Source: an uncultured Pelagibacteraceae bacterium
GTDB lineage: Bacteria; Pseudomonadota; Alphaproteobacteria; Pelagibacterales; AG-422-B15
Length of the DNA: 50,344 bases
NCBI GenBank assembly: GCA_902605215.1
Contig: CACLBX010000004.1
Location: forward strand, 1 to 50,344
Reading direction: 5' to 3'
The notes under the pieces were generated by a model, which did no database searches, was not told where the DNA came from, and saw only the letters and a program-made list of their open reading frames with translations. The position numbers and the translations under genes were made by a program. The first letter of the stretch is position 1, and each line of letters opens with the position of its first letter. This document shows, piece by piece, positions 1 to 50,344 of this stretch.

Positions 1-2
1 AA

Positions 3-506
3 TATGATTATGAAAAATATGCAAAAAATGGAAAATCTATAATTGTAGGAAATTTACCTTTTAATATTTCATCTCAACTTCTTATAAATTGGATAATTAA
101 TTATAAGTGGCCACCCTTTTATAATAAAATGGTTTTAATGTTTCAGAAAGAAGTTGCAGAACGCATTTTAGCTTCTCATAATCAAAAAAAATATGGCAGG
201 ATATCTGTTATTACGCAATCTCGTTGTAGTGTAAAAAAGCTTTTACACGCTCCATCAAGTATTTTTTTCCCTAAGCCAAAAGTTGATGGAATTGTTCTTG
301 AATTTACACCAATTAATAAAAACTTGGATGTAAATATTTACAATCTACAAAAAATAATACGGAAGTCCTTCGAGCAACGTAGAAAAAAAATTAAAACTAG
401 CTTAAAGGAATATGACTATCTCCTAAAAGATTTTGGCATAGATGGCAATTTAAGAGCTGAAAATATATCAGTAGATGACTACTGTAAGCTGGCTTCAGCT
501 ATTTAG
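3..506 (+). CDS. rsmA: 16S rRNA adenine dimethyltransferase KsgA/RsmA (5'-truncated by window edge)
   Basis: The frame of ORF 129..506 is open back to position 3 and reads YDYEKYAKNGKSIIVGNLPFNISSQLL...MFQKEVAERI...F.PKPKVD...FEQRRKKI...LRAENIS. These are KsgA motifs, and the gene is convergent with gmk as in alphaproteobacteria. Confidence 0.95.
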   Translation, partial: YDYEKYAKNGKSIIVGNLPFNISSQLLINWIINYKWPPFYNKMVLMFQKEVAERILASHNQKKYGRISVITQSRCSVKKLLHAPSSIFFPKPKVDGIVLEFTPINKNLDVNIYNLQKIIRKSFEQRRKKIKTSLKEYDYLLKDFGIDGNLRAENISVDDYCKLASAI

Positions 507-1097
507 TTTATTTCGAGTATCTGCTATAATTTTCTTTATTTCGGCTATACAGTTTTCGAAATCATTATTTTCAACAATGTATTCATACTCATCTTGATGT
601 CTCATTTCAGTTTCGAACATTTCCATTCTATATTGAATAGCTTGTTCGTTGTCTCCAGATTTTTCTGCCCTCAACTTAAGTCTTTCATAAATAATTTTTT
701 TTGATGGAGGAACAATAAAGATAGTTAATAAGTTTGGCTGATTAGAAGCTTTAAGCTGAAGTGAACCCTGCCAATCTATATCAAACAGAACATCGAAATT
801 ATTATCAAGAGATTCTTGAACATTCTTATGCAGTGATCCATAGTAATTACCAAAAACATTTGCATATTCAATATATTCATTATTCTTAATTCTGCGCATA
901 AATTCATTTTTATCAATAAAGTTATAGTCTGTTCCATGAGTTTCATTATCTCGGGGAGGTCTTGTGGTGTCTGAAATGGATATATTTAATTGAGGATCAT
1001 CCTTTAATAGTTTTTTGCATATAGAAGATTTACCTGCTCCAGATGGCGATGATATTACAATAATCAATTTTTTTGATTTAAGACTATTGGCCATCAA
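495..1097 (-). CDS. gmk: Guanylate kinase
   Basis: P-loop SSPSGAGKS, SDTTRPPR, DYNF, EYANVFGNYYG, DIDWQG. Confidence 0.97.
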   Translation of the reverse strand: MMANSLKSKKLIIVISSPSGAGKSSICKKLLKDDPQLNISISDTTRPPRDNETHGTDYNFIDKNEFMRRIKNNEYIEYANVFGNYYGSLHKNVQESLDNNFDVLFDIDWQGSLQLKASNQPNLLTIFIVPPSKKIIYERLKLRAEKSGDNEQAIQYRMEMFETEMRHQDEYEYIVENNDFENCIAEIKKIIADTRNKLNS

Positions 1098-2346
1098 ACT
1101 TTGAAAATATCAACGAAACATTTGTTCCACCAAAACCAAATGAATTTGATATTACATTGGTAAGATTCATTTTTAGCGGCACAGATTTAATGAAATTTAT
1201 TTTTTTTGTTTCCAACTCATTTTCTAAGTTTAAATTTATTGGCAGAATTTTATTTGCTAAACTCATAATTGAAAATATTGCCTCAACCGCTCCGGCGGCT
1301 CCTAACAAGTGGCCTATTTGAGATTTTGTTGATGATACGAATACTTTTTCTGAGTTCTTCATAAATAATTTATCAATGGCTAATGCTTCAGCTTTATCTC
1401 CTGCTGGAGTTGAAGTTCCATGGGCATTTATGTATTGAATTTCATTTGACTGAAGGCTGGCATCTTCAATTGAATTTTTCATAGCTCTATAAGCTCCATC
1501 TCCTGAGCTATCTGGCAAGGTATAATGGTACGCATCTGACGACATTCCATAACCCTTAATTTCACAAAGTATTTTTGCATTTCGTTGAAGTGCATGAGTT
1601 AATTCCTCAAGAATAAGGACTGCGCCACCTTCCCCCATAACAAAACCATCTCTATCTTCATCAAAAGGTCTAGAAGATCTTGAGGGAGTATCATTAAATT
1701 TTGTACTTAATGCTCTACAAGCTGTAAAACCCTCTATTCCAATTGGGCTTATAGTCGCCTCCGATCCACCAGTCATCATGACGTCAACCTGTCCATGCTG
1801 TATTAGGCGATAAGATTCACCAATTGCATGCGCGGAAGAAGCACAAGCAGAAACTGTTGAGTAATTTGGTCCTTTAAGATTATATTTTATTGATAAGTAG
1901 CCAGCTGGCATATTAATTATCCTGCCAGTTATAAAAAAAGGGCTGATTTTTTTTCCATCTGCATAATCAATGGATGTTTGTTCAATTCCTGGCAACCCCC
2001 CCATACCTGAGCCAATAATGCAGCCTGCTCGAAAGGATTGTGGATCATTGATGGCGCCTAAATTACTTTCTTGAAAAGCTTCCTCACCGGCAGCCATTGC
2101 GTATTTAATAAAATCATCAATTTTTTTTATTTCTTTTTTCTCAATCCAGTCTTCTGAATTAAAAGTTCCATTTTCTCCATTGCCGATCGGTACTTCACAT
2201 GCAACTTGGCATTTGTATTTCGTGGAGTCAAATCTTGTAATCTTAGTAGCACCAGATTTGGCAGCGATTAAGCTGTTCCAGTTTTGTGACTTTCCGCAAC
2301 CAAAGGGGGTTACTAGTCCCATTCCGGTAACTACAACTCTCTTCAT
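1084..2346 (-). CDS. fabF: 3-oxoacyl-ACP synthase II
   Basis: MKRVVVTGMG, catalytic ACASS, NAHGTST, GHLLGAAG, SNSFGFGGTN; follows acpP. Confidence 0.97.
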   Translation of the reverse strand: MKRVVVTGMGLVTPFGCGKSQNWNSLIAAKSGATKITRFDSTKYKCQVACEVPIGNGENGTFNSEDWIEKKEIKKIDDFIKYAMAAGEEAFQESNLGAINDPQSFRAGCIIGSGMGGLPGIEQTSIDYADGKKISPFFITGRIINMPAGYLSIKYNLKGPNYSTVSACASSAHAIGESYRLIQHGQVDVMMTGGSEATISPIGIEGFTACRALSTKFNDTPSRSSRPFDEDRDGFVMGEGGAVLILEELTHALQRNAKILCEIKGYGMSSDAYHYTLPDSSGDGAYRAMKNSIEDASLQSNEIQYINAHGTSTPAGDKAEALAIDKLFMKNSEKVFVSSTKSQIGHLLGAAGAVEAIFSIMSLANKILPINLNLENELETKKINFIKSVPLKMNLTNVISNSFGFGGTNVSLIFSKFDGQ

Positions 2347-2359
2347 TAATTTTTTTTTA

Positions 2360-2593
2360 TTAGTCTGTTTCTAGGTGAGATATTGCATCTCCAACAGTTA
2401 ATATCGTTTCTGCTTTATCATCAGGAATTTCTACATCAAAAGCTTCTTCAAAAGCCATGACTAATTCAACAGTATCCAAACTATCTGCCCCTAAATCATC
2501 AATAAATTTAGCATCATCAGTGATTTTACTCATATCATCTATGCCTAAATGTTCAGCAATAATTTTTTTAACTTTGTCAGCAACTTCACTCAT
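2360..2593 (-). CDS. acpP: Acyl carrier protein
   Basis: [20 protein letters not shown] phosphopantetheine motif. Confidence 0.98.
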
Positions 2594-2640
2594 AAATACT
2601 CCTGTTTTAATATATTAACTTTTTTTTAATACGTTCTGCA

Positions 2641-3360
2641 TCACATTGTCAAGCCACCATTAACATGAAGCACTTGCCCTGTAATATAGGCTGATTCTTC
2701 CGAAGAAAGAAAATAAACTGCAGAGGCAATTTCATCAATTCTTCCCATTCTTCCAAGAGGAATTCTTTCTACCATATTTTGCAATGTTTTTTCATCAATT
2801 GTTTCAAGAATTTCAGTATCAACAAATCCTGGTGAAACACAGTTAACTGTTACGCCTCTTGAGGCTACTTCATTTGCGAGTGTTCTTGTAAGGCCTTCAA
2901 TTGCAGATTTAGAAGCAACATAATTTGCTTGACCTGCATTCCCAATCTTAGCAGCATCTGAAGAAATATTGATAATTCTTCCCCAGCGACTTTTTATCAT
3001 GTCTTTTAAAATTTTTTTTGTTAGCTTAAAATTAGAATTTAAATTGACACTAATTACATCGTTCCATTCTTCATCTTTCATTCTTAAAAAAAGATTGTCT
3101 TTAGTAATTCCTGCATTATTAATAAGTATATCAGTGGATCCATAAAACTTATTAGACTGCTGAACTAGACTCTCTATTTGTAATGCGTCATAAAGGTTAC
3201 ATGAGATGCATTTAACTTTTCCTTTATAGTTAACTTCAATTTCATTAAGTTTATCAATGTTAGTGCCTGTTACGCATATATTGTAATTGTTTTTATAAAA
3301 CAATTTTAAGATTGATGACCCTATTCCGCCTGTCGCTCCAGTAATTAAAACATTCTTCAT
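2641..3360 (-). CDS. fabG: 3-oxoacyl-ACP reductase
   Basis: TGATGGIG, NNAGITKDNL, GNAGQANYVASK, TGQVLHVNGG; between fabD and acpP. Confidence 0.96.
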   Translation of the reverse strand: MKNVLITGATGGIGSSILKLFYKNNYNICVTGTNIDKLNEIEVNYKGKVKCISCNLYDALQIESLVQQSNKFYGSTDILINNAGITKDNLFLRMKDEEWNDVISVNLNSNFKLTKKILKDMIKSRWGRIINISSDAAKIGNAGQANYVASKSAIEGLTRTLANEVASRGVTVNCVSPGFVDTEILETIDEKTLQNMVERIPLGRMGRIDEIASAVYFLSSEESAYITGQVLHVNGGLTM

Positions 3361-3362
3361 AA

Positions 3363-4295
3363 TTAAATATTATCCAATTTCTCAAAATCATCTACTTTTG
3401 ATATTGATATTGATGTTATTTCTTTTGACATTCTTTTTACTAAATTCGTCAATACATTCCCCGGCCCAATTTCAATAAACCTTTCCACTCCATCATTTAT
3501 CATATTTGTGATTATTTCTCTCCATCTTACTTTTTTTACTATTTGCTCCACTAGAATTTTCTTTATCTCTGTTTCATCACAAGGCAAAGAAGTCACATTT
3601 GAATAAAGGGGTACATCAAAGGATTTAAAATTGAATTTATCAATCTCATTTTGCATTGTCGCCGAAGCTTTCGTCATAAATTCACAATGAAAAGGAGCAC
3701 TTACAGACAACTTAATAACTTTTTTCAAGCCAAGTTTTTTTGAATTTTCAACAATATAATCAATTGCTTTCATTTCACCACTTATAACTACCTGCCCAAC
3801 TGCATTATCATTCGCAATAAAAATTTTTCCTTCAGAACTTATATCACTTATGGTGGCGGCAATCCCTTCTTCAGTTCCTCCAATAATTGCTGCCATTCCT
3901 CCAGTTCCGACTGGCATACTTTCTTGCATGGCTTTGGATCGAATCTTAAGCAATTCTACAGAATCACTAAAATTTAGAGATTTATTGGCAACTAATGCTG
4001 AATATTCACCAAGAGAGTGGCCTGCTACACAGTGAAAAGAATGTTCATTTATTTTTCCACTTTCTCTCAAAGCCACAAAGATCGCAACGCTTGTTGTCAT
4101 TATTGTAGGCTGTGAATTTTCTGTCATGGCAAGTTCACTTTCTTCACCTTTGAATATTAAGTTTGTAAGACTTTTTCCCATTATTCTGTCCAGCTGGTCA
4201 TAAATTTCACGTGATGATTGAAAATTTGTATAAAAGTCATACCCCATCCCAACGTTTTGTGAGCCTTGTCCAGGAAAAATTAATGCTGTTTTCAT
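3363..4295 (-). CDS. fabD: Malonyl-CoA:ACP transacylase
   Basis: FPGQGSQ, GHSLGEY, VSAPFH, EIGPGNVL. Confidence 0.97.
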   Translation of the reverse strand: MKTALIFPGQGSQNVGMGYDFYTNFQSSREIYDQLDRIMGKSLTNLIFKGEESELAMTENSQPTIMTTSVAIFVALRESGKINEHSFHCVAGHSLGEYSALVANKSLNFSDSVELLKIRSKAMQESMPVGTGGMAAIIGGTEEGIAATISDISSEGKIFIANDNAVGQVVISGEMKAIDYIVENSKKLGLKKVIKLSVSAPFHCEFMTKASATMQNEIDKFNFKSFDVPLYSNVTSLPCDETEIKKILVEQIVKKVRWREIITNMINDGVERFIEIGPGNVLTNLVKRMSKEITSISISKVDDFEKLDNI

Positions 4296-4367
4296 CTAAA
4301 AGAATACTTGCTTAATAGGTAATTATAGAATATTTATTCGGACTTTAATAATAAATATGACTTATTT

Positions 4368-4694
4368 ATGTCTCTTTTTGAACATGTGATAATACTTAAA
4401 CAAAGTTTGAGTTCAAACGAACTTTCTAATGAGCTAAAAAATCATACAGATATGGTCTCTGAATTAAACGGAAATGTCGTTTATCAAGAAAGCTGGGGTA
4501 TGAGAAATCTTGCTTATCCAATAAAAAATAATAAAAAAGCTTTCTATGAATACATGAACATTGAATTACCTCAAGAAAACGTAGACTTAATGAACTCAAA
4601 ATTAAATTTAAATGAAAATGTTATCAGGTACTTATCAATAAAAGTTAAATCATTTAGTGAAACTCCTACGCTAATGATTAAAGAAAAGGAGTAG
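4368..4694 (+). CDS. rpsF: 30S ribosomal protein S6
   Basis: ESWGMRNLAYPIKNNKKA motif; rpsF-rpsR-rplI order. Confidence 0.96.
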   Translation: MSLFEHVIILKQSLSSNELSNELKNHTDMVSELNGNVVYQESWGMRNLAYPIKNNKKAFYEYMNIELPQENVDLMNSKLNLNENVIRYLSIKVKSFSETPTLMIKEKE

Positions 4695-4700
4695 CTATTT

Positions 4701-4895
4701 ATGGATAGAAATGCAAAAAATAATACTTCATCTTTTGACTATAAAGATCTTTCCTCTCTAAAAAAATTTATTTCTGAAAAAGGAAAAATTACTCCTAGAA
4801 GGATAAGTTATATTTCAATAAAGAAACAAAAAGATCTTTCGAATGCTATTAAAAGAGCAAGATATTTAGCATTATTGCCATATACGGGTAGATAA
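4701..4895 (+). CDS. rpsR: 30S ribosomal protein S18 (short, no Zn-ligand Cys)
   Basis: DYKD...[13 protein letters not shown]...[13 protein letters not shown]. Confidence 0.96.
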
Positions 4896-5341
4896 TGGAC
4901 ATTATACTCTTAGAATCATTAAATAAATTAGGAAAAGCTGGTGAGATTGTTACTGTTAAAGATGGCTTTGCAAAAAATTATTTGATACCTGAAAAAAAAG
5001 CAATAATCGCCAATAAAAAAAATAAAGGTGATTTAGAAAATCGTATTACTCAAATAAATTCTAATAATGATAAAAAAATAGTTGAGGCTAATGAAATTAA
5101 AGAAAAGTTAGATCAAAAGAAAATTTCAATAGCAATGGAAGCAAACGATGATGGCAGTCTCTATGGTGCAGTTAGTCAAAAATCTGTAAGTGAGAGTATA
5201 TATTCTTTGCTTGAAATAAAGATTTCTCCTGACGCGGTAGTTCTTGATCCAATAAGAGAAATAGGTGAAGCTGAAATACAGGTAATTTTATACGAGAATA
5301 TTAAGGCTATTCTTCACCTTGAAATAACAAAAAAAACTTAA
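4895..5341 (+). CDS. rplI: 50S ribosomal protein L9
   Basis: MDIILLE..KLGKAGEIVTVKDGFAKNYLIP, GSLYGAV. Confidence 0.97.
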   Translation: MDIILLESLNKLGKAGEIVTVKDGFAKNYLIPEKKAIIANKKNKGDLENRITQINSNNDKKIVEANEIKEKLDQKKISIAMEANDDGSLYGAVSQKSVSESIYSLLEIKISPDAVVLDPIREIGEAEIQVILYENIKAILHLEITKKT

Positions 5342-5490
5342 TAATAATTCTTTACTAATTTCAAAGATTTAAAAGGCATATATAATTCTAAATATAAAGC
5401 CTAAGAATATACTAACAAAATTGGAGTCCTGTTAGTATCTTTTATTATAAATATACTGACAATTTTTTGTAATTAATATTAATTGATTGA

Positions 5491-6948
5491 ATGTCTAACA
5501 CATTTCAAATCCAGTCCAATAATATTTCTTCAAAACAGCTTCCACACAATATGGAGGCTGAACAAGGATTGCTCGGTGCTATACTGATTAATAATGAAAT
5601 ATTTTACGATATAATTGAAATAGTAAATTCTGAACATTTCCATGAACCGGTTCATCGAATTATATTTGAAGTAATGAATAAAATGGTTTCTAAAGGTCAA
5701 ATTGCATCGCCAATTACTTTGCAGAGTTATTTTGAAATTGAAAAAAATTTAGAAGAAATAGGTGGATCAAATTATCTATTTAGACTGGCGAATTCAGCGG
5801 TTTCTTTGGAATATGCAAAAAGCTATGCCCAAATAATCTATGATATGGCTGTAAGAAGAGGGCTTTATGAGCTTGGAGGCAAAGTCCAACATGATGCTAT
5901 TGAAAGTGATATGGATGTAAAACCCGGAGATCTCATAGAAGATGCAGAAAAAGACCTTTATCAAATATCAGAAAAAGGAACTACCAAAAATAAGGTTCAA
6001 TCTTTTAGAAGTTCAGTTGAAGAGGCTATAGAGCTTACCACTAAAGCATTTAAGAAAGATACGAGTGTGATTGGTCTATCCTCTGGGTTTAGGGATCTTG
6101 ATGCTAAATTAGGAGGATTTCATTCTTCTGATTTAATCATAATTGCTGGAAGACCATCTATGGGAAAGACAGCATTAGCGACAAATATGGCATTCAATAT
6201 TGCAAAAGAGGCTCATAGTAAAAATGATATGGACTCAAGTGTTTTATTCTTTTCACTTGAAATGTCATCAGAACAACTGGCCAGAAGAATTTTATCAGAA
6301 GAAGCAAGAATAAGTTCTAATGATATGAGAAAAGGTGACTTATCAGAAAATGATTTAGATAATTTAGTATCAGTGTCAAAAAAAATTTTGGAGATACCTT
6401 TGTTCATTGATGATACACCCGCAATAAATATTGGAACACTTGCGTCAAGAGCAAGGAGACTCAAGCGTAAGCATGGACTAGGTGCAATTGTGATTGATTA
6501 TTTACAATTATTGAGGCCAAGCAAAATAACAAGAAATGAGTCTCGAGTTCTTGAGCTTTCAGAAATAACTCAGGGCCTTAAAGCTTTAGCTAAAGAAATG
6601 AATATTCCTGTTATAGCATTATCACAATTATCTAGACAGGTTGAGCAAAGAGAAGATAAAAAGCCTTTATTATCAGATCTAAGAGAGTCAGGTTCTATCG
6701 AGCAAGACTCTGATGTAGTTATGTTTATTTATAGGGAGGAATACTATTTGGAAAAAAGTGAGCCTGCTCTCGGTACCGCAGATTACATTGAATGGCAGCA
6801 AAAAATGGATGAAATCCACGGTCAGGCCGAACTCCTCATATCAAAACAAAGACATGGACCAACAGGAAATATAAGACTAAGCTTTGAAAGTAAATTTACA
6901 AAGTTTGGGAACTTTATTAGCAAAGATCACTCAAACAATTATGAGTAA
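5491..6948 (+). CDS. dnaB: Replicative DNA helicase
   Basis: LPHNMEAEQGLLG, AGRPSMGKT, FSLEMS, IDYLQL, SDLRESGSIEQDSD, KQRHGPTG. Confidence 0.98.
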   Translation: MSNTFQIQSNNISSKQLPHNMEAEQGLLGAILINNEIFYDIIEIVNSEHFHEPVHRIIFEVMNKMVSKGQIASPITLQSYFEIEKNLEEIGGSNYLFRLANSAVSLEYAKSYAQIIYDMAVRRGLYELGGKVQHDAIESDMDVKPGDLIEDAEKDLYQISEKGTTKNKVQSFRSSVEEAIELTTKAFKKDTSVIGLSSGFRDLDAKLGGFHSSDLIIIAGRPSMGKTALATNMAFNIAKEAHSKNDMDSSVLFFSLEMSSEQLARRILSEEARISSNDMRKGDLSENDLDNLVSVSKKILEIPLFIDDTPAINIGTLASRARRLKRKHGLGAIVIDYLQLLRPSKITRNESRVLELSEITQGLKALAKEMNIPVIALSQLSRQVEQREDKKPLLSDLRESGSIEQDSDVVMFIYREEYYLEKSEPALGTADYIEWQQKMDEIHGQAELLISKQRHGPTGNIRLSFESKFTKFGNFISKDHSNNYE

Positions 6949-6959
6949 AGTCTTTCAAA

Positions 6960-8060
6960 ATGAAGAATGTTGATCAAAATACTTTTTTAGACATTGACTT
7001 AAAGTCACTTGGTGACAATTACTTAAAAATTAAAAAAAAAGTAAACAGAAGCTGTATAGTTGCAGCAACTGTGAAATCAAATGCATATGGTCTTGGTGTT
7101 AAGAAAGTTCTACCTGTGCTAATTAGATCAAAATGTAAACATTTCTTTGTAGCTTCCACCGATGAAGCTATGGAAATTAGAAAAATAAATAAGAAAGTAG
7201 AAGTGTATATTTTAAATGGTTTAGTTTTAGATAACTTAAGTATAATAAGTAAATACAGATTAATACCTGTAATCAATAATTTGAAACAACTTAAGAAAAT
7301 AGAGCGCTATCAAAGTAAATTTAATAAAAAACTCAAGATTGCAATTCATTTTGATACAGGCATGTCGCGACTTGGTTTAGATAAAACTGAAACGACTAAT
7401 CTAATTAAAAATAAATCAAAATTAATTAAAAATTCAGATCTTGTTCTGATAATGAGCCACTTAGCTTGCGCTGATGATCCAAAAAATAAAAAAAATCAAA
7501 CTCAATTAAAGGAATTTGATAAGATAAGAATACACTTTTCAAATTGTCTACACAGCATATCGAACTCTGGGGGGGTGTTGCTGGGGAGAAAATATAATCT
7601 TGATATGGTTAGGCCAGGAATATCTCTTTATGGGGGCAACTGTCAAATCAAAGAGAGAAAACATTACAAAAATGTAGTATCTTTAAAGAGTAAATTAATA
7701 CAAACAAGGGAAATAAATAAAGGGGATACCATAGGCTATGGAGCAACATTTAAAGCAAGGAAAAAGATGAAAGTTGGCATTTTTGCAATTGGTTATGGTG
7801 ATGGATTCAGTAGACTCTTTTCAAATAATTATAAAATTTATCTAAATAATAAACGAATTAATTTGATTGGAAGAGTCTCAATGGACTTGGTTACAGTTGA
7901 TTTGACAAATTTTATAAACTTAGAACAAATAGCTAATAAAGAGTTTGAATTCATTGGAAGTAAGAGCCCTATCAATACAGTGTGTGAAACCATAAATACA
8001 ATACCATATGAGATTTTAACAAACCTAGGCAAAAGATACCAAAGAAGATATATTTCGTAA
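6960..8060 (+). CDS. alr: Alanine racemase
   Basis: VKSNAYGLG (PLP Lys), DTGMSRLG, MSHLACAD, VRPGISLYG, GRVSMD, TIPYEILT. Confidence 0.96.
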   Translation: MKNVDQNTFLDIDLKSLGDNYLKIKKKVNRSCIVAATVKSNAYGLGVKKVLPVLIRSKCKHFFVASTDEAMEIRKINKKVEVYILNGLVLDNLSIISKYRLIPVINNLKQLKKIERYQSKFNKKLKIAIHFDTGMSRLGLDKTETTNLIKNKSKLIKNSDLVLIMSHLACADDPKNKKNQTQLKEFDKIRIHFSNCLHSISNSGGVLLGRKYNLDMVRPGISLYGGNCQIKERKHYKNVVSLKSKLIQTREINKGDTIGYGATFKARKKMKVGIFAIGYGDGFSRLFSNNYKIYLNNKRINLIGRVSMDLVTVDLTNFINLEQIANKEFEFIGSKSPINTVCETINTIPYEILTNLGKRYQRRYIS

Positions 8061-8063
8061 GTA

Positions 8064-10499
8064 ATGAAAAAAGTATTTTCGTCAGTTCTTGATAATTATT
8101 CAAAATTATCTTTGTTTCTACTTGTAGCAATTGCTTTTTTTTTCCTATTTAACTCTGATAATTTTCAACTAGACGCATCTTCTGATACTCTCATCTTGGA
8201 ACAAGATGATGATTTAAAAAGATATCAAGAATTAATCAAGGACTATGACTCAAGTGACTTTTTAATTATTACGTTCACGTCAAAACAGAAATTTATTAAA
8301 AAGCAAAATCTTGATTTTTTAAATTCTTTCATTACAGAAATTGAAAATCTTCCTTTTGTTGATTCAACTCAGTCAATCTTTGACGCGCCATTATTAGAGA
8401 TAAATAATCAATCTTTATCAGATCTAGTAAATGAAATAATTACAATTAAATCACCACAAGTAAATATCGCTGATGCTGAGACAGAATTGCTTAATAGTCC
8501 AATTTTCAAAAACTTAATTATTAGTGAAGATGCAACCACTACAGGCTTACTAATTAATCTAAAAAAGAATCTTGATTTCGATGCAATAGTAAATGAAAGA
8601 ATAAGGCTTAATGAGTTGGGTAAAAAAAATGATGCTGAGCGTGAACTTCTATCTCAACTAAATTTCAAATATGAAATTGAAAAAAAGAGACAGGATAAAG
8701 AGAGAGAAAATAATATATTTACTATCAGAACAAAAATTGAGCAATTCGAAGATGAGAATATTAAAATTCATTTAGGAGGCGTTTCAATGATTGCAAATGA
8801 TACTATCGCATTCGTAAAAAATGATATTATTATTTTCGGCATTGGAGCCTTTATTTTTATATTACTTGTGCTCTATCTTGTTTTTAGAAGCCCTTTGTGG
8901 ATGATTGCATGTATAGGTAATTGCATATTCATTTTAATTACTATGATCGGGTCTATTTCACTACTCGGATGGAAAGTAACTGTTATTTCATCAAACTTTA
9001 TCATGCTTATTTTGATCTTATCTTTATCAATGACCGTACATATAGTTGTAAGGTATCGGCAAATAAGTTTGGAGGAGGAAAAATCTAAAATTAATCAAAA
9101 TATTATTCGTGCACTTGGAAAAATGTATAAGCCTTGTCTATTTGCTGCTCTAACAACTATTTTTGCATTTGGATCACTTTATACAAGTGGAATTAAACCG
9201 GTTATGGATTTTGGCCTAATGATGTGCATGGGTCTAACTATCACATATGTATCCAGTTTTATTTTCTTACCAATTTTGATATCAGTCTTAAATTTAAAAA
9301 GTACTGCTCTGCTGGTTAAAAATAATAGTAAAGATGTATTTTCTATCTTATCGATCAAATTCCCAGTATTGACATTATTATTTTTTACATCTTTGTTTGC
9401 TATTGGCATATATGGAGCAAGTACTCTTAAAGTAGAAAATAGTTTTGTTAATTACTTTAAAGAAGATACTGAAATATACAAAGGAATGAAATTGATCGAT
9501 GAACAATTGGGTGGGACTACTCCCTTGGATATTATTATTCAATTCAAAGATGAGCAAAATGATGATTTCTCTTTTGAAGAGGAGGATTTTATGGATTTTG
9601 GAATTGATTATGATCCTTCAGACTACTGGTTTACTAAAGAAAAAATTGACAATGTTAAGAGTATTCATGACTATCTAGAAACGTATGATTTTGTAGGTAA
9701 AGTACTTTCATTGGCATCCATTATAAGAACTGCTGAAAAACTTAATTCAAATGAAGAATTTGATACACTTGAACTCTCAGTTTTATATAAAAAATTACCT
9801 CAAGATATTAAAGATCAAATTTTAAAACCCTATGTGTTGATAGATAAAAATCAGGCAAGAATATCTCTACGTGTAATCGATACTCATCCTGAGTTAAAAA
9901 GAGCAAATTTCGTTAACGAGCTTAGAAAACATATAGAGTCAAATTATAACAATCAAAATATTGAGGTAAGTCTTACTGGAATACTGATTTTGTACAATAA
10001 CATGCTGCAAAGCCTTTTTGATTCTCAAATTAAATCTTTGGGAATTGTTTTAATGGGAATATTTATAATATTAAGTATTTTATTCCGATCATTTAAAATA
10101 GCTTTAGCTGCTTTGATACCGAATTTAGTCGCCTGTTTTGTTATATTGGGAACTATGGGATTACTGAATATACCCCTGGATTTGATGACAATTACGATTG
10201 CCTCGATTACGATTGGAATAGCGGTAGATAATTGCATACATTATGTTTATAGGTATCGTGAATATTTTGCGATAACTGGATCACACGCAGATGCGGTCAA
10301 TAGCTGCCAGAAAACAGTTAGCACTGCAATCAAAAATACTTCGGTAACTATTATGGCAGGTTTCTCAATTTTGGTATTTTCTAATTTTTACCCTACAATA
10401 TACTTCGGAGCATTTACAGCACTTGCAATGTTTATTGCTTTAGTGGGAAGTCTTACTATATTACCGATATTACTCGGGTACTTTAATAAAAATTCATAA
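8064..10499 (+). CDS. MMPL/RND-superfamily (predicted exporter) membrane transporter
   Basis: 811 aa, two repeats of periplasmic domain plus TM bundle; LGGTTPLDI, ITIGIAVDNCIHY, PTIYFG motifs. Confidence 0.85.
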   Translation: MKKVFSSVLDNYSKLSLFLLVAIAFFFLFNSDNFQLDASSDTLILEQDDDLKRYQELIKDYDSSDFLIITFTSKQKFIKKQNLDFLNSFITEIENLPFVDSTQSIFDAPLLEINNQSLSDLVNEIITIKSPQVNIADAETELLNSPIFKNLIISEDATTTGLLINLKKNLDFDAIVNERIRLNELGKKNDAERELLSQLNFKYEIEKKRQDKERENNIFTIRTKIEQFEDENIKIHLGGVSMIANDTIAFVKNDIIIFGIGAFIFILLVLYLVFRSPLWMIACIGNCIFILITMIGSISLLGWKVTVISSNFIMLILILSLSMTVHIVVRYRQISLEEEKSKINQNIIRALGKMYKPCLFAALTTIFAFGSLYTSGIKPVMDFGLMMCMGLTITYVSSFIFLPILISVLNLKSTALLVKNNSKDVFSILSIKFPVLTLLFFTSLFAIGIYGASTLKVENSFVNYFKEDTEIYKGMKLIDEQLGGTTPLDIIIQFKDEQNDDFSFEEEDFMDFGIDYDPSDYWFTKEKIDNVKSIHDYLETYDFVGKVLSLASIIRTAEKLNSNEEFDTLELSVLYKKLPQDIKDQILKPYVLIDKNQARISLRVIDTHPELKRANFVNELRKHIESNYNNQNIEVSLTGILILYNNMLQSLFDSQIKSLGIVLMGIFIILSILFRSFKIALAALIPNLVACFVILGTMGLLNIPLDLMTITIASITIGIAVDNCIHYVYRYREYFAITGSHADAVNSCQKTVSTAIKNTSVTIMAGFSILVFSNFYPTIYFGAFTALAMFIALVGSLTILPILLGYFNKNS

Positions 10500-10500
10500 G

Positions 10501-11016
10501 ATGAACGATCTTAATTATTCTCAATTTCTCAATGCTTTTGATATTACATTCCTAATCATTTGCCTCATATCAATTTTTTTTGGTATTAAAAATGGACTAT
10601 TAAAAAGTTTTTTTAATTTAATCAAATGGGTACTAATATTATTTATACTTAAAAATTGTTTTGCCTTATTAAGACCTATTGTAGATCAATATATTGCTAA
10701 TGAAACTTTATCTGATGTTACAATATTTCTGATTACCCTCATAACATCATATATATTTATTTCATTCTTACTCAGACTTTTTATTGGTTTTTTACAACCT
10801 AAGAAAAAGGGATTTGTTGATATGGGGCTTGGAGGGGTCCTTGGCATTTTCAGAGGGTATATTGTAATTGTGATAACTTTGTTTTTTATAAATCAAAATA
10901 TATCTTCTAGTTTATTAGATGACTTAATGAATAGCAGCTCATTTGCTGAAATGGTAAATATTGGAATAGATTTTTTTGAACATATACCAAGAAATTTAGA
11001 AGAAATAGGCATTTAA
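10501..11016 (+). CDS. cvpA: CvpA family membrane protein
   Basis: N.FDI...S..FG..NG..K, D..LGGVLGIFRG; four hydrophobic helices; position near alr/der typical. Confidence 0.8.
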   Translation: MNDLNYSQFLNAFDITFLIICLISIFFGIKNGLLKSFFNLIKWVLILFILKNCFALLRPIVDQYIANETLSDVTIFLITLITSYIFISFLLRLFIGFLQPKKKGFVDMGLGGVLGIFRGYIVIVITLFFINQNISSSLLDDLMNSSSFAEMVNIGIDFFEHIPRNLEEIGI

Positions 11017-11018
11017 AC

Positions 11019-11708
11019 ATGAGAAATCTAAATTGTCTTATTACAGGCGCCTCATCTGGAATTGGGGCAAGTATTGCTCAGGAGTTATCAAAGAAAGTTA
11101 AACACATATATATTCTGTCACGTAATGCATCTAAATTAGAAGAGATAAATGATATAATAATTTCAAATGGATGTGAATGTACAATTGTTCCAATTGATTT
11201 ATGTAAACCCAATGTAATAGAAAATCTTTCTGAAGAAATATTTAAAAAAGATAGGTTTTTAGATATTATTGTATCATCTGCGGGCCAAATAACTAAATTA
11301 TCGCCCGTAGAATCAATTGACCTAAATGAATTCAATGACACTATCAAGTTAAACTATATTTCTAATTTTAGAATCATGAAACATTTTCACCCATTACTGA
11401 AAAATTCTAAAAAATCTAACTTTATTATTATCTCTTCAATTAAAAATGAAATGCAATCTCAATATTGGGGTATATATCAACCAATCATGACAGCGTTAAA
11501 TGAATTGGTCATAAGTTTTGCCAATGAAAATAAAGGTACCTCTATAAATGCCAATATTATCTATCCAGGTGCGGTAAATACTAAATTTAGGGAAAACATT
11601 ATGCCTGGCGAGAATAAAAAGGAAATAAAAAATCCAGGTGATGTAGCAAGAGTGGTTGTAAATTTCTTACTATCAAACGAAAAGAGTGGTGAGATTATAA
11701 AGCTTTAG
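11019..11708 (+). CDS. SDR family oxidoreductase (YciK-like), catalytic Lys apparently missing
   Basis: TGASSGIG Rossmann motif, YWGIYQPIM in place of YWGxYxxSK, PGAVNTKFR...MPGE. Confidence 0.85.
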   Translation: MRNLNCLITGASSGIGASIAQELSKKVKHIYILSRNASKLEEINDIIISNGCECTIVPIDLCKPNVIENLSEEIFKKDRFLDIIVSSAGQITKLSPVESIDLNEFNDTIKLNYISNFRIMKHFHPLLKNSKKSNFIIISSIKNEMQSQYWGIYQPIMTALNELVISFANENKGTSINANIIYPGAVNTKFRENIMPGENKKEIKNPGDVARVVVNFLLSNEKSGEIIKL

Positions 11709-12538
11709 TCTGAATAAGGATTACTGGAGCTTATAAATTGATAAGAAATAGGCACTCCTTTTATTTTAAAAAAATCCCTAAATGCATTATCAAAGAATCT
11801 TTGGAATATTAGAGGCGCTTTCTTTTTAGAATTAATAAAAACCTTAAAAAGTGGAGAGCCAGTCTTTATTTGTACAATGTACTTTGGCTTAATTTCTCTT
11901 TTTTTTATTTTTGGATATTTTGATTGTTTATTCAAATAATTAAGGAATTTATTTAAATTAGTTTTTGTGATTTCAACATGGACAAGTTTATTTTTGTTTA
12001 TAATTTGTTTTATAAAATTCTTAATTCTAATGTTTTTCTTTGCAGAAATGAAATCAGTGTTTATCATTTGATATTGACTGTAATTATTACTTAAAAATTT
12101 TTCTATCTTAGTTTTAAACTTCTTTCCCTCATCAATAAGATCCATCTTATTAAACAAAAAAAATATTATCTTTTTTTTTGTTATAGCCAAATCAGCCAAC
12201 CTAAAATCTTGCTTGGTAATGCTTTCAACAGAATCTATGAGTAAAATTACTACGTCAACCTTGTCAACAAGTGTTATAACTTCCTTGTTTCTATTCTTTT
12301 CATCCAGATCATTGATCTTACTTTTTCGCCTCAGTCCTGGAGTATCAAAAATTGTAAAATCGTAACTATACAAAGTAAATTTATCTTTAAACAACTTCTT
12401 TGTAAGTCCGTATTCATCACCTACTGGAGAAATACTGTCTTCAAGTAAACAGTTAAATAGAGTTGATTTACCTGAATTCGGTTTGCCAATAATACAAAAA
12501 TTTATTTTATTCAAAGTGGAAGACATTGGAATTTTCAT
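11705..12538 (-). CDS. der: Der/EngA-like GTPase with only one G-domain plus C-terminal KH-like domain (start may be 12526 or TTG 12514)
   Basis: GKPNSGKS, DTPGLRRK, ITKQD, NKMD, ISAK, then KH-like tail ending GVPI...NPY; directly downstream of bamB. Confidence 0.85.
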   Translation of the reverse strand: MKIPMSSTLNKINFCIIGKPNSGKSTLFNCLLEDSISPVGDEYGLTKKLFKDKFTLYSYDFTIFDTPGLRRKSKINDLDEKNRNKEVITLVDKVDVVILLIDSVESITKQDFRLADLAITKKKIIFFLFNKMDLIDEGKKFKTKIEKFLSNNYSQYQMINTDFISAKKNIRIKNFIKQIINKNKLVHVEITKTNLNKFLNYLNKQSKYPKIKKREIKPKYIVQIKTGSPLFKVFINSKKKAPLIFQRFFDNAFRDFFKIKGVPISYQFISSSNPYSD

Positions 12539-13805
12539 CCATTATAAATACTGCATTACTCAATATAACTGGTGGCAATATAATGCCTTTTACACCTAGA
12601 CTGTCAGTTGACAATGCTTCGCCTGTCATTGGTGATACAATTTTTAATTCGCCAAAGTAAGAAAAATTATATAATAAATTATTAATTAAATATGGTCCTA
12701 GCCACAAATTCAGATCCTTTGCTTTTTGACCTTTTTTAAATTTATTAAGTTCTGTAATCCAAAAAACTTCACCAGTATTTTTATTTAAACAAATAAGTTT
12801 TCCATCTTCATCAATGACATATACCTGACCTCCTGAAACAGTTGGTGTCCTGTATCCTGACAGGTCTATTGCCCAATTCCTTTTTCCATTAATAGCATTT
12901 GTCGATATCAATTTGCCGTTAGTGCTAACAGAAAAAATTGTATTACTTGATAAGACCGGACTAGCTGAAATATCTTTAATATCAAAATTACTCAATAATG
13001 AGATTTTTGAGACATTCTCTGACCACAACGGTCTGCCAGTGTCATTATCAAAAGCAACTAGTTCACCATTACTAAATGGAGCAATGATTATGTTCTCAAA
13101 ACCTATTGGAGAAGCTGTAATGAGACTCTTCTTATCTTCTGCCACAGTTTGAAACGACCACTCTACGTCACCTGTCTCGAGTGAAAGTGAAAATAATCGA
13201 TTATCTGATGATATGAATAAAATCTGATTTCTATAAATTAGCGGTGGAGATAATATGGGAAATTCAATTTTTTTCTCCCATATTTTATTTCCATCACTAG
13301 AGTCAACAAGCAAAATCTGCCCGTAAGCGTCAACTAACACTATCTTATCATCAAAATAAGCAAGTCCACCTCTTATAACTTCATACTTTTTATTGGCATC
13401 AACTTTAATATCAATTGAAAATATTTTTTCATTACTTTTATGATTTTTACATTCTAAGAAACCTTTGGGCAAAACGTAGCAAATCGAATCATTAAAATAA
13501 ATTGGCTGGATTATGTTAAGAGCTCCTCTTGTTCCAGAAACAATCTTTGTCTTATCTTTTAAGGAAGATAAAGTGAATATGTTATTTAAATTATTTCCAG
13601 GATTTTGAAAATGCTGCGACCAATAATTTATTTCCTTTGGTGGATCTATTCTTATATCTTCTATGTTTAGACCTAGGGTTTCTGAGATCTCTGCGTCATA
13701 AGCCAATATAGGGAAACTATTTGTATCTTTCTCTATTATTTCATTTTTTGTACAACTAAATATTACAAATGTTGATAGTAAAATAATATATAAAATATTT
13801 CTCAT
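12507..13805 (-). CDS. bamB: PQQ-like beta-propeller lipoprotein (BamB-like)
   Basis: Lipobox-like IFSC, repeated D..G...W blades, yfgM-bamB-der synteny. Confidence 0.8.
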   Translation of the reverse strand: MRNILYIILLSTFVIFSCTKNEIIEKDTNSFPILAYDAEISETLGLNIEDIRIDPPKEINYWSQHFQNPGNNLNNIFTLSSLKDKTKIVSGTRGALNIIQPIYFNDSICYVLPKGFLECKNHKSNEKIFSIDIKVDANKKYEVIRGGLAYFDDKIVLVDAYGQILLVDSSDGNKIWEKKIEFPILSPPLIYRNQILFISSDNRLFSLSLETGDVEWSFQTVAEDKKSLITASPIGFENIIIAPFSNGELVAFDNDTGRPLWSENVSKISLLSNFDIKDISASPVLSSNTIFSVSTNGKLISTNAINGKRNWAIDLSGYRTPTVSGGQVYVIDEDGKLICLNKNTGEVFWITELNKFKKGQKAKDLNLWLGPYLINNLLYNFSYFGELKIVSPMTGEALSTDSLGVKGIILPPVILSNAVFIMDENSNVFHFE

Positions 13806-13806
13806 A

Positions 13807-14439
13807 CTATTTAATTGTGTCTAAAAATTTAGTTGCTCTAATAACAATATCTCTTGGAGTATTTGTATCATTAATTAGTTCGTCAAATTTTTCTTTAGAT
13901 ATTTGAAATTTACCTGATAATAAATTTTTGATAGCAATAGTTTCTTTAAAAAGAAATTTAAAAGAACTATTTTCTAATTTATCACTGTTAATATATATAT
14001 TTATTTCATCCATCGCTATGTCATTTAAATTACTCATTAAATAAAAATAGATAGCCAGGTCAGTTATGATGTCATCTGTTTTGTCTTCATTAATTATTTC
14101 TAAAAGCTTGTCTTTGCTTTCTTGTATTTTTCCATTTTCCATTAATAGAGTTGCAATTTTTATTTGCGCAATACCTGAAATAAGTAATTGATTTGAATTT
14201 TCAATTTCACCTAGAGTTTCAATCGTTTGAGTAAAATCTACTAAATCTGAAGAATCAATATATTTCTCTACTTCTTCCTCATAAAATGACTGATTTACCG
14301 ACTTATTAATTTGATAACCAAGTACCGAACCAATTAATAAAATTAGTCCGCCAATTAGATAAACACGGTAACGTCTCCACAAATTTATTAGACGATCCTG
14401 TCTTAATTCTTCATCAACTTGCCTTAAAATATCTGACAT
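13807..14439 (-). CDS. YfgM-like TPR membrane protein
   Basis: MSDILRQVDEELRQDRL..LW N-terminus typical of alphaproteobacterial YfgM/TPR_21 proteins; single TM; upstream of bamB. Confidence 0.85.
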   Translation of the reverse strand: MSDILRQVDEELRQDRLINLWRRYRVYLIGGLILLIGSVLGYQINKSVNQSFYEEEVEKYIDSSDLVDFTQTIETLGEIENSNQLLISGIAQIKIATLLMENGKIQESKDKLLEIINEDKTDDIITDLAIYFYLMSNLNDIAMDEINIYINSDKLENSSFKFLFKETIAIKNLLSGKFQISKEKFDELINDTNTPRDIVIRATKFLDTIK

Positions 14440-15266
14440 TAATCTTCTTCACCTTTACTAACGATTTGAGGATTCATAGCATAAGTATGTTCCTTGCCTG
14501 GAAACTCTCTATTTCTCACCTCACCAGCGTATTCATAAGCTGCCTTTTTTATTAAAACTTCTAAATCAGCATATTTCTTAACAAACTTTGGAGCAATATT
14601 AGTTAAGCCTAACATATCTTCTGTTACTAATACTTGGCCATCGCATTTAGGCGAGGCGCCTATGCCAATCGTTGGTATTGAAATTCTAGATGTAATCTCA
14701 GCAGCTAATGGTTCAGCCATACCTTCTAGTACTACTGAAAATGCTCCAGCCTCTTCTATTGCAATTGCATCATCAACATATTTGCCCCAATCAAATTTAT
14801 TTCTTCCTTTGACTTTATAGCCACCATCTATGAGTACACTTTGAGGCTGAAGGCCAATGTGTCCCATTACTGGGATTGAACGGTCAGTTAAATATTTTAC
14901 TGTTTCATACATATTTCTTCCACCCTCAAGCTTTACTCCATTGCAGTTTGTTTCCTTCATTACTTTTGCAGCATTCATAAAAGCTTTGTCAACAGACTCT
15001 TCATAGGTCCCAAAAGGCATATCAACTATAATGCACGACTGTTTTGTTGCATTAACAACAGATTTTGAATGCTCTATCATTTGAAAGAGTGTTACTGGCA
15101 ATGTATTTTGATAGTCATAAAGAACCATTCCGAGTGAGTCGCCTACTAATAAAAGATCACCGCAGCCATCAATAGATCTTGCAATCGGCGATGTGTATGC
15201 CGTCAAGCAAACAATTGGGGTTTTTCCCTTTTGGTTTTTGATATCAATTACGGATTTACGTTTCAT
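14439..15266 (-). CDS. panB: 3-methyl-2-oxobutanoate hydroxymethyltransferase
   Basis: CLTAY, LLVGDSLGMV, DMPFGTY, VKLEGG, GHIGLQPQ, TIGIGA..CDGQVLV. Confidence 0.97.
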   Translation of the reverse strand: MKRKSVIDIKNQKGKTPIVCLTAYTSPIARSIDGCGDLLLVGDSLGMVLYDYQNTLPVTLFQMIEHSKSVVNATKQSCIIVDMPFGTYEESVDKAFMNAAKVMKETNCNGVKLEGGRNMYETVKYLTDRSIPVMGHIGLQPQSVLIDGGYKVKGRNKFDWGKYVDDAIAIEEAGAFSVVLEGMAEPLAAEITSRISIPTIGIGASPKCDGQVLVTEDMLGLTNIAPKFVKKYADLEVLIKKAAYEYAGEVRNREFPGKEHTYAMNPQIVSKGEED

Positions 15267-15321
15267 CCAGCGGTTTATACTTTAGAAATAGAAAAATTTC
15301 TATAAAAAGCTCAAAAACTCG

Positions 15322-15840
15322 TTATTTTCGCCTAACATTAGGGATTACTTCTTCTTGGTAACCTTCATTGAATGAATCAGAGTCGCCATAAATTTCTGCT
15401 TCAAACCACTTGATAAACTCATCTGACTTTATCCCTTTCCAATATTTCCATGATGATTGCGCTATAGGCGCTTTCATAACTCCAAGTTTTAGCATATGCA
15501 TCCTCATCCTTAAATGCGACTCGTCAACAAAGCCTTTTTCAACTTTTTCATATGTATCGAATATATCTACCAATAATGTATTTATAAAAATAGCGACGCG
15601 CCATTTATCTGAATCATCTAGGTCACCTGTGGCCCAATCTTTTGCTAAAAAATTACTAAACTCCTTATCTTTCGCTGTATTAAAATATCTTTCATACATT
15701 CGTTGTGTAAGAGAATGTCCAAATTGAGCTTTTGTAATTTCATTTTGTTGATGAATTTGTAATCCCAAGTAAATAACTGAGACAAGCACACCAAACGCCG
15801 CTACCATTTGTACAATAAGAAGAATAGTGTCTGTATTCAT
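15322..15840 (-). CDS. Hypothetical protein with N-terminal TM helix
   Basis: 172-aa ORF, TAATG overlap with the photolyase stop; hydrophobic N-terminus (GVLVSVIYLGLQI) then helical soluble domain. Confidence 0.8.
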   Translation of the reverse strand: MNTDTILLIVQMVAAFGVLVSVIYLGLQIHQQNEITKAQFGHSLTQRMYERYFNTAKDKEFSNFLAKDWATGDLDDSDKWRVAIFINTLLVDIFDTYEKVEKGFVDESHLRMRMHMLKLGVMKAPIAQSSWKYWKGIKSDEFIKWFEAEIYGDSDSFNEGYQEEVIPNVRRK

Positions 15841-17282
15841 TAGGCTATTAAAGTTTTAGTTGTGGCAAATGCCTCTAAAGCTTTTTGACGGGATGAGCCA
15901 ATTTCAACAATAGGCAGTGGATAATTCTCGCCAAGCTTTACACCTGCCGATCTTAGGACATCTTCAGGGGCTTCCCAAGGGTTAAATAAGAACTTATCTG
16001 GCATGTCATTCAAAGCAGGAAGGTATTTTCTTGTGTATTTTCCGTCAGGATCAAATTTCTGTCCCTGAGTTATTGGGTTAAAAATTCTAAAATATGGAGC
16101 GGCATCCGCGCCTGAACCAGCGATCCATTGCCACCCAGCGCTATTGCTCGCTAGATCTGCGTCAATCAAGCAGTCCCAAAACCATCTTTCTCCATGATGC
16201 CAATGTAAAAGTAAATTTTTTACAAGAAAGGACCCCACTACCATTCTTAGTCTATTATGCATGTAGCCCGTTTGCCATAATTCTTGCATGCCTGCATCCA
16301 CAATCGGATAGCCAGTCAGTCCTTTTTGCCATTTCTTTAATTTGTCTTTATCATTATCCCATGGAAAATTGTCGAACTTCTTTTGCAAGTTTTCTTTTGG
16401 AAGAAATGGAAAATGGTAGAGTAAATTAAAAGAAAACTCTCGCCAACCTAATTCACTCAGGAAGTGATCCAGGTCTTTCTTTATGCCTAATTTTCCCTCT
16501 TTTGTCTTAGCTCGGTACCACACTTGGTTTGGTGAGACTTCGCCAAAGTGTAAGTGAGGTGAAAGTTGAGAAACATTCTGATTAGATGGAAAATTTCTCC
16601 CTTCTTTATAATTATTTAATCCATTTGAAATAAACTCTTCAATCTTACTATGGGCACCTTCTTCTCCCGGTGACCAAAGAGAAATCATTTTATTATACCA
16701 ATTGTGTTGAGGCATTAGCTCCAGGTCTTCAATTTTTAAATCATGATTATCAATTGATATTAAATTAGATAGATTAGGTGCTGGTAGTGGCATCCGAGGC
16801 TTATCAGAATTTAGACACCCTTTTCGATAGTATGGGGTGAATACTTTGTAGGGAGTACCATCTTTTTTCGATATATTCCATGGCTCCCATAAAAGTGATC
16901 CATTAAAGGTGTTCACATTTACGTTCTGATCATTAAAATATTTTTTTATCTTTTTGTCTCTTTTGACTCTCCAAGGTTCATAACAACGATTCCAAAATAT
17001 ATTTGAAATTTCATATTGTTTATGTATTTCATTCAGAATATCCATTGGGTTGCCTATAAAAATACAGAGTTTATTTTTTAATGATTTGTTTAACTTGATT
17101 AATGAATGATGCAGCCACCACTTACTTGCAGCACCATTTACGTGTTCTTTTGAATTTACATTGTCTAATATAAAAATTGGTAAGGTCTTGCCATCCTCGA
17201 GTGCATTAGTTAAAGCGGGATTATCGGCTAAACGCAGGTCTTGCCTGAACCACATTACATTTATATTTTTTGCTAATGCCAT
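15840..17282 (-). CDS. phrB: CPD DNA photolyase (class III-like)
   Basis: WFRQDLRLADNPAL, WWLHHSL, SQLSPHLHFGEVSP, ELGWREF, GYMHNRLRM, WQWIAGSGADAAPYFRIFNP. Confidence 0.95.
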   Translation of the reverse strand: MALAKNINVMWFRQDLRLADNPALTNALEDGKTLPIFILDNVNSKEHVNGAASKWWLHHSLIKLNKSLKNKLCIFIGNPMDILNEIHKQYEISNIFWNRCYEPWRVKRDKKIKKYFNDQNVNVNTFNGSLLWEPWNISKKDGTPYKVFTPYYRKGCLNSDKPRMPLPAPNLSNLISIDNHDLKIEDLELMPQHNWYNKMISLWSPGEEGAHSKIEEFISNGLNNYKEGRNFPSNQNVSQLSPHLHFGEVSPNQVWYRAKTKEGKLGIKKDLDHFLSELGWREFSFNLLYHFPFLPKENLQKKFDNFPWDNDKDKLKKWQKGLTGYPIVDAGMQELWQTGYMHNRLRMVVGSFLVKNLLLHWHHGERWFWDCLIDADLASNSAGWQWIAGSGADAAPYFRIFNPITQGQKFDPDGKYTRKYLPALNDMPDKFLFNPWEAPEDVLRSAGVKLGENYPLPIVEIGSSRQKALEAFATTKTLIA

Positions 17283-17344
17283 AATTTATATATATAGCCT
17301 AATTATACCTAGTTTCCATGGATTTGAACTGAAAGTCTGCAGTA

Positions 17345-17860
17345 TTAGAAGGAATATTCAAAATTCTGAGTTGTTGGATTATGTCCTAGGAGTTTTGCTC
17401 CATTTCTGATGTGGTAATGAGTGGCCGTTGGTGTCAGAGGAGAGAGAGTTACTATCCTTTTGTACCCCATCTCTTTTCCAAATTTTAGAGCCTCTTCCAT
17501 AATTTTTTTGCCCGCACCTTTTTTTCTCGACCACACAGTATAAGCAATTATTGTATCAGCATTTTGCTCGTAAACGGCCAGTCGGCTCATTAAGTCCAAT
17601 TCTTTTATTGAATGAGGAACATCCTTTGTAAAGGCTAAACACATAATGCCTTCAATTTCATTATTATATTCTAAACCATATATTTTTCTGTCATGAGTGG
17701 TTCTCCATTCAAGATCAAGCTCTGGTCTTACAGGGTCTTCAGCAACATCAATATTATCTAACTCAATAAATTTGGCTGTTTTAATCCATGTAAAATCAGT
17801 AAAATTTAAATTAAATATTGATTTAAAAAAATTTAGAATTTTAAAAAATAATTTTTTCAT
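17345..17860 (-). CDS. Hypothetical GNAT-fold-like protein
   Basis: 171-aa ORF with YTVWSRKKGAGKKIM (acyl-CoA-binding loop-like R/K-x-x-G-x-G) and VTLSP...A.HYH.RNG (motif B-like). Confidence 0.7.
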   Translation of the reverse strand: MKKLFFKILNFFKSIFNLNFTDFTWIKTAKFIELDNIDVAEDPVRPELDLEWRTTHDRKIYGLEYNNEIEGIMCLAFTKDVPHSIKELDLMSRLAVYEQNADTIIAYTVWSRKKGAGKKIMEEALKFGKEMGYKRIVTLSPLTPTATHYHIRNGAKLLGHNPTTQNFEYSF

Positions 17861-17920
17861 TACTTTATTATAGTTGCATTCAATCTAATTTTTAGGTTAA
17901 ATCTTAGTTAAATAGTCTTC

Positions 17921-17941
17921 TTATTTCCACTCAGTAGTAAC
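17921..17941 (-). repeat. Distal att copy of the guaA 3' end
   Basis: + strand ttatttccactcagtagtaac versus guaA end ctactcccactcaatagtacc (20359..20379); the minus strand reads VTTEWK* versus GTIEWE*. Confidence 0.75.
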
Positions 17942-17961
17942 GTAGATTTTATTCTGTTTAA

Positions 17962-17974
17962 TATCAATTATTTA
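17962..17974 (+). promoter_or_regulatory. IHF-like site in the att arm
   Basis: TATCAAttatTTA matches WATCAANNNNTTR and lies between the att core and the arm repeats; AT-rich background lowers specificity. Confidence 0.4.
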
Positions 17975-17992
17975 AACTAACCGCATAGAGCA

Positions 17993-18011
17993 TGTGCAAC
18001 TAATGTGTAAC
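17993..18011 (+). repeat. Tandem arm-type integrase-binding repeats (distal end)
   Basis: TGTGCAAC-taa-TGTGTAAC; the same motif pairs recur at 20239..20258 and 20301..20319. Confidence 0.6.
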
Positions 18012-18194
18012 TCAACAACTACTTTGCACGTTTTCTCCACGCTTAAGTTTTTCAGCTATTATTTCCAACTTAGCAAGACGTTTGGTTTCTTCACCAGTCA
18101 ATTTGCGACGCGGATTTGCCTTTTCAATCCGTTCTTGTAGCATCTTATGGAAGTTACTGTTTGATTGCTTTAGATTATCTAACCATTCGTTCAT
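18012..18194 (-). pseudogene. Truncated hypothetical ORF ending at the island arm repeats
   Basis: 60-aa helical, charged ORF whose last residues (SSC*) run into the TGTGTAAC repeat. Confidence 0.5.
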
Positions 18195-18221
18195 CGGTGG
18201 GTAACACTACAACAAGCTAAA

Positions 18222-19205
18222 TTATCCAACATCAAAGAAACCATAAATATTACGCTCAAAATTTTTAAATGGACTTTCTGTGATGTCAAAAGCCTCTGCA
18301 ATATTTGGCGTAATTCCGTCATAACCGTGTATTATCAGAACACCACCAGAGCATCTAACTAGAAATTTATTATTCGGAAACACATCTACCACAGATCCAA
18401 ATTTGGAGTCTAAGAAAGGATGCGTTTCTAAATCGGTATAGAAAACAGCAGCTCGTTCAATAATAACTTTTTCGCCATTTATATATGAGAAAGCCCCATC
18501 AAAAGGTTCAGTAACAGCCCTAATCAGTCGGTCAATATTGTGTATATCATCTCGCCAGTCGATACTTCCATCTGATGGAGATCGTTTTGGGTAAAAGCTT
18601 TCACCAAAAGCTAGTGATTGAGATCGGGTTGTGCACTTCCCATCCAAAAGATTCTCCAAATTATTCTTAATCAAGCTACACATTGACAAAGTATTTTTAT
18701 AATGCAGTGTTTCAGCGGTGTCATTTTCACCAATACTGAAGGTCTTTGAGTCTAAGATTGGTCCATTATCTATACCAGCTTCATATTTAAAAAGATTCGT
18801 ATGGAATAGTTTTCGCCCTTCAATAAGTGCCCAGTTCATTGGCGATCTTCCCTTTCCAAAAGGAAGGTCCCTTGCGCTTCCATGCATTCCAAACACACCA
18901 ACACTAAACATACTTAGCAACGCCTCTGGGATCAATCTCTGCCAACCGACACAAAATCCGAGAGGGACATGATTTAATTTTTTAATAGCTGTTATATCTT
19001 CATCATTTAGTGAATAACTTTTTGCAACATATATACTTTCAAATATCTTACGTTTAACCACAAGATCTTCATACCCAGCCACATGATTACTTGCAGCCAA
19101 TTCTGTTGAAATGGTAACCAAATGGATTTTCAAATCTAGATTTTTTAAAAATCGTGCTGTATGGAGAGTGGTGTCTTTACATCCAAATAAAATTATTTCT
19201 CTCAT
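18222..19205 (-). CDS. Sugar N-formyltransferase (Fmt/ArnA-N-terminal-like)
   Basis: GWQRLIP, GMHGSARDLPFGKGRSPMNWAL, GIDNGPI, PKRSPSDG.IDW, LIRAVTEPFDGAF. Confidence 0.88.
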   Translation of the reverse strand: MREIILFGCKDTTLHTARFLKNLDLKIHLVTISTELAASNHVAGYEDLVVKRKIFESIYVAKSYSLNDEDITAIKKLNHVPLGFCVGWQRLIPEALLSMFSVGVFGMHGSARDLPFGKGRSPMNWALIEGRKLFHTNLFKYEAGIDNGPILDSKTFSIGENDTAETLHYKNTLSMCSLIKNNLENLLDGKCTTRSQSLAFGESFYPKRSPSDGSIDWRDDIHNIDRLIRAVTEPFDGAFSYINGEKVIIERAAVFYTDLETHPFLDSKFGSVVDVFPNNKFLVRCSGGVLIIHGYDGITPNIAEAFDITESPFKNFERNIYGFFDVG

Positions 19206-19206
19206 C

Positions 19207-19893
19207 TCAATCCTCGTATGTCTTACAGTTAAGGCGAACTTCAGCTGTAAGAAAATCCGAATTATGTTTCCTCCAAAAATTTAATGTCTCTGTAGGACTT
19301 GACCCTTTACTTGTCCACCAAATTGGATGAATTAATAAATGTAAGCCTTGGCTACGATCACCGCATAGGTAATCAGAAATTAGAGGTAAAACATCCCTTC
19401 CTCCTGAGTCCGATAAGTACTTCATCCTCTTGAAATACTTGTCACTATATGTCTGAGGAATGCCATTCAAAGATACATTATTATTATCAAGAAATGGGCC
19501 TGGACGATGTATTGATACAATGTCTACATCAACATTAAATATGTTCTCAAACAATATTTTTTCATGTTCAAAATCTTCTATTGTGTCATGAGCAGTAGGA
19601 TCAAAGTGGATAGAAACCTTATGACCTAGTTTAATTATACTCTTAACCAATCTTTGATTTTCTGATGAAATTAGATTGTACATATTACTTGTCAGCATAA
19701 AGAAGTAGGTCGAGCGTATGCCAAGCTCAGATTCATAAAGCGCTAATTTATGCGCAAAATCTACGCTGAAGTCGATATCATGACGTATTAGAAGAGTATT
19801 TTTCGACTCTATGTCTCTCCAGTCACTTGTGGGAGTTAAATTATTATTCATCAATTTAATAATTAACTTCTTATACTGTTCCAGGCTAAACAT
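19207..19893 (-). CDS. Polysaccharide deacetylase/deformylase, WbmS-like
   Basis: LLIRHDIDFS, STYFF, GHKVSIHFD, SIHRP, YLSDSG, LLIHPIWW. Confidence 0.8.
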   Translation of the reverse strand: MFSLEQYKKLIIKLMNNNLTPTSDWRDIESKNTLLIRHDIDFSVDFAHKLALYESELGIRSTYFFMLTSNMYNLISSENQRLVKSIIKLGHKVSIHFDPTAHDTIEDFEHEKILFENIFNVDVDIVSIHRPGPFLDNNNVSLNGIPQTYSDKYFKRMKYLSDSGGRDVLPLISDYLCGDRSQGLHLLIHPIWWTSKGSSPTETLNFWRKHNSDFLTAEVRLNCKTYED

Positions 19894-20068
19894 CTTTAGG
19901 ATTCCTACCCTCAGCTAATGATCCTTTCAGCATCCCAGCAGTAAAGCCAAACTCTTTGCATAGACGTTTTACTTCTTTCAGTGCGTTAGCACGTTCGTTC
20001 TTCTTAGCTTCAACCATCTACTGCTGAATTGCTTCCATCTCAGCTTTCAATTCGTCATAAGATTTCAT
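19886..20068 (-). pseudogene. H-NS N-terminal oligomerisation-domain-like small ORF with in-frame TAG (not in ORF track)
   Basis: GGAGG SD then MKSYDELKAEMEAIQQ*MVEAKKNERANALKEVKRLCKEFGFTAGMLKGSLAEGRNPKDV*; TAG at 20018..20020 follows CAG CAG; the end overlaps the deacetylase start. Confidence 0.65.
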
Positions 20069-20238
20069 CTCACACCTCCATAGGTTAAGTATCAGCTTAT
20101 ATTATAGATTTGTTAAGGGGATGAACAGCACGTTTTTTCTACGCTTGCCGTAACATTGTTGTACTGTGACGAAAGTATTTCTAAAGCGTCTCACTATGCC
20201 AGTCAGTCACTGCGTCAACGATACAATAGTCACACGTT

Positions 20239-20347
20239 TGCGCAACATTTTGTGTAACTGTATGAAAAAAGACTAAGGAAATCAACGATTGATTTCTAAA
20301 TGTGAAAGTAATGTGTAAGTCATTAATGTAATAAAATCAGTGACTTA
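20239..20347. repeat. guaA-proximal att arm: arm-type repeats and inverted repeats
   Basis: TGCGCAAC/TGTGTAAC (20239..20258), TGTGAAAG/TGTGTAAG (20301..20319), IR GAAATCAA-cga-TTGATTTC (20278..20296), imperfect IR TAAGTCATTAAT...ATCAGTGACTTA (20316..20347, IHF-like). Confidence 0.6.
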
Positions 20348-20358
20348 AACTAGAAAAA

Positions 20359-21897
20359 CTACTCCCACTCAATAGTACCAGGAGGCTTAGAAGTTGTATC
20401 ATAAACTACGCGATTAATTCCTTTTACTTCATTTATAATTCGAGTTGATACTTTACTGAAAAATTCACCACTAAAAGGATAGAAATCAGCCGTCATGCCA
20501 TCTACAGAAGTTACAGCTCTCAAGCCACAAACAAACTCATATGACCTTTGATCACCCATTACTCCAACAGTTCGGACAGGCAATAGAACTGCAAAAGCTT
20601 GCCAGATTTCATTGTATAAATCTGCTGCTTTTATCTCATCAATATAAATTTTATCCGCATGTTGTAACATTCGCACTTTATCTTTTGTAATGTCACTTAA
20701 TATTCGAATTCCTAATCCAGGACCTGGAAATGGGTGTCTTTGAATAAATTCTTTAGGTAATTTTAGCTCTTTACCGAGTCTGCGAACTTCATCCTTAAAT
20801 AATTCTTGTAAAGGTTCGACAAGGCCCAGTTTCATTTCTTTAGGCAGGCCTCCAACATTGTGATGTGACTTGATTACTGAAGTTGGCCCCCCATGAAAAC
20901 TTTGACTCTCTATTATATCTGGATAGATCGTGCCTTGAGCTAAAAATTTTGCTTTAGAGATTTTGCTAGACTCAGCGTTAAATATTTTAATAAATAAATT
21001 GCCAATAATTTTACGTTTTTTTTCTGGATCAGATACTCCTTTAAGGGAAGTGAAGAATCTATTCTTGGCATTAACAGTAATAAGCCTTGATTTAAAATGC
21101 TTTTTGAACAAATTTTGAACTTCCTCAGTTTCATTCAACCTCATTAAGCCAGTATCGACATAGATACATGTTAATTGTTTGTTAATTGCTTTTGAAATTA
21201 TTGCTGCTGTCACCATACTGTCAACTCCTCCAGATAAACCACAAATGACATGGTTTTTTTCGACCTTAATCTTTATTTTGGCAACTTGAGTTTTAAGATA
21301 GTTTTGCATGCTCCATGTAGGTTTAGTTTTGCATATATTGATTATGAAGTTCTTAATTATCATTTCACCTTGATGTGTGTGAACAACTTCAGGATGAAAT
21401 TGAAGACCATAAATATTTAGTTTTTTATTTTCTATGCCCACAAATTTAGAGTTTTTACTTTTCGCTATGGTTGCGAAATCATTTGGCAATTTAATTGCCT
21501 TGTCACCGTGACTCATCCATACATAATGTTGCTTATTTTTTAACTTAATATTTTGAAAGAGCTTACTTTTATGAGTGTGCGTAATTAATGTTTTGCCAAA
21601 TTCGCGTTCCTTTGATATTTCAACCCTACCTCCAAGTTGATGAACTATAAGTTGCATTCCGTAACAAATTCCTAGAATTGGAATATTTAGCGAAAAGATT
21701 TTCTTATCAATTTTTGGTGTACGCGACTTATGAACACTTGCAGGTCCTCCTGAAAATATAATTCCAGTTGGCTTAGTATCCTTAATTTTATGCAACAGGT
21801 TCTTATTACTTACAATTTCACAATAAACGCTGGCCTCTCGAACCCTTCTTGCGATTAATTGAGTTACCTGAGAGCCGAAGTCTACAATATAAATCAT
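20359..21897 (-). CDS. guaA: GMP synthase (glutamine-hydrolysing)
   Basis: DFGSQ, GICYGMQ, QFHPEV, SGGVDS, IKSHHNVGG, HPFPGPGL, SKPPGTIEWE. Confidence 0.99.
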   Translation of the reverse strand: MIYIVDFGSQVTQLIARRVREASVYCEIVSNKNLLHKIKDTKPTGIIFSGGPASVHKSRTPKIDKKIFSLNIPILGICYGMQLIVHQLGGRVEISKEREFGKTLITHTHKSKLFQNIKLKNKQHYVWMSHGDKAIKLPNDFATIAKSKNSKFVGIENKKLNIYGLQFHPEVVHTHQGEMIIKNFIINICKTKPTWSMQNYLKTQVAKIKIKVEKNHVICGLSGGVDSMVTAAIISKAINKQLTCIYVDTGLMRLNETEEVQNLFKKHFKSRLITVNAKNRFFTSLKGVSDPEKKRKIIGNLFIKIFNAESSKISKAKFLAQGTIYPDIIESQSFHGGPTSVIKSHHNVGGLPKEMKLGLVEPLQELFKDEVRRLGKELKLPKEFIQRHPFPGPGLGIRILSDITKDKVRMLQHADKIYIDEIKAADLYNEIWQAFAVLLPVRTVGVMGDQRSYEFVCGLRAVTSVDGMTADFYPFSGEFFSKVSTRIINEVKGINRVVYDTTSKPPGTIEWE

Positions 21898-21898
21898 A

Positions 21899-22297
21899 CT
21901 AGTCAGCCAGCAATTTTAGATTATCAATTTCTTCACAGTCTTTATCACAAAGGATTTCTAAATTAGAAATAAATTCAGCATAATCTTCTATGTTACCCAA
22001 GTTATACGCAGTCTTTCCTAAAAGGAAATTAAGCTCTAAATTGTGCGGCACTAATGTGAATGCAATATTATAATATTTATTAGCAGTGCTTAAATCGTCA
22101 ATTTTTTCATAAGATTTGCCTAACAAAACAAACGACTCTGACGATTTGGGGTTAAAAACAATTTCCTTTTCTAAATATTTAATAGCTATTTCGTATTTAT
22201 TTTTGTTGAAATTCTCTAGAGCATTATCATAAAAATTTGACGCTGACCAAGAATGCGATGAGTATAAAAAAAAAGTTAAAATTATAAAATATTTCAT
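21899..22297 (-). CDS. Secreted TPR-repeat protein
   Basis: Signal-peptide-like N-terminus, TPR-like helices (AIKYLEKEIVFNPK...LLGKSY), C-terminal LC...C.E. Confidence 0.75.
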   Translation of the reverse strand: MKYFIILTFFLYSSHSWSASNFYDNALENFNKNKYEIAIKYLEKEIVFNPKSSESFVLLGKSYEKIDDLSTANKYYNIAFTLVPHNLELNFLLGKTAYNLGNIEDYAEFISNLEILCDKDCEEIDNLKLLAD

Positions 22298-22301
22298 CTA
22301 C

Positions 22302-23777
<1,476 letters not shown>

Positions 23778-23811
23778 TTAAATTATTTAACAAATTATGT
23801 CAATCAAGGTG

Positions 23812-24435
23812 TTATTTTTTTCTAAGGCAAACTAAATAGATTTCACTTGAATTTTTCCTACTTGATTTTGGCTTAAATGAAGTAACTTTATGAAAATTCC
23901 TTTTACATATAGTGAGTACATCTGAAATATCACCTGTTCTGAAATACTTAGCCACAAAATGGCCATTAATATTAAGATTCTGAAGTGAATAACTTAACGC
24001 ATTCTCAACTAAATCCTTGGAAAGAAGAAAATCAGACACTTTATTGCCTGACAAGTTGGGCGAGATATCAGAAAGCACTAGATCATATTCACCTATAGTT
24101 TTAGAGATTTTTTCGAATTCGGGAGATAAAAAGTCTGATCTATAAAAAGTAACACCTTTAATCTCTTCCATTTCAAGGATATCTACAGCAATTATTGAAT
24201 TTAGACTTTTCCCATGATTTTTAAGTACTTGGCACCAACTTCCAGGTGCTGAACCAAGATCAATTACATTTTTAGCCTCATTTAAAATTTTATATTTCTC
24301 AATAATTTCAACTAACTTGTATGCAGCCCTGGATCTATAGTTATCACTAATAGACTTCTGCACAAATTCATCATCTACATGCCTTTTAAGCCATTTCTTA
24401 TTTTTATCTTTGAATAATTTATTCTTTATTTTCAT
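23812..24435 (-). CDS. rlmE: 23S rRNA Um2552 methyltransferase RlmE/FtsJ (track start 24453)
   Basis: YRSRAAYKL, DLGSAPGSW, VLSD.SPN, KPKSSR..SSEIY. Confidence 0.95.
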   Translation of the reverse strand: MKIKNKLFKDKNKKWLKRHVDDEFVQKSISDNYRSRAAYKLVEIIEKYKILNEAKNVIDLGSAPGSWCQVLKNHGKSLNSIIAVDILEMEEIKGVTFYRSDFLSPEFEKISKTIGEYDLVLSDISPNLSGNKVSDFLLSKDLVENALSYSLQNLNINGHFVAKYFRTGDISDVLTICKRNFHKVTSFKPKSSRKNSSEIYLVCLRKK

Positions 24436-24500
24436 AAAGTTGTTATTTTTCAATTATTTAACAATAAATACATACTACTTGAAATCTAGCTAATTACCAA

Positions 24501-24547
24501 TATATCACTTTGATATAGGTATTGATTATATATATCAACCTGATATA
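24501..24547. promoter_or_regulatory. Two palindromic operators TATATCA-N3-TGATATA, likely PadR sites
   Basis: 24501..24517 tatatca-ctt-tgatata and 24531..24547 tatatca-acc-tgatata, 30 bp apart, in the rlmE/tolC divergent region. Confidence 0.75.
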
Positions 24548-24562
24548 GATACCTTTTTTATA

Positions 24563-25864
24563 ATGGATTTTTATATGAGATTTTCTAAGTATTTTGCGAT
24601 CATAATGACTTTATTATCAACGAGTAGTGCTGGAGCATTGAGTCTAAATGATGCAATTAGTGAATCTTTGGCAAATAACCTGCTGCTTAAAATGGAAGCT
24701 AATTCAGTAGATATTGCTGAAGAAGATTATTTTCAATCAAAATCAAATTACTTACCTTCAATTAGTCTTAACGCAAATATATCAGAAAATGAATACTCAA
24801 GCCTTAAAACTCAATCAGGAATTATTGGGAGTGATTACGAATTAGCTCCAAGCAGTAAATCAATAATCTTATCTCAAAATCTATTCAGTGGTTTTAGTCG
24901 CTTTTACAATTCAATGTCGACAAAAGAATCTCTAAATCTGAAAAGACTTAATGAGAAGAAAGTTATTCAGGACATAATTTTAGAGACGATTGAAGCCTAC
25001 TATAATGTCCTTATTGCTGAAAAATCAGTTAAGTCGTACAATGACAATCTTGAGTCTGTTGCAGAAAGATCAAATGCAACAATCAAAGAATACGAAGTTG
25101 GCCTCACCTCCAAAACTGATGTTGCTCAGGCTGAAGCTTTCTTAAATAATGCAAAGATTGATTTATTAGATTCTGAAATAATTCTTAAAAATTTAAAAAA
25201 TTCATTCTTTGATTTAGTTGGTGTTGATGCAAGAGATTTAATGTTTTCAGAAATTAATGCTGACATACCAAGTTCCTTTAGTGAATTTAAAGAAATATTA
25301 ATCGCTAATAATTATTCAATAAGGATGGCGGAAGTAAATTTGAAAATAATGAATGCTAATGTAGGAGTGGCACGTTCAGCATATTATCCTCAACTAAGTC
25401 TTACTGCTACTAAATCTGAGTTAGATGAATTTTCAGCTGAGATAGATGAGCTCACTAATGAAGAAATTAAAGCTACTCTTAATTGGCCAATCTTTACGGC
25501 TGGAAAATCGCTATCTAATGTCCGCAAGGCAAAAGAAGTTAAAAATACGCAGTTAATACTTTTACAGAAAACGCAAAATGAAACTGTTATTCTCTCAGAA
25601 AATATCTGGGACAAATATAAAATTTCAGAACAAACCATTAAAGCTGCTGAGCTAACGTATAATGCCAATCAAACTGCATATAAAGGTACTGTAATTGAGC
25701 AAGAAGTTGGTGAAAGAAGTGTTCTAGATGTTTTAATTGCAAGGCAAGCGCTGCTCAATTCAGAGATTAATTATTTCAACAAGCAGAAAGATAGAGAAAT
25801 AGTTAAAACTCAAATTATGTATTTAGCAGGGTTACTTAATTTTGAAAATTTAGAGGTTAATTAA
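24563..25864 (+). CDS. TolC family outer membrane efflux protein
   Basis: Signal peptide, LSLNDAI...ANN, EYEVGLTSKTDV.QA, EQEVGERSVLDVL.A. Confidence 0.92.
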   Translation: MDFYMRFSKYFAIIMTLLSTSSAGALSLNDAISESLANNLLLKMEANSVDIAEEDYFQSKSNYLPSISLNANISENEYSSLKTQSGIIGSDYELAPSSKSIILSQNLFSGFSRFYNSMSTKESLNLKRLNEKKVIQDIILETIEAYYNVLIAEKSVKSYNDNLESVAERSNATIKEYEVGLTSKTDVAQAEAFLNNAKIDLLDSEIILKNLKNSFFDLVGVDARDLMFSEINADIPSSFSEFKEILIANNYSIRMAEVNLKIMNANVGVARSAYYPQLSLTATKSELDEFSAEIDELTNEEIKATLNWPIFTAGKSLSNVRKAKEVKNTQLILLQKTQNETVILSENIWDKYKISEQTIKAAELTYNANQTAYKGTVIEQEVGERSVLDVLIARQALLNSEINYFNKQKDREIVKTQIMYLAGLLNFENLEVN

Positions 25865-25865
25865 T

Positions 25866-26414
25866 ATGCAAAAAGATACTCTATGTTTAGGCTTACTTTC
25901 TTTGGGCCCAAGATCAGGTTATGAAATTAAACAAATGTTTGAAGGTCCTTTATCAGATTTTTACAGCTTAAGCTTTGGAACTATTTATCCAACTTTAAAT
26001 AAACTCCAAGATGAGAAATATGTTTCATGTAAGCAATTATCACAAAGCAAAAAGCCAGATAAAAAAGTTTATACAATCACTAAAAAAGGAAAGGACTTAA
26101 TGAAGGACAATTTATTAGGAGATGCCTCAGCCTATATACGTTCAGGCAATTTTGGTGATCAAATCAAATCAGAATTCTTTTTACTTTTATTATTTGCAAA
26201 ATATCTACCTCAAGAAACTTTAGACACAGTATTAAATGAAAGAACTTTGTTTCTGCGACAGAAACTGGAACAATTTAAATATGACGGTCCAGTTCCATCA
26301 GATCTACAAGCTCTTAGAAATGAAAAATCTGTCGCCTTTATTAGAGGACTGGCAACAACCCTAATTGAAAGTGGTTTAAATTATATGGAAAAAAATAGAG
26401 GAAAGCTGAATTAG
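25866..26414 (+). CDS. PadR family transcriptional regulator (AphA-like C-terminus)
   Basis: LGLL..GP.SGYEIK...SFGTIYPTL.KL...KPDKKVYTIT.KG. Confidence 0.92.
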   Translation: MQKDTLCLGLLSLGPRSGYEIKQMFEGPLSDFYSLSFGTIYPTLNKLQDEKYVSCKQLSQSKKPDKKVYTITKKGKDLMKDNLLGDASAYIRSGNFGDQIKSEFFLLLLFAKYLPQETLDTVLNERTLFLRQKLEQFKYDGPVPSDLQALRNEKSVAFIRGLATTLIESGLNYMEKNRGKLN

Positions 26415-26415
26415 T

Positions 26416-27486
26416 ATGTTTAAAAAAATCCCAATCAATATTGTCTCAGCAATTGTAATCTTTATTCTTGTTTTTGCATGGATAGTTTCAGGCTTGTTTT
26501 CTTCAGACGAAACTAGTTCATCTGAAACAATAACAAATAGTGAAACAGTTGAGAAGATCACTGTCAGAGCCAGTGAATTTTCATCACAAGATAAAACATA
26601 TTATCTCACAGTACGTGGAAGAACTGAGGCAGATAAAGTTGTTATGCTTAAGCCAAAAACGTCCTCTAATATTTCAATGGTAATAAGTCCAGGGCAAAAT
26701 GTGAAAGCAGGTGAGCTCATTTGTTTACTAGATAAAGAAAACAGACTAGCTGGATTAAATGAAGCAAACGCTAATAAAAATAAAGCTCAATTACAATTTG
26801 ACGCAATTCAAACACTTGCAAATGAGGGTTACAGATCAGAAAATGCTGTGGCTACAGCGGAGGCTGCTCTAAAATCCGCTATAGCGCGAGTTGAAATGGC
26901 ACAAAATGAACTTGATAACATTAGAGTTGTTGCTCCATTCGATGGGTATGTTGAAGATGTGTTTGTTGAAGTTGGTGATTTAATTACTCCTGCAACCCCA
27001 TGTGCTAAAATTATGCAACTTGATCCGATGAAAATAACAGGTGAAGTTACAGAGAAGAATGTTGCACAATTATCAATTGATCAAGAAGTAAGTGTCAAGA
27101 TGTTAAATGGAGAGACTATTGAAGGAAAAATTAACTTCATTAGCAAAAGTGCCAATCCAAGCACGCGCACATACAAAGTAGAAGCAACAGTACTAAATAA
27201 AGATGGGAATATTCTTGAGGGACTTACTGCAGAGATGAGAGTGCCATTAAATAAAGTTAAAGCCCACCTAATACCATCTTATTTGCTGTCACTAAATGAT
27301 GAAGGTGAATTGGGAATAAAAATAGTTAAAGATGGCGCAGTTAAATTTCTTCTCATTCAAATTATAGAAGATGGCCTTGATGGCTTATGGGTTTCGGGAT
27401 TGCCGGATAAAGTGACTATTATCACTGTGGGTCAAGAATATGTAATAAACGGACAAAATGTTAATGTTCAATTGAGTGAGATTTAG
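26416..27486 (+). CDS. RND efflux membrane fusion protein
   Basis: N-terminal TM, APFDG, GKINFIS..A...TRTY.VE. Confidence 0.92.
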   Translation: MFKKIPINIVSAIVIFILVFAWIVSGLFSSDETSSSETITNSETVEKITVRASEFSSQDKTYYLTVRGRTEADKVVMLKPKTSSNISMVISPGQNVKAGELICLLDKENRLAGLNEANANKNKAQLQFDAIQTLANEGYRSENAVATAEAALKSAIARVEMAQNELDNIRVVAPFDGYVEDVFVEVGDLITPATPCAKIMQLDPMKITGEVTEKNVAQLSIDQEVSVKMLNGETIEGKINFISKSANPSTRTYKVEATVLNKDGNILEGLTAEMRVPLNKVKAHLIPSYLLSLNDEGELGIKIVKDGAVKFLLIQIIEDGLDGLWVSGLPDKVTIITVGQEYVINGQNVNVQLSEI

Positions 27487-27491
27487 TTTAA

Positions 27492-30400
27492 GTGGTAGAT
27501 TTCTTAGTTGATAGAAAAAGAACAGCTCTTGCGCTTCTATTAGTACTTATTTTTGCTGGAATTATTGGAAGAATGAATATTCCAATTGAGAACAGACCAG
27601 AAATTACAATACCAGTAGTTTATGTAGGCGTTTCACTTCCTGGCATATCACCAGAAGATGCTGAGAGACTTCTGCTTAAACCAATAGAAGATGAGGTGAG
27701 AAGTATTGAAGGAATTGATGAACTTCAGGGCTTTGCTCTTGAAAATTTTGCTGCCGTTATTGTCAAATTTGATGCTGCTGAAACCATGAAGAAATCTCTA
27801 GACAAGGTTAGAGATGCCGTTAATGACGCAAAAGTTAAATTCCCAGACGAAGCAAACGATCCGATGGTAAGAGAAGTGTCAGTTACTGAAGATCCAACAA
27901 TTATTCTTTCAATCAGCTCAAAATCAGCCTCAGAAAGATTTATATTAGACCTTGCTCGTGAAATAAAAAAAGATGTTGAGCTTATTCCTGCAATTTTTGA
28001 AGCAGAAATGGTTGGCGGAAGACAAGAACAACTTGAAGCTGTAATTAATAGAACTCAGCTTGAGAGTTATAATATATCCTTCATGGAAATAATAAGCTCT
28101 GTTGCAAATAATAATCAAGTAGTAACAGCGGGCGAAATTAAAACTGCTCAGGGTCAATTCTCTGTAAATGTTCCAGGTTTATTTGAAACTGCAAGAGATG
28201 TTTATGAACTACCCATAAGATCAACGGATAACAGTTCCGTATTATTATCCGATATTTCTGAATTAAAGAGAAATTTTAGGGATAGAGAAAATTATACCAA
28301 AGTTAATGGAGAAATAGGTGTTTCTCTTCTAATAAAAAAAGCTAGAGGTGAAAATGTTATTGAGACTATAGATGAAGTTGAGAGGATTGTTGACAAATAT
28401 AAATCTAAAGTTTCTTCGGATGTAAGTTTTAATTATGTAATGGATACTCGAAGTTATATTTCAGATAACGTCGACTCGCTCCAAGGTAATATTATTTTAG
28501 CTACTGTCGTGGTTTTATTAGTTACTATGATAGCCCTGGGAATCAGATCCTCTTTAATAGTCGGCTCAGGTATTCCAGTTTCAATCTTAATTACAATATT
28601 CGTTATGTATGCCCTGGGCTATAATTATAACTTCATGGTCATGTTTGGTATATTAGTAGCGCTAGGAATGCTTATTGATGGTTCTCTTGTTGTAGTTGAA
28701 CTGGCTGATAGAAAAATGCTTGAAGGGTTTAGTAAGCAGGAGGCATATGTCTATTCGGCAAAAAGAATGTTCTGGCCTATCGTTGCTTCATCTGCAACAA
28801 CGCTAGCGGTCTTTGCACCACTTTTCTTCTGGCCTGGTGTATCTGGTCAATTTATGTCCGTTCTTCCACTCACAATCTTTATTGTTTTGTCTATTGCATT
28901 GGTTTTTAGCTTAATGTTTGTTCCAGTAATAGGAAGTGTATTTGGGAAGCCTTCAAATGCATCAGCTGATGTTTATCGTAGTCTTGGTTCGGATCAAGGC
29001 ATCAATCTCAAAGAACTAACGGGATATGTAGGAAAATATGTGAATATATTAAGCTACGTCATTAAAAGACCAATTATTACCCTATCGTTAATATTTTTTG
29101 TTATTTTTGGCATTATAGCAACTTACTCAAACTTTGGTAAAGGTATGGTGTTTTTTACTTCTAACGACCCCTACTTTGGAGTTGTCAAAGTCTACGCAAG
29201 AGGAAACTTGTCTGTAGAGGAGGTAAATGATCTTGCGCAAGAAGTTGAAGATGCGATGATAAACCAGTTCGGCATCAAAAGTTATTTTTTACAGACTGGG
29301 CAATTTAGTAGTGTTGGGCCATCAGGAGGGGGATCTTCTGAAGATTTAATTGCAACAGCTTACTTTGAGTTCATTGAACGGGGCAAAAGAGAAAATGGAC
29401 ATAAAATAATGGACGATTTAAGAAATGAACTTGGTAATATTAGCGGCATTAAGTATGAAGTCATTGAAGAAACAGGCGGACCACCTGTAGGTAAAGATTT
29501 AGAAATAAGAATAACTGGACCGACGAGTGATATTTTAGTTCCAGTGACTAAGTCGTTAAGAGACTATATTGATAATCTTGATGAGTTAATAAGCATTGAG
29601 GATACTTTGCCAATTCCATTAGTTGATTGGGAGCTTACCATTGATAAGCCTAAAGCAGCACAATTTGGCGTTGATATTTTTACTATTGGTACGGCAATCA
29701 AATTGGTTACTGAAGGAATAATGATAGGCAAGTACAGGCCAAATGACATAGATGAAGAATTAGAAATCTATGTAAGATACCCTGAAAGTGACAGATCAAT
29801 TGATCAACTTGACAATGTAATGATTGAGTCATCTGTTGGTAAAGTTCCTATTAGCAATTTCCTTACAAAGAAGCCAAAGCAAAATGTTAGTTTTATTAGA
29901 AGATGGGACGCAAGAAATGCCATGTACATTAAGGCAAATGTGACTGAGGGCACTTCAACAGGTGAAGTCGTGGAGAAGTTGAGCGACTGGGCAGATGATC
30001 AAGCATTTCCGCCAAATGTTGATATAGCTTATGGAGGCGAAAATGAAGAGCAAAATGACTCCATGAAATTTATCGTTCAGGCATTTATAATTTCTGTATT
30101 GATAATGGCGGCATTACTAGTGACCCAATTCAATAGTTTCTATCAATGCTTTATAATTCTTACTGCAGTCATTATAAGTACTGCAGGCGTATATTTAGGA
30201 CTACTAGTATTTGATCAAGCATTCTCCGCTATATTACATGGTATTGGAATTGTTTCATTGGCAGGAATAGTTGTTAACAATAATATTATTCTAATTGATG
30301 CATATAATTTTGTTAGTAACAAAAATAAGGACGATGTCTATAATAATGTTCTTAAGGCATGTGCCCAAAGATTGAGGCCTATCTTTCTAACTACAATTAC

Positions 30401-30647
30401 AACTATGCTGGGATTAATTCCTTTAGCATTGAATTACAGCATCGATCCAATAGCGAGAACAATTGAGTATGATTCAAATGTGAGTGGTTTTTGGACATCG
30501 CTTGCACAATGCATTGTATACGGTTTGAGTTTCTCAGCAATCTTGACGTTGATCGTTACACCTTGCTTACTTATTTTGCCTTCACATGTGCGCAGTTATG
30601 TAAATAATAGTAAACTTTTTTCATTTACCACAAAAAATGCTTCGTAA
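27492..30647 (+). CDS. AcrB/AcrD/AcrF family RND transporter (copy 1)
   Basis: GTG start; PG.SPED.E.LL.KPIE, GMLIDG..VVVE, GIVVNNNIILID, RLRPIFLTT.TT. Confidence 0.95.
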   Translation: MVDFLVDRKRTALALLLVLIFAGIIGRMNIPIENRPEITIPVVYVGVSLPGISPEDAERLLLKPIEDEVRSIEGIDELQGFALENFAAVIVKFDAAETMKKSLDKVRDAVNDAKVKFPDEANDPMVREVSVTEDPTIILSISSKSASERFILDLAREIKKDVELIPAIFEAEMVGGRQEQLEAVINRTQLESYNISFMEIISSVANNNQVVTAGEIKTAQGQFSVNVPGLFETARDVYELPIRSTDNSSVLLSDISELKRNFRDRENYTKVNGEIGVSLLIKKARGENVIETIDEVERIVDKYKSKVSSDVSFNYVMDTRSYISDNVDSLQGNIILATVVVLLVTMIALGIRSSLIVGSGIPVSILITIFVMYALGYNYNFMVMFGILVALGMLIDGSLVVVELADRKMLEGFSKQEAYVYSAKRMFWPIVASSATTLAVFAPLFFWPGVSGQFMSVLPLTIFIVLSIALVFSLMFVPVIGSVFGKPSNASADVYRSLGSDQGINLKELTGYVGKYVNILSYVIKRPIITLSLIFFVIFGIIATYSNFGKGMVFFTSNDPYFGVVKVYARGNLSVEEVNDLAQEVEDAMINQFGIKSYFLQTGQFSSVGPSGGGSSEDLIATAYFEFIERGKRENGHKIMDDLRNELGNISGIKYEVIEETGGPPVGKDLEIRITGPTSDILVPVTKSLRDYIDNLDELISIEDTLPIPLVDWELTIDKPKAAQFGVDIFTIGTAIKLVTEGIMIGKYRPNDIDEELEIYVRYPESDRSIDQLDNVMIESSVGKVPISNFLTKKPKQNVSFIRRWDARNAMYIKANVTEGTSTGEVVEKLSDWADDQAFPPNVDIAYGGENEEQNDSMKFIVQAFIISVLIMAALLVTQFNSFYQCFIILTAVIISTAGVYLGLLVFDQAFSAILHGIGIVSLAGIVVNNNIILIDAYNFVSNKNKDDVYNNVLKACAQRLRPIFLTTITTMLGLIPLALNYSIDPIARTIEYDSNVSGFWTSLAQCIVYGLSFSAILTLIVTPCLLILPSHVRSYVNNSKLFSFTTKNAS

Positions 30648-33600
30648 TATTTTAGCCTCTATTCTTTTCAGAAAAAAAACAATATCAACAATCTTGTTAA
30701 TGATTGTTTTACTTGGTGTGCTTTCTTATGTGACTTTTCCAAAAGAAGAAATGCCAGAAATTGATCTTAAAACAGTAGCATTGATTGTTGAGTACAAAGG
30801 AATGTCATCAAGCGAAATAGAAAAACTTATAACTGAACCGCTTGAGAGAAAATTGATGTCTCTTCAGGATATTGATGAAATTGTTTCAATATCAAAGGAT
30901 AATATCGCCTCTTTCATGATTGCCTTTGAACTTAATACTAAAATTCAAAATTTATCTAAGCTCATAAGAAATACAATTACTGACGCATCTGAAGAACTTC
31001 CCGAAGAAATGGAAATTATTGAAGTAAAAGAATATGATTCCTCAATGTTTTCAAATATTTACGTTGGTATTTATGGCGATGTCCCCTATGACATTTTAGA
31101 AAAAACTGCAAACGCATATAAAGACCAGCTAGAAAAAATTAATAATGTAACTGAGGTAGATATAGTTGGAAAAAGGGATGAAATTGTCAAAGTTACTCTC
31201 GATCCATCCCTTCTTCGCAAATACGAACTTGATGTTTCAGATGTTTATGGAGCGTTAAGAAAATATAATAATATTGTACCCGCTGGAACACTTGTCAGTG
31301 ATGATGCTAACTATTCAATAAAAATTCCTGGTCTTTATGAAAACTATAGGGAAATAGGTGAACTCCCTATTAAAATGGATAAAGGCTTTATATTAAAACT
31401 TGATGATATTTCAGAAATTAAGAGAACTTATGACGATAAAAAAAATATTGTAATTGTTAACGGAAAAACTGCATTAAACATGCAAATATCAAGAAAAGCT
31501 GGGACCAATATTATTGATACATATAATTCAGTTAAGAAGGTACTGAGGATTAATGATGGAAAATTTCATCCTGATATCAAGACACAAATAATAGACGATG
31601 AATCTGAGCAAGTTGAGCAGAGAATTGAATCCTCAGAAAATACCGTCATAACTGCAGTCATACTTGTAATGATTATTGTCATAGCAGCACTAGGCATAAG
31701 AAGTGGGACAATTGTGGGACTCTCAATTCCAACTACATACTTATTTTCCATCTTAATTTTGGACTCTATGGGACTGACTTATAATTTAATGACTGTTTTT
31801 GGACTCATCTTGTCAGTTGGACTGCTAGTAGATGGGCCAATTGTGATAACTGAATATGCGCGCTCAGAACAAGAACGTGGAGTTCGTCGAAGAGATTCAT
31901 ATATTAATTCCTCTCATACTATGTTTTGGCCAATTGTAGCTTCTTCACTAACAACAATTGCAGCTTTCTTTCCGTTATTATTTTGGCCTGACATGCTTGG
32001 TCAATGGCTAAGGGTAATTCCTTTGACTGTAATTGTTGTGCTATCAACATCATTAGTGGTTTCTCTTATTTTTCTGCCAGCAATGGGATCAATGATAGAG
32101 AGAAAAACGGCCCAAATGTCTGATGAAAACAAAAGAAAAGAAGGATATTTCCTTAGAGTCTATGAAAGAAGTGTATCACGAGCAATAAGAAGTCCATTGA
32201 TAGTTTTGCTTTTAACTATTTTTACATTTCTATCGGTTATTTTCATCTATAGCCAATATAATAATGGTGTTATTTTCTTTCCTAATGATAAAGCAACAAA
32301 CGCTCGAGTTGAGGTTATGGCGCGAGGAAATTTTTCTCCCACAGAAACAGCCGAATATATAAAAGAAGTTGTAGAAGTTGTAGAGTCTAACCCTTATATC
32401 GGAAACTACGTTGCAAATACAATAAATAGAAACCGTATTTGGCTTTTTGATCAAAGTCCAACTGATATAGTTGGCAGGCTGTGGATTGATTTAATTCCAG
32501 AAGATGAGAGACCTGATAGTGATCTGGTACTACAAGATATACAAGATGAATTAAGTAAGATTAGTGGATACGAAGCTAGGATTTCAGGGAATACTTATAG
32601 TTCAGCAATTGTTGGTCCAAAAGATATCGAGATCGAAATCTCCTCAGCAAATAAATTTGTTTTAAGACAGGTAGCAGAAATAATAAAAGACAAATTGACG
32701 AACTCAAAAGAAGTAAAAGATATTGAAATAAAATACCCTATAACTGGCGTAGAATGGGAATATAAGGTTGATAGAAAACAAACTGGAAAATACAACGTAT
32801 CAATTCAACAAATTGGCTCTATTATCAATCTAGCAACAACTGGTGCAAAGATTGGTGCATTAAGACCAATTAATAAGAATGAAGAAATAGATATTAAATT
32901 ATTTTTACCAGAGAATATGCGTTCACTTGATGAAGTTGAAAACTTATTTATACAAACTGACTCTGGCTCTGTACCAATTTCAAGATTCATAGAGAAAGAG
33001 CCCAATAAAAAAATATTTTCTATTGGCCGGAAAGATTCCTCAAGAATATTGATGGTAGATGCAAATACTGCTGAAGGATATAAAACAGCTGATCAAATAA
33101 GAAAAATAAAATACTGGTTGACGCAGGCTAATCTTCCAATTGACGTTAAAGTTAAGCTTATAGGAGAAGCAGAAGACTCAAGATCTTCTCAAGTATTTAT
33201 ATTATCGGCATTTGCTGCAGCATTGTTACTTATGTTTATAATTTTGATATCTTTATTCAATAATTTCTATCACACATTTTTAGTACTTTTTTCTATTGTA
33301 CTATCTACTACAGGGGTATTTGTTGGACTACTCGTATTACAGCTTCCATTCAGCGGCGTAATGACTGGACTTGGAATTGTTGCATGTACTGGGATAGTTG
33401 TTAATAACAATATTATTTTAATAGATAGTTATAGAAAAATTAAAAAGAACGAAAGTGATCGATTTGTTGCAATTATTGCCGCTGCTAAAAGTCGGATAAG
33501 ACCTATTTTTTTAACAACAATAACAACTGTGTTTGGTCTTCTTCCCTCAGCATTGCAAATAAGCGTTGACGTATTTGACAGAACAATCAGTTATAAGAGT

Positions 33601-33783
33601 GCGGAAAGTTACTTCGTTGAGCCTTTAGCTTGGGCAATCGTTTTTGGTCTTTCATTTGCTACCATTGCAACTTTGTTTGTTACGCCTGCCCTACTGGCTT
33701 TGCCTAATAGCTTAAATGTTTTTTTTAGTAGATTTAAGAATTACAGAGGTATACCAAATATTAAAAGTAATTTAGTAAATTAA
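30637..33783 (+). CDS. AcrB/AcrD/AcrF family RND transporter (copy 2)
   Basis: GLLVDGPIVITE, GIVVNNNIILID, RIRPIFLTTITT; 1048 aa. Confidence 0.93.
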   Translation: MLRNILASILFRKKTISTILLMIVLLGVLSYVTFPKEEMPEIDLKTVALIVEYKGMSSSEIEKLITEPLERKLMSLQDIDEIVSISKDNIASFMIAFELNTKIQNLSKLIRNTITDASEELPEEMEIIEVKEYDSSMFSNIYVGIYGDVPYDILEKTANAYKDQLEKINNVTEVDIVGKRDEIVKVTLDPSLLRKYELDVSDVYGALRKYNNIVPAGTLVSDDANYSIKIPGLYENYREIGELPIKMDKGFILKLDDISEIKRTYDDKKNIVIVNGKTALNMQISRKAGTNIIDTYNSVKKVLRINDGKFHPDIKTQIIDDESEQVEQRIESSENTVITAVILVMIIVIAALGIRSGTIVGLSIPTTYLFSILILDSMGLTYNLMTVFGLILSVGLLVDGPIVITEYARSEQERGVRRRDSYINSSHTMFWPIVASSLTTIAAFFPLLFWPDMLGQWLRVIPLTVIVVLSTSLVVSLIFLPAMGSMIERKTAQMSDENKRKEGYFLRVYERSVSRAIRSPLIVLLLTIFTFLSVIFIYSQYNNGVIFFPNDKATNARVEVMARGNFSPTETAEYIKEVVEVVESNPYIGNYVANTINRNRIWLFDQSPTDIVGRLWIDLIPEDERPDSDLVLQDIQDELSKISGYEARISGNTYSSAIVGPKDIEIEISSANKFVLRQVAEIIKDKLTNSKEVKDIEIKYPITGVEWEYKVDRKQTGKYNVSIQQIGSIINLATTGAKIGALRPINKNEEIDIKLFLPENMRSLDEVENLFIQTDSGSVPISRFIEKEPNKKIFSIGRKDSSRILMVDANTAEGYKTADQIRKIKYWLTQANLPIDVKVKLIGEAEDSRSSQVFILSAFAAALLLMFIILISLFNNFYHTFLVLFSIVLSTTGVFVGLLVLQLPFSGVMTGLGIVACTGIVVNNNIILIDSYRKIKKNESDRFVAIIAAAKSRIRPIFLTTITTVFGLLPSALQISVDVFDRTISYKSAESYFVEPLAWAIVFGLSFATIATLFVTPALLALPNSLNVFFSRFKNYRGIPNIKSNLVN

Positions 33784-33785
33784 AT

Positions 33786-34334
33786 ATGAAATCAATTGCT
33801 GTTTATTGTAGCTCTTCAAATAAAATCAGTAAAACTTTCAATGATGAAGTCTCTAAAATTGGTAAACTCCTAGCTCAAGCAAAATTAAAAATTATATATG
33901 GTGGAGGGGATATGGGCCTTATGGGTGAACTATCCAAAAGTGCTACTCAGGCGGGCGGTGAAGTAAAAGGAATAATAACTGAACACCTAATAAATATTGA
34001 ACGAAAAAATGTAAGTGAAAATAATGTAAGAATTGTCAATACTATGCATGAAAGAAAGATTGAAATGTACAATTCTGCCGACTCCTTTCTTATTCTCCCA
34101 GGCGGTATCGGTACTCTAGAGGAATTTTTTGAAGTACTGTCTTGGAAACAGCTGAACCTTCATAATAAACCAATTTTTATATATAATTTTGAAAATTTCT
34201 GGGACCCTCTTGTTGAATTGATAGAGCACATGATCAAAAACAATTTTGCTGGTGAAAATATGAAAGAAGCATATAAGGTAATCAAAAATCATTCAGAATT
34301 AGAAAAAGAACTGAGAATCCGTGAAGAAAATTAA
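33786..34334 (+). CDS. LOG family (TIGR00730) nucleotide phosphoribohydrolase
   Basis: [22 protein letters not shown]. Confidence 0.92.
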
Positions 34335-35550
34335 AGTTAAAACACCGCTAGTCGAGATAGATGGTGATGAGATGACAAGAATTATCTGGCAGTTTATCAA
34401 AGATAAACTCATACTTCCTTATCTTGATATTGAACTTGATTATTACGATCTCGGAGTTGAAAGCAGAGATAGAACCAATGATAAAATTACAGTAGACTCT
34501 GCAAATGCCATCAAGAAATACGGAGTTGGAGTTAAATGCGCCACAATAACTCCTGATGAAGATCGGGTAGAAGAATTTAAACTAAAGGAAATGTGGCGCT
34601 CACCAAATGGAACTATAAGAAATATACTAGGTGGAACAGTTTTTAGAGAGCCGATTGTTTGTAAAAATGTCCCTAGACTTGTGCCTGGATGGACTGATCC
34701 CATAGTCGTAGGCAGGCACGCATTTGGGGATCAATATAAAGCAACGGATTTTAAAGTTCCTGGCAAAGGAAAATTAAGCATTAAATGGACACCTGAAGAT
34801 CCGTATATGGAACCGATCGAAAAAGAAGTTTATGAATTTCAATCAAGTGGCGTAGCCATGGCGATGTATAATACAGACGAGTCGATCAGAGACTTTGCAA
34901 GATCTTGCATGAACTATGCATTGATGCGTGAATGGCCTGTTTATCTATCTACTAAAAATACTATTTTGAAACAATACGACGGTCGTTTCAAAGATCTCTT
35001 TCAAGAGATATATGAAAAAGACTTTGCTGAGAAATTTAAATCACTCGATCTAGATTATGAGCATCGATTAATAGATGATATGGTCGCATCTGCGTTGAAA
35101 TGGAATGGAAAATTTGTATGGGCATGCAAAAACTATGACGGGGACGTACAATCAGATACTGTTGCTCAAGGATTTGGCTCACTAGGACTCATGACAAGCG
35201 TGCTTATGACGCCAGACGGAAAAACGATCGAAGCAGAAGCTGCGCATGGAACAGTCACAAGACATTTTAGATTGCATCAAGAAGGCAAGCAAACTTCAAC
35301 GAACCCTATAGCCTCTATATTTGCTTGGTCAAGAGGTCTTAAATATCGTGGAAAGCTGGATGAGAATGAACAACTTATTGAATTTGCAGATAAGTTGGAA
35401 AAAGTATGCGTTGAGACAGTTGAAACTGGATCAATGACAAAGGATCTAGCTCTGCTGATGCCTCATGAACAAGATTGGCATAGTACAGAAGATTTTTTAG
35501 AAATTATTGAGCGTAACCTTAATAATAAACTTACTGTAACTTACCAATAA
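34321..35550 (+). CDS. icd: NADP-dependent isocitrate dehydrogenase
   Basis: [49 protein letters not shown]. Confidence 0.98.
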
Positions 35551-38113
35551 TAAATTTTCTTAGCTCTCTTTTTTGATCATCTTCATTAATCAACATGCCT
35601 CCTGATTGGGCAAAATCTTTTCTACCTCCACCACCTTTTCCATTTGAAATAGAGGACGCAAATTTAGCAATTTCATCTGCACCAATTTTATCAGTCAATT
35701 GATCAGTTACGCCTATTAGAAAACTTAGCTTATCACCTTTTTTAGCACAAAGAATTATAACACCGTGATCTGATATTAGTTTTTTGTACTTATCTATAAG
35801 TGGTCTCAGTTCATTAATTAATACATTCTCACAGAATTCAATAATAATATTGTGATCCGAGTTATTGCCAATACTTAATTCTATTGCTTCTTTAAGCTGT
35901 CTTATATTTTCTGTAGAAGCTTCTTTTTCTTTTTCAATGTCCTGTTTTTTTTCTTCTGATTTAAGATCTTCTTTCTTCTTTTCTTCGTTAAATTTTAATA
36001 GGTCATCGCCTCTCAAAGCTTCAATTCTTCTTACTCCTGATGCAGCTGAGGACTCACTTACAATTTTTAATTCTCCTATTTCATTGGTATTAGAAACATG
36101 GGTTCCTCCACATAACTCTGTGCTGTATGTTTTATCATTAGATTTTCCTATCTTGAGAACCCTAACTTCATCTGAATACTTTTCTCCAAACAGGGCAAGA
36201 GCACCAGCCTTTACTGCATCATCCGGTGACATAATTAGTGTCTCTACCTTAGAACCAGTTTTAATAACTTCGTTTACTTTATTTTGAACATCTTCGATCT
36301 CTAGATTTGTCATTGATTTATGATGACTAAAATCAAACCTTAATTTATCATTTGAGACTAAGGATCCTTTCTGTGTAACGTGCTCCCCTAACCTGTCTCT
36401 AAGAGATTGGTGTAAAATATGTGTGGCTGAATGATAAGCTTTACAATCATTTCTTTGTTCTTGGTTAACTGATAAAACTGCATTAGATCCATTTTTAATT
36501 GTTCCTTTAATCATGACTCCTATGTGCAGAATTAACTTGTCCTTTTTTTGAGTATCCATAACTGAAAACTCAAAATCTTCTCCCTGTATCACTCCCGTAT
36601 CTCCAATTTGCCCGCCCGACTCAGCATAAAATACAGTTTGGTTAAGCATAATAATTCCTTCTTCTTTTTCTGTTAATTCAGCGACTCTTTTATCATCTTT
36701 AATAATTGACAGAACTTCACCTTGAGTTTCAATACCATTGTACCCAAGAAATTCAGTAGCTAATAATTCTTTGTTTAATTCAAACCAAATCTTATCAGTC
36801 ATAGAACCACCTGCACCTGACCAATTCTTTCTAGCTAATTCTTTTTGCGCTTCAAGTTTTTTATTAAAACCATCTATATCTATAGAAATATTATTACTTC
36901 TCAAAATGTCCTGCGTAAGATCAATGGGAAATCCGTAAGTGTCATAAAGTTTAAACGCTGAGTCTCCTGAAAAAGTATCACCAGATCGTAAATCTTTAGT
37001 TATATTATCTAGCTGCGAAATGCCTTTATCTAGAAGATTCTTAAATTTTTCCTCTTCATACTTCAACGTCTCTTTTATTAATATTTCAGCTCTTAATAAT
37101 TCTGGATATGCTTCCTTCATATTAAGCATTAACGTGGGCACTAATTGGTGCATCAACGTATCATTATAATCAAGTAGATGAACATGCCGCATTGCTCTTC
37201 TCATTATTCTTCTTAGCACATATCCTCTTCCTTCATTAGAAGGCAATACCCCGTCTGCAATCAAGAAGCATGAGGAACGTAAATGATCAGCAATAACTCT
37301 ATGACTTGAAATTAGCTTAGCATCATCAGATTTAGTAATCTCTATAGAATTACCAATAATCTCTTTTATACTGTCAACTTTATAATTATCATTAGTTCCT
37401 TGCATAACGGCTGCAATTCGCTCAATGCCCATCCCTGTATCAATAGAAGGTTTTGGAAGATCTATTCTTTCATTGGAATTCAATTGTTCGAACTGCATAA
37501 ATACTAAATTCCATATCTCTACAAACCTGTCCCCAGTTTCATCGGCTTCACTAGGAAGCTTTCCATTAAACTGATCACCATGATCATAAAATATTTCAGA
37601 ACAAGGTCCGCAAGGACCAGTTTCACCCATTGACCAAAAATTATCTTTTGTAGATATTCTGATTATCCTATCATCGTTAAGGCCAGCAACTTTTTTCCAA
37701 GATTCATACGCCTGTTCATCATCATGATAGATTGTAACGCATAGTTTATCTTTGTTTATATCAAGTTCAGATGTTATAAATTTCCAGGCATACTCAATTG
37801 CATCTTCTTTAAAATAATCACCAAAAGAAAAGTTGCCCAACATTTCAAAAAAAGTGTGGTGTCTTAACGTATAGCCAACATTCTCTAAATCATTATGCTT
37901 ACCTCCAGCCCTGATGCACTTTTGGGCAGTGACTGCTCGCTTGTAGTCTCTACTTTCTAATCCAGTAAATACATTTTTAAATTGTACCATTCCTGAATTG
38001 GCAAACATAAGTGTCGGATCATTCTGTGGAACAAGTGGACTCGAATGAATATGCTTATGGCCCTGGTTTTCAAAATATGAAATGAAAGCGTTTCTAAGAT
38101 CATTAATTCTCAT
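35531..38113 (-). CDS. alaS: Alanine--tRNA ligase
   Basis: [57 protein letters not shown]. Confidence 0.99.
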
Positions 38114-38144
38114 ATGTTACGTATAACATCCTGTTGAATAAAAC

Positions 38145-38174
38145 GCAAAAAGGCGCTTTTCAGCGCCTCCTTGC
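38145..38174 (-). terminator. Intrinsic terminator after recA
   Basis: Minus strand AGGCGCT-gaaa-AGCGCCT followed by TTTTgcgTTTT, about 25 nt after the recA stop. Confidence 0.8.
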
Positions 38175-38199
38175 TATGATCAATTATTATAGTTAAAAA

Positions 38200-39279
38200 T
38201 TATTCTTCTACTGTTTCTTCAGATTCTGGATTTTCACCAATTTGTTCAGGCATTTCTTCTGACTGCCCTCTAATTATAGACTCAATTTCTTGAGCTATGG
38301 CAGGATTTTCCTTAAGGAAGATCTTAGAATTTTCTCTTCCTTGCCCGATTTTCTCACCTTTATAAGAGAACCATGCTCCAGATTTTTCTACGGTTCCTAC
38401 TTTAACTCCAAGGTCAATAAGTTCACCTAACTTAGAAATACCTTCACCGTACATTATGTCAAACTCAACCAATCTAAACGGTGGTGCAACTTTGTTCTTT
38501 ACAACTTTAACTCTAGTTTGGTTTCCAATGATTTCATCTTTATCTTTGATTGCACCAATTCTTCTAATGTCCAATCTACAAGATGAATAAAACTTTAGAG
38601 CGTTTCCTCCTGCAGTTGTCTCAGGGCTTCCGAACATGACACCTATTTTCATTCTAATTTGGTTAATAAAGATAACCATGCAATTAGATTTTGAAACTGA
38701 TCCAGTTAGCTTTCTCAATGCCTGACTCATTAGCCTAGCTTGAAGGCCCATATGTGCGTCACCCATTTCTCCCTCAATTTCTGCCTTCGGCGTCAATGCA
38801 GCTACTGAGTCTACTACAAGTACTGATATTGCCTTTGATCGAACTAGTGAATCTGTAATCTCTAATGCTTGCTCTCCTGTATCAGGTTGAGAAATTAGCA
38901 ATTCATCAATATTCACCCCTAATTTCTTAGCGTATGCAGGATCCAATGCATGCTCTGCATCAATGAACGCGCAGTTCTCACCATTCTTTTGTGCTTCTGC
39001 GATTACATGAAGAGCTAAAGTAGTTTTACCAGATGATTCCGGACCATAAATCTCAACAATTCTTCCTTTTGGCAAGCCGCCAATTCCCAACGCCACGTCT
39101 AAGGACAAGGATCCAGTTGAAATTGCTTCTATATCCATTGCTGTTCTTTGACCCAGCTTCATAATTGAACCTTTTCCATAGGTCTGCTCAATTTGAGACA
39201 TTGCTACATCTAAGGCTTTTGCTTTTTCAGAGTTGTCCATTTTTTTATCGTCTACTACTTTCAAATTTGCTTTGCTCAT
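38200..39279 (-). CDS. recA: Recombinase A
   Basis: [37 protein letters not shown]. Confidence 0.99.
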
Positions 39280-39317
39280 CTGCTTTCTCCAAACTGTAAT
39301 TTATAATTGTTCTCAAT

Positions 39318-39332
39318 GTACACATTTTGTTC
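39318..39332. promoter_or_regulatory. Alphaproteobacterial LexA box (proximal)
   Basis: GTAC-acatttt-GTTC, i.e. GAAC-N7-GTAC on the recA strand, about 40 bp upstream of recA. Confidence 0.75.
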
Positions 39333-39384
39333 TATTTTTACAATACTACTTAAATTACTGTTTTTATTGTATAAAATATAATTT

Positions 39385-39399
39385 GTTCAATTAATGTTC
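39385..39399. promoter_or_regulatory. Alphaproteobacterial LexA box (distal)
   Basis: GTTC-aattaat-GTTC, perfect GTTC-N7-GTTC. Confidence 0.7.
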
Positions 39400-39512
39400 T
39401 TATATTTTATATTTTTATCAACAGGTGATTCTATTTACAGATGTTACATCCATAAGCAAAATACGTGTATAAATATATAAATTTGGCTGATTTTCTTTGT
39501 TAATAAGTTTTT

Positions 39513-39923
39513 CTAGTCGTCAGAATGCAATTTTTCGTTTCTTTCATGCATTTCTTGAGCCTCTATGCTAAGTGTCGTTACTGGTCTAGCGTCTAATCTC
39601 TCAATATTAATGGGCTCCCCTGTAACTTCGCAGTAACCATAACTTCCATTTTCGATTCTAGCTAATGCTTCATCTATTTTAGCAACTAATTTTCGTTGCC
39701 TATCTCTTGATTTAAGTTCTAGTGTTTTTTCTGATTCTTGTGTAGCCCTATCAGACATGTCAGCTGGGGCGATTGAATCCTGAAGATTTTCTACAGTTTC
39801 TCTGCTTTCTTTGTAAATGTCATTCTTCCAATCTTTAAGCTTTGTTCTAAAATATTCCTTTTGTTTCGCATTCATGAATTTTTCAGATTTTGTAGGCTTG
39901 TAGCTCTTTGGAAGTTTCACCAT
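39513..39923 (-). CDS. dksA: RNA polymerase-binding transcription factor DksA (single-Cys type)
   Basis: FMN.KQ.EYFR.KL..W, D..DRA, R.RKL..KID.AL.RI..G.YGYCE.TGEPI...RL.ARP. Confidence 0.96.
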   Translation of the reverse strand: MVKLPKSYKPTKSEKFMNAKQKEYFRTKLKDWKNDIYKESRETVENLQDSIAPADMSDRATQESEKTLELKSRDRQRKLVAKIDEALARIENGSYGYCEVTGEPINIERLDARPVTTLSIEAQEMHERNEKLHSDD

Positions 39924-40066
39924 GTTTACTCCTTTTGGATTTAGAATTAAAAACAGTCTGGTGCTTTTAGTAGTTTTTGATATTTAAGTCAATTGAACAA
40001 TACAATTTTTATGATTGATATATAGCTAAAATATAATATGTTTCCTGAAACAATTTTAAGAATTTT

Positions 40067-40921
40067 ATGAAATTTGAAGGCACAAGTTCATATATAGCTA
40101 CTGAGGACCTTAAAGTTGCAGTTAATGCAGCTATAACCTTGGAAAGACCAATTATAGTAAAAGGAGAGCCTGGCACCGGCAAAACTATGCTGGCTCATGA
40201 GGTTGCTCAATCATTAGGGGCTGAGATTATTACATGGCATATTAAGTCAACGACCAAAGCTCAACAGGGGCTGTATGAGTATGATGCTGTTACTAGATTA
40301 AGAGACTCTCAGCTTGGAGATGAAAAAGTAAAAGATATTAAAAATTATATAAGTAAGGGTAAATTGTGGAATGCTTTTGAAAGTAATAAAAGACCTGTAC
40401 TTTTAATTGATGAGATTGATAAAGCAGATATTGAATTTCCAAACGATCTTCTTCTCGAACTTGATAAAATGGAATTTTTTGTTTATGAGACAGGAGAAAC
40501 CATAAAGGCAGAAAATAGACCTATTGTAATCATCACTTCAAATAACGAAAAAGAACTACCTGATGCCTTTTTAAGGAGATGTTTTTTTCATTATATTAAG
40601 TTTCCTGATCCAGATACTATGGAAGAGATTGTTAATGTGCATTATCCAGAAATTAAAAAAGACCTGATACAAGAAGCATTTAAGATTTTTTATGATATTA
40701 GAGAAGTCCCAGGTATCAAAAAAAAGCCATCAACATCAGAGCTTATTGATTGGCTTAAATTGTTGATGACCGATGACGTGGATGCAAAGATATTGAGGGA
40801 AAAAGATCCTAAAAAACTAATTCCACCTCTTCATGGAGCCCTTCTAAAAAATGAGCAAGATGTCCATTTATTCGAGCGATTAGCCTTTATCTCTCGAAGA
40901 GAAAATGAGAATCTTGAGTAG
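40067..40921 (+). CDS. MoxR family AAA+ ATPase
   Basis: KGEPGTGKT, LLIDEIDKAD.EFPNDLL, TSNNEKELPDAFLRRC. Confidence 0.95.
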   Translation: MKFEGTSSYIATEDLKVAVNAAITLERPIIVKGEPGTGKTMLAHEVAQSLGAEIITWHIKSTTKAQQGLYEYDAVTRLRDSQLGDEKVKDIKNYISKGKLWNAFESNKRPVLLIDEIDKADIEFPNDLLLELDKMEFFVYETGETIKAENRPIVIITSNNEKELPDAFLRRCFFHYIKFPDPDTMEEIVNVHYPEIKKDLIQEAFKIFYDIREVPGIKKKPSTSELIDWLKLLMTDDVDAKILREKDPKKLIPPLHGALLKNEQDVHLFERLAFISRRENENLE

Positions 40922-40949
40922 AACTGATTTTTCATTAAGATAAATTAAT

Positions 40950-42128
40950 ATGTTCATTAATTTCTTCTTTGACCTTAAGCAAGCAAGTTTACCTGTATCC
41001 TTAAAAGAATATTTAATGCTCATGGAAGCCATGAATAAAAGGGTTGTAGACTCTTTTAATGTAAATGATTTTTATTACTTAAGTCGATCAGCATTAGTTA
41101 AAGACGAGAGATATCTTGACAAATTTGACAGAGTCTTTGGACATTCTTTTAAAGGACTTGAAAATTCTGAAGGTGAAACAGAAAAAGAAATACCAGAAGA
41201 GTGGTTGAAGCTGATGGGGCAAAAATACCTTACTGACGAAGAGAAAAAGATGGTTGAGTCCTTAGGCGGTTGGGACAAGCTGATGGAAACATTAAAACAA
41301 CGTTTAGAAGAACAAAAAAAACGTCACCAAGGCGGTAGTAAGTGGATTGGCACTGGAGGAACATCTCCTTTCGGCGCATATGGATATAATCCTGAGGGTA
41401 TTCGGATTGGTCAAAAAGAAAGTCGAAATAAAAAAGCTGTAAAAGTATGGGACAAAAGAGAGTTTAGTAACCTCGATGGTGATGTTGAGTTGGGAACACG
41501 TAATATTAAAGTTGCGCTTCGAAGACTAAGAAAGTTTGCTCGTGAAGGAGTTGAAACAGAACTTGATTTAGATAATACAATCAAATCTACTGCACATAAA
41601 GGTTACATTGACGTAAAGATGATGCCCGAACGTAGGAATAAGATAAAAGTACTTTTATTTTTCGATGTAGGTGGGTCGATGGATGCTCATGTGAAAATAT
41701 GTGAAGAACTCTTTTCTGCAGCAAGAACAGAATTTAAGCACATGGAGTATTTTTATTATCATAACTGTCTCTATGACGCTGTATGGAAAGATAATAAAAG
41801 AAGGTACAATGAGAACATAAAGACCTGGGATCTTCTTCATAAATACCCTTCAGACTATAAAGTTATATTTGTTGGCGATGCCGAAATGAGTCCATATGAG
41901 ATTACATATCCAGGTGGAAGTGTTGAATTTTGGAATGAAGAGTCTGGCGAAACGTGGCTAACCAGGCTTCTGAATATCTATGAAAACGCAATATGGTTAA
42001 ATCCAATACCAGAGAGGTATTGGGACCGCATATCATCTGCTTCAATAATAAAGCAAATTTTTTCGGATAGAATGTTTCCTTTAACTATTGAAGGTATTGA
42101 TCAGGCTATGCGCGAACTTAATAAATAA
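40950..42128 (+). CDS. VWA domain protein (CoxE-like), MoxR partner
   Basis: KWIGTGGTSPFG, MIDAS DVGGSM, VGDA.MSPYE, WLNP. Confidence 0.92.
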   Translation: MFINFFFDLKQASLPVSLKEYLMLMEAMNKRVVDSFNVNDFYYLSRSALVKDERYLDKFDRVFGHSFKGLENSEGETEKEIPEEWLKLMGQKYLTDEEKKMVESLGGWDKLMETLKQRLEEQKKRHQGGSKWIGTGGTSPFGAYGYNPEGIRIGQKESRNKKAVKVWDKREFSNLDGDVELGTRNIKVALRRLRKFAREGVETELDLDNTIKSTAHKGYIDVKMMPERRNKIKVLLFFDVGGSMDAHVKICEELFSAARTEFKHMEYFYYHNCLYDAVWKDNKRRYNENIKTWDLLHKYPSDYKVIFVGDAEMSPYEITYPGGSVEFWNEESGETWLTRLLNIYENAIWLNPIPERYWDRISSASIIKQIFSDRMFPLTIEGIDQAMRELNK

Positions 42129-42131
42129 TTA

Positions 42132-42992
42132 ATGCTTCCAAAGCAGAATGTTATCTTAGGCATATCGTTATTATGCTTAGGATTACTAATTGCGCCTCTT
42201 TATGACGCTCTGGCTAAATACTTAAGTGAAGACATTCACATTTTAGAAATCATCTGGGCTAGGTTTTTTAGTCATTTTATTTTTCTGGTGCCTCTTGTTT
42301 ATTTCATAAAAGGAAAAGAACTATTTTTTAATTCCTCATCTAAACATCAAATTGTTAGAGGAATTTTTATTTTTTTAGCTACTGCTTTTTTCTATGGCGC
42401 TATATCAGAAATTCCTCTTGCTAATGCCTTAAGCATAATGCTCGTAGCTCCAATCATCGTAGTATTCATGTCTTCTTATATTCTTAAAGAACAATTAAAT
42501 TCTTTTAAAATATTTTGCACCTTCTTTGGTTTTTTTGGAACATTGCTGGTAATACAACCTGGTTTTGAGGAGTTTAATTTCTATTCGCTTTTGGCTTTAT
42601 TGTCTGGATTTTGTTATGCCATGTACTTAGTATACACAAGGCGGGTTAATTTCAGTTCTGATCCTTGGGTAAGCTTGTGCTATACCGCTATACCCGGTGC
42701 AGCAATAATGACAGTTTGTCTTCCATTTTTTTGGCAAAGCTCTCCATCAATTGACCAATATTTATTGATGGGATCAATTGGATTAGTTGTAATTTTGGTA
42801 CATTTTATATTTATTAAAGCCTATCAGAATGCTGAAGCTAGTATTTTAGCGCCATTTCACTATTTTGAAATCATAAGTAATATGTTAATAAGCGTTTTAT
42901 TTTTTAAAGATATACCAAATATAATTGTATGTTTTGGTATTCTTTGCATTGTTAGTAGTGGGGTTTTAATTACGATTAAACAAAAAATATGA
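42132..42992 (+). CDS. DMT/EamA family transporter
   Basis: About 10 TM helices, two EamA repeats, AEASILAPF.Y. Confidence 0.9.
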   Translation: MLPKQNVILGISLLCLGLLIAPLYDALAKYLSEDIHILEIIWARFFSHFIFLVPLVYFIKGKELFFNSSSKHQIVRGIFIFLATAFFYGAISEIPLANALSIMLVAPIIVVFMSSYILKEQLNSFKIFCTFFGFFGTLLVIQPGFEEFNFYSLLALLSGFCYAMYLVYTRRVNFSSDPWVSLCYTAIPGAAIMTVCLPFFWQSSPSIDQYLLMGSIGLVVILVHFIFIKAYQNAEASILAPFHYFEIISNMLISVLFFKDIPNIIVCFGILCIVSSGVLITIKQKI

Positions 42993-43960
42993 ATGAATTA
43001 AATTTAGATTATAAGTTTTCTGTCGCGCCAATGATGGGTGTAACCACACCAAGCGCACGCTATATGTATAGATTGATTTCTAAGGAAGCAATTTTATTTA
43101 CAGAAATGATAACCAGCCAGGCGTTGCATCGAGGTGACTTTAAGAAAATGCTCAGAAAGGAAACTATAGAGTCACCTGTGGTTCTTCAAGTAGGAGGTTC
43201 TGATATCAACCTATTGAAATATTCAACAGAACTAGCAAATAAACATAACTATCAAGGAATAAATCTAAATGTCGGCTGCCCTTCAAAAAAAGTATCACAA
43301 GGTAAAATGGGCGCATGTCTGATGAAGGAAGCAAATCTGGTCAAACAATGCTTAGAAGGAATGAAGGCTGAAACTGCAATGGACGTTTCGTTGAAATGTC
43401 GGATTGGAGTAGATGAATTTGATACATATGAATTTTTCAAAAGCTTTATTTCAACAGTAATTGAAAGTGGTATCAAAATTATCTTTATTCATGCGCGTAA
43501 AGCGTACCTCAAAGGTCTTGACCCTAGAAGGAACCGCACGTTACCACCACTTAAATATGACTTTGTTTATAAAATTAAAAAAGAATTTCCACATATTAAA
43601 TTTATAATCAATGGTGGTTTGGACAATATTGATGATTGTCTAGATCAGCTGAATTATTTAGATGGAGTGATGGTAGGAAGATCAATTCAAGCCAACCCAT
43701 TTTTCTTAGAAGATGTTGACTCCAAATTTTACAGCTTGGAAAAGACAGAGATAGATAGGAGTTTCGTAGTAAAGAAATATTTTGATTATGTAAAAGAGAA
43801 TGTTGATTTAATTTCAACCTATGAACTATTAAGTCCCCTTTTAGCACTTTGCTTTGGCGTTCCTGGATCAAAAAAATTTAAACAAGAAGTTAATGATTTG
43901 ATCAGATTAAGAGATATTCAAAGACTTGAGTATGCCTATTTAAATCTAATTGCGGCTTAA
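42989..43960 (+). CDS. dusA: tRNA-dihydrouridine synthase A
   Basis: SVAPMM, TEM, INLNVGCPS, GACLM, K.RIG, HARKA.L.GL.P, NGG. Confidence 0.92.
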   Translation: MNELNLDYKFSVAPMMGVTTPSARYMYRLISKEAILFTEMITSQALHRGDFKKMLRKETIESPVVLQVGGSDINLLKYSTELANKHNYQGINLNVGCPSKKVSQGKMGACLMKEANLVKQCLEGMKAETAMDVSLKCRIGVDEFDTYEFFKSFISTVIESGIKIIFIHARKAYLKGLDPRRNRTLPPLKYDFVYKIKKEFPHIKFIINGGLDNIDDCLDQLNYLDGVMVGRSIQANPFFLEDVDSKFYSLEKTEIDRSFVVKKYFDYVKENVDLISTYELLSPLLALCFGVPGSKKFKQEVNDLIRLRDIQRLEYAYLNLIAA

Positions 43961-44532
43961 AGAATTTCTGCAATATCACTGAAGCTATACCGGGGTGCCC
44001 TTTCATAATATCCATTTTTATCGGGGTAACCTAGGTTACATAAAAAATTACTTTTAATTGATGTGTCATCAAAAAATTCTTTATCAACTAATTCGTTGGA
44101 AAATCCAGACATTGGACCCACAGCCAGACCAAGCGCATTGGCTGCTTTTAAAAAATAGCCTCCCTGTATTGATGAATTTCTAAATGCAGTAATTTCAGAT
44201 TTTTCTAAGTCATTTTCAAAATATTGTTTTGCATCCTCCCGAAGATAATTCTTTGGTAAGTCTCTCCAAAATTCGATATCCATACCGATAATAGTGCAAA
44301 CAGGTGCGTTCAGGACTTTACTTACATTATCCTCACTCACAAATCGTGATAAATTTTCTTTTGCTTGCTTGCTTTTAAGAAATTTTAACCTCATGGGACT
44401 GCAGTTAAAAGACGTAGGACCCCACTTTAGTAAATCATATAAATCATTAAGTGATTGATCTGAGACTTCTTTATCTAAAAACTTATAGCAAGTCTGCGGT
44501 TCGGTAAATATTTGATGTATTTGATCTGACAT
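43957..44532 (-). CDS. Nitroreductase family, RutE/malonic semialdehyde reductase-like
   Basis: KWGPTS.NCSP.R, AFRNSS.QGGY, GPMSGF, SNFLCNLGY. Confidence 0.88.
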   Translation of the reverse strand: MSDQIHQIFTEPQTCYKFLDKEVSDQSLNDLYDLLKWGPTSFNCSPMRLKFLKSKQAKENLSRFVSEDNVSKVLNAPVCTIIGMDIEFWRDLPKNYLREDAKQYFENDLEKSEITAFRNSSIQGGYFLKAANALGLAVGPMSGFSNELVDKEFFDDTSIKSNFLCNLGYPDKNGYYERAPRYSFSDIAEIL

Positions 44533-44534
44533 AA

Positions 44535-44999
44535 TTATAAGATTTTAACGATATGCTCTTCTATTTCTTCTGGTTTTTTTTGAGTTCCAAATCCACGTAC
44601 AAAATCACCATCTTTATTTATTAGATATTTGGTAAAATTCCATTGTATTTCTCTGCCTGCATCTTGAGTAAGTTTTTTAAATAAAGGTGAAGCATTGTCG
44701 CCAATTACTTCAATTTTATCAAAAAGTGTAAAGGACACATTATACTCAGTGCTGCAAAATTCCTTGATCTCATCATTAGTTCCTTTTTCCTGTGACCCAA
44801 ACTGGTTACAAGGAAAAGCTAAGATTTCAAAACCTTTATCTTTATATTTTTCGTATAAACTCTGAAGTCCAGTATATTGAGATGTAAAACCGCATCTACT
44901 AGCAACATTAACAATAAGCAAAGTTTTACCCTTGAATTTTTCAAGACTAATTTCTTCGCTATCAATATCTTTTACAGAAAAATCGTAAATACTTTTCAT
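44535..44999 (-). CDS. Glutathione peroxidase family (Cys type)
   Basis: VNVASRCGFT.QY, FPCNQF..QE, WNFTKYL. Confidence 0.95.
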   Translation of the reverse strand: MKSIYDFSVKDIDSEEISLEKFKGKTLLIVNVASRCGFTSQYTGLQSLYEKYKDKGFEILAFPCNQFGSQEKGTNDEIKEFCSTEYNVSFTLFDKIEVIGDNASPLFKKLTQDAGREIQWNFTKYLINKDGDFVRGFGTQKKPEEIEEHIVKIL

Positions 45000-45845
45000 T
45001 TACTTCGCACCCGCTTTAACAAATGTGCCGTTGTTATAATCACTGATAGCGGAAATAATTTCTTCTCTTGTGTTCATTACAAAAGGACCACCTCTGGCAA
45101 TCGGTTCACCAATTGGCTTGCCAGACACTAATAGAAACTTTGCTTTATTTTCACTTGTAACCACTAAACTTCCACCTTGATTAAAAGTAATTAAATGCGA
45201 ACTAGTAATTTCACTATTATCACCATCCAAATGAATACTGCCAGAGTATACGTAAATAAATGAATTGTATTCTTTATCTAGATTGTATGTAAATGGCTGG
45301 TTGCTCGTAATTTCAATATCAAGATATGTTGGATTAACGTTATGTTTTTTTATAGACCCTTCTGTTTCTTTAAAGGAGCCAGCAATAACCTTTACTTTAA
45401 CATCACTATCTTCATATGTTTTGATTTGATTTGAATCTAAGTAAATATATTCTGGGTCGTCCATTTTTTTTTCTGCAGGCATATTGATCCAAAGCTGGAA
45501 GCCATGCAGCTTTCCTTCAGACATTGCTGGCATTTCTGAGTGAATAATCCCACTTCCTGTCTTCATCCACTGAACATCACCTGGCTTCATGATCCCTACT
45601 GCACCGGTACTATCCTTATGTTCAAATTCACCATTTAGCATATATGTAACTGTTTCTATGCCTCTATGTGGGTGAGCTGGAAACCCGCCAAGATAATCAT
45701 CACTTTTATCAGAGCCAAATTCATCCAGCATTAAGAATGGGTCAAAATAGTCAATAAGCTGAGTGCCAATTGATCTCTTCAATTTAACACCTGCGCCATC
45801 TGATGTGTTTATTGGCGATATAATCTGGTCAATAGTACTGCGCAT
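45000..45845 (-). CDS. Pirin family protein
   Basis: DGAGV, DPFLMLD, HPHRG.ETVTY, G.G..HSE, FQLW.N, GPFVMNT. Confidence 0.95.
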   Translation of the reverse strand: MRSTIDQIISPINTSDGAGVKLKRSIGTQLIDYFDPFLMLDEFGSDKSDDYLGGFPAHPHRGIETVTYMLNGEFEHKDSTGAVGIMKPGDVQWMKTGSGIIHSEMPAMSEGKLHGFQLWINMPAEKKMDDPEYIYLDSNQIKTYEDSDVKVKVIAGSFKETEGSIKKHNVNPTYLDIEITSNQPFTYNLDKEYNSFIYVYSGSIHLDGDNSEITSSHLITFNQGGSLVVTSENKAKFLLVSGKPIGEPIARGGPFVMNTREEIISAISDYNNGTFVKAGAK

Positions 45846-45847
45846 AA

Positions 45848-46798
45848 TTAATTAATTTTTATTAACAACTTTCCTTTTGCCCTACCACTTGATAAATGTT
45901 CATAAGCCTCATGGTACTGGTCAAATGAATAAGTTTTTTCAATTACAGGTTTCAATTTACCGTCTTCCATCCACATCCTAAACATATCAAGGTTTGATGT
46001 AGATGTTCTACCAGAAAGAACTGTACGAGATTTTTTTCGTTTAAAAAACTGTTTTGCAGTATCAATGTTATTATAGATATTAAATTTTGTTGTAACATAA
46101 ATACCATTTGTCGACAAAGAATTAGAAATTTTTGGAAAGGAAAGATTTCCGTTAGCGTCAAAAATAATATCGTATTTATCGGATGTATCAGTGATGTCAG
46201 TTTTTGTATAATCAATAATTTTTTCGATATCAAATTCATTTTTTATCCATTCAATATTTCTATCGCTTGTTACAGCGGTAATATCGGCCTCATATATTTT
46301 TGCCATTTGAAGTGCAAATGTACCAACTCCTCCCGAGGCACCATTGATTAACAATTTATGTCCTTTTCTTAAAGACGCAATATTTCTTAGAGCTAATAAA
46401 GATGTATTACCCACTTGAGGTATTGCTGCCGTATCGGATAGTTCAAAATTATTAGGAGCTAAAGATATATATTTCTGAGATATAGTAATTTTTTCAGCTG
46501 CACTTCCGTTAAATAATATGTCCTGCATGCCAAATACCTTGTCGCCGACCTTAAACGCACCAACGTCATTGCCAATTTCAACTATTTCACCACTAAAATC
46601 ACATGCAGTTATTATTGGAAATTTTTTTATGCTAGTAATGGGCTTAAACCCACCTCTCATTTTTTTTAAGTCAACAGGATTAATTGAAATTGCTGAGACT
46701 TTAATGGCAACCTCATGACGCTTTGGTTTTGGATTCTCAACTTCTAATATTTGGAGTTTGTCAATGCCTCCATATGAATTATATCCAATTGCTCTCAT
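45848..46798 (-). CDS. NAD(P)-dependent quinone oxidoreductase/MDR family (track start 46867; likely start MRAIGY)
   Basis: SINPVD, DFSG, INGASGGVG.FA.Q.AK, IDY, GRAKGK. Confidence 0.9.
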   Translation of the reverse strand: MRAIGYNSYGGIDKLQILEVENPKPKRHEVAIKVSAISINPVDLKKMRGGFKPITSIKKFPIITACDFSGEIVEIGNDVGAFKVGDKVFGMQDILFNGSAAEKITISQKYISLAPNNFELSDTAAIPQVGNTSLLALRNIASLRKGHKLLINGASGGVGTFALQMAKIYEADITAVTSDRNIEWIKNEFDIEKIIDYTKTDITDTSDKYDIIFDANGNLSFPKISNSLSTNGIYVTTKFNIYNNIDTAKQFFKRKKSRTVLSGRTSTSNLDMFRMWMEDGKLKPVIEKTYSFDQYHEAYEHLSSGRAKGKLLIKIN

Positions 46799-46855
46799 AA
46801 TAATTAATTTTAAAATTAAGAATTGATTATATAATGTAATAAATAAGGCGAGTAA

Positions 46856-47746
46856 ATGTTTTATCAAATGCTAACAGATATTTCCTGGGTTGTTAACTTA
46901 AGATCTCCAATTTTAACTCCAATATTTGAGTTTTTAACATGGCTTGGGTACAGAGATTTTCTTTTTATGTTCATTCCATTTACTTATTGGTGCTTTGATA
47001 GGAAAATATTTGGTAGACTAGTTCTAATTGTATTTTTTAGTGCGATAATTAATTCTTGGTTAAAAGATTTTTTTCAAGACCCAAGGCCAGATCTCTATCT
47101 CAATATAGATCCGTGGCTTCAAGCAGAAACCTCTTTTGGGTTTCCAAGTGGTCATACTCAAATAGCAGTTGTTATATGGCTTTATATTGCACTCAATGTA
47201 AAGAATCTCTTTGCGAAAATTGTATCAATTATTTTTTTATTAGGTGTGCCTTTTAGTCGTATCTACCTTGGCGTACATGATATCGGAGATATTCTCGGTG
47301 GAATGATAGTGGGGTTATTCACTCTATATGCCGCTCATCTATTTTATCAAAATATTGACTTGGGAAAATATAATTTAAACAAACTATTTAAATATGTATT
47401 AACGATTATTCTACTGATCGTGTTTTATTTCTCGTGGCCAATGGATCATGGTCATGAATTAGTTACAGGATTGGGAGGACTTATATTGGGCTTCATGATA
47501 GGATCAGATTTAGATAAAAAATATTTTGGTTACGAACGGGTATCAAATACCTTTATGCACTATTTTTCGTGTTCATTGGCATTAATTGTCTTTCTAATTT
47601 TAAATAAATTTTTAGAAACTGGATTTGATCAAGTTATTTTACCTGAGTGGTTCGAAATTGGCATGAGCTCCTTTATATTGGGCACCTATATCTCATTTAT
47701 TGCACTATTTCTTCTTTCAAAAGTTAAGCTTCAATCAATCAAATAA
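46856..47746 (+). CDS. PAP2 family membrane phosphatase
   Basis: K....PRP, FPSGH, SRIYLGVH...D. Confidence 0.92.
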   Translation: MFYQMLTDISWVVNLRSPILTPIFEFLTWLGYRDFLFMFIPFTYWCFDRKIFGRLVLIVFFSAIINSWLKDFFQDPRPDLYLNIDPWLQAETSFGFPSGHTQIAVVIWLYIALNVKNLFAKIVSIIFLLGVPFSRIYLGVHDIGDILGGMIVGLFTLYAAHLFYQNIDLGKYNLNKLFKYVLTIILLIVFYFSWPMDHGHELVTGLGGLILGFMIGSDLDKKYFGYERVSNTFMHYFSCSLALIVFLILNKFLETGFDQVILPEWFEIGMSSFILGTYISFIALFLLSKVKLQSIK

Positions 47747-48768
47747 CTTTCGCCATGCTTTAAAGTAAAAAAATCTTCATTTGGTATATTGTATTTTTTT
47801 AGTTCTTTTAGTAACTGGCGAGGAGGTTCCGTAACAGGCTCATCAGTTAAGATAAAAGTTCCCCATGCCATGCCGATAGCTTTACTTGCTTCCAAGTCAA
47901 GAAATGTCATCACAGCTTCCTCAGGGTTTATATGAGAGAATTCCATGATCCACCTTGGTTCATAGGCTCCAATGGGGATTGCCGCTAGATCAACTGGGCC
48001 CAATTTTTCTTTGATTGCCTTAAAATCATCTGTGTATCCAGTATCTCCTAAGTGTATAAAGCTGTGAAACTTGTTTTTAAAATGCCATGCGCCCCATAAA
48101 GTTTCATTTCGATCAAATAAACCACGAGCAGACCAATGTTGCACTGGAGCGAAGGTAATAAGTGTTTCTTGAATTATTAGAGAGTCCCACCAATCAAGCT
48201 CCCTAACATTATAAATACCTTTGCTCTCAAACCATTTTTTTAGACCCAGAGGAACAAGGAAAAGTATGTTATCAAATTTTTCAGCTAATAATTTTACACT
48301 CATGTAATCAAGATGGTCGTAATGACTGTGCGAGATAGTAACTACGTCAATATTAGGTAAATCATCAATCTTCATTCCAGGTGCCATATATCTCTTGGGT
48401 CCTGCAAAATTTAATGGGGATGCTCTCTGTGTAAAATGTGGATCTGTAAGAACATTTATATCTTTATTTTGATACAAAAAAGTTTCATGCCCAATCCAAG
48501 TAGTAACAATATTCTCATTTTCATAAATTTCTTTGTAATTAGGCACTTCAACTTCAAATTCAAAAGTTTCTAAATTTTTACTTCTTCTCTCCCAACTCCA
48601 TTTTAATAATTTATTAAAGCTACTCTCATATGCTACTCCACTAGTATTTGCGTATGTACCATCTGAAAGATGATGCACCGAACTATTAATCACTTCGTTA
48701 GAGTAGGTTGGCAGAGAATATAATAGAGAAACGATCAATAAAGCTACTTTCATAAAATTATTTGTCAT
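47731..48768 (-). CDS. MBL-fold hydrolase (NAPE-PLD/RomA-like)
   Basis: TW.GH, LTDP, SHSHYDHLD, QHWS.R, GDTG, PIGAYEPRW, H.NPEEA. Confidence 0.9.
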   Translation of the reverse strand: MTNNFMKVALLIVSLLYSLPTYSNEVINSSVHHLSDGTYANTSGVAYESSFNKLLKWSWERRSKNLETFEFEVEVPNYKEIYENENIVTTWIGHETFLYQNKDINVLTDPHFTQRASPLNFAGPKRYMAPGMKIDDLPNIDVVTISHSHYDHLDYMSVKLLAEKFDNILFLVPLGLKKWFESKGIYNVRELDWWDSLIIQETLITFAPVQHWSARGLFDRNETLWGAWHFKNKFHSFIHLGDTGYTDDFKAIKEKLGPVDLAAIPIGAYEPRWIMEFSHINPEEAVMTFLDLEASKAIGMAWGTFILTDEPVTEPPRQLLKELKKYNIPNEDFFTLKHGESYLID

Positions 48769-49105
48769 TTAGATTCCATAGTATCGCTAAACAAATACTT
48801 TTAGATACGGGGAGTATAAAAAGTACTGTTGCTATAGTTAATGGAATCCACGTCACAGCTTGCAACCAAAGATCAGGGGCGTAAACTTGTTCAATAAATA
48901 AAACGAGGGGGACAATAATGTGGCCAGCAATAATGATTGTAAGCCATGGCCCAAAGTCATCAGTTCTATAAATTGAGAGCTGCTCATCGCAATGATTACA
49001 ATTTGATTTTAGCTTAAGGTATCTTTTATAAATACTGGCTTTGCCACAGCGCGGACATCTTTTCAATATTGATCGGGATAGAGCAAGTATTAGCGAAATT
49101 TTCAT
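48758..49105 (-). CDS. DUF983 family membrane protein
   Basis: CPRCG...YLK...C.HC...R.DD.GPWLTI...GH. Confidence 0.88.
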   Translation of the reverse strand: MKISLILALSRSILKRCPRCGKASIYKRYLKLKSNCNHCDEQLSIYRTDDFGPWLTIIIAGHIIVPLVLFIEQVYAPDLWLQAVTWIPLTIATVLFILPVSKSICLAILWNLNDK

Positions 49106-49113
49106 AATAAATA

Positions 49114-49695
49114 CTACTCACTGATTACGAATTCACTACTTGAATCTGCCAACCAATCCCATAAGTATTCAGCAAAACTCCAACGAACTGAGATATCGAA
49201 AATAGGTTCGTCAGATAATCTGTCAATCAATACTGTTGCTTTACTGATATATGATTGTGCACATGAGTTTTTTTTCAGTAAATTTTTTTCAAAATTAAGT
49301 GGGCAAGCTTTGCTAAGCACCTCAATGCTTTTGGGTCCACTTAGTCTCATTGTAAGATAATAATCAGAAACATCAGTGAGAGCATAAAATGATGTTTTAA
49401 GATTTTCATTTAAATTATTGATAATATTCGATTTATTTTGATCACTACATAGAATTAGATACTCATTGGGACCGAGCCATAATACTCTGCCTTCATCGTT
49501 GCCACTAACTTCTCCTGATGATTTTGGAAGATTATAATCAAAATAATTTTCAATTACTTCTCTTGCCTTTAGATCGTTTTCTTTCACTCTTAAGTTTATT
49601 TTTCCAATAAATTCATTTTGCTGTAGAGAAATATTATCTGAGTTGATTGCAATTTTATCAACTAATGGAGACAAATGTTCTTTATCGTTATTCAT
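49114..49695 (-). CDS. soxG: Sarcosine oxidase gamma subunit family (track start 49719)
   Basis: KINLR, LWLGP.EYL, DVSD, L.K.CP.., V..SFA.YLW.WL; overlaps the end of soxA. Confidence 0.88.
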   Translation of the reverse strand: MNNDKEHLSPLVDKIAINSDNISLQQNEFIGKINLRVKENDLKAREVIENYFDYNLPKSSGEVSGNDEGRVLWLGPNEYLILCSDQNKSNIINNLNENLKTSFYALTDVSDYYLTMRLSGPKSIEVLSKACPLNFEKNLLKKNSCAQSYISKATVLIDRLSDEPIFDISVRWSFAEYLWDWLADSSSEFVISE

Positions 49696-50344
49696 TATTT
49701 TTATTGCCCTCCTTATCATAAAAAACTGTGTCAGAGATTGTTGCTTCTATAACCTTGCCATTCATTAGAGGAATTTCGACTTTTTCACCAAGAAGATTCA
49801 TACCATTTTTAATCATTGCCAATGCTATAGGGTGACCCAAGATCGGGCTATAGTAACTTGATGTTACATGGCCAAGCATCTTCATTGGCGGTTGTTTAAG
49901 TGCTTTTTCTACGATATGCGACCCCTCAGGTAAAACTGTTTTCTTGTCATTCACAAGAAGTCCTACAAATTTTTTTCTATCAGATCGCAAAGTATCTGAT
50001 CGTGTGAATGATCGTTTTCCTAAAAAATCTTGTTTCTTTTTAGATACGATCCAGTCCATGTTCATATCCATAGGAGTAACGCTTCCATCAGTATCTTGTC
50101 CCACAATAATAAATCCTTTTTCAGCCCTGAGAACATGCATCGTTTCAGTGCCGTATGGTGTTATGTTGTATTTTTTACCGTGGTGCATAAACTGCTCCCA
50201 GACAAATCTACCGTATCGGGAAGGTACGTTGACCTCAAAACTCAATTCGCCAGTGAAACTTATTCTAAAGACCCTTGAATCTATGCCGCACACTTTTCCC
50301 TCTCTAAATTTCATAAAAGGAAAATTTTCTTTTGATAGATCAAT
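49688..50344 (-). CDS. soxA: Sarcosine oxidase alpha subunit family, C-terminal GcvT-like part (5'-truncated by window edge)
   Basis: RISFTGELSFE, PYGTETMHVLRAEKG, GHVTSSYYSP; frame open to the window end. Confidence 0.93.
   Translation of the reverse strand: MDLSKENFPFMKFREGKVCGIDSRVFRISFTGELSFEVNVPSRYGRFVWEQFMHHGKKYNITPYGTETMHVLRAEKGFIIVGQDTDGSVTPMDMNMDWIVSKKKQDFLGKRSFTRSDTLRSDRKKFVGLLVNDKKTVLPEGSHIVEKALKQPPMKMLGHVTSSYYSPILGHPIALAMIKNGMNLLGEKVEIPLMNGKVIEATISDTVFYDKEGNKNNE

Follow-up and report, generated by a model that had tools for sequence, protein, structure and literature searches.

Does the end of guaA carry a mobile element in a SAR11-type bacterium, and if so, what is left of its ability to move? 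Few cells in the sea are as abundant as SAR11-type bacteria, which are commonly portrayed as having almost no mobile DNA. We analyzed a 50,344-nt stretch of the genome of an uncultured Pelagibacteraceae bacterium (henceforth the window), in which guaA (GMP synthase, 512 aa; 20359..21897, minus strand; Pfam GATase and GMP_synt_C) is followed by the block 17942..20358 and then by a GNAT acetyltransferase gene (17345..17860, minus strand; Pfam), the conserved right-hand neighbour of the slot. We conclude that this block is very probably the integrase-deleted remnant of a small integrative element at the guaA end. The slot has guaB, a TPR gene, guaA, GNAT and a photolyase gene as neighbours (Pfam), and ARAGORN found no tRNA in the window.

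The last 21 bp of guaA (20359..20379, CTACTCCCACTCAATAGTACC) recur at 17921..17941 (TTATTTCCACTCAGTAGTAAC) with 16 of 21 positions matching, and both copies contain CCACTCA, which is TGAGTGG on the gene strand. With at most one mismatch allowed, the 13-mer CCACTCARTAGTA was found at two places in the 50-kb window, only in the two repeat copies, against 0.06 expected; a count of two was reached in 1 of 100 shuffles. Direct reading and these statistics thus support the repeat, with its shared TGAGTGG, that an earlier note on this DNA had described. An empty site in relatives, which had been proposed as a check, is present exactly at the repeat in the closest relative, G020 (GuaA 98% identical, flanking DNA 94–97% identical). 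There the guaA stop and the GNAT start lie 63 bp apart and the two genes adjoin at an uninterrupted site; after the left copy, the left flank of the window continues the G020 sequence exactly. The block is therefore a 2438-bp insertion, with the crossover in TGAGTGG. The guaA-proximal copy (20359..20379, minus strand; gene strand GGTACTATTGAGTGGGAGTAG) is the attL core. The distal copy (17921..17941, minus strand; gene strand GTTACTACTGAGTGGAAATAA) is the attR core, that is, the original end of guaA, now displaced, including its TAA stop; its flank is that of the G020 empty site, and the original spacer, 60 nt long, separates it from the GNAT gene. The last guaA codons and the TAG stop of the window are now island-supplied, and the G020 empty site has TAA.

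Tandem repeats lie just inside both copies, again as previously described. TGYGHAAS matches start at 17993, 18004, 20239, 20251, 20301 and 20312, all on the plus strand. As a single motif, TGYGHAAS is not enriched (19 in the window versus 13.4 expected, with 19 reached in 7 of 100 shuffles). Tandem pairs 9–13 nt apart exceed the shuffled expectation: the window has three, all just inside the two repeat copies, and 300 block shuffles had a mean of 0.01 and never reached three. The earlier note had also placed an IHF-like site at each end. This held for the left end, the only end of the block with the exact consensus WATCAANNNNTTR (17962..17974; 12 in the whole window); at the right end, inspection by eye gave one-mismatch versions only. 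The attR arm (17942..18011, minus strand) comprises this consensus and the tandem pair 17993..18011, and it can be aligned with the arm conserved among the cassettes of relatives. The attL arm (20227..20358, minus strand) comprises the pair 20301..20319, a second pair (20239..20258) that overlaps an ATG at 20246..20248, and a stump ORF. A lambda-type layout is present in form, with a core, three tandem pairs on two arms and an IHF consensus on the left arm only; the likeness to lambda-type att sites is a functional resemblance between predicted protein sites and implies no shared family. The arm alignment of relatives, inspected by eye, has a short stem and no inverted core copy.

The repeat and the arm motifs might be chance matches in AT-rich intergenic DNA, and the block ordinary chromosome. 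The lack of enrichment of single TGYGHAAS motifs and a block composition like that of the flanks agree with this explanation, but it is refuted by the G020 empty site exactly at the repeat, by two to four near-perfect repeat copies in relatives and by the number of tandem pairs, and the recurrence of the 13-mer core argues against it too. We consider it extremely improbable.

The cargo of the block is a two-gene surface-sugar modification unit (a formyltransferase and a deacetylase-like protein), co-oriented with guaA. The first gene (19207..19893, minus strand) encodes a 228-aa protein, probably of the polysaccharide-deacetylase type: the nearest ESM Atlas clusters bear that name, with scores of 0.97–0.98 that we take as a lead only, and the protein had no Pfam or NCBIfam match and chance-level phmmer results against PDB sequences (E 0.4 or worse). 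The second gene (18222..19205, minus strand) encodes a 327-aa sugar N-formyltransferase that resembles the N-terminal part of ArnA (Pfam Formyl_trans_N and Formyl_trans_C); its NCBIfam ArnA and formyltransferase matches are both under the family cut-offs. The GC content of the block, 0.33–0.40, is not distinct from that of the flanks and gives no clear foreign signature.

The cargo lies between modules with counterparts elsewhere. A conserved backbone module (19913..20152, minus strand; 92% DNA identity to G095) has a small 60-codon ORF (20068..19886) whose translation is interrupted by an in-frame TAG at 20018..20020. Q occupies this codon in 60 of 60 relatives among the matches listed (the family has 2155 protein clusters), and position 20020 is G in nine contigs of X2 and four of X4. 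A tentative label for this ORF, H-NS-like, was dropped: there was no Pfam match, and a BLASTP comparison with the 59-aa ORF of the island in G355 returned nothing. On the other side of the cargo, orf60 (18012..18194, minus strand) is a shortened copy of a backbone ORF that is longer in G095 (126–139 aa; tblastn 74% over 57 aa, DNA 80% over 163 nt). Two inner island modules are also found at a non-guaA site in G095, so part of the history of the block involves another kind of exchange. The ORFs of 17942..20358 matched no recombinase family in Pfam or NCBIfam, the formyltransferase being the only match, and no transfer or integration genes were among them. These scans confirm the earlier reading that no integrase ORF lies between the copies.

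Relatives have integrases of the cognate type at this site. The earlier note had proposed to search the genome for a tyrosine integrase flanked by the same repeats; tyrosine integrases with a matching site layout were found at guaA, both in related genomes and in metagenomes. In G043, which belongs to another Pelagibacterales genus, a 408-aa tyrosine recombinase (PF00589, 45 bits) directly follows guaA, starting 148 nt past the stop; its arm motif (TCACCTAA) is unlike that of the window (TTACAC-type). G355 has an N-terminal remnant of such an integrase gene behind guaA, together with a distal core copy. Relatives of the G043 integrase occur in 80 marine metagenome loci; in 40 of them the C-terminus of GuaA lies immediately upstream, and in 59 the core is found with no more than 3 mismatches in 18. 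The guaA-integrase loci are all laid out alike: some 50 nt separate the stop codon from two arm repeats, and a third repeat then precedes the integrase ATG. In 35 metagenome loci, 120–138 nt separate the core end from the start of the integrase match (residue 2–8). Both island ends are present in seven of the 80 metagenome loci, and these islands of 2.7–6.9 kb contain the integrase, a small serine recombinase and cargo.

The searches for a direct partner of the block returned little. Its own genome (53% complete) has only XerD-like and XerC-like tyrosine recombinases, on other contigs, although its missing part may hold an integrase, and no intact element with the TTACAC-type arm motif was recovered among the genomes and metagenome loci examined. 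Relatives of the G043 integrase were absent from viral contigs, the species-genome collection gave only the integrase itself, and tblastn against 72,556 plasmid records gave nothing beyond one 26.5%-identical Rhizobium gene. No viral contig matched the arm repeat, the fossil-start stretch or the backbone stretch. A core match in viral contig L053 was discarded as chance; it lies in GC-rich coding DNA and has no GuaA or integrase match.

The window keeps the integrase-bearing layout. Its ATG (20246..20248) lies 110 nt past the guaA stop, where intact relatives start their integrase, and opens a 13-codon stump ORF (20248..20207, minus strand) in which the frame is broken after eight codons. Contigs of three other studies (X1, X2 and X4) match 20227..20370, diverge at 20227 and read on past it in frame with the ATG. 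The known part of this continuation is 30 nt long, reads …VTTETRSNSETK and has only TTET in common with integrase N-termini (cf. MTTTETHKYQ in L129); the identity of the lost gene therefore comes from its position, from which we infer that an integrase was deleted. Of the two readings that the earlier note had offered, a decayed island or a non-autonomous cassette, the evidence favours the decayed, integrase-deleted one, because the attL arm ends in an integrase-type start codon, the contigs of other studies read past 20227 and the backbone ORF has a nonsense codon. A small element would have inserted into the last codons of guaA by site-specific recombination of a tyrosine integrase within TGAGTGG. 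It would have supplied a substitute guaA end (…EWE-TAG) and moved the original end (…TAA) 2438 bp downstream. An internal deletion (breakpoint about 20226/20227) would later have removed the integrase gene, and the retention of attL and attR with their arm-type repeats would leave the form of a cis-mobilizable element. Such an element could now move only if another element provided a matching integrase, or if the conserved flanks underwent homologous recombination.

Other cargos between the same arms, whose search in relatives had also been suggested, were found. Counted at no more than 4 mismatches in 18, two to four guaA-end copies occur in 11 of 17 loci of the genus (the window counted), framing different cargo genes with gaps of 0.26 to 6.4 kb. 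The ORFs listed for the gaps of the genus loci, five of which were run against Pfam, include none recognisable as recombinase-like. One 101-aa cassette shows precise presence or absence beside the same next gene: G001, G016 and G003 have it, G018 and G005 lack it. Many cassettes in relatives start within a few nucleotides of the core and have no attL arm, which is as compatible with a minimal-cassette model as with repeated deletion.

Two rival explanations bear on how far the slot is still in use. The block may be a working non-autonomous cassette, guaA being an integron-like slot at which units of cargo and about 90 bp of arm and core would be swapped by the in-trans integrase of rare helpers. 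The block retains its two att sites and the three arm-repeat pairs; one conserved arm stands behind unrelated cargos in 9 of the 14 non-guaA core copies of the genus; G002 has three cassettes in a tandem row; and the arm pattern is present in 12 of 60 family genomes versus an intact integrase of the G043 family in 1 of 401 genomes of the order. The element-derived attR half, CTACTGAGTGG, is also part of the integrase-adjacent core of metagenome locus L166, so that half need not be decay. A precedent exists as well: in a recA-deficient host, CR2-sul2, a unit that has no integrase, is moved between guaA att sites by the integrase of GIsul2 (PMC9376610). The precise presence and absence of a single cassette between relatives fits this explanation, but could also arise by homologous recombination in the 20–90-bp repeats or in the flanking genes. 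The contigs of the runs compared with the window contained no circular junction or excision product; the sole joint, from 17974 to 20128, comes from one X3 contig with 21 letters on the shorter side and is too weak. The backbone pseudogene and the integrase-start stump, moreover, point to decay. On balance, we regard a working cassette as possible but rather doubtful.

The other explanation is a dead relic, in which one old integration lost its integrase and the slot varies only by homologous recombination in guaA, GNAT and the repeats. The rarity of the integrase in the order, the nonsense codon in the small ORF, a host-side attR half one base off the G020 site (GAGTGGAAATAA versus GAGTGGGAATAA) and relatives that have cargo without a second core (L037 and L040) are in line with it. 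Against it, contigs of other studies have the attL arm of the window, with a likeness of at least 90% over 144 nt, attached to a guaA end unlike that of the window (the ends beyond 20370), which indicates separate insertions of related elements, and many different cargos lie behind one arm type in relatives. We give it slightly less than an even chance. A wider proposal would make the Pelagibacterales guaA end a population-level cassette slot, integron-like without a resident integrase, at which single-gene units with about 90 bp of arm plus core are stacked and swapped by the rare integrase of a few cells and modules are exchanged with the hypervariable sugar-gene region beside the rRNA operon; we consider this unlikely.

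Our preferred reading, an integrase-deleted remnant, makes the guaA locus a concrete site-specific route by which SAR11-type bacteria may gain and exchange small gene units, here surface-sugar genes, and it identifies an enzyme family and cis sites for an experiment. The mechanism itself has been described before, in guaA islands of other bacteria, and the gain is in scope and in an experimental handle rather than in principle. The literature searched on SAR11 with guaA, tycheposon or GMP synthase yielded no description of guaA islands in SAR11. Tyrosine-recombinase elements have been reported in Pelagibacter, frequently near tRNAs, and "GMP synthase" is absent from the available part of that text (PMC11876622).

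We compared the block with known systems as these are portrayed in the accessible parts of the sources cited. Integron cassettes likewise form arrays of mostly single, co-oriented genes past a fixed site, each with a conserved recombination-site end. The window slot differs in having no adjacent integron integrase (the two tyrosine recombinases of its own genome score best as XerD and XerC) and in its repeat, which is a copy of a host gene end and does not appear to be an attC palindrome. Tycheposons of Prochlorococcus likewise are elements with a tyrosine recombinase, and they assemble cargo islands in the streamlined genome of a marine host, but they are located at tRNA genes (stated in PMC10872708), whereas the target in the window is guaA and not a tRNA or tmRNA gene; guaA, SAR11 and Pelagibacter do not occur in the available text of the tycheposon preprint (bioRxiv 10.1101/2020.12.28.424599). 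Additive flexible genomic islands contain recurring copies of tRNA 3' ends, for example of tRNA-Lys in Ca. Methylopumilus (PMC10872708). They share with the guaA slot a streamlined planktonic genome, a fixed slot of ~20-bp target-end copies and strain-variable cargo, but here the target is protein-coding and a conserved arm of about 70 nt lies beside each repeat.

Two systems come closer. CIMEs of the ICESt1/ICESt3 type are decayed integrative elements that lost their integration and transfer genes and kept attL and attR (PMC5704250). The window block similarly lies between direct repeats containing the 3' end of its target gene, with boundaries fixed by the G020 empty site; it has no integration or transfer genes of its own and lies where related elements integrate, and relatives show tandem accretion at the same site. 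It differs in its host, a streamlined marine alphaproteobacterium with no known conjugative partner, and in its tiny parent elements (2.7–6.9 kb). GIsul2 is an island at the guaA 3' end whose tyrosine integrase moves CR2-sul2, a unit bounded by att sites (PMC9376610). Its hosts are Gamma- and Betaproteobacteria, and it is 15 kb long with replication and transfer genes and antibiotic-resistance cargo. An integrase beside attL, as in GIsul2-type islands, is absent from the window and present in G043 and, judged by the GuaA end, in 40 of 80 metagenome loci. The core letters GAGTGGGA lie in the last codons of guaA in GIsul2 as in the window attL and the G020 attB, and the window block, like CR2-sul2, is an integrase-less unit between att sites; by analogy with this precedent, it is plausible that the block is still moved in trans (PMC9376610). 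The block is best read as a stripped-down mobile island of a known kind, in a lineage thought to be poor in mobile DNA.

The block between guaA and the GNAT gene has an empty counterpart in the closest relative compared, G020, whose GuaA is 98% identical and whose flanking DNA on the two sides is 94.1% and 97.5% identical. In G020 only 63 bp separate the guaA stop from the GNAT start, and the site reads GGTACTATTGAGTGGGAATAAGAAAAC on the gene strand. The guaA end in the window now reads GGTACTATTGAGTGGGAGTAGTTTTTC, and the distal copy, GTTACTACTGAGTGGAAATAAGAAGAC, continues into a spacer identical to that of G020. Given this empty site and the shared spacer after the distal copy, the block is a 2438-bp insertion with exchange within TGAGTGG. 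What the distal copy represents is the original guaA end, TAA stop included, pushed away by the insertion. The search for an empty site proposed in the earlier note was therefore successful.

The repeats at the two ends are largely as that note had described them. The last 21 bp of the target gene guaA (20359..21897, minus strand) lie at 20359..20379 (CTACTCCCACTCAATAGTACC on the plus strand) and recur at 17921..17941 (TTATTTCCACTCAGTAGTAAC, plus strand) with 16 of 21 positions identical and CCACTCA (TGAGTGG on the gene strand) in common. The 13-mer CCACTCARTAGTA, allowing at most one mismatch, occurs in the window only at these two sites (0.06 expected), and two or more sites arose in 1 of 100 shuffles. 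The arm-type repeats of the island are TGTGTAAC/TGTGAAAG pairs. TGYGHAAS matches occur at the positions previously proposed, as tandem pairs at 17993/18004, 20239/20251 and 20301/20312, the only pairs spaced 9-13 nt in the window; 300 block shuffles gave a mean of 0.01 pairs, and none gave three. The single motif is not enriched (19 vs 13.4 expected). Of the IHF-like sites proposed inside each copy, the left one is an exact consensus (17962..17974, 1 of 12 in the window), and on the right only one-mismatch versions were seen by eye. None of the ORFs between the two guaA-end copies matched any recombinase family, in agreement with the claim that the block has no integrase.

We examined 10 kb 3' of guaA in 20 relatives, 16 of which had a readable gap between guaA and either the GNAT or a photolyase gene. 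The gaps range from 63 bp to 6.4 kb. Two to four guaA-end copies (≤4/18 mismatches) are present in 11 of 17 loci, the window included; in one relative (G002), four copies surround three units. The cargos vary and include a YdhR-like 101-aa protein, saccharopine-dehydrogenase-like and GST-like proteins, methyltransferases and zinc-ribbon proteins, among others, so that the alternative cargos anticipated between the same repeats do occur within the genus. Nearly all of these genes are oriented as guaA is. The 101-aa unit is precisely present before the same next gene in G001, G016 and G003 and precisely absent in G018 and G005. The ORF listing of the gaps, from which 5 ORFs were scanned against Pfam, contained nothing recognisable as a recombinase. 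A conserved arm of ~70 nt precedes 9 of the 14 non-guaA copies; it starts with CTTACAC-AAAA-CTTACAC, the reverse of TGYGHAAS. This arm pattern is found in 12 of 60 family genomes at 14 places, and all 10 placed sites (leaving out those in G041 and G067 and two in G048) lie within ~1.3 kb downstream of guaA. We also observed, in the second-closest relative (G021; locus L034, ~9800..10010), a mini-insert of ~195 bp between two guaA-end copies, with a single ORF of ~55-62 aa and no family match.

Nearly all of the 60 family genomes encode just two tyrosine recombinases. The two in the window genome, a 53%-complete assembly, score best as XerD and XerC; the tyrosine integrase for which a search had been suggested was instead detected at guaA in another genus and in metagenomes. 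The genome from that genus, G043, has one extra recombinase, a 408-aa protein (PF00589, 45 bits) that starts 148 nt past the guaA stop; two DNA methylase genes come next. These N6/N4 methylases may represent restriction-modification cargo. The G043 locus (L080, 2..2103), which reaches the contig end, is the sole intact integrase-bearing guaA island that we found in Pelagibacterales genomes. A search of 401 genomes of the order with this integrase gave matches in three: G043 itself, G065 (distant and partial) and G355. In G355, guaA is directly followed by an N-terminal integrase remnant that continues into a TylF methyltransferase, and a second core lies 2.2 kb beyond; cargo has here been captured through a deletion within a guaA island. 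The fusion (L091, 8692..10290) joins residues 11-204 of the G043 integrase in frame with a TylF-type O-methyltransferase; the genus of G355 holds most of the cultured-type SAR11 genomes.

The G043 integrase has 153 relatives at E ≤1e-5 in a large protein collection, mostly of 404-412 aa and from marine samples. Sixteen of these relatives were aligned, and scanning metagenomes with the alignment retrieved 80 loci. The GuaA C-terminus lies directly upstream of the integrase in 40 of them, and 59 contain the core (≤3/18 mismatches); most of the other 21 start inside or at the integrase. Seven loci include both island ends and define islands of 2.7-6.9 kb, in which a small serine recombinase (PF00239) usually adjoins the integrase. 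It directly follows the tyrosine integrase at L094 (2091..2678), L117 (1427..2014), L122 (1462..2049) and L104 (1470..2081). The serine recombinases of the intact islands have 195-203 aa, with a Resolvase N-terminal domain and an HTH, and may serve in resolution or in controlling direction.

Integrase-bearing loci share a plan: the guaA stop is followed after ~50 nt by two tandem 8-9-nt repeats, and a third repeat ~45 nt further on abuts the integrase ATG. The repeats differ by subgroup (TGACACA, TGACAAA, TTACAAA, GTTTCAAA and others). From the core to the start of the integrase match is 120-138 nt (35 loci), and the distal arms of the metagenome islands carry two further copies 55-75 nt before the core. 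The window follows this plan, with the pair CTTACACATTACTTTCACA 40 nt past the guaA stop, GTTACACAAAATG placing an ATG 110 nt past that stop, and the pair GTTACACATTAGTTGCACA in the distal arm. Translation from this ATG gives MLRKRVTI, and the ORF closes after 13 codons. Contigs from three sequencing runs of three studies (X1, X2 and X4) match 20227..20370 and then diverge from the window, staying in frame with the ATG (…VTTETRSNSETK). One of them also departs from the window on the guaA side and therefore belongs to another host background. Because these contigs read on past 20227 in frame, the gene following the ATG would have been removed from the window by deletion. Its position makes the integrase the most likely candidate for this gene; the contigs show only 30 nt of the continuation, whose translation shares just TTET with known integrase N-termini.

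The first ORF after this stump (20068..19886, minus strand) has an in-frame TAG. Its family comprises 2155 clusters (E ≤1e-3), mostly of 58 aa, unannotated and from short marine contigs. All 60 members listed have Gln at the TAG codon, and the X2 and X4 contigs have G at 20020. The TAG is a further sign of decay. A subset of the family carries unrelated C-terminal tails past about residue 55.

The cargo consists of a 327-aa formyltransferase similar to the N-terminal portion of ArnA and a 228-aa protein without a family match, for which a resemblance to ESM Atlas clusters named polysaccharide deacetylase provides a lead only. Judged by these similarities, the two look like a surface-sugar modification pair. 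Two modules of the island recur at one locus of G095, a genome from another family of the order with a GuaA only ~56% identical: the small ORF together with the region upstream of it (20152..19913), at 92% DNA identity, and an orf60 module (18023..18185), at 80%. There (L183, 6660..8114) the cargo between the two modules is a sulfotransferase domain, joined on after codon 55 of the small ORF. This locus lies beside the 23S rRNA 3' end and has no guaA core near it. Because the same modules flank other cargo in G095, the comparison suggests that the window's two cargo genes may occupy a second, inner slot; alternatively, it may reflect recent exchange with an rRNA-linked hypervariable region. 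A 19-nt direct repeat (20128..20146 and 18026..18044, 17/19; AAGCGTAGAAAAAACGTGC and AAGCGTGGAGAAAACGTGC on the gene strand) encloses the small ORF, the cargo and orf60 as an inner unit, and in G095 its second copy lies within an intact longer ORF.

We compared the block to known systems. The literature that we searched, supplements being outside its scope, contained no description of guaA islands in SAR11. Pelagibacter is reported to carry many tyrosine-recombinase elements, frequently near tRNAs, in a paper where 'GMP synthase', the one term looked for, does not occur (PMC11876622). In other streamlined plankton, additive flexible islands are marked by recurring target-gene-end repeats (PMC10872708). 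Tyrosine-integrase insertion at the guaA 3' end is well documented for GIsul2, ATE-1 and a Brucella IncP island (PMC5704250). In GIsul2 the att core reads GAGTGGGA, and the CR2-sul2 unit, which has no integrase, is moved by the GIsul2 enzyme in a host deficient in recA (PMC9376610). The earlier note had considered both decay and movement in trans; its decayed-island interpretation is supported by the empty site, the hotspot, the cognate integrases and the shared cis layout. Cis-mobilizable elements (CIMEs) are defined as having lost their integrase while keeping attL and attR (PMC5704250). The block resembles them and is probably an integrase-deleted member of a family of marine islands that target guaA.
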